Translations under genes and position numbers: made by a program
Assembly (NCBI GenBank): GCA_965242515.1
Contig: OZ251448.1
Span: 518,512 to 582,511 of the forward strand
Direction: 5' to 3'
Length of the DNA: 64,000 nucleotides
Source of the DNA: Bdellovibrionales bacterium
Lineage (GTDB): Bacteria; Bdellovibrionota; Bdellovibrionia; Bdellovibrionales; UBA1609
The notes under the pieces: generated by a model
Database searches by the model: none
Seen by the model: the letters and a program-made list of their open reading frames with translations, nothing else
Told to the model about the DNA's origin: nothing
Part shown: positions 1-64,000 of the stretch, piece after piece
How the letters are laid out: the number at the start of each line of letters is the position of its first letter
Position numbering within the stretch: position 1 is the stretch's first letter

Positions 1-723
1 ATGCCGAAATTGATGTGGTCCTTTTGTTTCTGCAAACCCCGCCTTCTTAGACCAACCAGATAACCATCGCCATATATCCACACGAGTAGGTCTTTTCCCT
101 CTATTATTGATAATAAGAGAATGCACTTCCCCCCCTTTTCTTCTCCCCGATTTAATTAAATACACCCGATGCATGCGAATGTAATCCGTTAAAGCCTGAA
201 ACAATATGTTAGTCAGAGGTAATAACCTCTGCTTGTTTCTTTTACCCGTTACCACTAAGGATTGTTCCATTTCATTAAGGTCTTGCAAATTAAGGTTTGT
301 CACTTCACTAATACGGCAACCCAAACCAAACAATAATAAAAGAGTGCTTTGGTTGCGTTTTGTTTTATGGATGTTTTTTACCACAGCTGATTGATATATC
401 CGCTCAAAATCTTTAGTAAGTAACACACGAGGCAACTTAGTCTTTATAGGTACAGGATGTAATGACCTTAATACTTGGTCAGATGTACCCACAAACCGCA
501 AATAAGACCTCACACTACTAATAATACGAGCTTTAGAGCGATTGCTAAAACCTTGCCCACTTATATATTCGTAAAAATAAGATAAAGGCTTGTTTTGCTT
601 TAAAAAATTGTTGTATAAACTTATATCTTTTTCATAAGCTTTTAAAGTGTTGGTAGAATAAATACCTCGCAATTTACGATCTTCTAAAAAATTTTGTAAT
701 TGCTTAAGTTTTTTAAAGCTCAT
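1..723 (-). CDS. Tyrosine recombinase, XerC/XerD family (N-terminal 241 aa; C-terminus runs off the window start)
   Basis: Not in the ORF track because it is open-ended. ATG at 723-721, and I checked the frame is stop-free to base 1. Translation MSFKKLKQLQNFLEDRKLRGIYSTNTLKAYEKDISLYNNFL...LLFGLGCRISEV...GKRNKQRLLPL...ETKGPHQFRH shows the Xer-type N-terminal core-binding region, the catalytic Arg box (GCRISE) and the HxxRH box. Confidence 0.8.
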   Translation of the reverse strand, partial: MSFKKLKQLQNFLEDRKLRGIYSTNTLKAYEKDISLYNNFLKQNKPLSYFYEYISGQGFSNRSKARIISSVRSYLRFVGTSDQVLRSLHPVPIKTKLPRVLLTKDFERIYQSAVVKNIHKTKRNQSTLLLLFGLGCRISEVTNLNLQDLNEMEQSLVVTGKRNKQRLLPLTNILFQALTDYIRMHRVYLIKSGRRKGGEVHSLIINNRGKRPTRVDIWRWLSGWSKKAGFAETKGPHQFRH

Positions 724-777
724 AATGATAAAGTCAAAATTGTTGAATAGATGCCTTTATGAAGTTATAAAAAAGCT

Positions 778-1311
778 TTATAGATTCCAGGGGTTCACAC
801 CTGGTCTGGGTACAAAAGGACCTTGCCTATTCCAAAACTGGCTATTAGGATTGTAACAACTAGGAGGGGCTTGTACTTCTGCACCAAGAATAGAGTAAGG
901 GTTGACAACATTATTACCTCTGCTAATAAACAACCTTAAATACACATTCTGCCCATTGATGTTGCAACTTTGAGCTGTGATATTGCCCACTGCAAGCTGT
1001 GCTTGGCAAGTAAAAGCCACATTGGCAGTACTTAAACAAGGAATCCCCGTAAATGTCACACTACCAGTAAGAGTTACTTGACCTTGTATGTCAAAAAGGC
1101 TTCCTTGGTTGCCCGGTGGTAATACAATGTTTAAGTTAATTTGTTGGATATCACCAAGATTGACACCCTGTAGTGCTACACTATTGCCTGCAATGACAGG
1201 CATACCAGGGGCTACTCCTGTTGCAGCTGGCACTATTTGCTGATTGTTAGGGTTACAATAAAGTAAAAAACTCGCCATAAAACAAATAACAAAGATAGTA
1301 AATAATTTCAT
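778..1311 (-). CDS. Hypothetical secreted protein or lipoprotein, Gly/Asn/Val-rich with several Cys
   Basis: N-terminal signal peptide MKLFTIFVICFMASFLLYC. No recognisable catalytic motif. Lies 25 nt downstream of the next gene on the same strand. Confidence 0.5.
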   Translation of the reverse strand: MKLFTIFVICFMASFLLYCNPNNQQIVPAATGVAPGMPVIAGNSVALQGVNLGDIQQINLNIVLPPGNQGSLFDIQGQVTLTGSVTFTGIPCLSTANVAFTCQAQLAVGNITAQSCNINGQNVYLRLFISRGNNVVNPYSILGAEVQAPPSCYNPNSQFWNRQGPFVPRPGVNPWNL

Positions 1312-1336
1312 TTTTCCAACTCCTGTTGTTTAGTTT

Positions 1337-2317
1337 TTATTTTAAAACTTGCGGAACCTTTATTTTTCTCATACTGGATTCATCAAAAGCTTCGGGTATG
1401 TCTAATCCTTCAAAAGTAGCTAGTTTTTCGTAACAGTTGTCATCAGGCTCAATGGCACGAAGAGGGTCTACACCTCTACCACTTCTCCAAGTTCGACAGT
1501 CGTAAGGACCGCTGTCAATATCCCAACAAGGTTTGTCTCTGCTGGCTAAAGAGGGTAAGCTTCCAATACCTGCATTGTACTGCCATACATATTTTTGTCC
1601 ATGATTGTTGCAAGAGTTTTGATTTCTAAAAGTTGTGCGAAAATTCATAATCCACACAGAGCCTCCGTAGAATTTGGGTGTCCCGTCAGAATCGTCAGCA
1701 TCATCTACAATGTTAGTAATACGGTCAATAACCAATATCAAAGCCCCTTCCGATTTCTGGCTAGTGTTTTGGAAAAACCCGTGAAAATATTGCTCACTTT
1801 TGTCCTTATTATAAAACCAAAAATTGTGCCTAGCATTGCCATCACGCCCTGACTTAAAGGTAATAGATTTTACCACACCTTGGTCTGCCCAATCAAGGTA
1901 GCTAAGGGTTACATCACCAAAATAAGTGTCTTTATTGGGAACATTTTCTAATTTGACATACACTCTAAAATCTTCAATATCATCTTCATTGTTGTAGGGG
2001 TTACCAAAGCGGAATTCTTCAAACGCATCGTAAGAAGCTATTTCTAAAGGAGCAGAAATACCCCACCTTTTTTCGTAATCTAATATCTCGCTACTTTTAG
2101 CAAATTGGTTACCATTAGTGTTACCACCAGTGCTATGAGTGTAGAATACACGATCTTCGTTCGTGTTAGTAGAAGCAGGACCTCTAAATCCACCTTGATT
2201 GCGACTTCCTTCTATTTGTTGCGTGCAATACACAAATACCAAAGCCATACTGATCAGTAGCAATATACCAACTAGCTGAAAAGTGCTTTTAGTTAATGTT
2301 GTTTTAATTGTTCTCAT
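1337..2317 (-). CDS. Hypothetical membrane-anchored or secreted protein with C-terminal Cys pairs
   Basis: N-terminal hydrophobic anchor FQLVGILLLISMALVFVYC. Long ORF with no competing frame apart from a short antisense ORF. No family recognised. Confidence 0.55.
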   Translation of the reverse strand: MRTIKTTLTKSTFQLVGILLLISMALVFVYCTQQIEGSRNQGGFRGPASTNTNEDRVFYTHSTGGNTNGNQFAKSSEILDYEKRWGISAPLEIASYDAFEEFRFGNPYNNEDDIEDFRVYVKLENVPNKDTYFGDVTLSYLDWADQGVVKSITFKSGRDGNARHNFWFYNKDKSEQYFHGFFQNTSQKSEGALILVIDRITNIVDDADDSDGTPKFYGGSVWIMNFRTTFRNQNSCNNHGQKYVWQYNAGIGSLPSLASRDKPCWDIDSGPYDCRTWRSGRGVDPLRAIEPDDNCYEKLATFEGLDIPEAFDESSMRKIKVPQVLK

Positions 2318-2525
2318 TAAAGTTCACTCTCAAAAGTTTAAAATTTTTAAGCTTTAATGTGTGAGGGCAGTAAAAAAGCCCACACAATAAAAGCTCTTCT
2401 TAAAAGACTTATCGGTTGATTTTTAAAATTGTTTAAAAAATTGTGTTTTTGATGTGTTTTTTTTCAAAACCTAGACCTTTTTATATTTTTTAACAAGCTA
2501 AAAGTCTAGCTCCAAAAGGGGGTTC

Positions 2526-2600
2526 TTTTGATACTACTATGTGCATGCCCTACCTTCATCCAATCCATACACTAATAAATACCAACTTTAGAGGTGAAAA
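2526..2600 (+). repeat. Dispersed intergenic repeat, module 1, copy A
   Basis: 75 nt (ttttgatactactatgtgcatgccctaccttcatccaatccatacactaataaataccaactttagaggtgaaaa). Aligns base for base with 18186-18260 with only scattered substitutions. Confidence 0.8.
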
Positions 2601-2697
2601 TTCATCTCACAAAAAAAATTACCTTTACCTCCATAAGCTAAAACATAAGTTATGTACTGCTACTTTATGTACATCAGAAGTGTTACCCTTGGGGTTT

Positions 2698-3540
2698 TTA
2701 AGAAGATAAACCGAGCCTTGCTTTTATGATCCTTAACACCTCACCTGCCGTTTCTTCTAAAGCTCTGTCAGTCACATTCACCACCGGCCAACGGTGTTTG
2801 TCAAATATCTCTCTAGAATACTCCATCTCTTTTAAAATATGCTCTTTATCCGTATACTCACCCTGCACACTCCACCCAAACTTTTTAAAACGATTTTTAC
2901 GAATGCGAATAAGATTCTCCATATCAATCGTTAAACCAATAATACGCCTAGCATCCACTTCAAATAATGTCTTAGGTAAAGCAATACCCAGTACCAATGG
3001 CACATTGGCTACCTTCCAACCCTTAAAACTAAGATAAATAGATAAAGGCGTTTTACTGGTGCGACTAACCCCTACCAATACAATGTCAGCTAACTTTAAC
3101 TGATTAACAGACTTGCCATCATCATGCCGTAAAGAAAAATCCGTAGCCTCAATCCTTTTAAAATAATCCTCATCCACACTCCTTAATAAACCCGGCTGCT
3201 TACTTTTATGACTTTTTAAAGTTTTGTCAAAATTATTTAACAAAGAACCTAAAACATCTATATATGGAATGTTATTTTTACGACAACTATCCTCAATAAC
3301 AGCCCTTACTGTTGGCAAAACTAAAGTGTAAATTAAAAGGCTTTTAACCTTAGGGATTTTTTCTAATAAAGATAAGGCTTGCCCCGTCGTGCGTACATTT
3401 TGAAAACGGATAATAGATACTTGGCTATGCTCATACTGAACTAAACCAGCACGAGCAACCGCTTCTGCCGTTTCCCCCGTACCATCTGACATAATATATA
3501 CAGAAAGGGTAGATGGAGTTTGTAATGACTTTTCACTCAT
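2698..3540 (-). CDS. Pyruvate,phosphate dikinase / PEP synthase regulatory kinase-pyrophosphorylase (PpsR/PSRP, DUF299 family)
   Basis: About 280 aa, the typical length. Motifs SDGTGETAE near the N-terminus and the P-loop-like VGVSRTSKTPLSIYLS...KVANVPLV are characteristic of this family. Confidence 0.8.
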   Translation of the reverse strand: MSEKSLQTPSTLSVYIMSDGTGETAEAVARAGLVQYEHSQVSIIRFQNVRTTGQALSLLEKIPKVKSLLIYTLVLPTVRAVIEDSCRKNNIPYIDVLGSLLNNFDKTLKSHKSKQPGLLRSVDEDYFKRIEATDFSLRHDDGKSVNQLKLADIVLVGVSRTSKTPLSIYLSFKGWKVANVPLVLGIALPKTLFEVDARRIIGLTIDMENLIRIRKNRFKKFGWSVQGEYTDKEHILKEMEYSREIFDKHRWPVVNVTDRALEETAGEVLRIIKARLGLSS

Positions 3541-4001
3541 AAGTTTTTACCTCCTTCCTCGTCCATAACATAATGTGGTAATAATGACCTGCCTGCTAAT
3601 TTTGTCCAACCCGCTATCCACTGTTTTTTTGTTAAAACACCTGGCACAAACACACGTATTGTTGGCTGATTGAGAGCAGACCATATTTGATACACATCTG
3701 TCAACCATCTGGTATGATAACTTACCTCTAAAACCCACCTGTTAGGTAAAAAAGCAGAACTTTCTACCAATAACGGAAGAGGCTTCCATGAACCCCACTC
3801 AATAGGATGTAAAAGAGGGTGTTTTATTCTCCTTCGCACAGTGTCTTCTAAATTATCTAACTTTTGATGCCTTAATGTGTGCAGTTGAAAATGTAAGTGC
3901 CAGTCCACTCGCACACCCCATACACTATGCTCAGGGTCACTCACTACCCATAATTGGCAACCTGCACTGAAAGCTGAATGAAAAGATAACGCCCGTTCCA
4001 T
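3537..4001 (-). CDS. Hypothetical protein (Trp/His-rich), translationally coupled to the ppsR-like gene
   Basis: 4-nt ATGA overlap with the downstream gene start. No recognisable motif. Confidence 0.45.
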   Translation of the reverse strand: MERALSFHSAFSAGCQLWVVSDPEHSVWGVRVDWHLHFQLHTLRHQKLDNLEDTVRRRIKHPLLHPIEWGSWKPLPLLVESSAFLPNRWVLEVSYHTRWLTDVYQIWSALNQPTIRVFVPGVLTKKQWIAGWTKLAGRSLLPHYVMDEEGGKNL

Positions 4002-4090
4002 ATTATTGTAACTCTTTGTTCCAACTACTTTTTTTTAGCCTATACCCTTTAAAAAATATTTTTATATCAACTGCTTTATTTGCAACTAAC

Positions 4091-4738
4091 TTACTTTTTA
4101 TCGCACTTATTGTTGTCGTCTTTATGACTGTCTTTACTGTTATCTTTACTGCTATCTTCATGGCTGTTTTGGTAGGGGGTTAAAGTTTTTTGAAATACAG
4201 CGTCTAACACACCATTGACAAAGCCAAAAGAATCACTTGTGCCATAGAGCTTAGCCATCTCCACTGCCTCGTTAATACATACTTTAAAGGGAACAGAAGG
4301 TGTGCCAAATAACATCTCGAAAACAGCAATCCTCATAATGTTTAAATCTACTAAAGGCATTCTGCTAAGCTTCCAAGAAGGGCTGGTTTGAGCAATCATG
4401 GTGTCAATCTGCTCTCGCTTTTCAACAATGCCTGTTAAAATTTGCATGCAATAGTTTTCAACCTTCTTCTGCGTGCCACCCGTAAATGCTAAGTGATGTG
4501 CTAAAAGCCGGTGATTTTTTTGGGTATTTGCTAACTCCCCTCCACCCGCTTTTTGACTATCAGGTAAGTGGTGAAACTCCTGAGCAAATAAAACCCTTAA
4601 AGCCATCTCCCTCGCCCCTCTTCGTAATTTTAACTGCCCCTCGGCAAAACACACTTGCTTACTACGGATATGCTGAATATCTACTGCTACCGGACTGTCT
4701 GCTACCGGACTGTCTGATTTTTTTAAAATTGTTTTCAT
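4091..4738 (-). CDS. nusB: Transcription antitermination factor NusB with N- and C-terminal low-complexity extensions
   Basis: Core RRGAREMALRVLFAQEF ... SRMPLVDLNIMRIAVFEML...VCINEAVEMAKLYGTSDSFGFVNGVLD matches the NusB fold signature. It carries a DSPVA-DSPVA duplication at the N-terminus and a KDNSKDSHKDDNNK tail. Confidence 0.8.
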   Translation of the reverse strand: MKTILKKSDSPVADSPVAVDIQHIRSKQVCFAEGQLKLRRGAREMALRVLFAQEFHHLPDSQKAGGGELANTQKNHRLLAHHLAFTGGTQKKVENYCMQILTGIVEKREQIDTMIAQTSPSWKLSRMPLVDLNIMRIAVFEMLFGTPSVPFKVCINEAVEMAKLYGTSDSFGFVNGVLDAVFQKTLTPYQNSHEDSSKDNSKDSHKDDNNKCDKK

Positions 4739-4970
4739 AATATAAATCCACTTTCACACTTTATGTTTTACACTTTGTTTTAAGGTTAGAAAAAGTCTCC
4801 CTTTACTTTTTTACTTTTTTTATCCACCTCTCAAACACTATGCCATTTTTTAACTTTTACTACACCGATTGTTGTAAAATACTTCATTAAAACTAATGTA
4901 ACATAAAATAACTCTATTATGCAAATATTAATCAATAGCCACTCAATAATAAATGTAACTATTTAACAAA

Positions 4971-5036
4971 GGCAAGAAAGGGATTTTTTTTTGAGTCCAA
5001 GCGAAGTATGGCACAAAAAAATTGCCCTTTCTTGCC
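4971..5036 (-). terminator. Long hairpin downstream of polA
   Basis: ggcaagaaaggg / ccctttcttgcc forms a 12-bp stem. A T9 run can pair with an A7 run to extend it. Lies 50 nt after the polA stop. Confidence 0.5.
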
Positions 5037-5085
5037 GTACTTAACTACATACAAGACACTTTCTGCAATCCTAAGCTTTTGAATT

Positions 5086-7968
5086 TTAAGATATAGGTTT
5101 TAAATCAGCCCAATTATTGCCAACCGAAAGATTCACCTTTAAAGGCACTTTCCACTTAACTATGTTTTCCATAATATCCCTTATATGTTGCACTTCTTCT
5201 TCCACCTTCGTTTTTTCACATTCAAATAATAGTTCATCATGTATCTGTAATAAAATAGGAGAATATAACTTATCTCTTAATTTCACCATCGCGAGCTTTA
5301 CTAAATCACCCGCCGTGCCTTGAATGGGAGTGTTAACAGCCGCTCTTTCACCAAACTTCTTAGTATGAAATCGCATAGAAGATAGCTCTTGCAACTGCCT
5401 CCGCCTGCCAAATAATGTCTCCACATATCCTCTCTTACCCGCCTCACACACTAAATAATTCATATACTCCCTAACTTTTTTAAATTTTTTAAAATACGCA
5501 TCTATTAACCCCTTCGCCTCTGCCACAGAAATACCTAAAGACTCCGATAATGCAAAAGCCCCTTGCCCATAAATTAAACCAAAATTAACAGCCTTCGCAG
5601 CATACCTTTGCTTGTCACTTACCTGCTCTAACGACACACCATACACCTTAGCTGCCATGGCTTTGTGAATATCTAGTCCCTTTTCAAAAGCTAAACATAA
5701 AGCAGGGTCTTGCGTTAAATGAGCAAGTACCCTTAACTCAATTTGCGAATAATCTGATGCCACCAACACACATCCTGCTCTTGCTACAAAAGCCCGTCTG
5801 ACTCGCTTACCACGGCTATTACGAATGGGAATGTTTTGTAAATTAGGATGCACACTAGATAGCCTCCCCGTAGCCGTCAACGCTTGACGAAAATGAGTGT
5901 GCACCCGCCCTCCTGTTTCCTTCCGGATTAAAGTCGGTAAAGCCGATAAATAAGTACTCTTTAACTTAAAAAGCTCTCTGTGTTCTAAAATTAAAGGGAT
6001 AATAGCATGCTCCCCACAGAGCTTATTTAATACATCCGCATCTGTCGAATAACCTGTTTTTGTTTTACGAAGAGCCTTTAACCCTAACTTATTAAATAAT
6101 ATGTCCGCTAATTGCTTAGGGCTAGATAAATTAAACTTTAAACCTGCATGATCAAAAATCCGCTTTTCTAACACCACTAAATCTTTGTCCACTGAATGCT
6201 CTTGCACTTTTAACTCATCCACATTTAATTTAATACCTATGCTCTCCATCTCAAACAATACAGCAATAAGAGGTAATTCCATTTTTTGATAAATGTCCGT
6301 CATACCCTGTGTAGCTAATTTATCTTCTAATAAGTTTTTTAAAGTAAGATGCAAACGATATATGTCATACACTCCTAACTGGCTAATGTCATCTTTATTT
6401 AAATAATTGGCACAAAGCCTTTCAAACCCTAACGATAAAGAAGAATGCACTAAATAACTAGCCATCATTGTACACCAACCAGCAAGTAACGAGCCAGAAC
6501 GCATATCCTTCACCTCTGTTTGACCTTCAAACACCACACCTTTACCACACATACCTCCCTCTCCCCTAAACGGGAAAAACTTTTTCCACACACTTTTTAA
6601 ATCATACCCGTGCCACATAATATTTTTTTGCAATAGTAACTGCCCTACTTTTTCTAATCTCAAGCCCGCTAAATTACACATTTTATTCTTGTAAGCTAAA
6701 AAAAACTGACCCTTATGCACCAACACCCATACCTTAGCATAAGGCTTAACAATGTCACATAAATCAATTAAAGAGGGAAAGATGATATTTTTTTCACTTT
6801 CTTTATTGTTATTCCTGCTCCCATTGTCATTCCCTCCCCCATTGTCATTCCCGCTCCCATTGTCATTCCCTCCCCCATTGTCATTCCCGCTCCCATTGTC
6901 ATTCCCGTTCCTATTGTCATTCCCGCTCCTATTGTCATTCCCGCGGAGGCGGGAATCCAAACTTGTACGCATACAAGTGGCATTCTGGATTCCTGCCTTC
7001 GCAGGAATGACGGCTGACGAGGGAATGACGGCGGATGCAGGAATGACGGCGGATGCGGGCGTGGTGGCTGACTCTGACATGACAGCAGACGCAGAAACAA
7101 CATAAGATGGGCATAGTGCAAAATACTCTTTCTTTATAGCAAAACCAAGCTCTTTTAATAAACTCTCTAACGCTTTTTGATTTATCTTTTCGCGATGGTA
7201 TTTAACTTTATTAGCAATATTTAAACTAGTTACAATACGTACTAAATCTCTAGACAAAAAAGCATTCTTCTTACTATCATTTAATTTTTTTGCTAATCTA
7301 TCAGGTATTTGTGAGATATTTTTGTAAATACCATCTAATCCCTTATACTGCTTTAATAACTTCACAGCTCCCTTCGGACCAATACCTGCAACCCCCGGTA
7401 TATTATCACTACTGTCACCTACTAACGATAAATAATCTATCATTTGTAAAGGTTTGACACCCCATTTTTGCTCTACACCCATTATATCGTAACTTCTATC
7501 CCTCATAGGATCGTACATAGAAATATCTGCATCCACTAATTGAGCAAAATCTTTATCGCCACTCACAATAACCACCTTAAAACCCTTAGCCTTGCCCACT
7601 ATAGCTAAAGAGCCTATGATGTCGTCAGCCTCATACCCTGCATACTCTATCATCGGAATGCCTAACACTTTCGTCATTTTCTTTACATAAGGCACTTGTT
7701 TTTTTAAATCATCCGGCATTTCTCCCCGATGAGCCTTATATTGCTTATACATATCGTAACGAAAAGAAGGTTTTTCATGATCAAAACAATACACTAAATG
7801 CTGAGCTGAATATTCTCTTACAAATTTCACCGTCGTAGATAAAAAACCATACAACGCATTTGTCGGAACACCCTTAGGACTCTTTAAATGAGGAGATACA
7901 GCATAATAAGAACGAAAAAATAACGAACTCACATCCATAAGATATAAAGTGGGTTTTTTATTTGTCAT
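5086..7968 (-). CDS. polA: DNA polymerase I, carrying an about 100-aa in-frame repeat insertion between the 5'-nuclease and the central domain
   Basis: 5'-nuclease motifs (LMDVSSLFFRSYYA, GYEADDIIG, VSGDKDFAQL, GVAGIGPKGA). Polymerase motifs A (DYSQIELRVLAH), B (QRYAAKAVNFGLIYG) and C (QIHDELLFE). Confidence 0.95.
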   Translation of the reverse strand: MTNKKPTLYLMDVSSLFFRSYYAVSPHLKSPKGVPTNALYGFLSTTVKFVREYSAQHLVYCFDHEKPSFRYDMYKQYKAHRGEMPDDLKKQVPYVKKMTKVLGIPMIEYAGYEADDIIGSLAIVGKAKGFKVVIVSGDKDFAQLVDADISMYDPMRDRSYDIMGVEQKWGVKPLQMIDYLSLVGDSSDNIPGVAGIGPKGAVKLLKQYKGLDGIYKNISQIPDRLAKKLNDSKKNAFLSRDLVRIVTSLNIANKVKYHREKINQKALESLLKELGFAIKKEYFALCPSYVVSASAVMSESATTPASAVIPASAVIPSSAVIPAKAGIQNATCMRTSLDSRLRGNDNRSGNDNRNGNDNGSGNDNGGGNDNGSGNDNGGGNDNGSRNNNKESEKNIIFPSLIDLCDIVKPYAKVWVLVHKGQFFLAYKNKMCNLAGLRLEKVGQLLLQKNIMWHGYDLKSVWKKFFPFRGEGGMCGKGVVFEGQTEVKDMRSGSLLAGWCTMMASYLVHSSLSLGFERLCANYLNKDDISQLGVYDIYRLHLTLKNLLEDKLATQGMTDIYQKMELPLIAVLFEMESIGIKLNVDELKVQEHSVDKDLVVLEKRIFDHAGLKFNLSSPKQLADILFNKLGLKALRKTKTGYSTDADVLNKLCGEHAIIPLILEHRELFKLKSTYLSALPTLIRKETGGRVHTHFRQALTATGRLSSVHPNLQNIPIRNSRGKRVRRAFVARAGCVLVASDYSQIELRVLAHLTQDPALCLAFEKGLDIHKAMAAKVYGVSLEQVSDKQRYAAKAVNFGLIYGQGAFALSESLGISVAEAKGLIDAYFKKFKKVREYMNYLVCEAGKRGYVETLFGRRRQLQELSSMRFHTKKFGERAAVNTPIQGTAGDLVKLAMVKLRDKLYSPILLQIHDELLFECEKTKVEEEVQHIRDIMENIVKWKVPLKVNLSVGNNWADLKPIS
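6805..7100. repeat. Composite palindromic repeat inside polA: seven 18-bp tandem units, three nested hairpins, and inverted 18-bp units
   Basis: attgtcattccc recurs every 18 bp at 6823, 6841, 6859, 6877, 6895, 6913 and 6931. Hairpins: attcccgc-ggag-gcgggaat (6937-6956), acttgta-cgca-tacaagt (6961-6978), attcctgc-cttc-gcaggaat (6989-7008). About three inverted gaatgacggcgga units follow (7005-7060). Both strands have long open frames across it. Confidence 0.9.
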
Positions 7969-7983
7969 TTTCTTAAACCTTTT

Positions 7984-8340
7984 TTAATCTTCTTCATCTT
8001 TTAATAAGCTTTTTGCTGGAGCTACACCATCTTTTATTTTATCGTTTGAAAAAATAAATATAATATCCCTTTGCCCTACTAAATTAAAACGACTTCTGAC
8101 TTCTTTTTCTAAAAAATTTTTGTCAGATAGTTTGTCCAAACGCTCCTCCACTAAAGCATTCTTCTTTTGTAAGTCTAACATACGACCATCTAATTGCCTT
8201 TGCTTAATACCCATATTCCAAGTTCTAGCTAAAGTGCCATCACAACTTAAATGCATCATCACAAATAATAAACAAACCAATAATACCCATAATGGACGAT
8301 TGAGAAACCACCTTAAAAAATAAATATACCTTCTGTTCAC
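7984..8340 (-). CDS. ftsB: Septum formation initiator FtsB/DivIC family
   Basis: Small protein with one TM segment (LWVLLVCLLFVMMHL), then a coiled coil, then the C-terminal LEKEVRSRFNLVGQRDIIFIF typical of FtsB. Confidence 0.7.
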   Translation of the reverse strand: MNRRYIYFLRWFLNRPLWVLLVCLLFVMMHLSCDGTLARTWNMGIKQRQLDGRMLDLQKKNALVEERLDKLSDKNFLEKEVRSRFNLVGQRDIIFIFSNDKIKDGVAPAKSLLKDEED

Positions 8341-8394
8341 TTAAATTTTTCTCCCATTGTTTTTCTTAACCCACAAGCACCCTCGCTTTTTTTG

Positions 8395-9780
8395 TTACTG
8401 CTTTTCGCGTCCTAATAAATAACCACCATCTTTATCTACATCATAAATAGATAATAGCTTTTCTTTGTTGCTGGCTGTGGCTTTTAAGTCACCCTTCCAT
8501 TTTACCGTCCAGTAATTGCGACTGATACCTGTCAACAACATAGAATGGCTACCTATATTGTCTAATTGCTTTGTTTTTGCCAAAAGAGGTAGCACAGAAT
8601 GCACTTCACCCACTTGCTCACAAGCTTGCTTCTTTAAACGATATATACTTAAGTGTCTTAATAAATCAGCCCTTTTTTTAATTAAAAACCTGGGTGCGTG
8701 TGTGTAAGCCTTGCTGGCATAAGTGTACCGACGAACACTGTACGGAAACACATGTAACGATGTCCAATAATGATCTTTTAATAACTCATAAGTGTCTTCA
8801 AACTCTTTTTGCGTTTCTTCACAAAAACCAGCAATAATGTCCATACCTACATAAGCTTTATAAAATAATTTGTGGATTTTCGTTAAACAAGCTACTACTT
8901 GCTTTGCTGTATACTTTCTCTTCATTTTTTTTAACACATTTGTATTGGCACTTTGTACACTTAAATGAAAATGATGGCATAACCTGTTAGAACTATAAAG
9001 CTCTAATAACTCATCTGTTACTTCTATCGGCTCTAAACTGGATAAACGAATACGAGGCATGCGTGTCCGCTCCAATAACATTTTGACTAAATAAGCTAAA
9101 CCCCGACCCGATGACACACCCGGCACACTATAATCCCCAATGTGAACCCCTGTTAACACTACCTCCCTTATGCCTAAGTCATAGTGCTTGTTGACTGAAG
9201 CCACTAACTCATCCACCGGTAAACTGCGACTCTTACCCCTCGCAAATGGAATAACACAAAAAGTGCAAAAACTATCGCACCCATCTTGGATTTTTAAAAA
9301 TAAACGACTGCGACCACTAGCAACACCTCCACCTGCACCTAAACTAGCCTTTTTAAAAATCGATTCCTTAATAACAACTCGCTTATTTGATGTGCCTGTA
9401 AAAGAAGTAGAAACAAGGGAGGCTAAATCTGATTTATGAGAATTAGCCACCACCATGTCCACCTCTTTTAAATCAGAAAACTTTTCTGTTTCCACCTGTG
9501 CTGCACAACCTGTGACAATAATGCGATCCTCCGGACACTTCCTCTTGTACTGACGAATCCAGCGTCTGGCCGACTCCACAGCTTCTGCCGTTACTGCACA
9601 AGTGTTCACCACATGAACACTTGCACCCACGGCTTTAGTGTCAAAACCACCATTGGGTTTTTTATCTACCACTTCTTCTTGCCAAGAGTTTTGATTAAAA
9701 CTTTGTTGGATTAAAGCTGTGTCGTAAGTGTTCACCTTACACCCATAAGTTTTTACCGAATATTTCATCTTTTGTGCCAT
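8395..9780 (-). CDS. Radical-SAM methylthiotransferase, MiaB/RimO/MtaB family (MtaB-like)
   Basis: N-terminal UPF0004 Cys triad (KTYGCKVNTYD..., NTCAVT, TGCAAQ) and the radical-SAM CxxxCxxC motif (GCDSFCTFCVIPFARGKSRS). Confidence 0.85.
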   Translation of the reverse strand: MAQKMKYSVKTYGCKVNTYDTALIQQSFNQNSWQEEVVDKKPNGGFDTKAVGASVHVVNTCAVTAEAVESARRWIRQYKRKCPEDRIIVTGCAAQVETEKFSDLKEVDMVVANSHKSDLASLVSTSFTGTSNKRVVIKESIFKKASLGAGGGVASGRSRLFLKIQDGCDSFCTFCVIPFARGKSRSLPVDELVASVNKHYDLGIREVVLTGVHIGDYSVPGVSSGRGLAYLVKMLLERTRMPRIRLSSLEPIEVTDELLELYSSNRLCHHFHLSVQSANTNVLKKMKRKYTAKQVVACLTKIHKLFYKAYVGMDIIAGFCEETQKEFEDTYELLKDHYWTSLHVFPYSVRRYTYASKAYTHAPRFLIKKRADLLRHLSIYRLKKQACEQVGEVHSVLPLLAKTKQLDNIGSHSMLLTGISRNYWTVKWKGDLKATASNKEKLLSIYDVDKDGGYLLGREKQ

Positions 9781-9785
9781 TATAT

Positions 9786-9865
9786 CCTCTGCTGTTATTA
9801 CCTATCTGCTGTTACTTTACCTCTGCTGTTACTTTACCTCTGCCGTTACTGCCTCTATCGTGACT
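9786..9865 (-). repeat. Tandem array with TAACAGCAG core directly upstream of the methylthiotransferase start codon
   Basis: Gene-sense strand reads gtaacggcagag gtaaa gtaacagcagag gtaaa gtaacagcagatag gtaataacagcagaggatata-ATG. Related to the array at 42994-43090. Confidence 0.8.
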
Positions 9866-9882
9866 ATCATCTACCACTTTCT

Positions 9883-11529
9883 TTATGTGTTATCTATTAT
9901 ATGTAGTAATTTGTCAAATAAATTAGATATTTTTAGGGAGAATGTAGCATCGCCATTAAACATAAAAACAAAAATTACTTTCTGTCCGTTTTTCTTTTGT
10001 AAGTAGCCAGCAAGTCCCACAACCCCATTTAAACTACCTGTTTTAGCATGTACTCTACCTTTTAATGTTTGCAATCTTTCTTCTAAAGTGCCATCTAAGC
10101 CAGCTATAGGTAAAGCCGATTCAAACTCTGCTTGTAGGGGGTGTGCTAACCAGTATTGTAATACCTGCCATAAATGGTGAGGGCGAATACGATTTTTCCG
10201 ACTCAAACCTGAAGGATGCACTAAACGATATCCTTTAGAAATATGTAATGTGTTTTTCATATATCTTTTTAAAATCTTAATCCCTCTTTTTAAAGTGCCT
10301 TGCCTCCAGCCACGGCTTTTAAAGAAGTTACCTTTTTTAATATATGTCTTTTGATTCTTTTTACTTTTTTGCACGGCTAAGTTTTTTATCAACATATCTA
10401 CCATAAAGTTGTTAGAGTATTTCATCATAAGGCGGATGTTTTCAGTTAAGGTTTTTCCCTCCCACTGTGCTAAAAGTTGAGCTTTGAGAGGGGTTTTACC
10501 GGACCGAACAATACTTTCTAATTTTGCTAAAAGCTTTTTTGATGTTTTGGTTTTTTTTTCTCTACCTAAAACTTTAATACCTCTTTGTTGAAGAAAAGAA
10601 ATAGCATTCCACCCTGCCCATAAATCTGGTCTAGACACACTGTTGTACAATAAAGTTTCTTTCTGACCTAAAACAACATCTCCCATAATCGATAAAGATT
10701 GCCTTACCTGGTGTGGTATATTTGTTTGTTGAGAGTGAGGTTTAAACACATCCACCTTACTGGATAGGGACGACTTACCTTTTTTAATTGTTTTAGAGTT
10801 ATTTTTTATATTAGCAAAATACAGCTCTGATGGGTCCACAAAAACTTGTGCTACGCTTTCCACTTTTTTGCCAGGGCGTACATAGACATTCGCCACATTC
10901 CAGTTAAAAGACAAAGCCCCAACAGGTGCATTATAAGATAAATGCCCAAATTCATCAGACCCACGATGGTATTTTTTATCAAAACGAGAGTCATCTACAA
11001 TTAAATCTCCTTTTACTGTTTTAATACCCGTGCGTTTTAAATTATTAACTAGATTCCACAAGCTCTCCGATACAAAACTGGGATCCCCTCCTCCTTTTAA
11101 GTACAAGTCCCCGTTTAAAACAAAACCTTTAAGCTTTTTTGTAGCTAAAAATTGCGTGCGAAATCGCAGGGTCGGAGACAATAAATCCAGTAAAGCACTA
11201 GCTATAAAAATCTTTGCTAACGAAGCTGGAATAAATTCTTTATCCTTATTTAAAGCATAAATCATTGTATCTGGATGAGCCACCACAATACCTAAATTGC
11301 TTATAGGCACTTGGCTTTTAACTATTGTAGCCTGTAAGCTAGAAGCCAACTTATGATGTGGCATACCTTTTAAAGGCTGAGTACTTACAGGTTTAGTTTT
11401 TAATAACGACCAAGCTTTATCACCCTTCGTTTGAGCCACTGCACTATGAGCTGTTACTAACAATATGCATAAAAAAACACTCCACAGCCCCTGCCACACA
11501 TTAAAAATAAATGATTTTTTAGCATTCAT
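9883..11529 (-). CDS. dacB: D-alanyl-D-alanine carboxypeptidase/endopeptidase, PBP4 (peptidase S13)
   Basis: SxxK (PASLAKIF), SxN (KYSNNFMVD) and KTG (HAKTGSLNGV) motifs in the S13 order and spacing. Start moved to Met12 (MNAKKSFIF...), which precedes a signal peptide; the tracked ORF runs to 11562. Confidence 0.85.
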   Translation of the reverse strand: MNAKKSFIFNVWQGLWSVFLCILLVTAHSAVAQTKGDKAWSLLKTKPVSTQPLKGMPHHKLASSLQATIVKSQVPISNLGIVVAHPDTMIYALNKDKEFIPASLAKIFIASALLDLLSPTLRFRTQFLATKKLKGFVLNGDLYLKGGGDPSFVSESLWNLVNNLKRTGIKTVKGDLIVDDSRFDKKYHRGSDEFGHLSYNAPVGALSFNWNVANVYVRPGKKVESVAQVFVDPSELYFANIKNNSKTIKKGKSSLSSKVDVFKPHSQQTNIPHQVRQSLSIMGDVVLGQKETLLYNSVSRPDLWAGWNAISFLQQRGIKVLGREKKTKTSKKLLAKLESIVRSGKTPLKAQLLAQWEGKTLTENIRLMMKYSNNFMVDMLIKNLAVQKSKKNQKTYIKKGNFFKSRGWRQGTLKRGIKILKRYMKNTLHISKGYRLVHPSGLSRKNRIRPHHLWQVLQYWLAHPLQAEFESALPIAGLDGTLEERLQTLKGRVHAKTGSLNGVVGLAGYLQKKNGQKVIFVFMFNGDATFSLKISNLFDKLLHIIDNT

Positions 11530-11576
11530 TAGGTATAAATGTAAAAAGTAAAAACAAAACAAGCAAGTAAAACAAT

Positions 11577-13115
11577 ATGATAAAGCATTTTTTAGTTACT
11601 TTTTTAGCATTATTAGCGATCATACTATTCGTTATACTAAAAAAGCCTCCAACCAATACCAAGCTCCCTTTAGGGCAAAATGTTACGGTGGCTGTAGGCT
11701 CAAAGCCTCGCACCTTAGACCCACGATATGCTACTGATGCCACCAGCATGCGGATGGTGGATCTGATTTTTAGCTCTCTTGTACGCATATCGCGGGAAGG
11801 TAAAGTGCTACCATCCCTTGCCTCACGCTGGAGCTACCATAACAAAACTTACACATTCTTTATCCCCCATCACTGGCAATTCTCTAATGGTAGAAAACTA
11901 ACAAAAAAAGATATTCTATTTAGCTTTAAACAATACCAATCCCCCCATTGCCCCTTTGCGAGTTCTTTTAAAATCATAAAGTCAGTAAAAGTTACCACCC
12001 ATCCTAAGCAGAAAAATTTTATTGTTAAAGTACAACTTAAAACAGATTCTGCTAAATTCTTAAGTGCTGACTTACCCGTGTTAAAAATCTTACCTGAAGC
12101 TGAAACACTAGCACTCAAAGTTGCTCTACCCCCTATCGGTATAGGACCTTTTAAGTTAAAAACTCAAGGTAATACTAGTATTGTACTCATAGCTAATACT
12201 TATGCACCTACCCCTCCTCATATTCACCAAGTAACATTTGAAATTATTAGAGATGGCTTTACACGCTTTCAAAAAATCCTCAGCGGAGCTATTGACATTG
12301 CTCAATCTGAACTGTCACCTCAAAAAGTAAAGTGGTTTTTAAATAACTCTAAACACTCCTTTCAAGTTATCCGTAGCCCCGGACTTTCTATAAACTATCT
12401 GTTATTAAACTTTAAAGACCCATGTTTAAAGAAAAAACAATTCCGAAAAGCTCTTACACTATCTATTAATCGCTCGCAAATTATTAAATACAAACTACAC
12501 AATATGGCATATCGGGCAAGCAGCCTTCTTAGCAAAGGCAATAGGTTTCTCAATACACAAATAAAACACAGACCTTTTGACTTAAAAAAAGCTCGTCAAA
12601 TTTTACAAACACTTTCTGTTTGTAAAAACCATCCATTGTCTTTAAAAAGCTCTCTTTCTAAGGAGACTATCAACTACGCCCATATTATTGCACATGAGTG
12701 GCGGCATCTGGGTTTAAATATCCAACTAGAAAATTACGAGTGGGGGACTTTTTACCAAGATATCAACACAGGACAATTCCAAATAGCTCTTCTTAGATGG
12801 GTGGGAATCTCCGACCCTGATATATACCGTATTGCCTTTCACTCTAAAGAACACCCCCCCAAAGGTAGAAATAGAAGTTTTTACACCAACCCCACCCTAG
12901 ATCATCTCTTACAAAAGGGGCTTACAACTATGAACTTTCAAAAAAGAAAACAAATCTACGATAAAGTGCAACAAATAAGCTTTGACGATATTAACTTTAT
13001 TCCACTATGGCATAACGAACAAATAACTATTGTAAAAAACACCATTAAGGGCTACACACCAAGCTTTAAAGGGGATTTTTACTACCTGACAAAAATAAAA
13101 AAATCTCCTAAATAA
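11577..13115 (+). CDS. ABC transporter substrate-binding protein, family 5 (peptide/nickel type)
   Basis: About 510 aa with an N-terminal anchor. Conserved early segment LDPRYATDATSMRMVDLIFSSLVRISREGKVLPSLASRW and overall family-5 layout. No permease or ATPase genes adjacent. Confidence 0.7.
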   Translation: MIKHFLVTFLALLAIILFVILKKPPTNTKLPLGQNVTVAVGSKPRTLDPRYATDATSMRMVDLIFSSLVRISREGKVLPSLASRWSYHNKTYTFFIPHHWQFSNGRKLTKKDILFSFKQYQSPHCPFASSFKIIKSVKVTTHPKQKNFIVKVQLKTDSAKFLSADLPVLKILPEAETLALKVALPPIGIGPFKLKTQGNTSIVLIANTYAPTPPHIHQVTFEIIRDGFTRFQKILSGAIDIAQSELSPQKVKWFLNNSKHSFQVIRSPGLSINYLLLNFKDPCLKKKQFRKALTLSINRSQIIKYKLHNMAYRASSLLSKGNRFLNTQIKHRPFDLKKARQILQTLSVCKNHPLSLKSSLSKETINYAHIIAHEWRHLGLNIQLENYEWGTFYQDINTGQFQIALLRWVGISDPDIYRIAFHSKEHPPKGRNRSFYTNPTLDHLLQKGLTTMNFQKRKQIYDKVQQISFDDINFIPLWHNEQITIVKNTIKGYTPSFKGDFYYLTKIKKSPK

Positions 13116-13118
13116 ACA

Positions 13119-14432
13119 TTATAGGATGTTGGCTGATAATTCTGCTAAATCAGATCGTTCCCCTTTACTAAGAGTGACATGGGCTGTTAGTGTTTCTGAC
13201 TTAAATTTTTCTACAGAAAGCACTAAACCATTGTTGATAGAATCCACATAAGGGTTATCAATTTGATAGCAATCTCCTGTCAGAATAACTTTTGTGCCAT
13301 GACCTGCACGGGTCAACACAGTTTTAATTTCGTGAGGGGTGAGGTTTTGTGCTTCATCCACTACAAGATATTGGTTAGGGATACTTCGCCCACGAATGTA
13401 AGCTAAAGGTTCAATATTCACTAAACCCTGACTCATAAGGTCTCTCGTCAAGTGACCTGTTTTTTTACTAAGCCTCATTAAAAATTCCACACTGTCAAAT
13501 ATGGGTTGCATCCAAGGGTTTAATTTTTGTGCAATATCACCTGGTAAGTAACCAATGTCTCGCCCCATAGGGAATACAGGTCGTGACACCAATAGTTTTT
13601 GAAAAACACTTTCATCCAATGTTTTATACAAACCCACAGCTAAGGCTAACAAGGTTTTTCCCGTACCAGCTTTACCTAAAAGGGAAACACACATTAAAGA
13701 ATCGTTCATTAAAGCATCTAAGGCAAAACTTTGTTCTTTATTTTTAGGATACACACCCCATACAGCAGTGGTGGGTTGATAAAGAGACACAACCCCTTTT
13801 TTCTGACCATCAAAACGAGCTAATAATTCATCACCATTTTCACCCTGCATCACCACATATTGGTTAGGATATAAAGATATATTTTTAAAATTTAAAAAAC
13901 CTGTGTTTTTAAAAATATTTTTTTGGCTGGTTGTTATTTTTAACACCTGAATGCCTGTGTAAAGATCTTCAAAATCTCTTGCAGGAATAGGGTCGTAATC
14001 TTTCGCTTGAATGCCAAACACATCAGCCCTAATACGCAAATTAATGTCTTTTGTTACTAACTCTACACACGCAAAAGGGTTTTGTTTTTTTATAAACAAA
14101 GCCGTAGCTAAAATACGATGATCCACTTTAGAGTGACTAAGCTCTGACACATTAATGGGTTTGTCCATACTGACAAATACACAAGAATCTGCTTCTAATG
14201 GAATACCTTTTGTTAAAGAACCTTTTTGCCGTAAGACATCCATGCACCTGTTAAATTGACGAGCGTTACGACCCTTTTCGCCCATATCTTTTTTAAAAGT
14301 GTCAATCTCTTCTAAAACAGAAAAAGGGATGTAAATGTCAGCTTGTTTAAAAGCATACACTGCCATAGCATCGTACAATAACACGCTTGTGTCTAATACA
14401 ATTTTAGTTTTTTTGCTCGTAGAAGGTGTCAT
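13119..14432 (-). CDS. PIN-domain + PhoH-like ATPase (PhoH2/YlaK type)
   Basis: N-terminal PIN (VLDTSVLLYD...PFSVLEEID...TKDINLRIRA). Walker A GKAGTGKTLLALA, Walker B YLVVDEAQNL. Start set at the ATG that overlaps the upstream stop (TAATG at 14430-14434); the tracked ORF extends to 14474. Confidence 0.85.
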   Translation of the reverse strand: MTPSTSKKTKIVLDTSVLLYDAMAVYAFKQADIYIPFSVLEEIDTFKKDMGEKGRNARQFNRCMDVLRQKGSLTKGIPLEADSCVFVSMDKPINVSELSHSKVDHRILATALFIKKQNPFACVELVTKDINLRIRADVFGIQAKDYDPIPARDFEDLYTGIQVLKITTSQKNIFKNTGFLNFKNISLYPNQYVVMQGENGDELLARFDGQKKGVVSLYQPTTAVWGVYPKNKEQSFALDALMNDSLMCVSLLGKAGTGKTLLALAVGLYKTLDESVFQKLLVSRPVFPMGRDIGYLPGDIAQKLNPWMQPIFDSVEFLMRLSKKTGHLTRDLMSQGLVNIEPLAYIRGRSIPNQYLVVDEAQNLTPHEIKTVLTRAGHGTKVILTGDCYQIDNPYVDSINNGLVLSVEKFKSETLTAHVTLSKGERSDLAELSANIL

Positions 14433-15427
14433 TATTTTTTTAATTGAAATTTTTCTAATTGAGTGGTTGTGCAAACTTTGTTACGACCTGTTTTTTTAGC
14501 TTGATATAGAGCTTCATCCGCTCTTTTGTAAGCGTCTTTCCAATGGCTATCTTGAGCAACACACGCAGACACTCCAGCAGAAATAGTTACTAAAATAGTG
14601 CGACTGTCGTATTGAAAAACATTGTCTTGTATTTTTTCTCGCATTCTTTGTACAGAGCTTTTAGCCACTTCCTTAGAGCTATGTAAAAACACACAAAACT
14701 CCTCTCCCCCTGAGCGAACAAATAAATCCTGTGTCCGAAAACACGATCGGGCTAATCTCGCCACTTCCTTTAAAACATAATCACCTGCTAAATGACCGTA
14801 CTGATCGTTGACTTTCTTAAAAAAATCAATGTCAAAAATAATAACTGATAAAGGTTTGTCTTTTTTCTGACTCATAAAAAACATGTCCGGTGCCTTTGCA
14901 TCCAACATTAATCTATTACCTACCCCTGTTAAACTATCTGTAAAAGATCTTTTAAAGTTATCTTTAACAGAAGGTATCTCTGGGTTGTGGCTGGCTAAAA
15001 ATTTTAAAGTAACATTGCCAAATGTAATTAAATCGTTATCTTGTATCACCATTTCTTTATCAGAAGAGACAGCAATGTTATTAACATAAGTGCCATTAGT
15101 GGATTGTTTGTCTATGATACTAATTTTATTAACTCCGGAAAATCGCACTGTCAAATGTTGCTTGCTGACAGAAGGGTCTGGGATGCAAATATAACAAAAC
15201 CTGCTTCTGCCAATGCTGATTTTTTCTTTATCCATTTTCCAATAATGCCCCATGAGTGAATCAGGACCTTTTATCAGTTCAAAATAACAGCATTCCTCTT
15301 GATCGTCCGATGAAAAAGGAAATAATGGGTCTTGCAGTACCACTGTTTTTACCATTGTCTCCTTAGATTCCACAGTGGCTGTGTTTTCTGCTAATTCTAA
15401 TTTTGTTTTTTGTTTCTTTAATATCAT
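14432..15427 (-). CDS. FHA domain-containing diguanylate cyclase (GGDEF)
   Basis: FHA signature ISIGRS...SKQHLTV...STNGTYVNN. GGDEF domain with DSLTGVGNR, DIDFFKKVNDQYGH and an intact active site SGGEEF. Confidence 0.85.
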   Translation of the reverse strand: MILKKQKTKLELAENTATVESKETMVKTVVLQDPLFPFSSDDQEECCYFELIKGPDSLMGHYWKMDKEKISIGRSRFCYICIPDPSVSKQHLTVRFSGVNKISIIDKQSTNGTYVNNIAVSSDKEMVIQDNDLITFGNVTLKFLASHNPEIPSVKDNFKRSFTDSLTGVGNRLMLDAKAPDMFFMSQKKDKPLSVIIFDIDFFKKVNDQYGHLAGDYVLKEVARLARSCFRTQDLFVRSGGEEFCVFLHSSKEVAKSSVQRMREKIQDNVFQYDSRTILVTISAGVSACVAQDSHWKDAYKRADEALYQAKKTGRNKVCTTTQLEKFQLKK

Positions 15428-15478
15428 AATTTATAACACCAAAGTTTTATGTTTTACTGATAAATTGCCTACTTGTTT

Positions 15479-16726
15479 TTATTCCTCTGAAGGTTTGAGT
15501 TTTTCTTGTTCTGATACTTCTTCGTTTGCTCCTTCTCCTAAAGAGAGAGGGGAGGGGGTTTCTTGTGCTTCATTTTGTGCCTCATCAGATGGTGCAGATG
15601 ATGATGTACCACTTTGAAAATCATCATGCGAATCGTGATTAGCCAACACACCACCCCTTAAGATGTTAAGAGAAACATTTAATGAACGCACAGCTTTCCT
15701 GGAGCCTTCACGAAATTCTTCCAGCTCTTTTTGCACCACATTATATTTATCCTTTTGCCGATTGAGGTCCATTTTTAATTGATCGACAAGGCGTCTAAGG
15801 TCTAAAATATCACGCTCTTTAGCACGACGAATCACTTGGTCTTCTCTTGTTACAATGTCTAAACGATGCTCTAGCTCACGCTCCCTCACACGAATTTGCT
15901 GAATGTTGTTGGAAAGCCTATCTTCTAAAGACTTAGTTTGCAGTTTTAAATGCTCTATTTCTCGCCCTCTGGCTGATAAAGTGTCCATAAGAACTTTTTT
16001 TTCTTTTTTATAATCTTCTCTGCTTTCTTCATAGTCTCGCTTTAAACGGATGTACTTGGTTTGTCGTTTTTCAGCACTTTTTTCAAAATGATCAGCAGTG
16101 GAAAGTAACTCTTCATTTTCTCGTCTCAACCGCTCTATTTCTTCGTCTAAGGCAACAATCTTTTCTTGTGCTTCTCTCAAATACTCCGATTGCCTCAGAT
16201 ATTCAGACCAATTTAACGCACTGCTTTGCACTCCCGCCATAGCCATAGACGATGGTCCTGCTTGACCCATAGTGCCAGCTAACCACTTACTTTTAGCTCC
16301 ATTCTGATTTGCTGGTTTTTGGTCCGCCAAGTTTTGGTCCGCCAAGTTTTGGTCCGCCAAGTTTTTTATAGGTTGAGCTTTATTCTTTTTAGTCTTTTTG
16401 TTTTTTTTGTTAGGTTCAAAACAAATCACACTATCTGGAAAATCCGACAAAGGGGGATTTGCATCTTGGTTTTTTAAATCTAGACCTTTAGCTGAAGTAT
16501 GAGCAGGTGACTTACCTGTTACCAAACTTAATTTTTTAGGGTTTTTGGCAATATTTTTTTTGCCACCCTCTTTATCTAAAGATTCTTGTAAATTATTAGA
16601 ACCAAAGTCTAGCTCATTTAAAATAGGGTGGCTATTTGTAGCACCATGGCTGGACTCTAGCTCTTCGTGAGCTAGCTCTTCCATAGCTTGTTCTACAGCT
16701 AAATTTGCTTTTTTTGGTGTTGCCAT
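15479..16726 (-). CDS. Coiled-coil protein with NLADQ x3 repeat (function unknown)
   Basis: The C-terminal two thirds are heptad-like and charged (EEIERLRRENEELL..., RERELEHRLD...). A 15-bp tandem repeat at 16321-16365 encodes NLADQNLADQNLADQ. Lies 51 nt upstream of the FHA-GGDEF gene on the same strand. Confidence 0.6.
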   Translation of the reverse strand: MATPKKANLAVEQAMEELAHEELESSHGATNSHPILNELDFGSNNLQESLDKEGGKKNIAKNPKKLSLVTGKSPAHTSAKGLDLKNQDANPPLSDFPDSVICFEPNKKNKKTKKNKAQPIKNLADQNLADQNLADQKPANQNGAKSKWLAGTMGQAGPSSMAMAGVQSSALNWSEYLRQSEYLREAQEKIVALDEEIERLRRENEELLSTADHFEKSAEKRQTKYIRLKRDYEESREDYKKEKKVLMDTLSARGREIEHLKLQTKSLEDRLSNNIQQIRVRERELEHRLDIVTREDQVIRRAKERDILDLRRLVDQLKMDLNRQKDKYNVVQKELEEFREGSRKAVRSLNVSLNILRGGVLANHDSHDDFQSGTSSSAPSDEAQNEAQETPSPLSLGEGANEEVSEQEKLKPSEE

Positions 16727-16881
16727 GTTGTATTTTCCTTAGTTTTTTTAAAAAATCATACAAAAAAATCTTCCTCACTTATTCTTATCGGAAATAAAAT
16801 GTAATTCTTAAAAAAAGAGTATTGACATATATGAAAAATCCTTTGACGATTTAGAAAAACCTTTTTAAAAGGCTTCTTTGA

Positions 16882-18168
16882 ATGGCGTATACAGACGAGA
16901 TATTAGATAATCATCTTTATAAAAATGTTCTTTACGGCCTTGAAAAAGCCGGAAAGCACATAAGTCTTAATCGCAATGTAATAGAGCGGTTAAAACGCCC
17001 CCGCCGGGCTATTCGCGTCTCTATCCCTGTGCGGATGGATAACGACCGAGTACAAGTATTTAACGGCTACCGAGTGCAACACGACCATACTTTAGGACCT
17101 TTTAAAGGCGGTATTCGCTACCACCCTAGCGTAAATATAGGAGAAGTAGCAGCTCTTGCCTCCCTAATGACTTATAAAAATTCTCTACTTAACTTACCCC
17201 TGGGCGGGGCTAAAGGCGGGGTGCAGTTAGACCCCTCTGCCTTATCAAAAGCAGAATTGGAATCGCTCACTCGTCGCTTTACATCTGAATTAAGCCCTTT
17301 TATTGGACCTAGTAAAGACATCCCTGCACCTGATGTAGGCACAAATGAAGAAATAATGGCATGGATGTTGGATACTTATTCTTTAGAATCTGGATTTTCA
17401 CAAACAGGAGTGGTCACCGGCAAACCTGTAGAAATCGGAGGCTCTAAAGGTAGAAGCTGTGCCACAGGCTTAGGAGTGGTTTATATTTTAGAAAAACTAC
17501 TAGAAACACAAAATAAAAAAATTAGCGATACCACCATTGCCGTGCAAGGCTTTGGGAAAGTAGGACTCCACGCCTGCATAGAAGCCCACGCAAGAGGGGC
17601 TCGTATCGTAGCTGTAAGTGATAGATCAGGAGGAGTGTTTTGTGCTTCCGGCTTAAATATTACAGAACTTATTAACTACACTCGCTCTAATAAATTCGTT
17701 AAAGACTACCCTAATGCAGAAAAGATTTCCAATGATGACCTATTGAGCTTACAAGTAGATGCCCAAGTCCCTTGTGCATTAGATGGAGTGATTAATACTA
17801 AAAATATGAAAGACATTAAAGCAAAAATGATTGTGGAAGGTGCTAACGGTCCCACTACCCCCCAAGCAGAAGAATACCTAAGCAAAAAAGGGGTACTCAT
17901 CGCACCAGATATCTTAGCTAATGGAGGCGGCGTGGTAGTAAGTTACTTTGAATGGGTGCAAGATATCGGCTGGCTGTTCTGGACAGAAAAAGAAGTTCGT
18001 AACAAACTACGCGATGTGATGACTATGTCGTTTGACAAAGTATGGCGATTCTCCGAAGAACGCCCCATAAACAACCAAAGTAAATACCACGACCTGCGGT
18101 TGGCTGCCATGAGTGTCTCACTGCTACGCCTAGAAACAGCTATGAAATTACGCGGTCAAGCCTGGTAG
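16882..18168 (+). CDS. gdhA: Glutamate dehydrogenase (Glu/Leu/Phe/Val dehydrogenase family)
   Basis: Active-site Lys motif LPLGGAKGGV, PAPDVGT, Rossmann VQGFGKVG, and C-terminal EGANGPTTP...ANGGGVVVSYFEWVQ. Confidence 0.9.
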   Translation: MAYTDEILDNHLYKNVLYGLEKAGKHISLNRNVIERLKRPRRAIRVSIPVRMDNDRVQVFNGYRVQHDHTLGPFKGGIRYHPSVNIGEVAALASLMTYKNSLLNLPLGGAKGGVQLDPSALSKAELESLTRRFTSELSPFIGPSKDIPAPDVGTNEEIMAWMLDTYSLESGFSQTGVVTGKPVEIGGSKGRSCATGLGVVYILEKLLETQNKKISDTTIAVQGFGKVGLHACIEAHARGARIVAVSDRSGGVFCASGLNITELINYTRSNKFVKDYPNAEKISNDDLLSLQVDAQVPCALDGVINTKNMKDIKAKMIVEGANGPTTPQAEEYLSKKGVLIAPDILANGGGVVVSYFEWVQDIGWLFWTEKEVRNKLRDVMTMSFDKVWRFSEERPINNQSKYHDLRLAAMSVSLLRLETAMKLRGQAW

Positions 18169-18189
18169 CACACAAAGTGTGTTTATTTT
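18168..18189 (+). terminator. Weak intrinsic terminator after gdhA
   Basis: cacac-aaa-gtgtg forms a 5-bp stem followed by tttatttt. Short stem, so confidence is low. Confidence 0.3.
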
Positions 18190-18364
18190 GATGCACCTGC
18201 TTGCATGCCCTACCTTCACCTAATCCATAAACTAATAAACATCAACTTTAGAGGTGAGAAAACCATGCTCAAAACGAGTTCGGATTTGATACAAAGTAGC
18301 AAGCTGAAAGCTTAACGCTTTGTAGCAAACCGCATGTCCGAGATCTGGAGTGAGGTTTTCTCGC
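18186..18364 (+). repeat. Dispersed intergenic repeat, full-length composite copy B (module 1 + module 2)
   Basis: Module 1 (18186-18260) matches 2526-2600. Module 2 contains a 63-nt block (18267-18329) identical to 24790-24852 and is bracketed by gagaaaacc / ggttttctc inverted ends. Confidence 0.85.
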
Positions 18365-18425
18365 CTAGAATATATATTTTTTAGGTTCAAGATAACTTCA
18401 AATAAGTACTATCTTTATAAGTTAA

Positions 18426-19952
18426 TTACTTAGAAGATTTCTTAGTAAAAGGGAAATCTATTGGCTGAATATCGTAAAAAGAAGTCAATCTTTCTAAAAC
18501 ACCCGGTACATGCCCTAAACCTACAGCAACCAAAGCACCTCCTTTTTGTAAATGAGGCATCATACGTAAAGCCATTCTTTGATCTTTTTTAATAAGCAAA
18601 GACTCCTGTAACATTTTAAGCAATTTCATTTGAACAAATATATTGTCTTGTATTTCTTTATCTGTGTTATGAGTATCAGAATCATCAGGAAAACAAGAAT
18701 TAAAAATCTTCATTTTTAATTCTTCAGCTAATTCAATATCCTGCCTACTGATATTAGTTATTTTCTCCTCTAAAAAAGCAGAAAACATTATAATATTTGG
18801 GTCTACTAAAAATGTATTTTCAAGATACTTATCAATATAATATTCAGGCAACTTAGCACATTGATACTTATTTAAAAAAGACACAATCGATTGCCTATAT
18901 TTTGTTTTAATTTTATCAAAATTTATTGATAAACCTAACATATAATTTTCAGCTAATTTAAGAAGAAAAATATTGAATACAGATTTTAAAAAACCATACC
19001 AAGCTATTTTTTTAATCTCCCTGTCATTATGAGATTCAAAATAAGAAATAAATTGTGTAACTTGATTACTAAATAACGGTATATTATTAAAACTCATGAG
19101 CTCTGAATCCACTACAATAGACATCTCCTCATGAATATTTACTAAACTAAAAATATCTTTACCTGCACAATAAAACTTTTTTTGAATATAACGATCCATT
19201 CTATCCACCTCAGGGATACAAGAAATACTTTCTTCTTTCGTCTCTATTATTTGTTGATCATGGGGAGCAGATTCTTTCTTTAATAACTTTTCTTGCAATG
19301 ATGACTTAAACCGTGCATCATAAAAAGCTTCTAATATATATGAATGAGGTAAGGGAGGCGAACCAGCTGTTGTAATATAAGTATTAGTCTCAAGCTTTGA
19401 CAATATATTCAATAATATAGAAGTAACCCACTTAGGATGTAGACGATTAAATATGTCATAATCCAAAATATCTACATTAAAAAGAATCGCTTGATTAAAA
19501 CTATCATCCATCAAATAAGGCTCAGAATGTTGAATAGCTTTAAAAGTTTTACGAGTCATCTCTTCACCTAAATAATCAACCAGTGTTTGGTTATGTGGTA
19601 AAAACACTCCAAGCTTATCTATATCTACATCAGGTTTGTCTAGTATAAGCATTTCAAAAACGCCAATATCAGATTGATCAATCACATGGACTAAAGTTGA
19701 TGCCAATGCTGGAATTTTGAGAGGATGCATTGTACCCAATAAATAACTAGGCTTTACACCTGGTTTTGAAATTCTATATAAAACAGAACTTTTCTTTTTT
19801 ACTATATTATCATCTATACTATAAGGTAGAAAGTTACGAACAGTTTGCCTCTCCTCACCAAACGAAAAAGCCATACTGACTATTGCTATAATACAGCATA
19901 CAGTAAATAAAACAAATCTAATAAAACCCATCATAATTATATACTTTACCAA
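18426..19952 (-). CDS. TraB/GumN-family protein with a large central insertion, membrane-anchored
   Basis: N-terminal YLLGTMHPL and C-terminal GGALVAVGLGHVPGVLERL resemble the GTxH...GxxHLxG pair of the TraB/PrgY/GumN family, recalled from memory. Very AT-rich gene. Confidence 0.5.
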   Translation of the reverse strand: MVKYIIMMGFIRFVLFTVCCIIAIVSMAFSFGEERQTVRNFLPYSIDDNIVKKKSSVLYRISKPGVKPSYLLGTMHPLKIPALASTLVHVIDQSDIGVFEMLILDKPDVDIDKLGVFLPHNQTLVDYLGEEMTRKTFKAIQHSEPYLMDDSFNQAILFNVDILDYDIFNRLHPKWVTSILLNILSKLETNTYITTAGSPPLPHSYILEAFYDARFKSSLQEKLLKKESAPHDQQIIETKEESISCIPEVDRMDRYIQKKFYCAGKDIFSLVNIHEEMSIVVDSELMSFNNIPLFSNQVTQFISYFESHNDREIKKIAWYGFLKSVFNIFLLKLAENYMLGLSINFDKIKTKYRQSIVSFLNKYQCAKLPEYYIDKYLENTFLVDPNIIMFSAFLEEKITNISRQDIELAEELKMKIFNSCFPDDSDTHNTDKEIQDNIFVQMKLLKMLQESLLIKKDQRMALRMMPHLQKGGALVAVGLGHVPGVLERLTSFYDIQPIDFPFTKKSSK

Positions 19953-20148
19953 TCATAGAGTGTAAAAACAATTAAAAACTTAAAAAATAATAGCTATAAA
20001 TGTAATTTTTATAAACTTACATATATGCACTATGTAATATTTACACTGTGGTATTATTTTTGTTTCTCTTAAAAAATAAAATATTTTATAAATTAAGTGC
20101 TTAAACTTAAATATTTTTACTGAATTTATATAAAAATTACGAAAAAAA

Positions 20149-20445
20149 ATGAAGATATTAAGACAAGTTACTCTATTGGCTAAAATCACTCTTCCATACA
20201 TTTTAGTAAGTGTGGTTTATTTACTTATGTGTAGGGGTGCCGCAGCTCAAGACACATGCACCTTAACTTTTACACAAACACCTGCTATTACACAACATAA
20301 AGAAATGCTCCAACCCATTCAAAAACCTCATAACAATCGCCATTTTGATACGACACATCACGAAATGTCTGTAAGACAAAAAAGGCAAGCCTTATATAAA
20401 AATTTAAGTATTATGTTACAAGATAATATTGAAAGTTACAAGTAA
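20149..20445 (+). CDS. Small hypothetical secreted protein
   Basis: Signal-peptide-like N-terminus ending AAAQ. No other support. Confidence 0.3.
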   Translation: MKILRQVTLLAKITLPYILVSVVYLLMCRGAAAQDTCTLTFTQTPAITQHKEMLQPIQKPHNNRHFDTTHHEMSVRQKRQALYKNLSIMLQDNIESYK

Positions 20446-20680
20446 AAACATCTAAACTTTGATAACCTCACTTTGGGTATTTGTATATAGGGTCTTGTGT
20501 GCTAGTACATATTTTAATGGCAACTTGAGACGAACTTTCAAGGTTGTATCTTCTATTTTAGGACCTGTGAAATTTAGATAATAAAATTAAAATGGAAAAT
20601 ATTTTTACGGCAATGTAGAAGATTTTTATAAAATACAAAACAATTTATTAGATAAAAATGGCGAAGTAAAAGAAGAGTTT

Positions 20681-22078
20681 TTGGGTATAGATGGTCAAGT
20701 ATATTATGCTGAAAAATACTTAGATGGATATATGATTAAAACTTTTCAAAATGTATCAACTGTTTTGGGAATAAAAAAAATACAAGAAATGGGTTGGAAA
20801 TATTTTGTTGGTGCAACAGAAGATATAAAGAAAATTAGAAGTACAATATTAGATAAAAATGGCAATATTGATACTAATTATAGTGGCATGCAAGGTTTAG
20901 CATTATATGCAGAGTTTTATTTTGATAATAATATTACTAACGCTTTTAGAAGTGTAAAAGCAATAATAGATAAAAATCAATTTAAAAAGCTTAAATGGAA
21001 AACTTTTATAGGAACAGTAAAAGAATTTGATGATACTTATAATATGGTAATGGATGAAGAAGGTCAACTACGACAAGAAGCTATTGGTCCTCATGGCTTA
21101 GCTTATATAGCTAAAAAACACTTTAGTGGTAGCCCACAAACAGCATATAGTAATATTAAGGCTGTATTAGATAGATATAATTTCCACAACTTAAAATGGA
21201 GAACATTTAATGTGTCTATAAAAATATACAAAACAGTTAATACTTTTATTCATAGTTTTTCTTCTATTAATGATTTTATTAAAGAGTACAAAGGTACCGA
21301 AGGGTATATTCGTATTGCTGACAAATTCACTGGTAGTAATATGAGTAAAGCTTATAAAATTGTATCTTCAATACTTGGAGTAAAACAATTCAAAAAATTA
21401 GGCTGGATCCAATTTGACGATACTACTCACGAGTGGCACACTATACGAACAAAGCTTTTTGATAAAAATGGTCATATTAGAAAAGAATTTATGGGTACTG
21501 ATGGGCATGTTGCTTTTGCAGATTTGTATACAAATAGCCATATGGTAAGAGCATTTACTGCTACTTATAATATGTTAGGTAGTCGTCAAGCAGTAGAGAA
21601 GAAGCTTCAGTGGAAATATTATCGAGGAAATACAACGAAAAATTTTAAAATACAACGACAGTTATTTAAAGACGAACAAAGTATTCATCAATTTATTACA
21701 CAGTATAAAGGCAGGGATGGGCACATCACTTATACTGATAAATACCATGAAGGTAATTTAAATGTCGCAATAGAAAATGTAAAGTATTTTTTAACCAAAA
21801 AGCAATTTGAACAACTGCAATGGAGAAGATTTTTTGGTAGCACTGAACAATTAAAAATGTTACTAGAAGATTTTAACAAACACTACCCAAGCAAGTGGAA
21901 AGGCACTGACAATCAAAAAAGAATAGCAAATAAAATATTTGATGGATATTTATATACATCTTATAGAAGCACTTTAGAGGGAAGAGATTATTTATTTGGC
22001 TCGCCCACAAACTCATTGATTAAATTTAAAAAACTTAAGTGGAAAAGTGTAAGAAACTCAGCAAAGAAAATACCCTAA
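20681..22078 (+). CDS. Tandem-repeat protein: about seven copies of a ~68-aa unit of unknown family; 5' end appears decayed
   Basis: Unit consensus G.DG...YA.KY..G.M..AF..V...LG.KQF.KL.WK.F.G....F..I...L.D.NG.I..E. The only available start is TTG. Repeat homology continues upstream through a frameshift and stops. Confidence 0.55.
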   Translation: MGIDGQVYYAEKYLDGYMIKTFQNVSTVLGIKKIQEMGWKYFVGATEDIKKIRSTILDKNGNIDTNYSGMQGLALYAEFYFDNNITNAFRSVKAIIDKNQFKKLKWKTFIGTVKEFDDTYNMVMDEEGQLRQEAIGPHGLAYIAKKHFSGSPQTAYSNIKAVLDRYNFHNLKWRTFNVSIKIYKTVNTFIHSFSSINDFIKEYKGTEGYIRIADKFTGSNMSKAYKIVSSILGVKQFKKLGWIQFDDTTHEWHTIRTKLFDKNGHIRKEFMGTDGHVAFADLYTNSHMVRAFTATYNMLGSRQAVEKKLQWKYYRGNTTKNFKIQRQLFKDEQSIHQFITQYKGRDGHITYTDKYHEGNLNVAIENVKYFLTKKQFEQLQWRRFFGSTEQLKMLLEDFNKHYPSKWKGTDNQKRIANKIFDGYLYTSYRSTLEGRDYLFGSPTNSLIKFKKLKWKSVRNSAKKIP

Positions 22079-22282
22079 AATAAATAACTAAAGCATAAAA
22101 AATACACGAAAGCTACCCGCTGATTTTGTACTAAATTCCAAGGGGAATAGTAGCAAATTGGGCTGTTAATAATATTTCTGCTCGTATACTAGGTGGTATT
22201 TTTTGTAATACTTCTATTACTTTCTGTATTTGATGTAAATCATCGTCATTCATCTTTTTATTAAATTTTAGTTTTGTCTAAA

Positions 22283-22960
22283 TTAAGGTGCAGGGTTAGA
22301 GTGGTTATTAAAAGGCGATTCTTCCTCCGGTATTTCAATCTGTTTTAGTGGTTGTGTTGTGTCTCGGAAGTCTGCACCTTCTATCTTAGCATTTTTTAAA
22401 TCATCTTTTGTTAGAAACTTCACAGATCGTAAATCAGCACCTCGGAAGTCTGTATTTTTTATAATAGCATCTTTGAAATTTGCGTGTGAAAAAAATGAGC
22501 TACCTCGGAAGTCTGTATCTTCTAGATTTGCTCTTACCAATATTGCTCGATCTAAGTCAGCACCACGAAAATCAGCACCTTTTAGATTCGCTCCAGTAAA
22601 ATCTGACGCTGTTAAATCAGCACCACGAAAATCAGCACCTTGTAAATTCGCACCCCTAAAATTTGACCATCTTATATGCACACCTGGCATATATGCATTC
22701 TCAAAATCTGCACCTTGTAAATTACATTTATTTACTTTTAATTCATCTCTAGATTTTATATAGATATCATCTCTAAAATTATCTATATTACAATTAGATT
22801 CTATTTTATCTCTATCTACAGGTGGTGCATAACGAGATAAGTCTTCAGCTACTTGTCGGGTGGGGTTTTGTGGTGGAGGTTTATGAGCTTGCCTCTTTGG
22901 CTTAGTGGTAACACAAGCCCCAAGGCTTAAAAATAGCAATAAAGTAATAATATGTTTCAT
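22283..22960 (-). CDS. Pentapeptide-repeat lipoprotein
   Basis: Lipobox LSLGAC. Long run of A(D/N)LxG-type pentapeptides (ANLQGADFRGADLTASDFTGANLKGADFRGADL...). AGGAGG RBS at 22969-22974. Confidence 0.85.
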   Translation of the reverse strand: MKHIITLLLFLSLGACVTTKPKRQAHKPPPQNPTRQVAEDLSRYAPPVDRDKIESNCNIDNFRDDIYIKSRDELKVNKCNLQGADFENAYMPGVHIRWSNFRGANLQGADFRGADLTASDFTGANLKGADFRGADLDRAILVRANLEDTDFRGSSFFSHANFKDAIIKNTDFRGADLRSVKFLTKDDLKNAKIEGADFRDTTQPLKQIEIPEEESPFNNHSNPAP

Positions 22961-22978
22961 AATACAATCCTCCTTTTA

Positions 22979-23047
<69 letters not shown>

Positions 23048-23064
23048 ATCATTGAACTAAAAAA

Positions 23065-24669
23065 CTAATACCGAGTGTCAGAAAGGATTTTTTGTGCGAG
23101 TGGCACAAAACTTCTATCACAAATACTAAAGTTCATACCGCCTGTGATTTCTGCCAACCTTGCTAACTCAACTCCATAACGAGCATCTCGTTTAGCTTCT
23201 GCGACAAGGTGACTGTTGTCATATTGTGTTCTGCAAGCCACATCCCCCGGAATCATAATAATACCATAGCCTGTAAAACGCTCTCTCTGATGAGGATATA
23301 ACTCACCCACAAATTGCAACACATCATCGGCCGTTGTACGAACATGTGGTAAATCAGGGAAATCCCCACCTTCATCACTATTAGAAATTATAACTATTAC
23401 CTTATGAGCATGGTAGCGAAATTTATATTTGTGCTTTCTTAACGCCACTATTAAAGTTTTAAGTGGTTGCTCATGCCAGCTTCCTACCCCAGGTGATAAA
23501 TAAGATACCGGAACATCAATCATATTAGAACTATCAAAGTAACCGTCATTATCTTCCCAGTCATACCCACCGTCCCAATCGTATTCATCGTACTGATTGT
23601 ACTGATCGCTGTGATCACGGTCTTTTTGATCGTGGTCTTTATGTTGATTGCCGTATTTGTGCATCTTATAGGTACCTTTCACATGATATGACAATGTATC
23701 TATAAAAATAGATTCATAATCTAGCATACTTTTAGATAAAACATACTGATCTAATAACCTTCCATTATTTTCTAAAGGAATAAGCTCACCATTGTCATAA
23801 TGAGGAGCACTTTTAAAAATTGACACTGCATTACCCCAAATATTACGCAAACCCCAATTAGAATTGGTAAAAAATATCCTCCAATCTAAAGGTGATAAAG
23901 CTTGTATAAACCCTCTAAAATAAGCAGGAGCATTTAATAAAAACTGATGCATAGATTCCGATGTGTCTACCACAAACAAAATATCTACAGCACGACCATT
24001 ACTACCCCCACCATTAAACACACTAGGGTTAAATGTATTTATATCATCTCGCAAAACCCGCGAAGTGTCTACCTCTTGCAACCTACTAGTCATTCTACTT
24101 TGAGCCATGTTTTCTTGTTGTGGACGAGCATCACCTGACCCCATATTGGCATTATTCACACTACCCGTTGTATCTAATAAAGATGCATTGTAAGGTACGA
24201 TATTATTAGCACTGTCTAAAGGTGCACTGTCTGAAAGCCTTCTTCTATGAGAATGAGCCACACTATGCGATATGTTAGGTCTGTTAGCTAATGTAGAATA
24301 ATAACGACCTAAAGAACGAAATGATACAGGAGGGGTTGTAGCAAAATTACTTCTATATACCAAAGCTCCCCTTCTGCCTCTTCTACCCACTCTGCCTCTG
24401 CTATTTCTTGTATCTCTTCTGACTATTCTGCCTCTTCTGCCTATTCTACTGCGATTTCTGTGTGCCAAAACACCACGACGCCTGCCAGATCGTCGCCACC
24501 TAATAGTACCATCTTCTGATTCGTAAGCTTTTTTCCACCTTCTATCACCAATCAAAAGAGTTTTGCCTGCATCATCTGAAAGATCGTCCCCTTCTCCTGT
24601 AAAATAAACAGGATTGTTGCACGATGTTAAAAAAACTATTACAAACGCTAAAAGTAAATACCTCATCAT
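23065..24669 (-). CDS. VWA-like domain lipoprotein, paralogue 3 (Arg-rich linker, acidic/His-rich insert)
   Basis: Lipobox FLTSC. MIDAS-like VDILFVVDTSESM and IISNSDEG. C-terminal LARLAEITGGMNFSICDRSFVPLAQKI is shared with paralogue 1. Confidence 0.75.
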   Translation of the reverse strand: MMRYLLLAFVIVFLTSCNNPVYFTGEGDDLSDDAGKTLLIGDRRWKKAYESEDGTIRWRRSGRRRGVLAHRNRSRIGRRGRIVRRDTRNSRGRVGRRGRRGALVYRSNFATTPPVSFRSLGRYYSTLANRPNISHSVAHSHRRRLSDSAPLDSANNIVPYNASLLDTTGSVNNANMGSGDARPQQENMAQSRMTSRLQEVDTSRVLRDDINTFNPSVFNGGGSNGRAVDILFVVDTSESMHQFLLNAPAYFRGFIQALSPLDWRIFFTNSNWGLRNIWGNAVSIFKSAPHYDNGELIPLENNGRLLDQYVLSKSMLDYESIFIDTLSYHVKGTYKMHKYGNQHKDHDQKDRDHSDQYNQYDEYDWDGGYDWEDNDGYFDSSNMIDVPVSYLSPGVGSWHEQPLKTLIVALRKHKYKFRYHAHKVIVIISNSDEGGDFPDLPHVRTTADDVLQFVGELYPHQRERFTGYGIIMIPGDVACRTQYDNSHLVAEAKRDARYGVELARLAEITGGMNFSICDRSFVPLAQKILSDTRY

Positions 24670-24771
24670 AATATTTAATTATGGTATTTTTTCTGCAAAA
24701 AGAACAATAAGCAACGCGTTATTTTCTATTCTTTGCACTATTGCACACACCTAATAAACATTTTCTATTTG

Positions 24772-24889
24772 TGTGAGTGAAAAAACCGAGCTCAAAACGA
24801 GTTCGGATTTGATACAAAGTAGCAAGCTGAAAGCTTAACGCTTTGTAGCAAAACGCGGAGTCCTGAGCTTTTGACTTGGTTTTTACCCT
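24772..24889 (+). repeat. Dispersed intergenic repeat, copy C (degenerate module 1 + module 2)
   Basis: 63-nt block 24790-24852 is identical to 18267-18329. The terminal stem here is gaaaaaacc / ggttttt, changed on both sides relative to copy B. The tail ttttctcatctagaat at about 24960 resembles the copy B end. Confidence 0.85.
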
Positions 24890-25006
24890 ATATGCACAAA
24901 GTAGTAACAGGCGAATAATCCTCTCTGATTTGTAAAGCAAACGCATGCCCCTCTTAACTATTTTCTCATCTAGAATGCTTTAAAGTGCCTGCTTGAAAAA
25001 AAGATA

Positions 25007-26011
25007 TTATTCCATTTCAGAAATGGTTTGAGCTAAATGAGAATAATTAGCTGAACAAATACTTATAATACGACCTTTAGTCTGGGCTACAACTCCATAA
25101 ATAGTATGACTATAGCCAATCTTAGCCAACCTTTGTGGGTGTAAAGAAGCCACTTGATTTAAACAATACTGATCATTAGGGATAATAGAGATACTATACA
25201 CTCTTAATGCCCTGTGTGTACCATAATGCCTTTGAAAAGTTTGCACCAATTGTGCCGTAAGCTGTGTGCTATAACGCATAGCTGTTTGAATATTATTATG
25301 TAATCCCCCTCCCGTATTGGTAGTGGCACCACCTGCAACAAGTGGGATGTTACTGGTAGCTAAAGCACTTTCATCTCCGTTAGTAAAAATCACAGCTACT
25401 GCATGAGAATCCTGCCTAAAAAACCCGGGGTTGACTGATATAGCTTGTATCAAAGATTGCACAGGGTTATTTACTTGACTATGACAGTAAGGAGGCAGGC
25501 GACAGGGGTTTATAGAATTACGGACTAGTTTTTTTATATCCTGTGCTTCGTATCTTTTTAAAGTATCTAAAAACACCGATTCAGGTTTTGAAGTGTGAGG
25601 GTAAAGCACATTTTCTGATAATTCTGTACCTGCTTTTTCTAAAGGCATTATTTTACCAGCTAATAGGTCATGGCGATAATTTGCTAAAGCAGTCGGATCG
25701 TAATCGGCATTAGTGAGACCAATTTTCCAGTCCACAGAAGAAAGTGCCGATATAAAGCCCTTAAACTGCATTTTAACTTTTGTCAGATGCACATCCATAA
25801 GCTCTGGATTGGCATTAACAACAAACAAAATATCCATTTTTTTTGTCGGAGGAGGTAAAGGCTTCTTCTTAGGTTTCTTTTTTAATACACTAGGATGGTA
25901 CTCAGAAGCTTGTGTTTGCGAATTGACACCATTTGTCATAAAACCACAGCCTGTAAGCCACAGTATGCTCAACACACAGCTCAAACAAACAGTAATAAAA
26001 CGAGCAACCAT
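25007..26011 (-). CDS. VWA-like domain lipoprotein, paralogue 2 (MIDAS motif lost)
   Basis: Lipobox LTGC. MDILFVVNANPEL aligns to the DxSxS segment of its neighbours but lacks the Asp/Ser ligands. Shares FKGFISALSSVDWKI, FLDTL, FTNGDES and the ICSANYSHLAQ tail with the other two. Confidence 0.7.
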   Translation of the reverse strand: MVARFITVCLSCVLSILWLTGCGFMTNGVNSQTQASEYHPSVLKKKPKKKPLPPPTKKMDILFVVNANPELMDVHLTKVKMQFKGFISALSSVDWKIGLTNADYDPTALANYRHDLLAGKIMPLEKAGTELSENVLYPHTSKPESVFLDTLKRYEAQDIKKLVRNSINPCRLPPYCHSQVNNPVQSLIQAISVNPGFFRQDSHAVAVIFTNGDESALATSNIPLVAGGATTNTGGGLHNNIQTAMRYSTQLTAQLVQTFQRHYGTHRALRVYSISIIPNDQYCLNQVASLHPQRLAKIGYSHTIYGVVAQTKGRIISICSANYSHLAQTISEME

Positions 26012-26029
26012 ATAACAACTATAAGTTGT

Positions 26030-27319
26030 TTATAAAGAATCGGCAACAATTTTTTGAGCCAGTGGCACATAACTTGTGCTACAAAGGCTGAAATTAACAC
26101 CACCTGTCAGCTCCGCTAAACGAGCTAGTTGCACCCCGTATTTATCTTCATCAGAAAAATCCCACCAATCACCGTAATCTGCTTGGCAACTATAATCGCC
26201 AGGTCTTACTAAAACACCGTAAGCTGTAAGAGTACCAGTAAGCTGATTTTTAAAAGTTTGCACTATATCTTCTGCTTTAACATACTTGCCACCATTTTTA
26301 CCTTCGTCACTATCAGAAATAACAATCACCACTTTACGAGCGTTAGGTCTAAAAGTCCCTTTATTTGCTTGAAGAGCGTATTGGAGATTTTTCAGTGGCT
26401 GTTCATGCCAGTTACTGCAACCTGGAGACAGAGTACATGTACTTATATATGAAGTGCTATGGTCACTAGCATACTCGTAAGCACTATGATGCCTTAAAGT
26501 ATCTAAAAAAATGGATGAGTGGTTTCTAACTTGTGGAGACAAAAACCTGGGTGCGTGTGTCAACAAGCGACCATTATCTTCTAAAGGGATAAGCCCACCT
26601 TTGTTATAAAAACCGCTAGAAAATAAATACCCCGGATCCGGACTCATAAAATAAATCCTCCAGTCTAAAGCTGATAAAGCTTGCACAAAGCCTCTAAAAG
26701 TACTTTGGGCATTAACTAAAAAATCATACATAGAGTGCGAGGCATCAACATTAAATAAAATATCTACTTGAGGTCCTCCGCCACTAGCAGAAGAATGGCT
26801 TCTCCCACCCACTAAATCACTACCTATAGTGGTCATACGCATGCGATATTTATTTTTGCCCCCTTTAACCCTGGGAGGATCTAAGCGTTTTTGTAATGGT
26901 TTTACAAAAGGTGGAGTGGGTGTGCGTCTGGCAACTGGAGGGTTCACAATATCTGCTGTTGGCACACGTCTTCTCATATTTTTATATTTTTTACCCGTAC
27001 CATCTAAACCTTTACCTACTTTATGTGTATCATCAATTTGTTGATTAAGATTATTCACCCAACGGGGTCTAGTTTGTGTTTGAGGTACTACAACCTCATC
27101 TCTAGCAGACTGACGGTGGCGTCTTCTTCTTTTTTTGCTTTTAGACGAAGGTACAATGATCTTGCCTTCTGTGCTAGCTTCTATCCTAGAGGCTAATTGT
27201 TCATTCCATTCAGGACCTTTGTCGTCTAAGTTGATATCAGACGAGCCACAACCTGTAAGCACAGTCATTGTTAAAAATACAACCGCTAACAATAAGTAGT
27301 TTTTTTGTAGTTTATACAT
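26030..27319 (-). CDS. VWA-like domain lipoprotein, paralogue 1 (basic linker)
   Basis: Lipobox LTGC. VDILFNVDASHSM (DxSxS), WHEQPLK, VISDSDEG, LARLAELTGGVNFSLCSTSYVPLAQKI. Start placed at Met11 because GGAGGA lies 7 nt upstream of that ATG; the tracked ORF extends to 27349. Confidence 0.75.
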   Translation of the reverse strand: MYKLQKNYLLLAVVFLTMTVLTGCGSSDINLDDKGPEWNEQLASRIEASTEGKIIVPSSKSKKRRRRHRQSARDEVVVPQTQTRPRWVNNLNQQIDDTHKVGKGLDGTGKKYKNMRRRVPTADIVNPPVARRTPTPPFVKPLQKRLDPPRVKGGKNKYRMRMTTIGSDLVGGRSHSSASGGGPQVDILFNVDASHSMYDFLVNAQSTFRGFVQALSALDWRIYFMSPDPGYLFSSGFYNKGGLIPLEDNGRLLTHAPRFLSPQVRNHSSIFLDTLRHHSAYEYASDHSTSYISTCTLSPGCSNWHEQPLKNLQYALQANKGTFRPNARKVVIVISDSDEGKNGGKYVKAEDIVQTFKNQLTGTLTAYGVLVRPGDYSCQADYGDWWDFSDEDKYGVQLARLAELTGGVNFSLCSTSYVPLAQKIVADSL

Positions 27320-27379
27320 CGATACATCCTCCATAATATGTTCCATCATAATGTTCCATCATAACCATGTTTTATTAAA

Positions 27380-27457
27380 TGTCCTATTAAACCTGTCCTA
27401 TTAACCATGTCCTATTAAATGTTCTATAATAATTAACTCTATAGTAATTAACTCTAT
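27380..27457. promoter_or_regulatory. Short tandem direct repeats upstream of the VWA-like gene cluster (candidate operator array)
   Basis: tgtcctattaa occurs at 27380, 27394 and 27408 (14-bp period). taattaactctat occurs at 27430 and 27445 (15-bp period). All lie within a 320-bp non-coding leader. Confidence 0.4.
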
Positions 27458-27670
27458 CCGTAACTCTTATATTTTATAAAATTCATTTTCTATACTTAAG
27501 AACTACTATAGTAAATTGTAGTTTGTAATAAAAAAGATATAAACAAAAGAAATAAATAAAAAACCAGACCCAAGTTTTAAACCCATTATCTAGTAAATGA
27601 TTTAAATAGCCCTAATTTAATACTTAAGTTTTAAGACTAATTACCTTAAGCAAAAAGACCAGCTCGCCTC

Positions 27671-28708
27671 TTAAAGGGGAGATAAAGATTGTTGCAAACG
27701 AGGGTTTATCTTGATTTTTGAAACTGAACGCACCTGTTGCAAACAAGCCATAAAAAGTATGCGCCCCGCTAATCGTCTAGTGAACATAGCAAAAGCATCT
27801 GATTTAAGTGCTTTGCGAGCCGGGGGTTTTTGATAAAATTTGTTTATCTTTACTAAAAAAGACCTATCACGGATTCTCAATATTTTATTCACAATGCCTG
27901 TTTGTGGTAAGTAAGCTATTATCTCACCAAATAGCCTTTCATCATCTGTTATAGAAGAATCACTGGTAAGAGATAACCTACTTAAATCAAACTCAGGCAC
28001 TTGTTCCCATTTCCAGTTTTGCAAACTTATGATTTGCCCTAATGCCCCCATATCGCGATTTTCCACATGCTGCTTTAAAGCACTAAACACTTTTTTATCT
28101 AGTGTATGAGAACGAAACATCACATAACTCACCTGCACTTTGAACAAAGCCAGCTCGTTATTGTGGTTTTCTTCTATTTGAGCAATACCCGCTGATTTGT
28201 TAAAGAAATTTTGAAACCGCAAAGCTTGTATTTCTTTCTTTATTTTTTTCTCAAAAAAGCTCGCAGACCAGCGGTTGTTTTCTAAAAAAGCGTAGTACCG
28301 AGAGCGTACAAAACGACCATCTTCCTTAAAAATCGGGATTTGCACAATACGATCACGCACTACTTGGTCCGAAACCAAAACCCCTGCATTATGAGCCGAC
28401 TGATTCACCAGCTCTGTGTTGATAAGTGTTGTAATGGCTTCTTGCTTTAATTGAATTTGACGCTTTGCTTCCATATTAGAATCCAAAGCAGATGATGATG
28501 GGCGATTTTGCAACATTTCCAGATAATTTTGGTATTCTGCCCAAGAAATTACTTTATTATTAACACTAGCCACAGCTCCTCCTAAAGAAGACATTTGCCC
28601 AATCGGCACACCAATCAGCACAAACACCACACAAATAATGGAGAATACAATAAAGGAAAAGATGTTTTTCCCACGAAAAGGTTTTCTTATTTTTTCAAAC
28701 ATAAGCAC
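27671..28708 (-). CDS. Periplasmic chaperone, PpiD/SurA N-terminal-domain type, membrane-anchored
   Basis: Short cytoplasmic N-terminus, one TM segment (IFSFIVFSIICVVFVLIGV), then VASVNNKVISWAEYQNYLE typical of PpiD-like proteins. No clear parvulin motif seen. Confidence 0.5.
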   Translation of the reverse strand: MLMFEKIRKPFRGKNIFSFIVFSIICVVFVLIGVPIGQMSSLGGAVASVNNKVISWAEYQNYLEMLQNRPSSSALDSNMEAKRQIQLKQEAITTLINTELVNQSAHNAGVLVSDQVVRDRIVQIPIFKEDGRFVRSRYYAFLENNRWSASFFEKKIKKEIQALRFQNFFNKSAGIAQIEENHNNELALFKVQVSYVMFRSHTLDKKVFSALKQHVENRDMGALGQIISLQNWKWEQVPEFDLSRLSLTSDSSITDDERLFGEIIAYLPQTGIVNKILRIRDRSFLVKINKFYQKPPARKALKSDAFAMFTRRLAGRILFMACLQQVRSVSKIKINPRLQQSLSPL

Positions 28709-28849
28709 TTTATAAAAGCCTATTAAAAGTCTATTATAAAAATCTATAATGTTTTATACTTTTTTTCAACATAACACTTAAAAAAATGTCATTATAAATG
28801 TAATTATAAGTATCACTATTAAACCATAGTAAGAAAGAGAGGTAAGAAT

Positions 28850-29707
28850 TTGTATTTTTTTAATCTTAAAAAAGCCTTTTTAATACTCACTTTGTTAGTT
28901 GTTCCTATTTTTTTAATCACTTTAGAGCGTCGGCAATTAGAAAATATGTTTTTATTTCGATTTTTGTTGTATTTTTCCGGTCAAGTGCAGGTAGGAAGTC
29001 AGGCATTATCGGATTCTATAACGCATACTGTTACTCATTATACAACTCTTTTACAGATCAAAAAACAAAATAAATTATTATTGAGGAAGAACAGGAGGCT
29101 TCAGGCTCAGGTGTTTGTTTTAGAGGAGTTAAGGCAAGAAAACAGCAGGCTCAAAAAAATACTACAATTTAGCCCCACACGGCTTGGGCAGTTTATTTTT
29201 GCACAAGTTAGTGGCAGGGACCCTTTATCGCAGTATCAGTTAATAACCATCAATCGAGGGGAGCAAGATGGTGTGCGGACCAAAATGTCTGTTATTTCTG
29301 AAAATGGTTTTGTAGGGTATGTGTTTCGTGTCACAAAGAGTTTTTCTCACATTATTTTAGTCACCGACCCGCATGCTGTTGTAGAAGCCATTGTTCAAAG
29401 GTCACGGGTACGAGGCATATTAGAGGGTGCAGGGCGTGGGGTGGCACGGCTAAAGTATTTAAAACGCCGAGATGACATTAAAGTAGGAGATGTGGTGGTT
29501 ACCACTCGTAGTGACCCTGGAGTTGCAGGCGGTTTTCCGATAGGGATGGTCACAAAAATCACGAAAGTTACTTATGGTCTCACCCAAAAAGTCACCATCA
29601 CCCCTTTTATCAATCCCTCTCAATTAGAAGAAGTATTAATCGTTAAACACAAAACCATAGCGACAACAAAAGCACTAATAAAACAAGCAAAAGATGATAT
29701 ATGGTAA
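28850..29707 (+). CDS. mreC: Rod shape-determining protein MreC
   Basis: TTG start after a purine-rich RBS. N-terminal anchor, coiled coil (LQAQVFVLEELRQENSRLKK), then beta domains (GFVGYVFRVTKSFSHIILVTDP..., GGFPIGMVTKI). Followed by mreD. Confidence 0.85.
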   Translation: MYFFNLKKAFLILTLLVVPIFLITLERRQLENMFLFRFLLYFSGQVQVGSQALSDSITHTVTHYTTLLQIKKQNKLLLRKNRRLQAQVFVLEELRQENSRLKKILQFSPTRLGQFIFAQVSGRDPLSQYQLITINRGEQDGVRTKMSVISENGFVGYVFRVTKSFSHIILVTDPHAVVEAIVQRSRVRGILEGAGRGVARLKYLKRRDDIKVGDVVVTTRSDPGVAGGFPIGMVTKITKVTYGLTQKVTITPFINPSQLEEVLIVKHKTIATTKALIKQAKDDIW

Positions 29708-30231
29708 AAGCTGTGGCTAACCCTTACAAAATCACTTTATTTAATTATTTTGTTATGATGGGGCTTGTACCTCTTGTCATCATTATTATACAAAGTGGTT
29801 TGTGGCCCTTGATAGTTAAAAGTTTGCCACTTTATTTATGGGTACCGTATTTAATTTACTGGATTTTATATCGTCATACAATAGAAACAGTGGTGATGAT
29901 TTATATATTATCTTTTATGATAGCCAGCAGTAGTTCTATTTTAGTAAGCCATTTGTTACTCATCCACGCTGTGATGTTTTTAACAATATTGTTTTTTAAA
30001 AGAGTGTACTATACCAGTATGAAATTTTTTAGCACAGCTTGCGGGGTAAGTTTATTGCTATTTCCTTTATTGCTATGGGTGTTATCTGTTTGGTTAGAGG
30101 GGCAGTTTTATTTTCCTGGGTTATTGGTGTGTTTAGGTGGGGGGGTGTTATCGTGGGGATTAGGCTTCCCACTACTTTTCAGTGTGCAATTTATTGACAA
30201 ACAAACATTAGCGATTAAAACAACAAAATAA
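29701..30231 (+). CDS. mreD: Rod shape-determining protein MreD
   Basis: Polytopic 176-aa membrane protein overlapping the mreC stop by 7 nt and preceding PBP2, the canonical position. Confidence 0.7.
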   Translation: MVKAVANPYKITLFNYFVMMGLVPLVIIIIQSGLWPLIVKSLPLYLWVPYLIYWILYRHTIETVVMIYILSFMIASSSSILVSHLLLIHAVMFLTILFFKRVYYTSMKFFSTACGVSLLLFPLLLWVLSVWLEGQFYFPGLLVCLGGGVLSWGLGFPLLFSVQFIDKQTLAIKTTK

Positions 30232-30240
30232 ATAGGACTT

Positions 30241-32187
30241 ATGAAAGATATTAGAGAAAAACTCCCTCGTATTGAAGAAGAGTTACAAGAAATGGCTCCT
30301 CGGTGGAAGTTTATCAAGTGGTTTCTCACAGGGGCTATTATGTTACTCATAGCCCGGCTGTGGTATTTACAAATTTTGCATGGGGCAAGGCTAAGGCAGT
30401 ACTCAGAGCGTAATCGTTTAAAAGAAACCATCATTCAAGCAGAAAGAGGTTGGATTTTAGATCGCCATCAAACACCATTAGTCCATAACCAACAAGGGTT
30501 GGAGTTGACTATTACGCCTCAATATATTCACAATCTCACTTTAGTGGCCCAGCGTATTTCTGCTATTATTCACAAACCCCCACATCTTATTATTAAAAAA
30601 GTGCGTGAAAAAGAAAAACAATATGGTTCTTTCTACCCTGTGACAATCAAAAAGCACCTTTCTTTTCAGCAAATTGTATTGTTAAAACACTTGCAATGGG
30701 ATGTTATGGGTATAGATATTAGAGAAAGCATTATTCGCCACTATCCTTTAAAAAAAAATGGGGCTCATTTATTGGGTTATTTAGGAGAGATTTCTAAAAA
30801 ACAAATCCACCAGTTGAATAAAAAATATAGCAAAAGCTTTCGTTTTAAACCCGGTGATTTAGTAGGTAAAAGTGGCTTAGAGTCTGTATGGGAGTACGAG
30901 CTAAGGGGAGAAGATGGTTTTTCTTTTGTAGAAGTCAATGTACACAACAAACAATCAGCTTCTAACATTGCGGGGCTTTGGAGTTTTAAACCAAAGCCTG
31001 CAAAAAGGGGGCATAACTTAGTACTGACTATTGACAAACAATTACAAGAAAAAGCCTATCGTTCTTTACTAAGGAAAGATAAGATTGGTCCAAGGGATGG
31101 GGCTATTATCGTTATGAAAACCAATGGTGAAATTTTAGCTTGGTGTTCTGCACCTTCTTATGATCCTAACATTTTTTCGATAGGTATTTCTAACAAGCAG
31201 TGGCAACAACTATCACAAAACCCAAGGGGACCTTTACGCAACAAAGCCATTCAAAATCATTATGCCCCAGGGTCTATCTTTAAACCCATTGTGGCTTTAG
31301 CTGCTTTACAACAAAACATTGTCACCCCAAAAACGCTTATTCACTCTCCTCAACATATTGTATTTAAAAAACGCACCTATCACGACTACCGAAAAACAGG
31401 ACATGGCTCTATCAACATTGTATCTGCCATAGAGAGGTCAGCCAATGTGTTTTTTTACAAATTAGGTATAGAGTTAGGCATAGATGCTATGTCTTATTAT
31501 GCTCGTTTAATGCATTTAGGGCAAAAAACGGGTGTCCAATTAAAAGGAGAAATTGCAGGCTTCATACCTACTACCAAATGGAAAGCTCAGCATTTAAAAG
31601 AAAACTGGCAAGAAGGTGAAAACTTATCTCATGCCATAGGGCAGGGTTTCATACTAGTTACTCCTTTACAAATGGCAGTAGCCTACAACACTATTGCCAC
31701 AGAAGGTGATATCGTTAAACCATTTATTGTGAAAAAAATTATCGACTCTCGTCATCAAGAAATAAAAACATTCAAACCAGAAATAATAAAACACATATCG
31801 GATTCACAGATAAATCGCATACATTTTCAAACCATTAAGAAAGCTTTGACACAAGTGGTGCAAGGGCAACAAGGTACAGCTAAATGGTGGAAAGTCAGAG
31901 GCATTAAAGTGGCTGGCAAAACGGGTACTGCACAAGTGGTGTCTTTATCTAAGCAAAACATTCGTAAAAAGTGCTTTAAACAAGAAAAGTCAAAGCGGCA
32001 CCATGGCTGGTTTGTGGCTTTTGCCCCAGCACACAAGCCAGAAATTGTGGTATCTGTGTTGACAGAGCATTCTTGCTCTGGGGCGAGTGGGGCTGCTCCT
32101 GTTGTAAGAGATATTATTGATTTTTATTTTAACAAAATGGCTCAAAACACAACACAGCAAAAAAAAGGCAAAACCCGTGTATTTTAA
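30241..32187 (+). CDS. mrdA: Penicillin-binding protein 2 (elongasome transpeptidase)
   Basis: N-terminal anchor. SxxK (PGSIFKP), SxN (ERSANVFFY), KTG (GKTGTAQV). Located between mreD and rodA. Confidence 0.9.
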   Translation: MKDIREKLPRIEEELQEMAPRWKFIKWFLTGAIMLLIARLWYLQILHGARLRQYSERNRLKETIIQAERGWILDRHQTPLVHNQQGLELTITPQYIHNLTLVAQRISAIIHKPPHLIIKKVREKEKQYGSFYPVTIKKHLSFQQIVLLKHLQWDVMGIDIRESIIRHYPLKKNGAHLLGYLGEISKKQIHQLNKKYSKSFRFKPGDLVGKSGLESVWEYELRGEDGFSFVEVNVHNKQSASNIAGLWSFKPKPAKRGHNLVLTIDKQLQEKAYRSLLRKDKIGPRDGAIIVMKTNGEILAWCSAPSYDPNIFSIGISNKQWQQLSQNPRGPLRNKAIQNHYAPGSIFKPIVALAALQQNIVTPKTLIHSPQHIVFKKRTYHDYRKTGHGSINIVSAIERSANVFFYKLGIELGIDAMSYYARLMHLGQKTGVQLKGEIAGFIPTTKWKAQHLKENWQEGENLSHAIGQGFILVTPLQMAVAYNTIATEGDIVKPFIVKKIIDSRHQEIKTFKPEIIKHISDSQINRIHFQTIKKALTQVVQGQQGTAKWWKVRGIKVAGKTGTAQVVSLSKQNIRKKCFKQEKSKRHHGWFVAFAPAHKPEIVVSVLTEHSCSGASGAAPVVRDIIDFYFNKMAQNTTQQKKGKTRVF

Positions 32188-33292
32188 AGACCCTATCCCT
32201 AAACAATCTATTATAAAGAAGTTTAATTGGAGTTTATTGGTAACCACTTTGACTTTAATTATTATTGGGTTATTGAATTTATATAGTGTATCGCATCGCC
32301 CTCACTCTGGGGCAGATCAGTTATTTTATTTACAAACAATATGGCTCACAATGGGGGTGTGTGTATTTTTTGGTTTTTCTTTTATGCACTACCATTATTT
32401 AATTAAATGGGCGTATATTATTTATGGCTTTAATGTAATATGTTTAATGGCTGTATATTTATGGGGGCAATCTTACGGAGGGGCAAAAAGGTGGTTAGAC
32501 CTTATTTTCTTTTCTTATCAACCAGCTGAAACAACAAAGTTAGTACTAGTGATTGTGTTAGCACGGCTTTTATCTATTAAAAGAAGTTGGCAAGTTATGA
32601 CTACAGAGTTAGTAAAACCCGTAATATTTATTTTAGTGCCTGTGTTATTGATTACTCGTCAACCAGATTTAGGCACAGCCTTAATTATTATGATTATTAC
32701 CACTTCTGTTATTATATTTGCTAAGGTGCATAAGTATGTATTGTTTTCGGCTTTAGCTTTGGTGGTATTTGTAACACCTTTAGCATGGAAGTTTGGTTTA
32801 AAAGAATATCAAAAAAACCGTATTATTACTTTTATCTCTCCAGGGCAAGACCCCAGGGGAACGGGTTACAACACCATTCAATCTAAAATTGCTATTGGTA
32901 GTGGGCAATTTATGGGTAAGGGCTTTCAAAAAGGCACTCAATCGCAATTAGAGTTTTTACCAGAACGACACACAGATTTTATTTTTAGCGTACTGAGTGA
33001 AGAACATGGTTTTATCGGTAGTGTGGTAACGATTTTATTATTTTTGCTTTTGATTTTTATTGGGTTTCATTCTGCCTTACAAGCCAGAGACAAAGAAGGA
33101 GTTTTTTTATGTGTAGGCATGTCGTTTTATTTATTTTGGCATATTTTTATTAATATAGCTATGACTATGGGGTTATTACCGGTAGTAGGTGTACCTTTAC
33201 CCTTATTATCTTATGGTGGTTCTAGTCTCATTACAACAATGACAGCTTTAGGAGTGATATCCTCTGTATCTTGCAGAAAGTATTTATTTTAA
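32117..33292 (+). CDS. rodA: SEDS-family peptidoglycan polymerase RodA
   Basis: About 10 TM segments. Conserved RWLDL..FSYQPAETTKL, QPDLGTA, GTGYNTIQSKIAIGSG, LPERHTDFIFS, PLPLLSYGGSS. The tracked ATG overlaps mrdA by 71 nt, so the true start may be the in-frame GTG near 32176. Confidence 0.9.
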   Translation: MIFILTKWLKTQHSKKKAKPVYFKDPIPKQSIIKKFNWSLLVTTLTLIIIGLLNLYSVSHRPHSGADQLFYLQTIWLTMGVCVFFGFSFMHYHYLIKWAYIIYGFNVICLMAVYLWGQSYGGAKRWLDLIFFSYQPAETTKLVLVIVLARLLSIKRSWQVMTTELVKPVIFILVPVLLITRQPDLGTALIIMIITTSVIIFAKVHKYVLFSALALVVFVTPLAWKFGLKEYQKNRIITFISPGQDPRGTGYNTIQSKIAIGSGQFMGKGFQKGTQSQLEFLPERHTDFIFSVLSEEHGFIGSVVTILLFLLLIFIGFHSALQARDKEGVFLCVGMSFYLFWHIFINIAMTMGLLPVVGVPLPLLSYGGSSLITTMTALGVISSVSCRKYLF

Positions 33293-33362
33293 ATTTTAAT
33301 TTATTGCCTTAAAGTAACTTTGAAGTATCACCCAACCATTCTTTTATCTATTGTTTTTTTAC

Positions 33363-35102
33363 TTATCGAAATAGTGTTCTACACACCCTGATTACAGGAT
33401 CTATATATTCTGTACCCATCCGACTAGGATAAAGCAATTTCTTAGCTGATTTTGTTTCAGCAGAAAGAGGCCATAATTTTTGTAAAATCTGAAAAATCTC
33501 ATTCTGCACTTCTTCATTACTAGTAGGGCTTTTTAGCTGATTTAATAAAACATCTCTAGCAACTGGATCGTCATAATGCCCTAAAGCATTTTCTAAGGAT
33601 GGATGATTAAGCACTAACAAAGCAATGGCACTTTCTCTTCTCACAGTTTGATGTAAGTCTGTGTCTGCTAAATCTTGTATTTTTTGTTTAATTTGCCAAT
33701 TTACAGATACCATTTTAGCTAAAGCCCCTACGACTTCAAAACGAATCCTCCAATCAGAATCTGATAAATAATATTTTAATGTACGATGAATGTCCCAATG
33801 TGCAGAATGCACAGACCCTAACACCCGAAGGACTTTAGCTTTTGTATAAAAATCACTATCAGCAACCACTAACATACCTAACACTTTTTGTTGGCTATTA
33901 ACAGTTTGTAACTCTAAATCTTCTTGTAATGTTGATAATATATCAAAAGGCACTACATGGCGACGAGGGTTTTCAAATATCAAATTCATTAATTGATCGC
34001 GAAATACAAAAAAAGCCTCCTTATCTGAACCTTTATTTTCAGATGCTACCACTAACATAGATATATTTTTTATACTCTCTAAGGCTTTATTATAGTGTTT
34101 AGCAACAGAGCTTTTAACATCTTCTATTATGTCATTTAATTGTTGCTTCACATAAGAAAACTCTGAAGATTCTTCTCCTCTATGATTACCTAATTCAAAC
34201 AAGGATTGCTGATGATAAGATACTGAATGAGTAGAAGCTTTAGAATCAGCAAAATCTTCAGAAAAATGAGGAGAAGGAAACATCGTTGCCTTTAAAACAT
34301 TTTTAATACCCCATCGTAATTCTTGAGAAACACCCGGTAATTGAGAAAGATAATACAAATCTGCATCAAAATTGCCCGATAAACGCCAGCTCCTACTGGC
34401 ATTAAAATAAGGATGCTCTGCAAATAACAAAGCTAAAATGCTTTCTTGCCGAATTTGAGTATCTGTACTAATAGAGGATGCAAAGGCTGTAAGTTTTGCT
34501 TCCACTACAGGCGACAAGTGACCAAAAAAATACACCGTCTCGCCAAGCATTTTTATAATATCCGATTTTAAAAACACCCCATAGTTTTTGGTTTTTTTAT
34601 ATTGCTGTGTGAGATGCTGAATGGTCTTTAAAGAATGTGCTTTGCTATGTGTGTTTAAATAATGAATATGCTTTTCATTATCTAAAGCTACTAATAGTTT
34701 TTTTTGAATGGTTAAACCCTTTGGCTTGTTATAAATAATACTATCCATTAATAAGTACAAAGCTTTGTAGAAAGTTGTGGGATCGAAATCTAAAATAACC
34801 TCTACTAATGGGTTTTGAAAGGGTAAAAGAAGAGTTTTATCAGAGTCTGCTAAATTCCAATATCTCTGTTTTACCTCCCATAACTGATGGATAGCTTGAC
34901 GGCGATGAACAATCTGCACACTTGCTTTAAAAGCTTTAGATATTTTTGCTAATTTTTTAACAATAACCGATGATGCAGGTACATTGATACCAATAGCCCT
35001 ACCCCTGCTGTGAGCTTTGTTGTAAGACTTACTATATGCCGTGCCGTACGCAAAACCCGTAACATAATAAACTATAAAAATATTTAGTAAAATAAATCTC
35101 AT
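33363..35102 (-). CDS. Hypothetical secreted protein, possibly HEAT/ARM-like helical repeats
   Basis: Signal-like N-terminus. Segments such as DSDWRIRFEVVGALAKM and DLHQTVRRESAIALLVL resemble HEAT units. Weak assignment. Confidence 0.4.
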   Translation of the reverse strand: MRFILLNIFIVYYVTGFAYGTAYSKSYNKAHSRGRAIGINVPASSVIVKKLAKISKAFKASVQIVHRRQAIHQLWEVKQRYWNLADSDKTLLLPFQNPLVEVILDFDPTTFYKALYLLMDSIIYNKPKGLTIQKKLLVALDNEKHIHYLNTHSKAHSLKTIQHLTQQYKKTKNYGVFLKSDIIKMLGETVYFFGHLSPVVEAKLTAFASSISTDTQIRQESILALLFAEHPYFNASRSWRLSGNFDADLYYLSQLPGVSQELRWGIKNVLKATMFPSPHFSEDFADSKASTHSVSYHQQSLFELGNHRGEESSEFSYVKQQLNDIIEDVKSSVAKHYNKALESIKNISMLVVASENKGSDKEAFFVFRDQLMNLIFENPRRHVVPFDILSTLQEDLELQTVNSQQKVLGMLVVADSDFYTKAKVLRVLGSVHSAHWDIHRTLKYYLSDSDWRIRFEVVGALAKMVSVNWQIKQKIQDLADTDLHQTVRRESAIALLVLNHPSLENALGHYDDPVARDVLLNQLKSPTSNEEVQNEIFQILQKLWPLSAETKSAKKLLYPSRMGTEYIDPVIRVCRTLFR

Positions 35103-35437
35103 AAAGATTGAGTGTCCTTTTTTGTGGCTTTTGTGGTGCCAGTTTTTTTGCCGTCCGTTATTTTTAGTCCGTTTTTTGCTATCCTTTCTGCAATCCTGTT
35201 TTTTTGTAGCCCTTTTGTTGTAATGTCTGGTTGTAAGTTTTCTTACAAAAAAGCTGTTTTTTCAACTTTTTTTTGTATTTTGAGAAATTTTAGAGCTTGT
35301 GGAATACACCACCGTTCATCTTCTTATCCCTTAAACCCCTTTATAAAGGCACTTTTAAAAAAAAGTGTGAAAAACTTACAAACTTTTAATATTGCCCCTT
35401 GCCACAATTTAAAGATTCATGTATCACTATTTGCACG

Positions 35438-38400
35438 ATGAAAAATAAGCTGTGTATTTTAACCTCCACTTTGTGCTTAACTCTTTTGAGCCATACCGCC
35501 TGCACAAGAAAAATTATAAAAACATACCCTCAATTGAAACATCAGTTTAAACAAAGTACTGCAGATACCTTATATAACAAAGCAGATTTTGAAGTCCTCA
35601 ATTCACAAACACAACCTGCACATTTTATTAATAAAGATTTATTAGAAGATAACACCATCACCATTAGAACAAACCCAACTGGCACCCCTGTTAAAATATC
35701 TTCTACGGCAGGAGAAGTTAAAATTGACTCTTCCATATCTTTTGTTAATCAATATTACTTAATAGGGTATACGGTACAATCTAAGCTTAATAAAAAACAA
35801 GAGCTTTTAAGTAAGCTATTAGGTAATATAAAAGATTTTAAAGGCTTTCCTAATACTACTTATCGTATTGTACCTTCTTTGCGTAAAAACTACCTTGTTT
35901 TATACCGTGTAGCCAAAAAAAGCCAAATACCTTATGATGAATATTCATCAGCTATTACTTTAAATAACGAACTCATAGCAGCCCCTCTTGTAGGCTATCC
36001 TATAAAGTACTGTAAAGCAGAAGTATTGAAAAATGATGATTACGAAGACACAGGTCAGTACCGCCCTAAATGTGAAGATATTTCGCAAAAGAGTGCAGAA
36101 TATATTCAATTTAACCAAATAGATAAAAATGTATTTCAATATGAACCTAAAATGGACTACTTTCCAAGTGATTTTTTTAACGGTAAGTGGTTTTTTACCG
36201 AAACTGTCATTGCCACTAATGAAAATGCCTCTCTTAACAGAATACATACGGGCTTTCAAATGGGTACATTAGTGGAATTCAAAAAAGAACCTGAACGGCT
36301 TTTAGCAGTAGAATCTAGTGGTATAAATATAGAAGATAAAGATAAACAGCGTACAATAGCAATACCTATTGAATGGGAAGATCACAGCTTTGATTTTAGT
36401 GATAAAAAAGCTACTTTTAAAGAAAAGATGCAAGACAAAATAAGAGATATTAACAGACCTTATTTTAAAATTTTATTTAATAAGCTATTAGGAGAGAATT
36501 CAGGTACCACATTAAAAGATATTAAAATTACAGATGATTACTTTAGTTATGCTTTTGATATAGAGCAACATGGTACATTAGTTACCTTACAAATTGCTTT
36601 TATGAAAGAAAAAACCGACCACACAAACCACCCAGAAAAACAATGGATAGCAAGTAACCATAAAGACTTTTTTTCTACTTTCTTTACTGAAAGGCAACAC
36701 TATGTATCTGCTGATGAACACACCACTCAAGACATAAACCACTACCGCCGTGTTACTCGCTTTAACCCTAATAATAAAGTTATTAAATGGCACTTTTCTA
36801 AAAACAGTACACATGCCCCTTGGATACGACAGTTAGTGCGTCATGCTGTGGCTTTATGGGATAAAGCTTTTAGCAAAGCTGCTGAAGGCACTGGCAAAAC
36901 CCCCATCCGTATTGTGCTAGATGAAAGTAAAGAGGTAGATTTAGGAGACCTTCATTTTAATATTATCAATATGGTAGAAATGAAATCAGATCTTCCTAGT
37001 GGACTGCTAGGCTACGGACCTAGTATTTCCCACCCTATTACCGGTGAGGTTATTGCTGGTACAGCTAATATATATGTCAATCCAATATTAACCCAATATA
37101 TTAATATTATTAGAGGATATATTCGCTTCCATTTATTTCCACCAATATGGAAATGGCTACCCAATTCCCCCGGGGTATCTACTTATTTACATGAAAGAAT
37201 ACAACAACTATGCCCAGAAGTTGCCACATTTATTAAAAACAATCAAAATATAAAATTTTTAGGTCAAAATACTATAATAGATGATAAAAGTATTACCAGG
37301 CAATGTGCTATCACCATGGCAAGAGAAGAAATGTTATCCACCATTTTACACGAAATGGGACACACTTTTTCTTTAATGCATAATTATACAGCCTCAGTAG
37401 ATACAAAAAATATGTACGAAAGTTATGAAGAAATAAAAGCCATATTTGGCGATAATATTCTTAATAACTCCACCCCCAGCCATCCAAAGCCTGCGTACTT
37501 CTCTTCTGTAATGGATTATGGACTGTTTACTCAACCTCTATTAACTGTACCCGGTAAATATGATATAGATGCCATACGCTTTATTTATTACGATAGGGTG
37601 CAAACACAAGATGGCTCTATGATAAAAGTTGCTAATAACCCTAATAAAGATACAAAAAGTATTTTACAAATAGCAAATAAACAAGGAAAGAAAGTAAAAA
37701 AATATGCAAAATGCGGAAAAATTACTATAGGACATATTGTTTTAGATGGAGATCAGGATAATCCATTTTGCGAACAGTTTGACTATGGTAAAACATCAGA
37801 ACAAATTATTAAAAATCACATTATACATTTTAAAAATCTTATGATGAGGGAATTAAAATTTTATGACACCAATAAAGATACCGAAAGACATGTATTTCGC
37901 TTTTTCAATCAAGCTCAATATTTAGGCGATGTTATTGGCAAGTGGATTACTGCTTATACAAAAGAACGGGTACAGCTGACATCTGGAAAACATATAACAC
38001 TACCCATCTACTCTGAAAATAACGAGGAATACATCAACACCTTAGAAAATACAGCCAAGCATAATAGTAATTTTAAACAATATTATGATGTTAAAAAACT
38101 ACTATTTGACTTTTTTAAAGAAGTAATATCCCTACCTACGCAAACATGTTTTTTTGCAACACCAGATGATGACACTTATTACAATTTCTCTCTCATTAGG
38201 ATTAAAAGATATATAAGCACTAACTTTAATTTACAACATTCCGCTATTATTAGCAGTTGCCAATCACCCCTTGTATTAAATGCGGCAAAACAGATGACTA
38301 AACAAACAGACTTACAATTTGTGACAGAAATAGGTTTTCCACCTATAAGACAATCTTATAGTGTGCCAATACATATAGCAAATGACCTTGACGAACATTC

Positions 38401-39172
38401 TATTTTTATGAATAATATATACGCTCCAGTCCTTATGTCTTTATCAAACATATTAGAAGAGCCAGATTTAAAAGTAGAAGTTTTAGATAAAATATTTATT
38501 CCCTACATGTTAAAAGGTAATGACATAACACCTTACCATTATCAGTTTCCAAAATCAGCACCCCCCCCTCCGAAATATATAGAATCTTATTTCTCTGATG
38601 AATTAATTTTTTCTGCAGAAAATGGATTAAATAGCATGCCAGGCTCAACACATGAAAGGTTAAAGTCTTTGCGTAAGTTGTTTTTATTTCAAAGCATATT
38701 CTTCTCACTAGACCGTGCCACTCAGAATGAATATGAACAATTTATTAAAAAATACTCTTGTAAAATCATACCAGATAAAGACATTGATGATAACTTTATG
38801 GATCGCATACAAAGACCATACTTCCAAAATCAAGTGCCTTACATAAAGGTACTGTTAAATAAATTTAACACACAATACCCAAAACTCACAAAGTATCGTG
38901 CTAATGCTTTTACACAATTTTTACACGAGCAAAAAGATGTGTTTCACACAGAGCATAGTAACAAACACATTTTATGTATTCCTTATTCTGGTGAAAACAA
39001 TAATGTGTTAATAAATATAATAAAAAAATATAATAAAATTAGACAATGTACTAACACAAAAAAAGCACAAAGCTCGTATTGTGAAAACACTAAAAACAAA
39101 CAGTTGATTTTAAATCTTATTGAAAAATACATTCTCATCGTCAATGCCCAGCCAGCACTGTTAAATAATTAA
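35438..39172 (+). CDS. Giant lipoprotein with a metzincin-type zinc metalloprotease motif
   Basis: ATG at 35438 gives MKNKLCILTSTLCLTLLSHTAC (lipobox). ILHEMGHTFSLMHNY (HExxHxxxxxH) is followed by SSVMDYG (Met-turn-like). From memory this resembles the DUF4953/DUF5117 zinc-dependent metalloprotease family. The tracked ORF begins at TTG 35399. Confidence 0.75.
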   Translation: MKNKLCILTSTLCLTLLSHTACTRKIIKTYPQLKHQFKQSTADTLYNKADFEVLNSQTQPAHFINKDLLEDNTITIRTNPTGTPVKISSTAGEVKIDSSISFVNQYYLIGYTVQSKLNKKQELLSKLLGNIKDFKGFPNTTYRIVPSLRKNYLVLYRVAKKSQIPYDEYSSAITLNNELIAAPLVGYPIKYCKAEVLKNDDYEDTGQYRPKCEDISQKSAEYIQFNQIDKNVFQYEPKMDYFPSDFFNGKWFFTETVIATNENASLNRIHTGFQMGTLVEFKKEPERLLAVESSGINIEDKDKQRTIAIPIEWEDHSFDFSDKKATFKEKMQDKIRDINRPYFKILFNKLLGENSGTTLKDIKITDDYFSYAFDIEQHGTLVTLQIAFMKEKTDHTNHPEKQWIASNHKDFFSTFFTERQHYVSADEHTTQDINHYRRVTRFNPNNKVIKWHFSKNSTHAPWIRQLVRHAVALWDKAFSKAAEGTGKTPIRIVLDESKEVDLGDLHFNIINMVEMKSDLPSGLLGYGPSISHPITGEVIAGTANIYVNPILTQYINIIRGYIRFHLFPPIWKWLPNSPGVSTYLHERIQQLCPEVATFIKNNQNIKFLGQNTIIDDKSITRQCAITMAREEMLSTILHEMGHTFSLMHNYTASVDTKNMYESYEEIKAIFGDNILNNSTPSHPKPAYFSSVMDYGLFTQPLLTVPGKYDIDAIRFIYYDRVQTQDGSMIKVANNPNKDTKSILQIANKQGKKVKKYAKCGKITIGHIVLDGDQDNPFCEQFDYGKTSEQIIKNHIIHFKNLMMRELKFYDTNKDTERHVFRFFNQAQYLGDVIGKWITAYTKERVQLTSGKHITLPIYSENNEEYINTLENTAKHNSNFKQYYDVKKLLFDFFKEVISLPTQTCFFATPDDDTYYNFSLIRIKRYISTNFNLQHSAIISSCQSPLVLNAAKQMTKQTDLQFVTEIGFPPIRQSYSVPIHIANDLDEHSIFMNNIYAPVLMSLSNILEEPDLKVEVLDKIFIPYMLKGNDITPYHYQFPKSAPPPPKYIESYFSDELIFSAENGLNSMPGSTHERLKSLRKLFLFQSIFFSLDRATQNEYEQFIKKYSCKIIPDKDIDDNFMDRIQRPYFQNQVPYIKVLLNKFNTQYPKLTKYRANAFTQFLHEQKDVFHTEHSNKHILCIPYSGENNNVLINIIKKYNKIRQCTNTKKAQSSYCENTKNKQLILNLIEKYILIVNAQPALLNN

Positions 39173-40129
39173 ATGCCACTACTAATTGCTTTGTTGTTAC
39201 TAAGCGTGAATGGAGTTCACTTATCTGTTTATGCCACACCTGCCACTCAAGGGGCTTCTTTATCTCTTACCACACCACCTAAAAAAACATCTGACAATAT
39301 ACTACAAGGTAGCGTTACCACTAAGATACTTCGAAATATCCGTATTAACGAATCCATTTTTGACACCACTAAACGAGATAATCTATTAGATACTCTGGAT
39401 ATACAAAACACTTTTTTCTTATCCTACGCTACAGATAAGAGCTTTCTTAACCGGTACTGGATATTTAATGAAAAAGACATATTTTTCTCCCTTAGTTATA
39501 GAAGGGCTATGTATGCTAACCACATTAAGTTACGCGACACTTGTTGGCATTCTGTACTATGTTTTAACAATGCAGAAATAGGGTTATCACACAAACTCAT
39601 TAATAAATGGTGGAGTAAAAATAGTGATGTTTTTTACTACTTAACACTACCTGTTTCTAAAAAATCTGTAACAGAATCGTTTTTATTTGGAACAGGAGTG
39701 AGGTTAGAAACGCAACATCCCCTAACTGGCATGCCACGAGGAAAGTGGGAGTGGGAGGCTTCTCATTCTTTAGATTTTAACTGGTACATGTACCAAGAGG
39801 CTAATCAAAAGGGTACTCTCTATAATGTACCTCTACAAAGCTCTCACAAAATAGAATTAAGTTTAAATTACTCTAAACACTCTTTTTTGCCTGAGCTTTT
39901 TTTAATAGGGAAATACGCAGTTTATGTTAATATGAAAAAAAACATATTCCACGAAAGTGCCTTAGGTGGTGGGGGGTATTGGAATATTAACAAAACATGG
40001 AAGATTGTAGCTTCTCTTATGTGGGGCGATAATTTTTTTAAAACTCAAGGCACAGCCCTTACCCCTAAAACAACTGTGTTTAGCCCTGATAAGACATTTT
40101 TTAGCATCGCTACTTCTTTAAATTTTTAA
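39173..40129 (+). CDS. Putative outer-membrane beta-barrel protein, translationally coupled to the metalloprotease
   Basis: ATG immediately follows the upstream TAA. Signal peptide MPLLIALLLLSVNGVHLSVYA. Alternating hydrophobic pattern and C-terminal FSIATSLNF ending in Phe (beta-signal-like). Confidence 0.55.
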   Translation: MPLLIALLLLSVNGVHLSVYATPATQGASLSLTTPPKKTSDNILQGSVTTKILRNIRINESIFDTTKRDNLLDTLDIQNTFFLSYATDKSFLNRYWIFNEKDIFFSLSYRRAMYANHIKLRDTCWHSVLCFNNAEIGLSHKLINKWWSKNSDVFYYLTLPVSKKSVTESFLFGTGVRLETQHPLTGMPRGKWEWEASHSLDFNWYMYQEANQKGTLYNVPLQSSHKIELSLNYSKHSFLPELFLIGKYAVYVNMKKNIFHESALGGGGYWNINKTWKIVASLMWGDNFFKTQGTALTPKTTVFSPDKTFFSIATSLNF

Positions 40130-40148
40130 TCTAGGTTACAATATTGCT

Positions 40149-41339
40149 ATGTCTGATTGGAAAACATGGAACCTTTTTCAACCCACGCAAGAACACGCCC
40201 TCCTGCGTCAAACAGTAGCTAATTTCACAAAAAATGAAGTAGAAAAACAAGCTTTAGAATATGACCGAAAAGAGCAATTTAACCTCCCTTTGTTTAAAAA
40301 AATGGGAAGTTTAGGGCTTTTAGGGCTTACTGCAGACACCAGCTTAGGTGGTGGGGGTATGGATGCCTTATCAGCTGTGATTGTGCATGAGGAACTAAGC
40401 TACTCAGACCCCGGACTGTGCCTTAGTTATTTAGCTCACACTATACTTTGCACGCACAATATATCAGTTAATGCGAGTGAGGAGCAAAAAAAACGCTGGC
40501 TCCCGAGGCTATGCTCGGGCTCTTGGGTAGGTGCTATGGCGATGTCAGAAGCTGAAGCAGGTACGGATGTACTCAATATGAAAACCCATTTTGAAAAACA
40601 AAATAACCAGTTTATTATTAATGGTCGTAAGATGTGGATCACCAATGGTGCATTAGACGAGAAAAACTCTCCCGCTGATTGTGTGTTGCTTTACGCTATA
40701 TCAAAAAAAGATAAAAAAATATCTACTTTTTTAGTAGAAAAAAATAGCAAAGGCTTTGTTGTGGGGCAAAAAATTAAAGACAAAACAGGGATGCGTGCCT
40801 CCAATACAGCAGAACTTGTATTTAACAACTGCACCCTACCCGCCCAAAACCTTATTGGCAAACAAGATGAATCGCTATTTCAAATGATGAGAAATTTAGA
40901 GTTTGAAAGGCTATCTCTTGCAGCTATGAGCCTTGGTATTGCTAAACGATGCCTGTATGAAATGAACCACTATGCCACCACTCGCACCACTTTTGGAAAA
41001 CCTATCCGTCACCATGGTCAAATTCAAAAATATTTAGCTAAAAGTTACGCTCAATATATGAGCTGCAAAACTTTTATCTACAACATTGCTCGCCAAATAC
41101 AGCTGGACCAAAATAAAATCCAACGGCTAGAATGCGATAGTGCTAAACTCATTACTGCCCAAGTAGCTAAACAAATTGCCGATAACGCCATGCAGATTTT
41201 AGGAGGCTATGGCTATGTGGGAGAGTACACAGTAGAGCGATTGTGGAGAGATTCCAAACTATTAGAAATTGGTGGTGGCACTAACGAAGCTTTGGAAAAA
41301 AACATCACTAAAGAAATGGAAAAACCTCTGTCTTTATAA
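40149..41339 (+). CDS. Acyl-CoA dehydrogenase
   Basis: Typical about 390-aa length. MSEAEAGTDV, WITNG, and C-terminal ILGGYGYVGEYTVERLWRDSKLLEIGGGTNEA. Confidence 0.9.
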   Translation: MSDWKTWNLFQPTQEHALLRQTVANFTKNEVEKQALEYDRKEQFNLPLFKKMGSLGLLGLTADTSLGGGGMDALSAVIVHEELSYSDPGLCLSYLAHTILCTHNISVNASEEQKKRWLPRLCSGSWVGAMAMSEAEAGTDVLNMKTHFEKQNNQFIINGRKMWITNGALDEKNSPADCVLLYAISKKDKKISTFLVEKNSKGFVVGQKIKDKTGMRASNTAELVFNNCTLPAQNLIGKQDESLFQMMRNLEFERLSLAAMSLGIAKRCLYEMNHYATTRTTFGKPIRHHGQIQKYLAKSYAQYMSCKTFIYNIARQIQLDQNKIQRLECDSAKLITAQVAKQIADNAMQILGGYGYVGEYTVERLWRDSKLLEIGGGTNEALEKNITKEMEKPLSL

Positions 41340-41374
41340 CCTTTTTTTTCCATCTTATGTTATAAAAACCACCT

Positions 41375-42211
41375 TTATTTTTTACGATAAGATCTATGTT
41401 GTTGCGAGGATCTTTGTGAAGACCTTTGATAACCACCATATCTTTTAGCAGAAGAAGCAAATCTATGGCTCCCCGAATGTTGATGTTGTGGTGATTGGTG
41501 TCTCCCATAAGAGTTATTACTACCACTACTTTGCTTTGCTTTATAATAACTGCTGTGGTGGGGGCGATGACGCTCATTACCACCACTACTGCCATAAGCA
41601 CTTTTTTTACGGGGTAAAGATGCCGATAAGTGAGAGCCACCTGACCAATCCCTGCTATCCCTATTGCCGATAAAGCGTTTTTTGTTATCATCATTATACC
41701 TTCTTCTGCCAGTTACTTTTGCATCATAACTGCCACTATAGAAATCATCTGATAAGGTGTTGCCACCACTTTCTCTTAAGTTAAGGGGAGACATTTTAGA
41801 TGCGTTCGTTATTTTTTTAATCTCTTGATCTTGTTGAATTAAAACTTCACCTACGGAAGATACTTCTTTTTTATGAATTTTATTTAAAAATTGCTTCGTA
41901 ATGCCTTTTCGATATTTAAGTTTTTCTACTTGCTCTGATAAATCCACCGTCACATCCCCAAAACAAAAAAGCTGACAAGAAAGCCTACGATCATCTAAAA
42001 AATGCCCAGCCCCTATAAGCTCCACCTCTTTAGCATTAGGTGGCAACACACAAGCCTCCCCTTCTACAATATACACACGACACTCTGCACAAGCACACAT
42101 CCCGTTACAAGAAGAACTAATGGGTAGTTTATTAGCCCGGGCGGCTTCTAATACACTACTTCCTACAGGCACTTCGACCGACACATTTTGAGGTAAGAAT
42201 TTTACTTTCAT
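41375..42211 (-). CDS. 2Fe-2S ferredoxin-domain protein with an about 150-aa basic Ser/Gly/Arg/His-rich tail
   Basis: N-terminal about 100 aa has the ferredoxin-like Cys cluster SSCNGMCACAECRV...LSCQL. The remainder is low-complexity (GRRRYNDDNKKR...HRPHHSSYYKAKQSSGSNNSYGRHQSPQHQHSGSHR...). Confidence 0.7.
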   Translation of the reverse strand: MKVKFLPQNVSVEVPVGSSVLEAARANKLPISSSCNGMCACAECRVYIVEGEACVLPPNAKEVELIGAGHFLDDRRLSCQLFCFGDVTVDLSEQVEKLKYRKGITKQFLNKIHKKEVSSVGEVLIQQDQEIKKITNASKMSPLNLRESGGNTLSDDFYSGSYDAKVTGRRRYNDDNKKRFIGNRDSRDWSGGSHLSASLPRKKSAYGSSGGNERHRPHHSSYYKAKQSSGSNNSYGRHQSPQHQHSGSHRFASSAKRYGGYQRSSQRSSQQHRSYRKK

Positions 42212-42470
42212 AAGGTAAATATAGCAAATAAATGCTTGCTTTCAAAATTATTTTGCTTATTATATATTGTTCTCTTTAAAAAGTAGTAGCGAAGGGAGCA
42301 AAAAAACTGGACAAAAAGCTTAAGAGAATGGTTTGGGGACTTTCTTCTTTGGGGAACAAATAGAAAGTTTTTATGATATTATTAGATGGTGCTTTAAGAG
42401 CATGGTTGAAAGACACTTCAGTTCAAAGGTGTTAAAAGGCAATAAGTAAAAGAAGGAGAAAAGCAAAATC

Positions 42471-42947
42471 ATGTCGGAACAAAGAAAACCCATTACTTTA
42501 AAAGGCAAATCTCTTTTAGAAACAGAGCTAAAGCGACTAATGGAAGTAGAAAGACCTAAAGTAATTAAAGCCATTGAGACAGCCCGCGGGCATGGCGATT
42601 TGAGCGAAAATGCCGATTACGCCGCCGCTAAAGAGCAACAAGGGCATATTGAAGGTCGCATCAGTCACATTAGCAATATCCTTAGTAATGCAGAAGTAAT
42701 AGATACCAGTGCTATCAAATCAGACCGTATCACCTTTGGTGCTTATGTGGAGTTAGAAGAAGAAAGTGGCAAAAAAGTAACTTACCAAATCGTGGGTGAA
42801 GAAGAAGCAGATGTGCATCAAGGTAAAATCTCTATAAAATCCCCCCTTGCTCGCAGACTAATAGGTAAAAAAACAAACGAGGAGTTTGAACTACAAAACC
42901 CTAAGGGAGAAAAAATTTATCAAATAAAAAACTTTTACTTTAAATAA
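42471..42947 (+). CDS. greA: Transcription elongation factor GreA
   Basis: 158 aa. ITLKGKSLLETELKRL...ARGHGDLSENADYAAAKEQQ...SPLARRLIGKK, a canonical GreA signature. AGGAG RBS upstream. Confidence 0.9.
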   Translation: MSEQRKPITLKGKSLLETELKRLMEVERPKVIKAIETARGHGDLSENADYAAAKEQQGHIEGRISHISNILSNAEVIDTSAIKSDRITFGAYVELEEESGKKVTYQIVGEEEADVHQGKISIKSPLARRLIGKKTNEEFELQNPKGEKIYQIKNFYFK

Positions 42948-42993
42948 CTACCCCCCCTTCCGCCTCTTATTTTTTAATAAAACTCCAAGGGTG

Positions 42994-43090
42994 ATACAAC
43001 AGAATATAACAACAGGGTATAACAACAGAATATAACAACAGGGTATAACAGCAGATATAACAACAGAGTATAACAGCAGGATATAACAAA
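42994..43090 (+). repeat. Tandem array of about seven 12-13-nt units TATAACA(A/G)CAGRR upstream of the kinase-like gene
   Basis: tataacaacaggg / tataacaacagaa / tataacagcagga and similar units read consecutively. The array ends ...aacagcaggatataacaaaaATG. Confidence 0.85.
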
Positions 43091-43115
43091 AATGCAAAAA
43101 ACAACTTAACAAACA

Positions 43116-44111
43116 ATGCAAAAAAAACTAAAAACCCCAAGGCTTTTTTTAAAAATAAATATTGTATTATTTACGGGGCTTTTGTGTTTTATGCTGATAG
43201 CATCTTACTTACTCGCACACAAACAACACCAACATTTTAAACCATCTATTAAATTATCCGGTACAGAAGTATTAGTGCAATATTACTTACATGTTTATTT
43301 CCCTAAACAATTCCCAAACCTTTCACAAACTGCTTTATTTTTATCACATTTAAAATGGCTGGGGTTAGTAATGAGTGCAGGGTTTTTATTTTTATCTTTA
43401 GCACTATTTTTATACTTAAGGCGGTTTATCAACGCCAGCCATTTTGTTTTTAAAGCTTTAACTTTTACCAACAAAAAACAAAAACAAAAAGGGCTTTGTT
43501 ACCTTACTCACAACCACAATCCTTATTTAAAGCCTGTAAAAAAACCACTGCTTTCTTTATTATCTGATAAAACATTTAAACCTGCTTTATCTAAAAAAGA
43601 TAAAGATATTTATTTTTCTCACATTATTAAAGATGTTGTACATCAAGCCGGCATTCTGTATCCTGATTGGACAATACAAACTGATATAGATTCAGATATT
43701 TTGTTACCGGTTTTTGCAGATCATTTATTTCAATCTATTTGGGAGTTAGTAAAAAACGCTGTGGACACTAATACTGAAAACAAAACTCTTAACATTCGCA
43801 CTGTCACCAAAAATGACGAATGGTTTTGTTGCACGGTAAGTGATAAAGGTCCGGGTATGCATAAAACCACCCTCACTCAAGCATGCCTGCCTTATTTTAC
43901 CACTAAACCACAGGCTATTGGCATGGGGCTTACTTTAGTAGATAAAACACTGTCTAGGTTAGGGGGGCTTTTGCATTTTGATTCTCCTGATGATAGCCCA
44001 GGGCTTAGTGTATCACTCATGATACCTTTAGATTATATTGATCATATTAAAACCTTAAAAAACACAAACAATTATACTGATCATAATATACAAAAAGGAG
44101 CAATGGCTTAA
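43116..44111 (+). CDS. Membrane-bound histidine-kinase-like ATPase (HATPase_c), H-box not evident
   Basis: Two N-terminal TM segments. N-box WELVKNAVD, G1 VSDKGPGM, F/G2 PYFTTKPQAIGMGLTLV. No convincing HExxxP phosphoacceptor motif seen. Confidence 0.6.
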   Translation: MQKKLKTPRLFLKINIVLFTGLLCFMLIASYLLAHKQHQHFKPSIKLSGTEVLVQYYLHVYFPKQFPNLSQTALFLSHLKWLGLVMSAGFLFLSLALFLYLRRFINASHFVFKALTFTNKKQKQKGLCYLTHNHNPYLKPVKKPLLSLLSDKTFKPALSKKDKDIYFSHIIKDVVHQAGILYPDWTIQTDIDSDILLPVFADHLFQSIWELVKNAVDTNTENKTLNIRTVTKNDEWFCCTVSDKGPGMHKTTLTQACLPYFTTKPQAIGMGLTLVDKTLSRLGGLLHFDSPDDSPGLSVSLMIPLDYIDHIKTLKNTNNYTDHNIQKGAMA

Positions 44112-44112
44112 T

Positions 44113-45126
44113 ATGCTTTCTTTACCTCAATGGATAGCACAATTAAAACAATGCTACGATATTCCTACTACCATCGAGCTGTTTGTTAAAAAATCTCCTG
44201 TGCCTACATTGTATTTTGCATATAATGTACACAACGCACAGCTTACTTTAAAATGCCACAATTTATCTCACACTAAAAGTCAAACACTGTATCTTTATGA
44301 AATGGAGCCTGAGTTTCATCCTAGTCAATTATATCACCCAAAAAACATACCTAGTGTGCATAAAATATTTACTCAACTCTTAGATAACGCTACTTACGAA
44401 TGCACACCACTTGTATTTAACAAGCAAGTAACAGGTATTGTTGCTTATCAAACAAGCTCTCTAAAACAACACATAAACACTATTAAACAATTAAAAAACC
44501 AACTTTTTATTTTAGATTATTATATTAAAAACTTTTTATGGATGGATTGTTGGCAAAAAGATCACACTATTGACATGGGTACAAATTGTTTAAATAAAAA
44601 ATCTTTATTAAAGATATTGTTTATGGAAGTCTCCCGTGCAAGAAGGTTATTATTACCCGTTAGTGTTATTGCTTTACAGGTAGATTGTATAAGTGCATTA
44701 GAATCTGCTTATGGGTCTTATCAAACCACACTACTTTTAAAATCTTTAGCTAATAACATTAAGATGGAGATGAGGGCTTATGACAGTTTAGGTGTATTAG
44801 AGGGTGGGAAATTAGCACTTATTTTACCACACACAGGGGAAAGTAGTGCTGGCATGAGGGCTGAAAAAATCAGGTGGGTCGTTAAGTCTTCTGATTTTTC
44901 TAAAGTGTTCCCCACGCATCCACAAATCAGTATTAGTTTAGGGTTAGTGGAATACCCTAAAGTAGGACGATCGGCAGAAGATTTACTGCACTATGTACTT
45001 AAAGCATGTGCTTTTGCTCACACAGAATGTGGTGGTAATATGACAGCTGTCGCTGACCCAAGTACAGGCTTTAAACAAGACTTCCAAGTGCCAGATAGAA
45101 GGCATGATTTAATTAGAAATTTGTAA
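44113..45126 (+). CDS. Degenerate GGDEF-domain protein with an N-terminal uncharacterised domain
   Basis: Starts 1 nt after the upstream stop. RARRLLLPVSVIALQVDCISALESAYGSYQTTLLLKSLA...YDSLGVLEGGKLALILPHT has the GGDEF-domain layout, but with EGGKL in place of GG(D/E)EF. Confidence 0.55.
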   Translation: MLSLPQWIAQLKQCYDIPTTIELFVKKSPVPTLYFAYNVHNAQLTLKCHNLSHTKSQTLYLYEMEPEFHPSQLYHPKNIPSVHKIFTQLLDNATYECTPLVFNKQVTGIVAYQTSSLKQHINTIKQLKNQLFILDYYIKNFLWMDCWQKDHTIDMGTNCLNKKSLLKILFMEVSRARRLLLPVSVIALQVDCISALESAYGSYQTTLLLKSLANNIKMEMRAYDSLGVLEGGKLALILPHTGESSAGMRAEKIRWVVKSSDFSKVFPTHPQISISLGLVEYPKVGRSAEDLLHYVLKACAFAHTECGGNMTAVADPSTGFKQDFQVPDRRHDLIRNL

Positions 45127-45180
45127 GCACATATTTATATGTCAATTATTAAACACTTATTTAAAAAGGCTTAAAAACCA

Positions 45181-46761
45181 ATGTTTAAAAATGCTTTAGT
45201 CAGTGTGTCGGACAAAACAGGCTTGGTAGAGTTTATTAGCCCTTTAGTAAAACAAGGGATGCGAGTGGTTGCAACAGGGGGGACTGCCAGTTACCTTAAA
45301 AAAACAGGTATTGCAGTTAAAACGGTAGAAGAGCAAACTTATGCCCCAGAGGTTATGGGTGGCAGGGTTAAGTCTTTACACCCACGCATTCATATTCCGT
45401 TATTAGCACGAGGGGAAATAGACAAACAACTACTAGAAAAAGAAAACTTACAAGCTTTTGATTTATTAATCTGCAATCTATATCCTTTTGAAAAAACACC
45501 TACAATAGAAAACATTGATGTAGGTGGTCCAACTTTATTAAGGGCAGGGGCTAAAAACTTTCAATATGTAACAGTGGTATGCGATCCATTAGACTACCCT
45601 CTTATTGCTAAAAACGGCAAACCTAATTTAGAAAAAAGAAAGCACTTGGCTGGTAAAGTGTTTTCTGTTCTGGCTGACTATAATAAGTCTATTTCAAAAA
45701 ATCTTAATAGTCATATAGAACAAAACGAGGATTTGTATTTACAGGCAAAATTTTTTAAAACTTTGCGTTATGGGGAAAACCCAGGGCAAAAAGCTAAGTG
45801 GTTGACTTGTGAAGAACATGGTTTGCACAACATGCATCAACATCAGGGAAAAGAGCTATCGTTTAACAATTTAAAAGATATTAATTCTGCTGTAAATATG
45901 GTAAAAGAATTTCAAAAGCCATGTTGTGTTGCCGTTAAACATAATAACCCCTGTGGTGTAGCTATTTCTAATACAATAGACAAAGCTATGGATTTAGCTT
46001 TAAAAGCAGACCCGGTTAGTGTGTTTGGTGGAATGTTGGCTGTTAATCGCAAAATTGATAAACTGGAGGCTCAAAAATGTTGTTCTATTTTTTTATCAGG
46101 AGTGATTGCACATGATTACTCCCCTTCAGCTTTAGAGGTATTAAGTGCAAAAAAAAACTTACAAGTTATAAAATGGTCTGATTGGAACAAAGTCTCTAAA
46201 GCACCACAGCTACATTCTATTGCAGGTGGGGTTTTATTACAGGAGGCTTATGTTGATAAAACCAGTATGCAAAGTTGGAAAATTTTTGGCGATAAACCAA
46301 GTTTATCAGTTATCAGAGATTTAAACTTAGCATGGAAGGTGTGTGCACATTTAAAAAGCAATGCTATTTCTGTGGTTATGGGTGGTCAAACATTGGGGCT
46401 TGGTATGGGGCAGGTCAGTAGAATTCAAGCGGTGGAGGGGGCGGTTGCAAATTGGAAAAAATTTCACGCGGATATTTATTCAGCTGTGGAGGCTTCAGGT
46501 CAATCAGCTAGTCAGTCTGCAAGGCAATCTACTAGTCAATCAGCTAGTCAGTCTGTTAAAATTAAAAAAAATAACTCAGCTGTGGTACTGGCAAGTGATG
46601 GTTTTTTTCCGTTTGCTGATTCGGTAGAAGTGGCAGGAAAAGCGGGTGTTAAGTGGATTATTCAACCTGGGGGCTCTGTTCGCGATAAAGAAATATTAGA
46701 AGTAGCTAAAAAGCTTTCTATCAATATGATTTTTACAGGGCAAAGGTGTTTCCTACACTAG
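45181..46761 (+). CDS. purH: Bifunctional AICAR transformylase / IMP cyclohydrolase PurH, with a Ser/Gln/Ala repeat insertion
   Basis: MFKNALVSVSDKTGLVEF..., GGTASYLK, MGGRVKSLHP, VAVKHNNPCGVA, ASDGFFPFADSVE, IIQPGGSVRD. The extra SGQSASQSARQSTSQSASQSV precedes the ASDGFFPF motif. Confidence 0.95.
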   Translation: MFKNALVSVSDKTGLVEFISPLVKQGMRVVATGGTASYLKKTGIAVKTVEEQTYAPEVMGGRVKSLHPRIHIPLLARGEIDKQLLEKENLQAFDLLICNLYPFEKTPTIENIDVGGPTLLRAGAKNFQYVTVVCDPLDYPLIAKNGKPNLEKRKHLAGKVFSVLADYNKSISKNLNSHIEQNEDLYLQAKFFKTLRYGENPGQKAKWLTCEEHGLHNMHQHQGKELSFNNLKDINSAVNMVKEFQKPCCVAVKHNNPCGVAISNTIDKAMDLALKADPVSVFGGMLAVNRKIDKLEAQKCCSIFLSGVIAHDYSPSALEVLSAKKNLQVIKWSDWNKVSKAPQLHSIAGGVLLQEAYVDKTSMQSWKIFGDKPSLSVIRDLNLAWKVCAHLKSNAISVVMGGQTLGLGMGQVSRIQAVEGAVANWKKFHADIYSAVEASGQSASQSARQSTSQSASQSVKIKKNNSAVVLASDGFFPFADSVEVAGKAGVKWIIQPGGSVRDKEILEVAKKLSINMIFTGQRCFLH

Positions 46762-46772
46762 GGGGAGGGGTA

Positions 46773-46790
46773 AAAGAGCTAACGCTCTTT
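46773..46790 (+). terminator. Hairpin after purH
   Basis: aaagagc-taac-gctcttt forms a 7-bp stem 12 nt after the stop, followed by a moderately T-rich tail. Confidence 0.4.
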
Positions 46791-46958
46791 ATCGTTTCCA
46801 CTTAGTTAATAAAAACCTCAAAATTTAAAATTGTTTTTGCATCCATTATTGTCATTTCTTCGTCGGTCGCTATTTCTTTCGTCAGTTGTCATTACTAAAT
46901 GGGGACAGGAATCTAGAAAAGCTACCCGCTGTTTTTTATCCTAGTAGGTTTGTCATCT

Positions 46959-47711
46959 TTATTTTACAGAGCCACTACTGCCACTTGATGAGGTGGGCTG
47001 TTCACTGGTTGTGTTTATCTGTTTTGTGTATTCGTTGTATTTACTTCTAAGCCTTACATGTTTGTTGAAAGCTGATAAATACTCTTTTTCAAGCTTACTG
47101 CATGTAGTTTCTTGTTTTTTATATTTTTTATAAGCTTTATGTACTTTAGGGTCAGCTGAATCTTTTCCACAAGGTCCGTCTTCTTCATACCGAATGGTAC
47201 GTAATTGTCGCCTCGTGTATTCTAAATCTTTTGTTGCATTCTCAAAATCATCCCATGCATTCTGATATGCTGTTGAAACAGATTTAATTTTGGATTTTGT
47301 ATCAGGATCGCGCCATTTTTTTGGGTCTTTCAGGCTTAGTGCATACAAATCATCTAGTTGCTTTCCCAAGGCTGTATATGTTTTACCTTTAACTGTATTT
47401 GTTTTAATATGTTGTATTTTATCATAAATATCTTTTTCTTTGGTTTCTAAACTTTTAATAGATGGATGATTACTGGAGTCACAGATGTGTTTCCAGTTAT
47501 AATAAGTCATTAGAGAGTGAGATAAATCTCCGGTATAGGTATTAATCTTAGCGTTACAAATAATCTGGTATTTACTTGCATACTTGTTGAATTCTTTTAA
47601 AGCATCTCTTACTTCCTTTACTGACGGAAAACACACTTCAGGTAATACCTTTTTACCAAAACCAATGCTCGGAAAAATTAAAATTGCTAAAAATATAATA
47701 GTATGTTTCAT
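46959..47711 (-). CDS. Hypothetical secreted Lys-rich protein
   Basis: Signal peptide MKHTIIFLAILIFPSIGFG. AGGAGG-like RBS (aaaaggaggagtg on the gene strand). AT-rich. No family recognised. Confidence 0.55.
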   Translation of the reverse strand: MKHTIIFLAILIFPSIGFGKKVLPEVCFPSVKEVRDALKEFNKYASKYQIICNAKINTYTGDLSHSLMTYYNWKHICDSSNHPSIKSLETKEKDIYDKIQHIKTNTVKGKTYTALGKQLDDLYALSLKDPKKWRDPDTKSKIKSVSTAYQNAWDDFENATKDLEYTRRQLRTIRYEEDGPCGKDSADPKVHKAYKKYKKQETTCSKLEKEYLSAFNKHVRLRSKYNEYTKQINTTSEQPTSSSGSSGSVK

Positions 47712-47984
47712 AATACACTCCTCCTTTTTTTAATATTAAGTTAATAGTTTATTTATTAAATTAAATAATATATTTCTCCTATCCCGCTTTGTGTTTGGTT
47801 TAATTTTATATGTCTTGAATTGTACACTTTTACAAATTGTACATTATACTAACTTGATAAGACTTAAACTACTCATATTAGCAATTATAAATATTTTTTC
47901 ATAAATTACAAGCTTTATTTTTAAAGAATTAAAAAAATCTATAAATTTATACTTTAGTCTAGTAGTTAAGTAAATACTTTTGGT

Positions 47985-49109
47985 TTAAAGGTTTTTGATT
48001 TGACAAAACTTCCAGAAAGGTAACGACCTTCCACCTTTATTTGCTAAACCTATATCTTTTGTGCTGGTATGTACTTGATAAAATTCTGGTATATTTGTTC
48101 GTTCTTTAAAGTATTTTATATGTTTAGAAATAGTTGTTTGCGATAACTTACATTCCACTGCAAATTGAGGGTTTTTATTTTTTAAAACAACAAAATCTAT
48201 TTCTCTTCCTTGTCGGTCTCTTAAGTACCTAAGCTCCATACAATAGCCCTCAGTATCTTGTATATAATGGCAGTATTTTAATAAATGAGAAGCCACCATA
48301 TTTTCAAATTGTGAGCTAGGGGAGCTTGCCCCTGCCCAATCCCACAAGTACAGTTTTTGTTCTTTTTTGACAGCTTTAATTTTAGGGCTACCAAAAGGAG
48401 CAATACGATAACATATATACATAGCCTCTAAAATATCTAACCACCGGCAAAGTGTGTTATGGCTTACTTGTAAATCTTGCCTAAGGTTTTCTATAGAGAG
48501 AATAGACCCTGCTCTATCTATTAAAGCTTGTATTAATACTTCAATGGTGGATATTTCTTTTATATTTTCTAAACTATTAATATCTGTGTGAACTACTCGA
48601 TTAAGCCTTTCTAAAGACCATCTTCTATAAGTTTTTTGACTGCCTGATAAAATAGGCTCTGGAAAACCTCCTAAATGCAACATAGTAGTTACATCATCTT
48701 GATTGGGCTTTGTAATAAGTTCCGTAAGGCTAAAAGGATGCAAACGAAAGTAACGGTAGCGTCCAAAAAGAGAATCCCCACCTTTTTTATAATGATCTAA
48801 ACGGGCAGAGCCAGTGACAATAATTTTAACCTGATCTCCATAAGTATCGTAAAAACCTTTAATAAAACTTCGCCAATTTCGGAATTTATGAATTTCATCA
48901 AAAACAAGTTTTTTATTGTGTATGGGTATTTGGTTTTTGATGATAGACTGGCGATGCTCTACATTGTCCCAGTTTAAATAAGATGCTTTTTCCTTAATAA
49001 TTTGCCGGCTTAAAGTGGTTTTTCCTACCTGCCTCGGACCTCCAATAAAAACCATCTTTTGACGAAGGTCTTGAGTAATAGGAGCTTTTAAATACCGGAC
49101 TCTTTTCAT
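47985..49109 (-). CDS. AAA-type ATPase (AAA_14 + DUF4143-like architecture)
   Basis: Walker A GGPRQVGKTT and Walker B LVFDEIH. The C-terminal half with YLRDRQGREIDFVV resembles the restriction-endonuclease-like DUF4143 module, recalled from memory. Confidence 0.7.
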   Translation of the reverse strand: MKRVRYLKAPITQDLRQKMVFIGGPRQVGKTTLSRQIIKEKASYLNWDNVEHRQSIIKNQIPIHNKKLVFDEIHKFRNWRSFIKGFYDTYGDQVKIIVTGSARLDHYKKGGDSLFGRYRYFRLHPFSLTELITKPNQDDVTTMLHLGGFPEPILSGSQKTYRRWSLERLNRVVHTDINSLENIKEISTIEVLIQALIDRAGSILSIENLRQDLQVSHNTLCRWLDILEAMYICYRIAPFGSPKIKAVKKEQKLYLWDWAGASSPSSQFENMVASHLLKYCHYIQDTEGYCMELRYLRDRQGREIDFVVLKNKNPQFAVECKLSQTTISKHIKYFKERTNIPEFYQVHTSTKDIGLANKGGRSLPFWKFCQIKNL

Positions 49110-49261
49110 GCCTAGTATGATAATGTTAGTACTTTTTCATAGTCAATACAAAAATAGTTCTGCAATGTGATTATCTGCAAGTAATTAGAGTTAAAAGCAC
49201 TAGCCTAAAGTAGGGGGATTTAAAATATTTAACGAAAATGTAGAAAAAAGTTAAAAAATAC

Positions 49262-49301
49262 TTGGCATTCTGCAAAAATAGATGCATAATATTGGTATAA
49301 T
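49262..49301 (+). promoter_or_regulatory. Candidate sigma-70 promoter(s): TTGGCA-N17-CATAAT and an extended -10 TGGTATAAT
   Basis: ttggca at 49262-67, 17-nt spacer, cataat at 49285-90. Then tggtataat ends at 49301, directly abutting the heptanucleotide repeat. Confidence 0.4.
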
Positions 49302-49370
49302 CAATAATCAATAATCAATAATCAATAATCAATAATCAATAATCAATAATCAATAATCAATAATCAATAA
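49302..49370 (+). repeat. Heptanucleotide microsatellite (CAATAAT) x9 plus a partial unit
   Basis: Read directly. Lies between the candidate -10 and the AGAGGAGG RBS (49374-81) of the lipoprotein gene. Confidence 0.95.
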
Positions 49371-49385
49371 AAAAGAGGAGGATTT

Positions 49386-49962
49386 TATGATGAAAAATAT
49401 TATTTTAATACTATGTGCTTTAAGTCTTTTAGGGGCTTGTCGCAAGTCTGATTCTAATAAGTCTTAAGCCACACAAGGAGCATCTCAATCCACACAAGGA
49501 GCAGGTGGTTCTGCTATAAACCCAAAAATAATTACTGAATCACCTAATCAGCAATGCGGAGGGTTAGATGATTATAGGGAAGAGCCATGTGTTTGTCAGG
49601 GTGCATTAGCAATATGTGGTCCTAGTCAGGTGCCAGCACCGCAAGGGGTTACTCCTGTACAGAAAAAATTTGATTGTAGTACTCAGCCAAATCTATTAGA
49701 CGGAGGGGGAACTATCGTAACTGTTACATCCTATTTAGGCACTAACACACAAGCCAATGTGCATGTTGGGAATCCTCTTATGAATTTATTGTCGTTATCC
49801 ATTACACCTCCTGCAAACCATCATTTAGCATGTATGCAGGTTGTTACAGATAGCAACAATCAAGTGAAACAAAAAATTCATATTGATAACTCACCTAGGG
49901 GAATAGCTTCTTGTCAATATGGCTTACAAACTTACTCAGCATCTTGTAAAGTAGTGCAATAA
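49386..49962 (+). pseudogene. Disrupted small Cys-rich lipoprotein gene
   Basis: The ATG frame gives MMKNIILILCALSLLGAC-PQV-stop (TGA at 49449). The mature part (ATQGASQSTQGAGGS...CGGLDDYREEPCVCQGALAICGPSQ-VPAPQG...) is in the +1 frame and is preceded by an in-frame TAA at 49465. The tracked ORF 49630-49962 starts only at an internal GTG. Confidence 0.55.
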
Positions 49963-49981
49963 TAAATGCTTTCTTTTAGTG

Positions 49982-50023
49982 TAGATAAGAAAACCAAGCT
50001 TTTAAGCTTGGTTTTCTTATCTA
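49982..50023. terminator. Strong 18-bp perfect hairpin
   Basis: tagataagaaaaccaagc-ttttaa-gcttggttttcttatcta, 20 nt after the stop at 49962. Confidence 0.6.
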
Positions 50024-50294
50024 GAATATATGTTTTTATAATGTAAATAATGTAACTTTAAATTAAAGAACTAAAGGGGGATATTTTGCAGGTCCAAGCC
50101 CCCCAAAGAGGGTCGCTTTTGATGCACTCCTAGCACACACACTACCCAAAATGACCAATTCATAAGCTACTTTACACCAACTATTCTCTCACCCAAAAGG
50201 CTATGTTTTTATGTAGTTTTGAGATGCTGATGCCACTTTTTTTAGCTTGAGGAGTGCTTTTTTTGTAACTTTTTAAGCTCTTTTTCTTGGAATA

Positions 50295-50705
50295 ATGTTG
50301 CTTGCTTCAACTCAAGCAACAACACAAAAAAACGAAAAATTCTTTTCTGCTCTAAAAGAAGGAGATATTTCTCAATTTAAACTAATTTCTCAATCTAAAA
50401 TAACTAGAAGCGATAATATAATAGTTGTCGATACTATAACAGATAGTGATGGCAATTCACCTTTGCATGTTGCAAGTTTTGTGTTTAATTCAATAGCAAC
50501 AAATTTGTTATTAAAAGCGGGAGCTGATATTGAATTAAAAAATAATGCGAACGAAACTGCCTATCGTTGTTACACCAATGACACATTCCACAATAGAGAC
50601 AAAAAAAGCGTATTACCTTTATTATTACAACTCCCCCCTTCTTCCTACTCTTCTAGTGAATGTTCAACATGGTCATTTTACACGAAGTACATACGTACAC
50701 CTTGA
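50295..50705 (+). CDS. Ankyrin-repeat protein (small)
   Basis: DSDGNSPLHVASFVFNSIATNLLLKAGADIELKNNANETA is a canonical ANK unit. The in-frame upstream sequence reads like a signal peptide (SAFFVTF-stop-ALFLGIMLLASTQA) interrupted by TAA at 50274. Confidence 0.6.
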   Translation: MLLASTQATTQKNEKFFSALKEGDISQFKLISQSKITRSDNIIVVDTITDSDGNSPLHVASFVFNSIATNLLLKAGADIELKNNANETAYRCYTNDTFHNRDKKSVLPLLLQLPPSSYSSSECSTWSFYTKYIRTP

Positions 50706-50811
50706 ATGATTTATAAATGTCACATGGTTTGCAAGACTATAAAAAGGATCAAATAAAGATACCCAAATCAATAAAAGATTAGGGTTAGAGTTAGAGTTAG
50801 GGTTAAATTGA

Positions 50812-51966
50812 TTATTTATTTTTCACTAACCTTAACTTATGATTACCAGAATAATCATCCTCTATTAAATAACAAACTCTATCAGCTAATGTGCTAAACA
50901 ACTCCTTAAAAAGCTCTTGGTTTTCTTTCATCTCTTGAAGAGATTTACCCGTGTGTTGTATTTCTTCTTCTGTTAATTTAAATATAGGTTTTCCATATTT
51001 TTGAGATGAAGCAATTAAAGAATTAAAATCACCAATACTAATTAAATTATAAGGCTTTTCATCTGTAATATGCCGAACAAAACTCTCTTTATTAATAACC
51101 ATATTATACGGTGTTAGTTTTTTAGCTAATAAGTCATTAGAAGCTTCTTGAATTTTATCAATCCACTCCTTATAAGCTTTGGCTATCCCCTTCTTTCTTT
51201 CTTCATACTTTTTATCTCCTATAATAGGAACATGCTCCATTATTTCTTTTTTTCTTGGTGTATAAGGTCTGTATTTTTGCGAAATCACACCTAACATCTT
51301 TGGCGGCACTGAAGGTAAAGCATTGGGTAATGAAGATTTTCGAAATCTTTTAAAAGAATTATTCCAATTAATAAACATATCACCTAAATTCTGAATAGCT
51401 TGATAAGAAAAAAAGTCCGGAGATGTAGGGATAAGAAAATAGTCACTACTCATTAAAATACTCCTATTCATAGCACCCGAACTAGGACTCATATCAATTA
51501 AAACAAGCTGACACTGATTTTGTTCAGCTGTCTTACGAATAACTGCATTTAAAGCACCAACAAATTGAGTAGTAAATTGCAACAAACCTCCCTCTGCTGA
51601 CAATAAACCCGCTGTTACTTGTATGTCAAAATCAGACATAGAAAGATGACCTGCTACAAGCTTTAAGTTACTGTTTAATGTATCAGCAGGTTTAACAGAC
51701 TCTATACTCAAAGTTGTACCTGATATAATAGGATTTAATTTTAAGTAAAGATTGTCATTATCTACATCTCTATAAAAAGCCTCTATTGATTGTTTGTCTT
51801 GTAACTGTAAAACAGAAGCTGTTAAATTACACTGAGGATCGGTATCCACTATTAAAGTTTTTATGCCTTTATCAGCAAAAGCCCAGCCTAAATTAAATGT
51901 CGTAGTGGTTTTGCTAACCCCTCCTTTATGATTAAATAAAGCAATTAAAATTGGCTTTTGAAACAA
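50812..51966 (-). CDS. Orphan ParA/MinD-family ATPase with an about 130-aa C-terminal extension
   Basis: TTG start 6 nt after AAGGGAGGGGA. Deviant Walker A NHKGGVSKTT, then VDTDPQCNLT, Walker B VLIDMSP. No parB-like partner adjacent. Confidence 0.75.
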   Translation of the reverse strand: MFQKPILIALFNHKGGVSKTTTTFNLGWAFADKGIKTLIVDTDPQCNLTASVLQLQDKQSIEAFYRDVDNDNLYLKLNPIISGTTLSIESVKPADTLNSNLKLVAGHLSMSDFDIQVTAGLLSAEGGLLQFTTQFVGALNAVIRKTAEQNQCQLVLIDMSPSSGAMNRSILMSSDYFLIPTSPDFFSYQAIQNLGDMFINWNNSFKRFRKSSLPNALPSVPPKMLGVISQKYRPYTPRKKEIMEHVPIIGDKKYEERKKGIAKAYKEWIDKIQEASNDLLAKKLTPYNMVINKESFVRHITDEKPYNLISIGDFNSLIASSQKYGKPIFKLTEEEIQHTGKSLQEMKENQELFKELFSTLADRVCYLIEDDYSGNHKLRLVKNK

Positions 51967-52144
51967 AAATCCCCTCCCTTATATTATTACTTATAACTAT
52001 TTTTCCTTAAGAGTATATTAAAATAGTACCTTAATCAAATTTTAAACGCAATAATAAAAGGTTCAAAATGTATTATTTAGCGAAATTTATTTGAGATATT
52101 TAGATATCTTAGAAATTCCAAAAATAACAGACAATAATAAAAAA

Positions 52145-52260
52145 GCCGGTATCGTGCTACTCTCCCACAAGGTGAACCTTGTAGTACCATCACCGCTGGC
52201 AGACTTAACTTCTGTGTTCGAGATGGGAACAGGTGTTGCCCCGCCGCTGTAAATACCGGC
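52145..52260 (-). rRNA. rrf: 5S ribosomal RNA
   Basis: The reverse complement reads gccggtatttacagcggcggggcaacacctgttcccatctcgaacacagaagttaagtctgccagcggtgatggtac...gggagagtagcacgataccggc. It has the conserved CCCATxTCGAACxCAGAAGTTAAG and GAGAGTAG blocks and closes helix I. Confidence 0.95.
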
Positions 52261-52449
52261 AAATCTATTACCTAAATCAGTAAAAATAACCCTTGTTACT
52301 TGTCACTGTCATTCATCACTTGTCACTTATCACTTGTCATTTAAAGCACATGTATATCTCTTTTATCTAGAAAATCTATTAAATAATTTTCTAATCCAAA
52401 ACATTCTTAAAGCTTTTAACCACTACATAATAAAGAAATATTAGTAGAA

Positions 52450-55441
<2,992 letters not shown>

Positions 55442-55767
55442 TTGTTCTAATTTTCTAAACATATAGCTAAAAAGCTTACGAATGTTTTGAATTAAAAAAT
55501 TTATTTCTCTCTTTCGAAAATATTGAGTTATTTTACTGATTTAATTGTCAAAGAACACCCCTAAACCATCAAAAATGTATAAAAATACCCATCTCATAAG
55601 ATTTAAGGAATAACAAGCTTACTAAACACCACCCCATCAATGCAAGTAAAAAAATTTTATTTTTTTACTTACCGAACTCAAAAGCCTTTATTATGCTCAT
55701 AAAACTACAATGATGCTTATTATTGTAAGATTACGACTATTATTGTAAGATTTTTAAAGTAAAAAGC

Positions 55768-56214
55768 CTATTTTTTAGATAGCAACTGATCTAGCTTATA
55801 ATGTAGCTCTTTTTGAGCTTGCTTCATTTCTGCCCTAAGTTCTTTATGATCTGCTCTTAGATGCTCAATCGCCTTATTGGTATCTGTCCTTAAATGCTCA
55901 ATCATTTTAGTAGTATCCGCCCTTAAATGCTCAATCATTTTATGGGTATCTGATCTAAGAAGATCAATCGCTTTGTGGGTATCTAATCTAAGAAGATCAA
56001 TCGCTTTGTGAGTATCTGATCTAAGAAGATCAATCGCTTTATGGGTATCTATTCTAGAGGTATCAATTTTTTTATTAGTATCAGTGATATGGTTATTAAG
56101 CTTATCGTCTATGTTTTTGGTCTTCATAATCAAATAAACCAACATCACAATTAAAGCCACACCCCAAATAGGGACAGCTGAATTCAAAGCACTTAAAAAA
56201 TTGATAAAGCTCAT
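55768..56214 (-). CDS. Membrane-anchored protein built from about seven tandem 11-aa repeats (DTHKAIDLLRS type)
   Basis: N-terminal TM segment (VPIWGVALIVMLVYLIM). 33-bp DNA tandem repeats over about 55860-56090 encode DTHKAIDLLRS/DTHKMIEHLRA/DTTKMIEHLRT.... Confidence 0.65.
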   Translation of the reverse strand: MSFINFLSALNSAVPIWGVALIVMLVYLIMKTKNIDDKLNNHITDTNKKIDTSRIDTHKAIDLLRSDTHKAIDLLRLDTHKAIDLLRSDTHKMIEHLRADTTKMIEHLRTDTNKAIEHLRADHKELRAEMKQAQKELHYKLDQLLSKK

Positions 56215-56261
56215 ATTTTTACTATAACATACAAATTATACGACATCAAGTATTTGTATTT

Positions 56262-57137
56262 TTGGCTCTTTTCTGCAAAAAACAATGTGTGATGCCTTTA
56301 GTGGATATAGTTATTCCTGTTTTCAACAGGGCTTGGTGTGTCAATCGGGCTATTTGTTCCGTACAAAACCAAAGTTTTAAAGATTTTCACTTATGGGTGG
56401 TAGATGATGGTTCAACAGATAATACAATAGATGTATTACATAAAGCACTCGCTCAAATCCCAAGTGGAAAAATGTCTATTTTACAGCTTAAAACTAATAA
56501 AGGGGTGAGTGTGGCTCGCAATCTGGCTATTCAAGCAGGTTCGGCAAAATGGGTAGCCTTTTTAGATTCCGATGACGAGTGGCACACTCACAAATTATTT
56601 AAACAGCTGGAATATGCTAAAACACACCCTCAATACCCTCTCATCCATACTAATGAAACTTGGCTCCGAAATGGCTTAAAAATCAACCAAAAGAAAAAAC
56701 ATCTAAAAAAAGGAGGGCGAATTTTCACTCATAGTTTAGAAATGTGTCGTATCAGCCCCTCCTCAGCACTTATTAACCGAACTTTCCTTTTAAAAATAGG
56801 GCTTTTTAGAGAAGACTTTCCCGTGTGCGAAGATTACGAGCTATGGCTTAGAGCCACAGCCAGATCTCCCATAGGCTTTATCAATCTACCTTTAGTGATA
56901 AAACATGGCGGGCATTCCGATCAGCTATCGCACAAATATAAAGCCATGGATGAGTGGCGAGTGCGTGCCATGTTTAATTGCATACACAACCCTTTTATTA
57001 AAAGCCAAGAAAAACACCAGTTACTAAAAACACTACAAAAAAAATGTCGCATTTTACTCAACGGCTACCAAAAACACAAAAACTTTGTTAACCAAAGTGA
57101 AATATCAGCTATTGCTACCAGAGCATCAAGCACTTAA
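56262..57137 (+). CDS. Family 2 glycosyltransferase
   Basis: VDIVIPVFNRAWCVNRAICSVQNQSFKDFHLWVVDDGSTDNT, plus DSDDEW (DxD-like). The true start may be the ATG at 56292 rather than TTG at 56262. Confidence 0.85.
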   Translation: MALFCKKQCVMPLVDIVIPVFNRAWCVNRAICSVQNQSFKDFHLWVVDDGSTDNTIDVLHKALAQIPSGKMSILQLKTNKGVSVARNLAIQAGSAKWVAFLDSDDEWHTHKLFKQLEYAKTHPQYPLIHTNETWLRNGLKINQKKKHLKKGGRIFTHSLEMCRISPSSALINRTFLLKIGLFREDFPVCEDYELWLRATARSPIGFINLPLVIKHGGHSDQLSHKYKAMDEWRVRAMFNCIHNPFIKSQEKHQLLKTLQKKCRILLNGYQKHKNFVNQSEISAIATRASST

Positions 57138-57145
57138 TTGATATA

Positions 57146-57901
57146 CTAATTTTTTTGATGCGTAATAATCGGCATTTCTTTTATAGCTTGGGCAAAGGCT
57201 TTATCTGTTTTGCAATCTCGCATAAGGAAGGCTAAAGCTGATTCTCCAAAGATATCTACCAGCTCTTGTATAGCTTTAGGTAAATAATCTTCTTTCAGTA
57301 AAGTTTTTCTAGCATAAATACGAGGCCAGCCAGATAAGTAATGATAACGACAATAAGAATCTGTAACAGCTGGTTGATCACAACTTTCATGCTGACAGTA
57401 AAACTTACCTTCGGCATCTTTAATAAGATCAATATCTTTTTGATGTTGATTTATTTTTTCTAACTCTTTTTTTAACTCAGTGATTTTTTTTTGACGCTTG
57501 CCGTTGGTTGCAACTTTAATACTCTGGTACTCTTTAGAAGGTGATTTTTTTTTGTGTAAAGATGAAGGTGGCAGGTTATCAGCAACAGATGATGTAGTTC
57601 TAAGCCCAACATCTGCAGGTGTGGCATCTGCTTTCACAGAACTTGCTTTTTTCTCTGCTACTGCATCTACTTGCGTAGCATCCGCTTGCGTAGCGTCTGT
57701 TTTCGCAAACACTACCTTCTGCTTTGCTACATCTACTTGCGTAGCATCCGCTTGCGTAGCGTCTGTTTTCGCAAACACTACCTTCTGCTTTGCTACATCT
57801 GTTTTCGTAGCATCCGCTTTCGCACTATCTGCTTTGGCATCAACAGCTTTTTTACGAGCCTTATCACCAAGCAAGTTTTTAAAAACTTTTATAAGTCCCA
57901 T
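57146..57901 (-). CDS. Hypothetical protein with 22-aa tandem repeats and a C-terminal Cys/His cluster
   Basis: A 66-bp direct repeat x2 (57664-57795) encodes DATQADATQVDVAKQKVVFAKT twice. The C-terminus has FYCQHESCDQPAVTDSYCRYHY, possibly a zinc ribbon. Confidence 0.55.
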   Translation of the reverse strand: MGLIKVFKNLLGDKARKKAVDAKADSAKADATKTDVAKQKVVFAKTDATQADATQVDVAKQKVVFAKTDATQADATQVDAVAEKKASSVKADATPADVGLRTTSSVADNLPPSSLHKKKSPSKEYQSIKVATNGKRQKKITELKKELEKINQHQKDIDLIKDAEGKFYCQHESCDQPAVTDSYCRYHYLSGWPRIYARKTLLKEDYLPKAIQELVDIFGESALAFLMRDCKTDKAFAQAIKEMPIITHQKN

Positions 57902-57991
57902 AGCAGGTAAGGATATTAAAGTTAAAAGTTCTATTGGTCAAGCTTTTTTAAGCTCTGCTATTTTGGCTTAGATAGATTAAAACCGAATGTT

Positions 57992-58516
57992 TCAGGCACT
58001 TTTTTTCAATTTATGTAAATTGGAAGAAGAATCTTTTGGAGTAGTTTTAGATTCATTGATAAGAAAAGGTTTTTTAGGGCTTGAGTTTTCTTGGTAGTTG
58101 CGTAGATCGGATAAGGGAATGTTAAGTATTTTAGTGTTTCTGTACAGGGTAGCCCTACCTACTTGCAATATATCGGCAGCTTTGGTGATATTGCCTCTGC
58201 AAACAATAAGGGCATCTCGTATGGCACGAATTTTTAGCTCATCCAGAGTGTTAAAGAAGTTCCTTTCACGACCCCACGGTTTTTTTACAGCTACGATATT
58301 GCTATTATGAGGTGCTTTTTTGTGGGATGTCATTAAAGCTGGAGTGGGTAAATCCTCTTCTAAAGCTTCTTTTTTATTGTTTTTGTGCCACTTTTCTACA
58401 GAACAGCATTTAAACTGGTATTGATTGTTTTGTGCAAATTCTTTTGCTTTTTTAATATCCGACAGGTTATTACTAATAAACATTAAAATCATTTTAAAGC
58501 CTTTGTTCTTTAACAC
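57992..58516 (-). CDS. Fis-type helix-turn-helix DNA-binding protein
   Basis: IRAIRDALIVCRGNITKAADILQVGRATLYRNTKIL is an HTH_8/Fis-type motif. GTG start at 58516 or ATG at 58492. Confidence 0.65.
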   Translation of the reverse strand: MLKNKGFKMILMFISNNLSDIKKAKEFAQNNQYQFKCCSVEKWHKNNKKEALEEDLPTPALMTSHKKAPHNSNIVAVKKPWGRERNFFNTLDELKIRAIRDALIVCRGNITKAADILQVGRATLYRNTKILNIPLSDLRNYQENSSPKKPFLINESKTTPKDSSSNLHKLKKSA

Positions 58517-58808
58517 ACACCACAGGGGGTTGCTACCCCGGGGGGGTGAAGTTACACTTTTTTACTAAATTACCAAAAAAGTAAGCTAGCTATAAAGAAT
58601 ATCGGCTCATCATCATGTAAACATTAATCCTTCATCTAAATATTAACTGGTCTAAAATAGTGGATTTGCACCTAAGGCTTGCCTGTAGTAAAAATAACCA
58701 TATATATTTATTAAGATAAAATAACCACAAAAGGTGCAGAATCACCCCTATTAAGGGTGAAGAAGCACCATAAAAGCTAAAAAATATATAAAAATAAGGA
58801 AAAATATA

Positions 58809-59420
58809 ATGCATTATGACAAAAAAAAAATAATAGGGGCTTTGTTTTTTTTAGGCTTGAGCTTTGCTTGTGCTGCTTTTATTTACTTGTTATCTACTAA
58901 TACCATATCTTTAGCCTATAACGATGGTTACCAGCCGGATCAGCCCATACCTTTTTCGCACGCACTGCATGTGGGTCGCTACAAAATGGATTGCCGTTAT
59001 TGCCATGTAGCAGTGGAACAAGGCAGGCACGCCAGCATACCCAGTTTAGATATTTGTATGAACTGCCACCTCACTGTAAAAACCAATAGCCCCTGGATTC
59101 AAAAACTCACTAAGGCTTACCAAGATAAACAGCCTGTTGCATGGCAAAAGGTGCATCTCTTACCAGATTTTGTGAAATTCAACCACTCTCTGCATATTAA
59201 AGCACTCACACAAAAAAAATCACCTCTATCGGCAAAACATGCACTTTTTTTTGTGCCTAGCACGCAACAAATACAAAAAACCTGTACTACTTGCCACGGT
59301 GCAGTAGAGAATATGAATATCATTTATCAACATAGTTCTTTGTCTATGGGATGGTGTGTCAAATGCCACAGAAAGCCCGAACACAAAGCACCTACTAATT
59401 GCACTACTTGCCATTATTAG
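58809..59420 (+). CDS. actA: Alternative complex III subunit ActA, pentahaem cytochrome c
   Basis: N-terminal TM anchor and five CxxCH motifs (CRYCH, CMNCH, CTTCH, CVKCH, CTTCH). Followed by actB and actC. Confidence 0.85.
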   Translation: MHYDKKKIIGALFFLGLSFACAAFIYLLSTNTISLAYNDGYQPDQPIPFSHALHVGRYKMDCRYCHVAVEQGRHASIPSLDICMNCHLTVKTNSPWIQKLTKAYQDKQPVAWQKVHLLPDFVKFNHSLHIKALTQKKSPLSAKHALFFVPSTQQIQKTCTTCHGAVENMNIIYQHSSLSMGWCVKCHRKPEHKAPTNCTTCHY

Positions 59421-59523
59421 TAAAATAAAAAGAGCAAAGGATATAAAATAAACATTAGAATACAACATATATAAGTAAAAACATAAGGTATAAAAACAGA
59501 AAGCATAAATAGAAGGAGAAAAC

Positions 59524-62500
59524 ATGTCAGACAAACATTTTAAAACCCCACGCCCTAAATATTGGTTTAATTTAGAACAGTGGAGCAAGGATAGTGTTTT
59601 TAACAAAACAGCTAAGTCGGAATTTGTATCGCCTCCTTTATCTGAAAAAGAAATTGATGGCTTATGGGACAGGAGGGAGTTTTTAAAACTCATGGGGGCT
59701 TCTATGGCTTTAGCCAGTGTGGGTTGTATTCGTCGCCCTGCGGAAAAGATTGTGCCGTACATCAAGCGTCCAAAAGATGTTACCATCGGGAAAGCTAATT
59801 TCTACTCTTCTTCTTATTATGATGGGGAAGAGGGTTTTGGCATTGTGGTTAAAACCCGCTCTGGTCGCCCTATTAAGATAGAGGGTAACAGCGATCATCC
59901 TGTCAACAAAGGGGCATTGTCAGCCAGAGCTCATTCTCATTTACTAAGCTTATACGACCCTGAACGCTTACAACACCCGCAACATAATTTATTTAACAAA
60001 CAAAAAACCAATTCAGAATCCATCAATACTGAATATCCAGTAGCTGATAAAGATATTGTAGGGTATCTTCAAAAAAAGCGTGTGGCATTTCTCACGGGGG
60101 AGTGGCCATCTCCTGCGTCTTTTAAATTATTAAAAGATTTTTGCCACACTTTTAAGGCAAAGCATTTTGTATGGAATCCGTTAAACCATGTTGCTTTACA
60201 AAAAGCACAAAAAATATGTTATGGCAAAGCCATTACCCCACGCTTTATGCTAAATAGAGCGAGACTTGTGGTATCTATTAATTGTGATTTTTTAGGCACT
60301 TGGTTGTACCCTACGGAGATGACCAGGATGTATGCCAAAGCTCGCACGGCAAGTGCAGATATGAACCGCCTTATTGTATTTGAATCGCTTTTATCTCTTA
60401 CAGGCAGTAACGCTGACTACAGAGTGCGTATTTTACCTTCTCAAAACTTATATGTTGTGTTGGCGTTGGTACATTCGCTTATTCAAAAAGGTTTTGTGAA
60501 AGAAAAATGGCCCTCGCATTTACCTGCCATTCACACCCCTTGGAAAGTGATAGAAACAACTAAACAAAAATGGGACCAATTAGTAGAAAACTTATGGCAG
60601 TGGCGAGGGCAAAGTTTAATACTATCAGGTGGCTTAAGCACACAAACACATCAAAGTGAAAGTTTGCAAATTGCAACCCTTTGGCTTAACCACTTACTTA
60701 ATAATGACGGCTGGACTGTTAACTACAAACAACATTACCGCAATGCTACTTGGGAAAGTGATAACAATAACTTTGGCAGTCGTAATATAGAAGAGCTTAT
60801 TACACAATTAGAAAACGGTAAAATTGATACTCTTATTATCCATAAAACCAATCCTCTTTATACTTACCCTAATAGTGAAAGGTTACAAAAGGCTTTTAAA
60901 AAAGTAAAATGCATTGTCTACACAGGTGATAGAAAAGATGAAACAGGGAGGTTTGCAAACTACATTCTACCCGACCACCACGAGTTAGAAAAATGGTCTG
61001 ATTGGGAGTTTCAAAAAGGGGTGTTAAGTGTGCAGCAACCCACCATTCGCCCTCTTTATCATACAAGGGCTTTTGAAGATAGCTTAATAGCCTGGGCAAA
61101 GCTTAGCGGTAAAAAGTCTTTTCTAAAAGGTAGTACTTCTTGGTACCATTATTTAAGAAAAACTTTAAGCCTCACTGACGATAAATGGCATCAATTATTA
61201 CAAACAGGGGTGGTAGCTAATCAACCAATAGATAAGCGGTTAAGAGAAAGAAAGTTTAATCACCAAGCTCTAAAGCATATTCAAGGTGATATAAGTAACA
61301 CAGGTTTAGCTAAAGATACTTATCAGTTAGTGCTTTATGCTACAGGGGGGCTTAAAGACGGTACTTTAGCTAATGTATCGTGGCTACAGGAATTTCCCGA
61401 TCCTATCACAAAAATTTGTTGGGATAATTATTTTTGTATATCACCTAATACGGCAAAGCAAAGGGGTATTAAAGAAGGGCAAATTATTAAGGTTACTCGT
61501 CATGTGGAGCAGGCACAAGATATAACGGTTAAAGGTCCGGTCCATATTCAGCCGGGGCAGGCGGATAGGGTTGTGGCTTTAGCTTTAGGGTATGGGCGTC
61601 AAGGGGCTGGGCGTGTGGCTGACAGGGTAGGGGTAAGTGGTTACCCTTTAGCACAAGTGTCCTCTCAAACGGGGCAGGTGGCGTTTTCTGCTCTGTCAGT
61701 GAGTGTTAGACCCAGTAATCAGTCGGTGTCTTTAGCGAATGTGCAAGGGCATCATTCTATGGAGGGGCGGCAAATTGTGGTGGAGGCAACTTTAAAAAAT
61801 TATTTACAAAATCCGGGGGGGGCAATACATCGTCATAAATTATTTAGTTTATGGTCGGACCATGCTTACCCTAAGCATAAGTGGGGTATGGTGATTGACC
61901 TCAATTCTTGCACGGGGTGTTCTGCATGTGTCACTGCTTGTCAATCAGAAAACAACATCCCTGTAGTAGGTAAAGACTTAGTGTTACAAGGAAGAGAAAT
62001 GCACTGGATAAGGGTAGACCGTTACTATAAAGGCACACCACAAAACCCTTCTGTTGTGCATCAGCCTATTGTGTGTATGCATTGTGACAATGCCCCTTGC
62101 GAGACAGTATGCCCAGTAGCTGCCACGGTCCACAGTGATGAGGGTACAAACGATATGATTTACAATCGCTGTGTGGGTACTCGTTATTGCTCTAATAACT
62201 GCCCTTATAAAGTACGCCGCTTTAATTGGTTTAATTATGCTAAATTAAAAACCAAAACTCCCAAAGAGGCACTTAATCCAGAAGTCACTGTCCGCTCTCG
62301 TGGGGTTATGGAAAAATGTACTTTTTGTATCCACCGCATCCGTTCAGCTCAAGCTCAAGCTAAGTTAGAAAATCGGGAGTTGAAAGATGGCGACATACAA
62401 ACAGCATGTCAGCAATCTTGCCCAGCAGGGGCTATCGTGTTTGGTGATTTAAAAGACCCCGCCTCTAAAGTGCATAAAATGTTTAGCCGTCCTGACGCTT

Positions 62501-62613
62501 ACTCTTTATTAGAAGAACTAAATACTAAACCTGCCGTACGCTACCGTGTAAAAGTCAGAAACAAAGAAGAGACTTCATCCGATAATAGCCACAAGGAACA
62601 TCATCACGGGTAA
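59524..62613 (+). CDS. actB: Alternative complex III subunit ActB (molybdopterin-oxidoreductase-like domain fused to a 4Fe-4S ferredoxin domain)
   Basis: Tat-like RREFLKLMGASMALASVG. Large MopB-like N-terminal region. C-terminal Cys clusters CTGCSACVTAC, CMHCDNAPCETVCP, CVGTRYCSNNCP, CTFC...CQQSCP. Confidence 0.9.
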   Translation: MSDKHFKTPRPKYWFNLEQWSKDSVFNKTAKSEFVSPPLSEKEIDGLWDRREFLKLMGASMALASVGCIRRPAEKIVPYIKRPKDVTIGKANFYSSSYYDGEEGFGIVVKTRSGRPIKIEGNSDHPVNKGALSARAHSHLLSLYDPERLQHPQHNLFNKQKTNSESINTEYPVADKDIVGYLQKKRVAFLTGEWPSPASFKLLKDFCHTFKAKHFVWNPLNHVALQKAQKICYGKAITPRFMLNRARLVVSINCDFLGTWLYPTEMTRMYAKARTASADMNRLIVFESLLSLTGSNADYRVRILPSQNLYVVLALVHSLIQKGFVKEKWPSHLPAIHTPWKVIETTKQKWDQLVENLWQWRGQSLILSGGLSTQTHQSESLQIATLWLNHLLNNDGWTVNYKQHYRNATWESDNNNFGSRNIEELITQLENGKIDTLIIHKTNPLYTYPNSERLQKAFKKVKCIVYTGDRKDETGRFANYILPDHHELEKWSDWEFQKGVLSVQQPTIRPLYHTRAFEDSLIAWAKLSGKKSFLKGSTSWYHYLRKTLSLTDDKWHQLLQTGVVANQPIDKRLRERKFNHQALKHIQGDISNTGLAKDTYQLVLYATGGLKDGTLANVSWLQEFPDPITKICWDNYFCISPNTAKQRGIKEGQIIKVTRHVEQAQDITVKGPVHIQPGQADRVVALALGYGRQGAGRVADRVGVSGYPLAQVSSQTGQVAFSALSVSVRPSNQSVSLANVQGHHSMEGRQIVVEATLKNYLQNPGGAIHRHKLFSLWSDHAYPKHKWGMVIDLNSCTGCSACVTACQSENNIPVVGKDLVLQGREMHWIRVDRYYKGTPQNPSVVHQPIVCMHCDNAPCETVCPVAATVHSDEGTNDMIYNRCVGTRYCSNNCPYKVRRFNWFNYAKLKTKTPKEALNPEVTVRSRGVMEKCTFCIHRIRSAQAQAKLENRELKDGDIQTACQQSCPAGAIVFGDLKDPASKVHKMFSRPDAYSLLEELNTKPAVRYRVKVRNKEETSSDNSHKEHHHG

Positions 62614-62677
62614 AATATTATGAGTAAAATTATTATGACTAAAACAATTCAGCAAGTGTGTTAGCGAGTGTGTTATT

Positions 62678-64000
62678 ATGAATAGACCATCACTACTGGC
62701 AAAACGAAAAACCCTTAAAGCCATTACGGAAGACATAAGCTCTTTGACAGAAAAATGGCCAGGCTTTGCCTACTGGGGAGCTTTGTTCAGTGCAAAATCA
62801 TTATTTCTTTTTTACATTGTAGTTATGGGTACTATTGTGGCAGTAGGTATGGGGCTTATGGGTGTCAATCACCCTGTAGGTTGGGGAACGGATATTATCA
62901 CTTTTGTTTTTTGGATTGGTATTGGACATGCGGGAACTCTTATATCAGCTATTTTATTTTTATTTCGTCAAAAATGGCGAACATCTATTGCTCGCACTGC
63001 CGAGGCTATGACAGTGTTTGCTGTTATGACAGCAGGGGTGTTTCCGCTCCTGCATACAGGGCGACCTTGGTTTGCTTATTGGTTATTGCCTTACCCTAAT
63101 CAAAGGGGACCGTTGTGGGTGAATTTTCGCTCTCCTTTGGTATGGGATGTGTTTGCTGTTTCTACTTATGCCACTGTGTCTATTGTGTTTTGGTATATAG
63201 GTATGGTGCCGGATTTAGCAGTGCTTAGGGATAGGGCAAAGGGGATTCGTCGTCATATTTACGGGGTACTTTCTATGGGTTGGCGGGGGACTGCTCGCCA
63301 GTGGAGTCATTATGAAATGACTTATATGTTGTTGGCTGCTCTTTCTACCCCTTTGGTGCTATCGGTGCATAGTATTGTATCGTTTGATTTTGCTACAGCC
63401 AGTCTTCCGGGTTGGCACACAACCATTTTCCCACCTTATTTTGTAGCGGGGGCTATTTTTTCTGGCTTTGGGATGGTGGTAACCTTAATGTGCTTAGTGC
63501 GAAAGTTTGTACCACAATTTAAAGATTATGTGACTTTAAACCACTTAGAAGCTATGAACAAAATTATTTTAGTTACAGGTATGATGGTGGGTTATGCTTA
63601 TGCGTCAGAGTTTTTTATCGCTTGGTATTCAGGGTCGGATTTTGAACAGTATGTGTTTTTAAACAGAGCAGCAGGACCTTATTGGTGGTCTTATTGGATA
63701 ATGGTCTCTTGCAATGTGCTGATACCACAAATATTTTGGTTTAAAAAATTGCGTCGTCATATTGGGGTTATGTTTGTGGTATCTTTGTTGGTTAATGTAG
63801 GCATGTGGTTTGAAAGATATGTTATTGTCGTTACTTCTTTGCATCGGGATTTTTTACCTCCTAATTGGGGTATTTTTGATATGAGCTTTTTTGATTTTGG
63901 AGCTTTAATTGGTAGTTTTGGAATGTTTTTAACTTTGTTTTTGCTTTATATACGCACTTTACCCGCTGTATCTATTGCAGAAATAAAAACAATAGCTGAT
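62678..64000 (+). CDS. actC: Alternative complex III subunit ActC (NrfD/PsrC-like membrane subunit), 3' end beyond the window
   Basis: Not in the ORF track because it is open-ended. I read the frame from ATG 62678 to 64000 codon by codon with no stop. MNRPSLLAKRK...GVNHPVGWGTDIITFVFWIGIGHAGTLISAILFLFRQKWR...PYPNQRGPLWVNFRSPLVWDVFAVSTY is typical of NrfD-like quinol-interacting subunits. Confidence 0.9.
   Translation, partial: MNRPSLLAKRKTLKAITEDISSLTEKWPGFAYWGALFSAKSLFLFYIVVMGTIVAVGMGLMGVNHPVGWGTDIITFVFWIGIGHAGTLISAILFLFRQKWRTSIARTAEAMTVFAVMTAGVFPLLHTGRPWFAYWLLPYPNQRGPLWVNFRSPLVWDVFAVSTYATVSIVFWYIGMVPDLAVLRDRAKGIRRHIYGVLSMGWRGTARQWSHYEMTYMLLAALSTPLVLSVHSIVSFDFATASLPGWHTTIFPPYFVAGAIFSGFGMVVTLMCLVRKFVPQFKDYVTLNHLEAMNKIILVTGMMVGYAYASEFFIAWYSGSDFEQYVFLNRAAGPYWWSYWIMVSCNVLIPQIFWFKKLRRHIGVMFVVSLLVNVGMWFERYVIVVTSLHRDFLPPNWGIFDMSFFDFGALIGSFGMFLTLFLLYIRTLPAVSIAEIKTIAD

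Follow-up and report, generated by a model that had tools for sequence, protein, structure and literature searches.

A repeat block of the CGTC-1/dRS3-NTS type carried in frame in the linker of a bacterial DNA polymerase I

We analysed a 64-kb stretch of DNA (hereafter, the window) in which the gene of DNA polymerase I (polA, 5086-7968, minus strand, 960 aa) contains, in frame, a repeat-derived block at 6805-7095 (~291 nt, i.e., 97 codons). The block is very probably a head-to-head dimer of CGTC-1-type repeats with arrays of half-sites, tolerated in the tether of PolA. In-frame insertions of REP and RPE repeats have been published before, and the block is a fresh instance of this known phenomenon; less familiar are the related remains in the same linker of two other lineages, and the head-side arrays as a trait of the repeat family.

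Results

Layout of the repeat block

The initial annotation described about 300 bp of repeats at this place, composed of seven 18-bp tandem units, inverted copies of the unit on the far side and three nested hairpins. TRF, repeat and hairpin matches agree on the segment, and both the tandem units and the inverted copies were recovered by TRF and the repeat search. The hairpins exist as well, but they are better described as two inverted 28-nt copies and a spacer hairpin. The block consists of two 28-nt hairpin repeats placed head to head, and the head of each is adjoined by tandem 18-bp copies of a "head + half stem" (about seven on one side, two to five on the other). The heads of the two repeats point outward, on opposite strands, and their starts are 52 nt apart.

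The left array (6805-6930, plus strand) includes seven 18-bp units, each represented by the head TGTC, the 5' stem half ATTCCCGC and 6 nt, which give (GNDNGS)n in the polA reading. TRF reported 7.8 copies of the unit ATTGTCATTCCCGCTCCC at 6805-6944 (score 217), and units 2-3 and units 4-5 are an exact 36-bp duplication. Hairpin copy A, TGTCATTCCCGCGGAGGCGGGAATCCAA (6933-6960, plus strand; polA reading LDSRLRGND), has the structure TGTC-ATTCCCGC-GGAG-GCGGGAAT-CCA, in which the 8-bp stem is perfect, the loop has 4 nt and the tail is CCA, with the perfect hairpin ATTCCCGC-GGAG-GCGGGAAT at 6937-6956. The spacer hairpin ACTTGTA-CGCA-TACAAGT (6961-6978) lies between the two copies, at the tip of the predicted fold. 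Hairpin copy B, CGTCATTCCTGCGAAGGCAGGAATCCAG (6985-7012, minus strand; polA reading VIPAKAGIQ), completes the head-to-head dimer with the structure CGTC-ATTCCTGC-GAAG-GCAGGAAT-CCA; in the letters of the window strand its hairpin is ATTCCTGC-CTTC-GCAGGAAT at 6989-7008. The right array (7013-7095, minus strand) is also made of 18-bp head + half-stem units; the two with heads at 7029 and 7047 are intact, and a further two or three are progressively decayed. The array is read in polA as SAVIPA/SAVIPS and then ...SAVMSESATTPA. TRF put the copy number of the inverse unit GCAGGAATGACGGCGGAT at 3.1 (7001-7056), and the repeat search followed the array to 7090, with decaying identity.

Hairpin matches of the copy A/B type have an expectation of 0.01 in shuffled versions of the window. 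The string GTCATTCCC occurs eight times in the window, every time within the block (0.21 expected). The GC content of the block is 51-57% versus ~30-36% around it, a difference of about 20 points. Three of the six frames are free of stops across 6805-7100, the polA frame among them; the two long open frames listed earlier (6752-7105, plus strand, and 6768-7121, minus strand) do exist, and the peptide quoted with them is the reading in the polA frame. As single-stranded DNA, the whole 300 nt are predicted to form one long imperfect hairpin (-58.8 kcal/mol, z -6.45), and the predicted RNA fold has -131.5 kcal/mol (z -6.58).

We also considered a 10-nt direct repeat (CTTTCTTTAT, at 6797-6806 and 7128-7137) as a target-site duplication of a MITE and rejected it as a chance match. 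The sequence is AT-rich, and 73 of the 254 windows of 500 nt contain direct repeats of this kind; one of the two copies falls in conserved codons (AIKKE), and the block together with the duplication measures 331 nt, a length not divisible by three.

Family identity

Family membership was assessed by matching the NTS consensus CGTCATTCCCGCGMAVGCGGGAATCYRG (28 nt, from PMC11893778) with mismatches allowed; a regular expression of the degenerate SRM motif missed even copies A and B. Copy A matches the consensus in 25 of 28 positions and copy B in 26 of 28, the two differences of copy B being one compensatory stem change (C-G to T-A). Both copies have the features of CGTC-1 repeats, namely a head of CGTC or TGTC, a stem of 8 bp that opens with AT, a loop of 4 nt and the tail CCA, and the block has the head-to-head geometry of CGTC-1 dimers. 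Judged by these matches, the block is assigned to the family known as CGTC-1 REP, Neisseria dRS3-NTS, "Ssn-related motif" and Rickettsia RPE-6.

According to Di Nocera et al. 2013 (PMC3733652), CGTC-1 is the same as dRS3 of Neisseria and RPE-6 of R. conorii, and the additional file of that paper gives VIPAKAGI as a peptide of intragenic R. conorii CGTC-1 copies. The earlier suggestion of an ORF-tolerant element similar to the Rickettsia palindromic elements agrees with the consensus match and the published equivalence. It should be noted that the link to RPE-6 is indicated by this equivalence and by the identical peptide VIPAKAGI. The NTS, or "Ssn-related motifs", are the target of the GIY-YIG ssDNA nuclease SsnA, which is reported to cut ssDNA beside such hairpins, in Neisseria 3 nt 5' of the consensus, and to modulate the recombination of transforming DNA (Nat Commun 2025, PMC11893778); in the accessible text of that paper, Ssn is described as binding and cutting the ssDNA hairpin in a strand-specific manner for Neisseria and Wolbachia repeats only.

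No curated RNA family was matched in an Rfam scan of 6500-7400, which returned chance-level matches to eukaryotic miRNA and lncRNA, far under gathering scores. The 117-aa plus-strand ORF had a single weak match (E 3.5e-4) in a protein search.

The host enzyme and its linker

The polA reading frame is uninterrupted and its catalytic motifs are kept. The 5'-nuclease domain occupies aa 7-256 and the polymerase domain aa 584-955 (Pfam matches PF02739, PF01367 and PF00476 at E 5.5e-146). When the protein is aligned with 18 PolA homologues, it proves to have kept every invariant residue of the 5'-nuclease and of the polymerase, and the block falls in a length-variable linker after the 5'-nuclease domain, between this domain and the remainder of the enzyme; linkers in this clade are variable and often of low complexity. 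In the AlphaFold model, aa 286-391 have a pLDDT of 24-34 and no secondary structure, and the flanking folded domains have a pLDDT of ~90. The linker at aa 286-391, the bulk of which comes from the block, is predicted to be disordered. Insertion at an inter-domain linker, as had been proposed, is borne out by the alignment and by pLDDT values below 50 throughout this segment. The peptide GNDNGSGNDNGGGNDNGSR is encoded within the linker. The few named homologues, with 46-55% identity, point to a Bdellovibrionota-like lineage.

Remains of the element were found in the same PolA linker in two other lineages, from independent assemblies, and the reading frame is the same across the three lineages. 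A recognisable copy is present in 3 of the best 120 PolA homologues; in the nearest relatives (P0001-P0004) the linker sequence is unrelated to the block. Two homologues, P0008 and P0123, are 98% identical overall, and nearly their entire difference is one gap, a 16-aa repeat indel located exactly in the PolA linker. The metagenome scan yielded no close PolA relatives and no "empty site" allele, and an exact search with a neighbouring protein of the window gave no public contig.

Read support

Misassembly had been named as a possibility to be checked, and we compared the block with read-derived contigs of four runs. In two runs of one sample (X1 and X2), exact contigs (>=99%) tile 6600-7300 at the depth of the flanks, ~4-10x (tiles 6600-6846, 6841-6882, 6853-6906, 6877-6938, 6915-7010 and 6986-7300). 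In a run of a second sample (X3), exact contigs cover the block to ~7039, with the right-hand edge missing, and one array contig has ~7x the flank depth. In run X4, exact words are lacking over 6748-6980, and the contig departs from the window sequence at 6747. The read-derived contigs back the assembly of the block, the count of 18-bp units in the arrays being left unconfirmed by contigs of 31-mers. When likeness was relaxed to 85%, the core of the element was found at 100-400x the flank depth in all four runs, and its loose ends led into many different flanks, some of them GC-rich; therefore, other copies of the element abound in these samples.

Copies in other genomes

The search for other copies had a mixed outcome: the 64-kb window yielded no second one, but copies occur in other genomes, including a relative, and many more in the same samples as the window. 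The relative (L001) has three further intergenic variant copies within 22 kb. Using the GIY-YIG protein of a Methylotenera locus (L042) as a tblastn query, we found no GIY-YIG/Ssn homologue in the window (64 kb of this genome), L001 or L002. Because neither a second copy nor an ssn gene was found in the 64-kb window, active multi-copy residence in this genome cannot be claimed.

A DNA pattern scan with the 24-nt core GTCATTCCCGC-N4-GCGGGAATC had matches in at least 120 genome stretches. Many phyla are represented, the hosts including Pseudomonadota, Bacteroidota, Chloroflexota, Nitrospirales, Planctomycetes, members of the candidate phyla radiation (Saccharibacteria and Paceibacteria), Neisseria lactamica and a Bdellovibrionales MAG. 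Among the matches listed, adjacent copies of the core are mostly in +/- orientation, with a spacing of 42-113 nt. The Methylotenera locus contains a 94-aa GIY-YIG gene with a copy of the element on either side, which agrees with the published ssn genes, which code for a small GIY-YIG protein (cd10448) and often have the repeat on their flanks; this gene and its counterpart at another locus (L097) were found by an all-against-all comparison of small ORFs.

Half-site arrays

We found 43 orphan head halves upstream versus 6 downstream of 240 hairpins. A full hairpin anchors 108 of 143 metagenome arrays at the first unit, and the periods of these arrays are 15-30 nt. A period that is a multiple of three was observed in 15 of 19 arrays within open frames of at least 900 nt, compared to 49 of 124 elsewhere (Fisher p = 0.002). 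Genuine host genes of arrays encode a photolyase, an acyl-CoA dehydrogenase, a transketolase and a UvrD/PD-(D/E)XK helicase, and the same architecture was found between genes as well as in enzymes unrelated to PolA. Arrays of half-sites on the head side are thus characteristic of the family in general. The accessible text of PMC11893778 does not contain the word "tandem", and no description of such arrays was found in the accessible parts of PMC3733652.

Discussion

Origin and persistence of the block

We consider it very probable that the block is a CGTC-1-type dimer with half-site arrays to which the PolA tether is tolerant. The tether that joins the 5'-nuclease to the remainder of the enzyme would be the sole part of PolA that tolerates almost any sequence, and the insert would be a passenger, near neutral for the enzyme. 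Three properties may explain its persistence: a length divisible by three, the absence of stops in the polA frame, and the encoding of a putatively disordered spacer, rich in Gly, Asn, Asp, Ser and Ala. Duplication in place is the probable source of the arrays, since they contain an exact 36-bp duplication and their units decay outward; inside genes, only arrays with periods that are multiples of three would survive. The DNA of the block would represent a quasi-palindrome of ~250 bp, prone to in-frame length change; the repeat indel between P0008 and P0123 and the diverging contig of X4 point to such instability. It should be noted that the remains in the PolA linker of two other lineages require an argument of a "permissive site" if the passenger is a random one.

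The perfect stems and the compensatory pair could mean that the hairpins are maintained for a reason, and the block might have been co-opted as a hotspot of recombination or length variation, as an mRNA hairpin with an effect of its own, or as a long tether favored by selection. Under the first variant, an Ssn-type nuclease would cut a displaced single strand; under the second, the mRNA hairpin (-131 kcal/mol) would slow translation or shift polA mRNA stability between the two halves of the enzyme; under the third, selection would act on the length of the tether itself. The very stable predicted folds, the occurrence of remains in the same linker and the same frame in three lineages and the reported cutting of ssDNA near such hairpins by SsnA, with its influence on recombination (PMC11893778), are consistent with this explanation. 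However, a recognisable copy is limited to 3 of the best 120 homologues, the linkers of the nearest relatives are unrelated in sequence, no ssn gene was found in the window and the same architecture is present in unrelated enzymes and intergenic DNA. Correction of quasi-palindromes in replication can also yield compensatory changes without selection. We regard co-option as unlikely.

Inactivation of polA by the insertion, leaving a decaying pseudogene, is less probable still. About 100 extra residues in the middle of an enzyme, in a clade of small genomes (the contigs of relatives are 1.3-1.9 Mb), would be compatible with decay, but the 960-codon frame is uninterrupted, all invariant residues of both domains are retained, the Pfam score is strong, the domains are confidently modelled and the insert is confined to the tether. 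The tether of E. coli Pol I can be cleaved by proteases, and both fragments stay active (the Klenow fragment is one of them).

The great depth of the core at 85% likeness in all four runs, and its many different flanks, would be compatible with repeat-rich reads of another, commoner organism having been joined into polA. Against such a chimera, contigs of at least 99% identity link unique polA sequence with both ends and the center of the block at flank depth in X1 and X2, those of X3 do so to ~7039, the reading frame is kept, and independent assemblies of two relatives hold related sequence at the same place; an assembly artefact is thus highly improbable. A native low-complexity linker that resembles the family by chance or convergence, an idea suggested by the variable linkers of the clade, is effectively refuted by two 28-nt consensus matches (three and two mismatches, with 0.01 expected for a looser hairpin pattern) and by the scan with the 24-nt core; the head-to-head geometry typical of the family and the GC content 20 points above the surroundings also speak against it.

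Implications

With the tolerated dimer and its arrays, the range of "protein-decorating" palindromes read in frame now includes a Bdellovibrionota-like lineage, and the block marks a place where the length of a repair polymerase probably changes rapidly, in frame. Annotations should name the block a dRS3/NTS/RPE-6-type repeat in an intact polA and drop the spurious 117-aa ORFs on both strands. Across many phyla, complete hairpins have these arrays almost solely at the head side. This offers a testable handle on the multiplication of the family and could outweigh the main finding. The question of multiplication was left open in the accessible parts of the two key papers: no dedicated transposase was found (PMC3733652), and mobility was only hypothesised (PMC11893778).

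We tentatively suggest, as a possibility that is still rather doubtful, that the head + half-stem arrays are a polar, family-wide feature and the footprint of a growth that starts with a nuclease cut, or with stalled replication at the hairpin, and proceeds by slipped re-priming. The arrays extend outward from the head of the complete hairpin, which would be the side of the reported SsnA cutting. If genes keep only periods that are multiples of three, then the element might generate disordered linkers that change fast, in enzymes such as PolA, photolyase, transketolase and UvrD-type helicases.

Comparison with known systems

The block shares with CGTC-1/dRS3-NTS repeats the head, the 8-bp stem ATTCCCGC starting with AT, the loop, the tail, the head-to-head dimers and the wide phylogenetic spread. 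Unlike those repeats, it is represented by one dimer in 64 kb with no ssn nearby, and the Bdellovibrionota-like host is not reported in the accessible parts of PMC3733652 and PMC11893778. Another difference from CGTC-1 is that the dimer is flanked by long arrays of 18-bp half-sites; the ~97 element-derived codons exceed the 43-82 residues encoded by the largest REP clusters of Di Nocera et al. (PMC3733652, as far as accessible).

REPINs (Bertels and Rainey 2011, PMC3116915) are also non-autonomous short repeats with two inverted REP hairpins and a short spacer, for which one long hairpin is possible. However, they have a GTAG head and are associated with a RAYT tyrosine transposase, whereas the heads of the block are TGTC and CGTC, and the protein associated with its family in the literature is the GIY-YIG nuclease. 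Di Nocera et al. found no RAYT with CGTC repeats at its flanks (PMC3733652), and by that paper none would be expected.

A repeat expanded inside an essential repair enzyme had been considered unusual. The insertion is real, but DNA polymerase I is already among the published REP-decorated DNA repair proteins (PMC3733652), one of them in the same linker region. The PolA of Rhodopseudomonas palustris (RPE_4821) contains an in-frame CGTC-3 dimer at residues 338-367 of 1012 (PMC3733652, additional file), just past the position where the 5'-nuclease domain of the window PolA ends. This dimer is of another subfamily and differs in its 9-bp stem, its peptide (VMAGLDPAIH...RVKPAGD) and its length (30 residues compared to ~97), and no arrays are reported for it in the accessible part of that source.

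For the Rickettsia elements RPE-6, RPE-4 and RPE-7 (Ogata et al.; PMC3767692), the host is different; the block is expanded by tandem half-sites and is also longer than the RPEs of R. japonica (68-192 nt). The R. japonica list includes dnaE, uvrC and a recB-family gene, not polA (PMC3767692), and nothing specific on an RPE within a Rickettsia polA was found in the literature. RPEs are inserted in frame, without disruption, in housekeeping genes, including those of replication and repair, and in polA the ORF is likewise intact and the block lies outside the folded core, in a variable linker. The ATGAC motif is shared, and in both systems orthologues have different variants at one site, which raises the same question of "hotspot or common origin" (PMC3767692).

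The repeat block and its assembly

The polA gene occupies positions 5086-7968 (minus strand) and encodes a protein of 960 aa, in which Pfam assigns aa 7-256 to the 5'-3' exonuclease domains and aa 584-955 to the family A polymerase domain. The repeat block (6805-7095) lies between these domains and has a GC content of 51-57%, compared to about 33% around it. At its centre, one 28-nt hairpin repeat is found twice, on opposite strands and with the heads (TGTC or CGTC at the hairpin start) outward: copy A, TGTCATTCCCGCGGAGGCGGGAATCCAA (6933-6960, plus), and copy B, CGTCATTCCTGCGAAGGCAGGAATCCAG (6985-7012, minus), with a small spacer hairpin between them (6961-6978). The perfect hairpin ATTCCCGC-GGAG-GCGGGAAT lies at 6937-6956 and the second hairpin, ATTCCTGC-CTTC-GCAGGAAT, at 6989-7008; 0.01 hairpin matches are expected in shuffled sequence. 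Beyond each head there are 18-bp tandem units, composed of the head, the first half of the stem and 6 nt. The left array (7.8 copies at 6805-6944, TRF) has seven units as assembled, including an exact 36-bp duplication, a number that 31-mer contigs cannot fix. The right array, built of the inverse of the unit (3.1 copies at 7001-7056, TRF), contains 2 intact units, followed by 2-3 units decaying outward. All 8 occurrences of GTCATTCCC in the window are within the block. Three of its six frames have no stop, including that of polA, which is translated as ...SAVIPASAVIPSSAVIPAKAGIQNATCMRTSLDSRLRGNDN(RS/RN/GS/GG)GNDN.... The 300 nt of the block fold into a single long imperfect hairpin (ssDNA, -58.8 kcal/mol, z -6.45; RNA, -131.5 kcal/mol, z -6.58). 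The initial annotation had described tandem units, hairpins, stop-free frames and the polA peptide at this place; all were found, and that description is accurate.

The locus is present in four public sequencing runs (X1-X4). We used a contig tiling test (likeness of at least 99%, overlapping exact contigs), in which contigs at flank depth lead from unique polA across the two junctions and the centre of the block. An assembly artefact, considered in the initial annotation, is contradicted by exact tiling of the whole block at flank depth in X1 and X2; the feature is real, and the assembly is sound. In X3, the exact tiling ends at about 7039, past which the flank is that of a slightly different strain, and one array contig has about 7x the flank depth. 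Run X4 has zero exact words for 6748-6980, and its contig follows the window almost identically as far as 6747, then continues with a different sequence that is still PolA-like (...TSTLGIELKPY versus ...SLIDLCDIVKPY in the window). Samples therefore differ in the block or in its left flank, and the sequence of X4 suggests a recombination boundary beside the block in the strain of that sample. At 85% likeness, the block core has 100-400x the flank depth and is joined to many different flanks, some AT-rich and some GC-rich; the samples contain many further copies, at least some of them from other organisms.

Other tandem repeats were observed in the window. At 49297-49370, between ORFs 47985-49109(-) and 49630-49962(+), the heptanucleotide ATAATCA is repeated perfectly 10.6 times, a tract that could be slippage-prone. 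Repetitive coding sequence is seen at 55849-56082 (33/66-bp repeats, 83-89% matches, within ORF 55768-56214(-)) and at 57664-57819 (66-bp repeat x 2.4, 96% matches, within ORF 57146-57901(-)). Nested 15/30/60-bp repeats with the unit TAAATCAGCACCACG are located at 22553-22667, within ORF 22283-22960(-); their period of 15 nt would be compatible with a repeat protein of five-residue units.

The inter-domain linker of PolA

We aligned the window's PolA with 18 homologues (47-60% identity to it), the few named ones among which are MAGs of Bdellovibrionales or Bdellovibrionaceae. The greatest length variation was found in the segment after ...LLKELGF..., of which the window's protein has the longest version. 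In the AlphaFold model based on this alignment, aa 286-391 have a pLDDT of 24-34 and are without secondary structure, compared to about 90 for the flanking domains. This variable, low-pLDDT segment bears out the earlier suggestion that the block was inserted at an inter-domain linker, which probably corresponds to the tether of E. coli Pol I where protease cleavage yields the Klenow fragment. In the alignment, no invariant residue of the nuclease or polymerase has been lost. Most likely, the block is carried in a disordered tether as a passenger that the enzyme tolerates, and locally it gives rise to in-frame length variation. It should be noted that PolA has a second lineage-specific insertion, in the exonuclease-like domain (6496-6561, aa 470-491, ...PFRGEGGMCGKGVVFEGQTEVKDMRSGS...); its position is common to five homologues (P0001-P0005), it does not derive from the repeat, and disorder is predicted for it (pLDDT <50).

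Identity of the repeat family

A full-text literature search with the stem sequence led to the "CGTC-tagged" REPs of Di Nocera et al. (PMC3733652), in which the head is CGTC or TGTC, the 8-bp stem begins with AT, the loop has 4 nt and the tail is CCA; most of them form head-to-head dimers. The CGTC-1 type is given there as the counterpart of Neisseria dRS3 and R. conorii RPE-6, and the R. conorii copies code for VIPAKAGI (supplementary table). According to PMC11893778, the 28-nt Neisseria Transformation Sequence (NTS), CGTCATTCCCGCGMAVGCGGGAATCYRG, is bound as ssDNA by the GIY-YIG protein SsnA, which cuts just 5' of the sequence and whose spatial association with repeats of this kind extends across phyla. 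Copy A matches the NTS consensus at 25 of 28 positions and copy B at 26 of 28, the two departures of the latter forming one compensatory stem pair. Judging by these matches, the block is assigned to the CGTC-1 REP / dRS3-NTS / RPE-6 family; with this assignment, the peptide signatures given in the initial annotation and its comparison to Rickettsia palindromic elements prove right, the family being the same.

In a scan of one genome per species, at least 120 genome stretches contained the 24-nt core. Hosts among the matches listed include Pseudomonadota, Bacteroidota, Chloroflexota, Nitrospirales, Planctomycetes, candidate-phyla-radiation lineages (Saccharibacteria, Paceibacteria), Neisseria lactamica and a Bdellovibrionales MAG; in the same matches, adjacent copies are mostly in +/- orientation with a spacing of 42-113 nt, and the loops are chiefly GAAA, GAAG and GCAG. 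In a Methylotenera MAG (locus L042, 6117-6466), two inverted NTS copies bracket a 94-aa GIY-YIG gene (6147-6428, minus, Pfam), which adds an independent case of the NTS-ssn-NTS layout already published; locus L097 encodes a homologue of its product (51% identity). Neither further repeat copies nor an Ssn-like gene were found within the 64-kb window.

Polar arrays of half-sites

Around 240 hairpins among the matches listed (genome loci and the window, at most 3 mismatches), orphan halves consisting of the head and left stem were found 43 times upstream, on the head side, and 6 times downstream (binomial p = 6e-8), compared to 4 and 4 for orphan right halves. Tandem half-sites (at least 3) were found in at least 120 metagenome loci; among the matches listed, a complete hairpin stands at the array start in 108/143 cases and at the array end in 3/143, and the periods are 15-30 nt. 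Of the listed arrays, 15/19 in open frames of 900 nt or more had a 3n period, versus 49/124 elsewhere (Fisher p = 0.002). Genuine host genes encode DNA photolyase, acyl-CoA dehydrogenase, transketolase and a UvrD/PD-(D/E)XK helicase (Pfam). Arrays of head and half-stem are thus not peculiar to polA. Complete NTS-type hairpins in genome loci L014, L038, L065 and L067 and metagenome loci L123-L242 very often have such arrays, almost only on the head side, with as many as 35 units among the matches listed; in one array of L014 (Nitrospirales), GGGAATGAC units occur together with GGGCATGAC units. No description of the arrays was found in the available text of PMC11893778, where the word "tandem" is absent, or of PMC3733652. 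Enrichment of ATGAC has been reported in regions adjoining RPEs in R. japonica (PMC3767692). Because the head side is the side cut by SsnA (PMC11893778), cleavage or stalling may possibly be linked to array growth. These polar arrays, more than the polA case, are the part worth pursuing.

Relatives and precedents

Related sequence, with strand and frame unchanged, was also found in this linker in two relatives. One has a GGGCATGAC variant and 18-bp units of its own, translated as DARFRGHDGDGGHD...GKRGHDGDG (locus L001, protein P0008); the other has TGGATTCCCATGCGCACAGGAATAAC, a copy in decay, translated as MDSHAHRNNE (L002, P0005). P0008 shares 98% identity overall with its cluster mate P0123, and almost all of their difference is one gap, a 16-aa repeat indel exactly at the linker. 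Among the best 120 PolA homologues, the intact signature is confined to this lineage. Locus L001 also contains, within 22 kb, a further variant, GTCATACCCGC-GCAA-GCGGGTAT, as three hairpins between genes (4491-4513, 7863-7885 and 8486-8508), so that some genomes of the clade are populated by the family, whereas the window has a single locus in 64 kb. Related sequence in one linker of these relatives resembles the situation in Rickettsia, where different RPE groups occupy one site in orthologues and the choice between a hotspot and a common origin is undecided (PMC3767692).

DNA polymerase I is among the REP-decorated repair proteins of Di Nocera et al. (PMC3733652), whose supplementary table places a CGTC-3 dimer at residues 338-367 of the 1012-aa R. 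palustris PolA, RPE_4821, just beyond the 5'-nuclease region as placed in the window's PolA. A REP in PolA near this region has therefore already been published. Relative to the available text of that paper, what is new in this case is the host lineage, the arrays and the size, about 97 codons compared to the 43-82 residues that are the largest given there.
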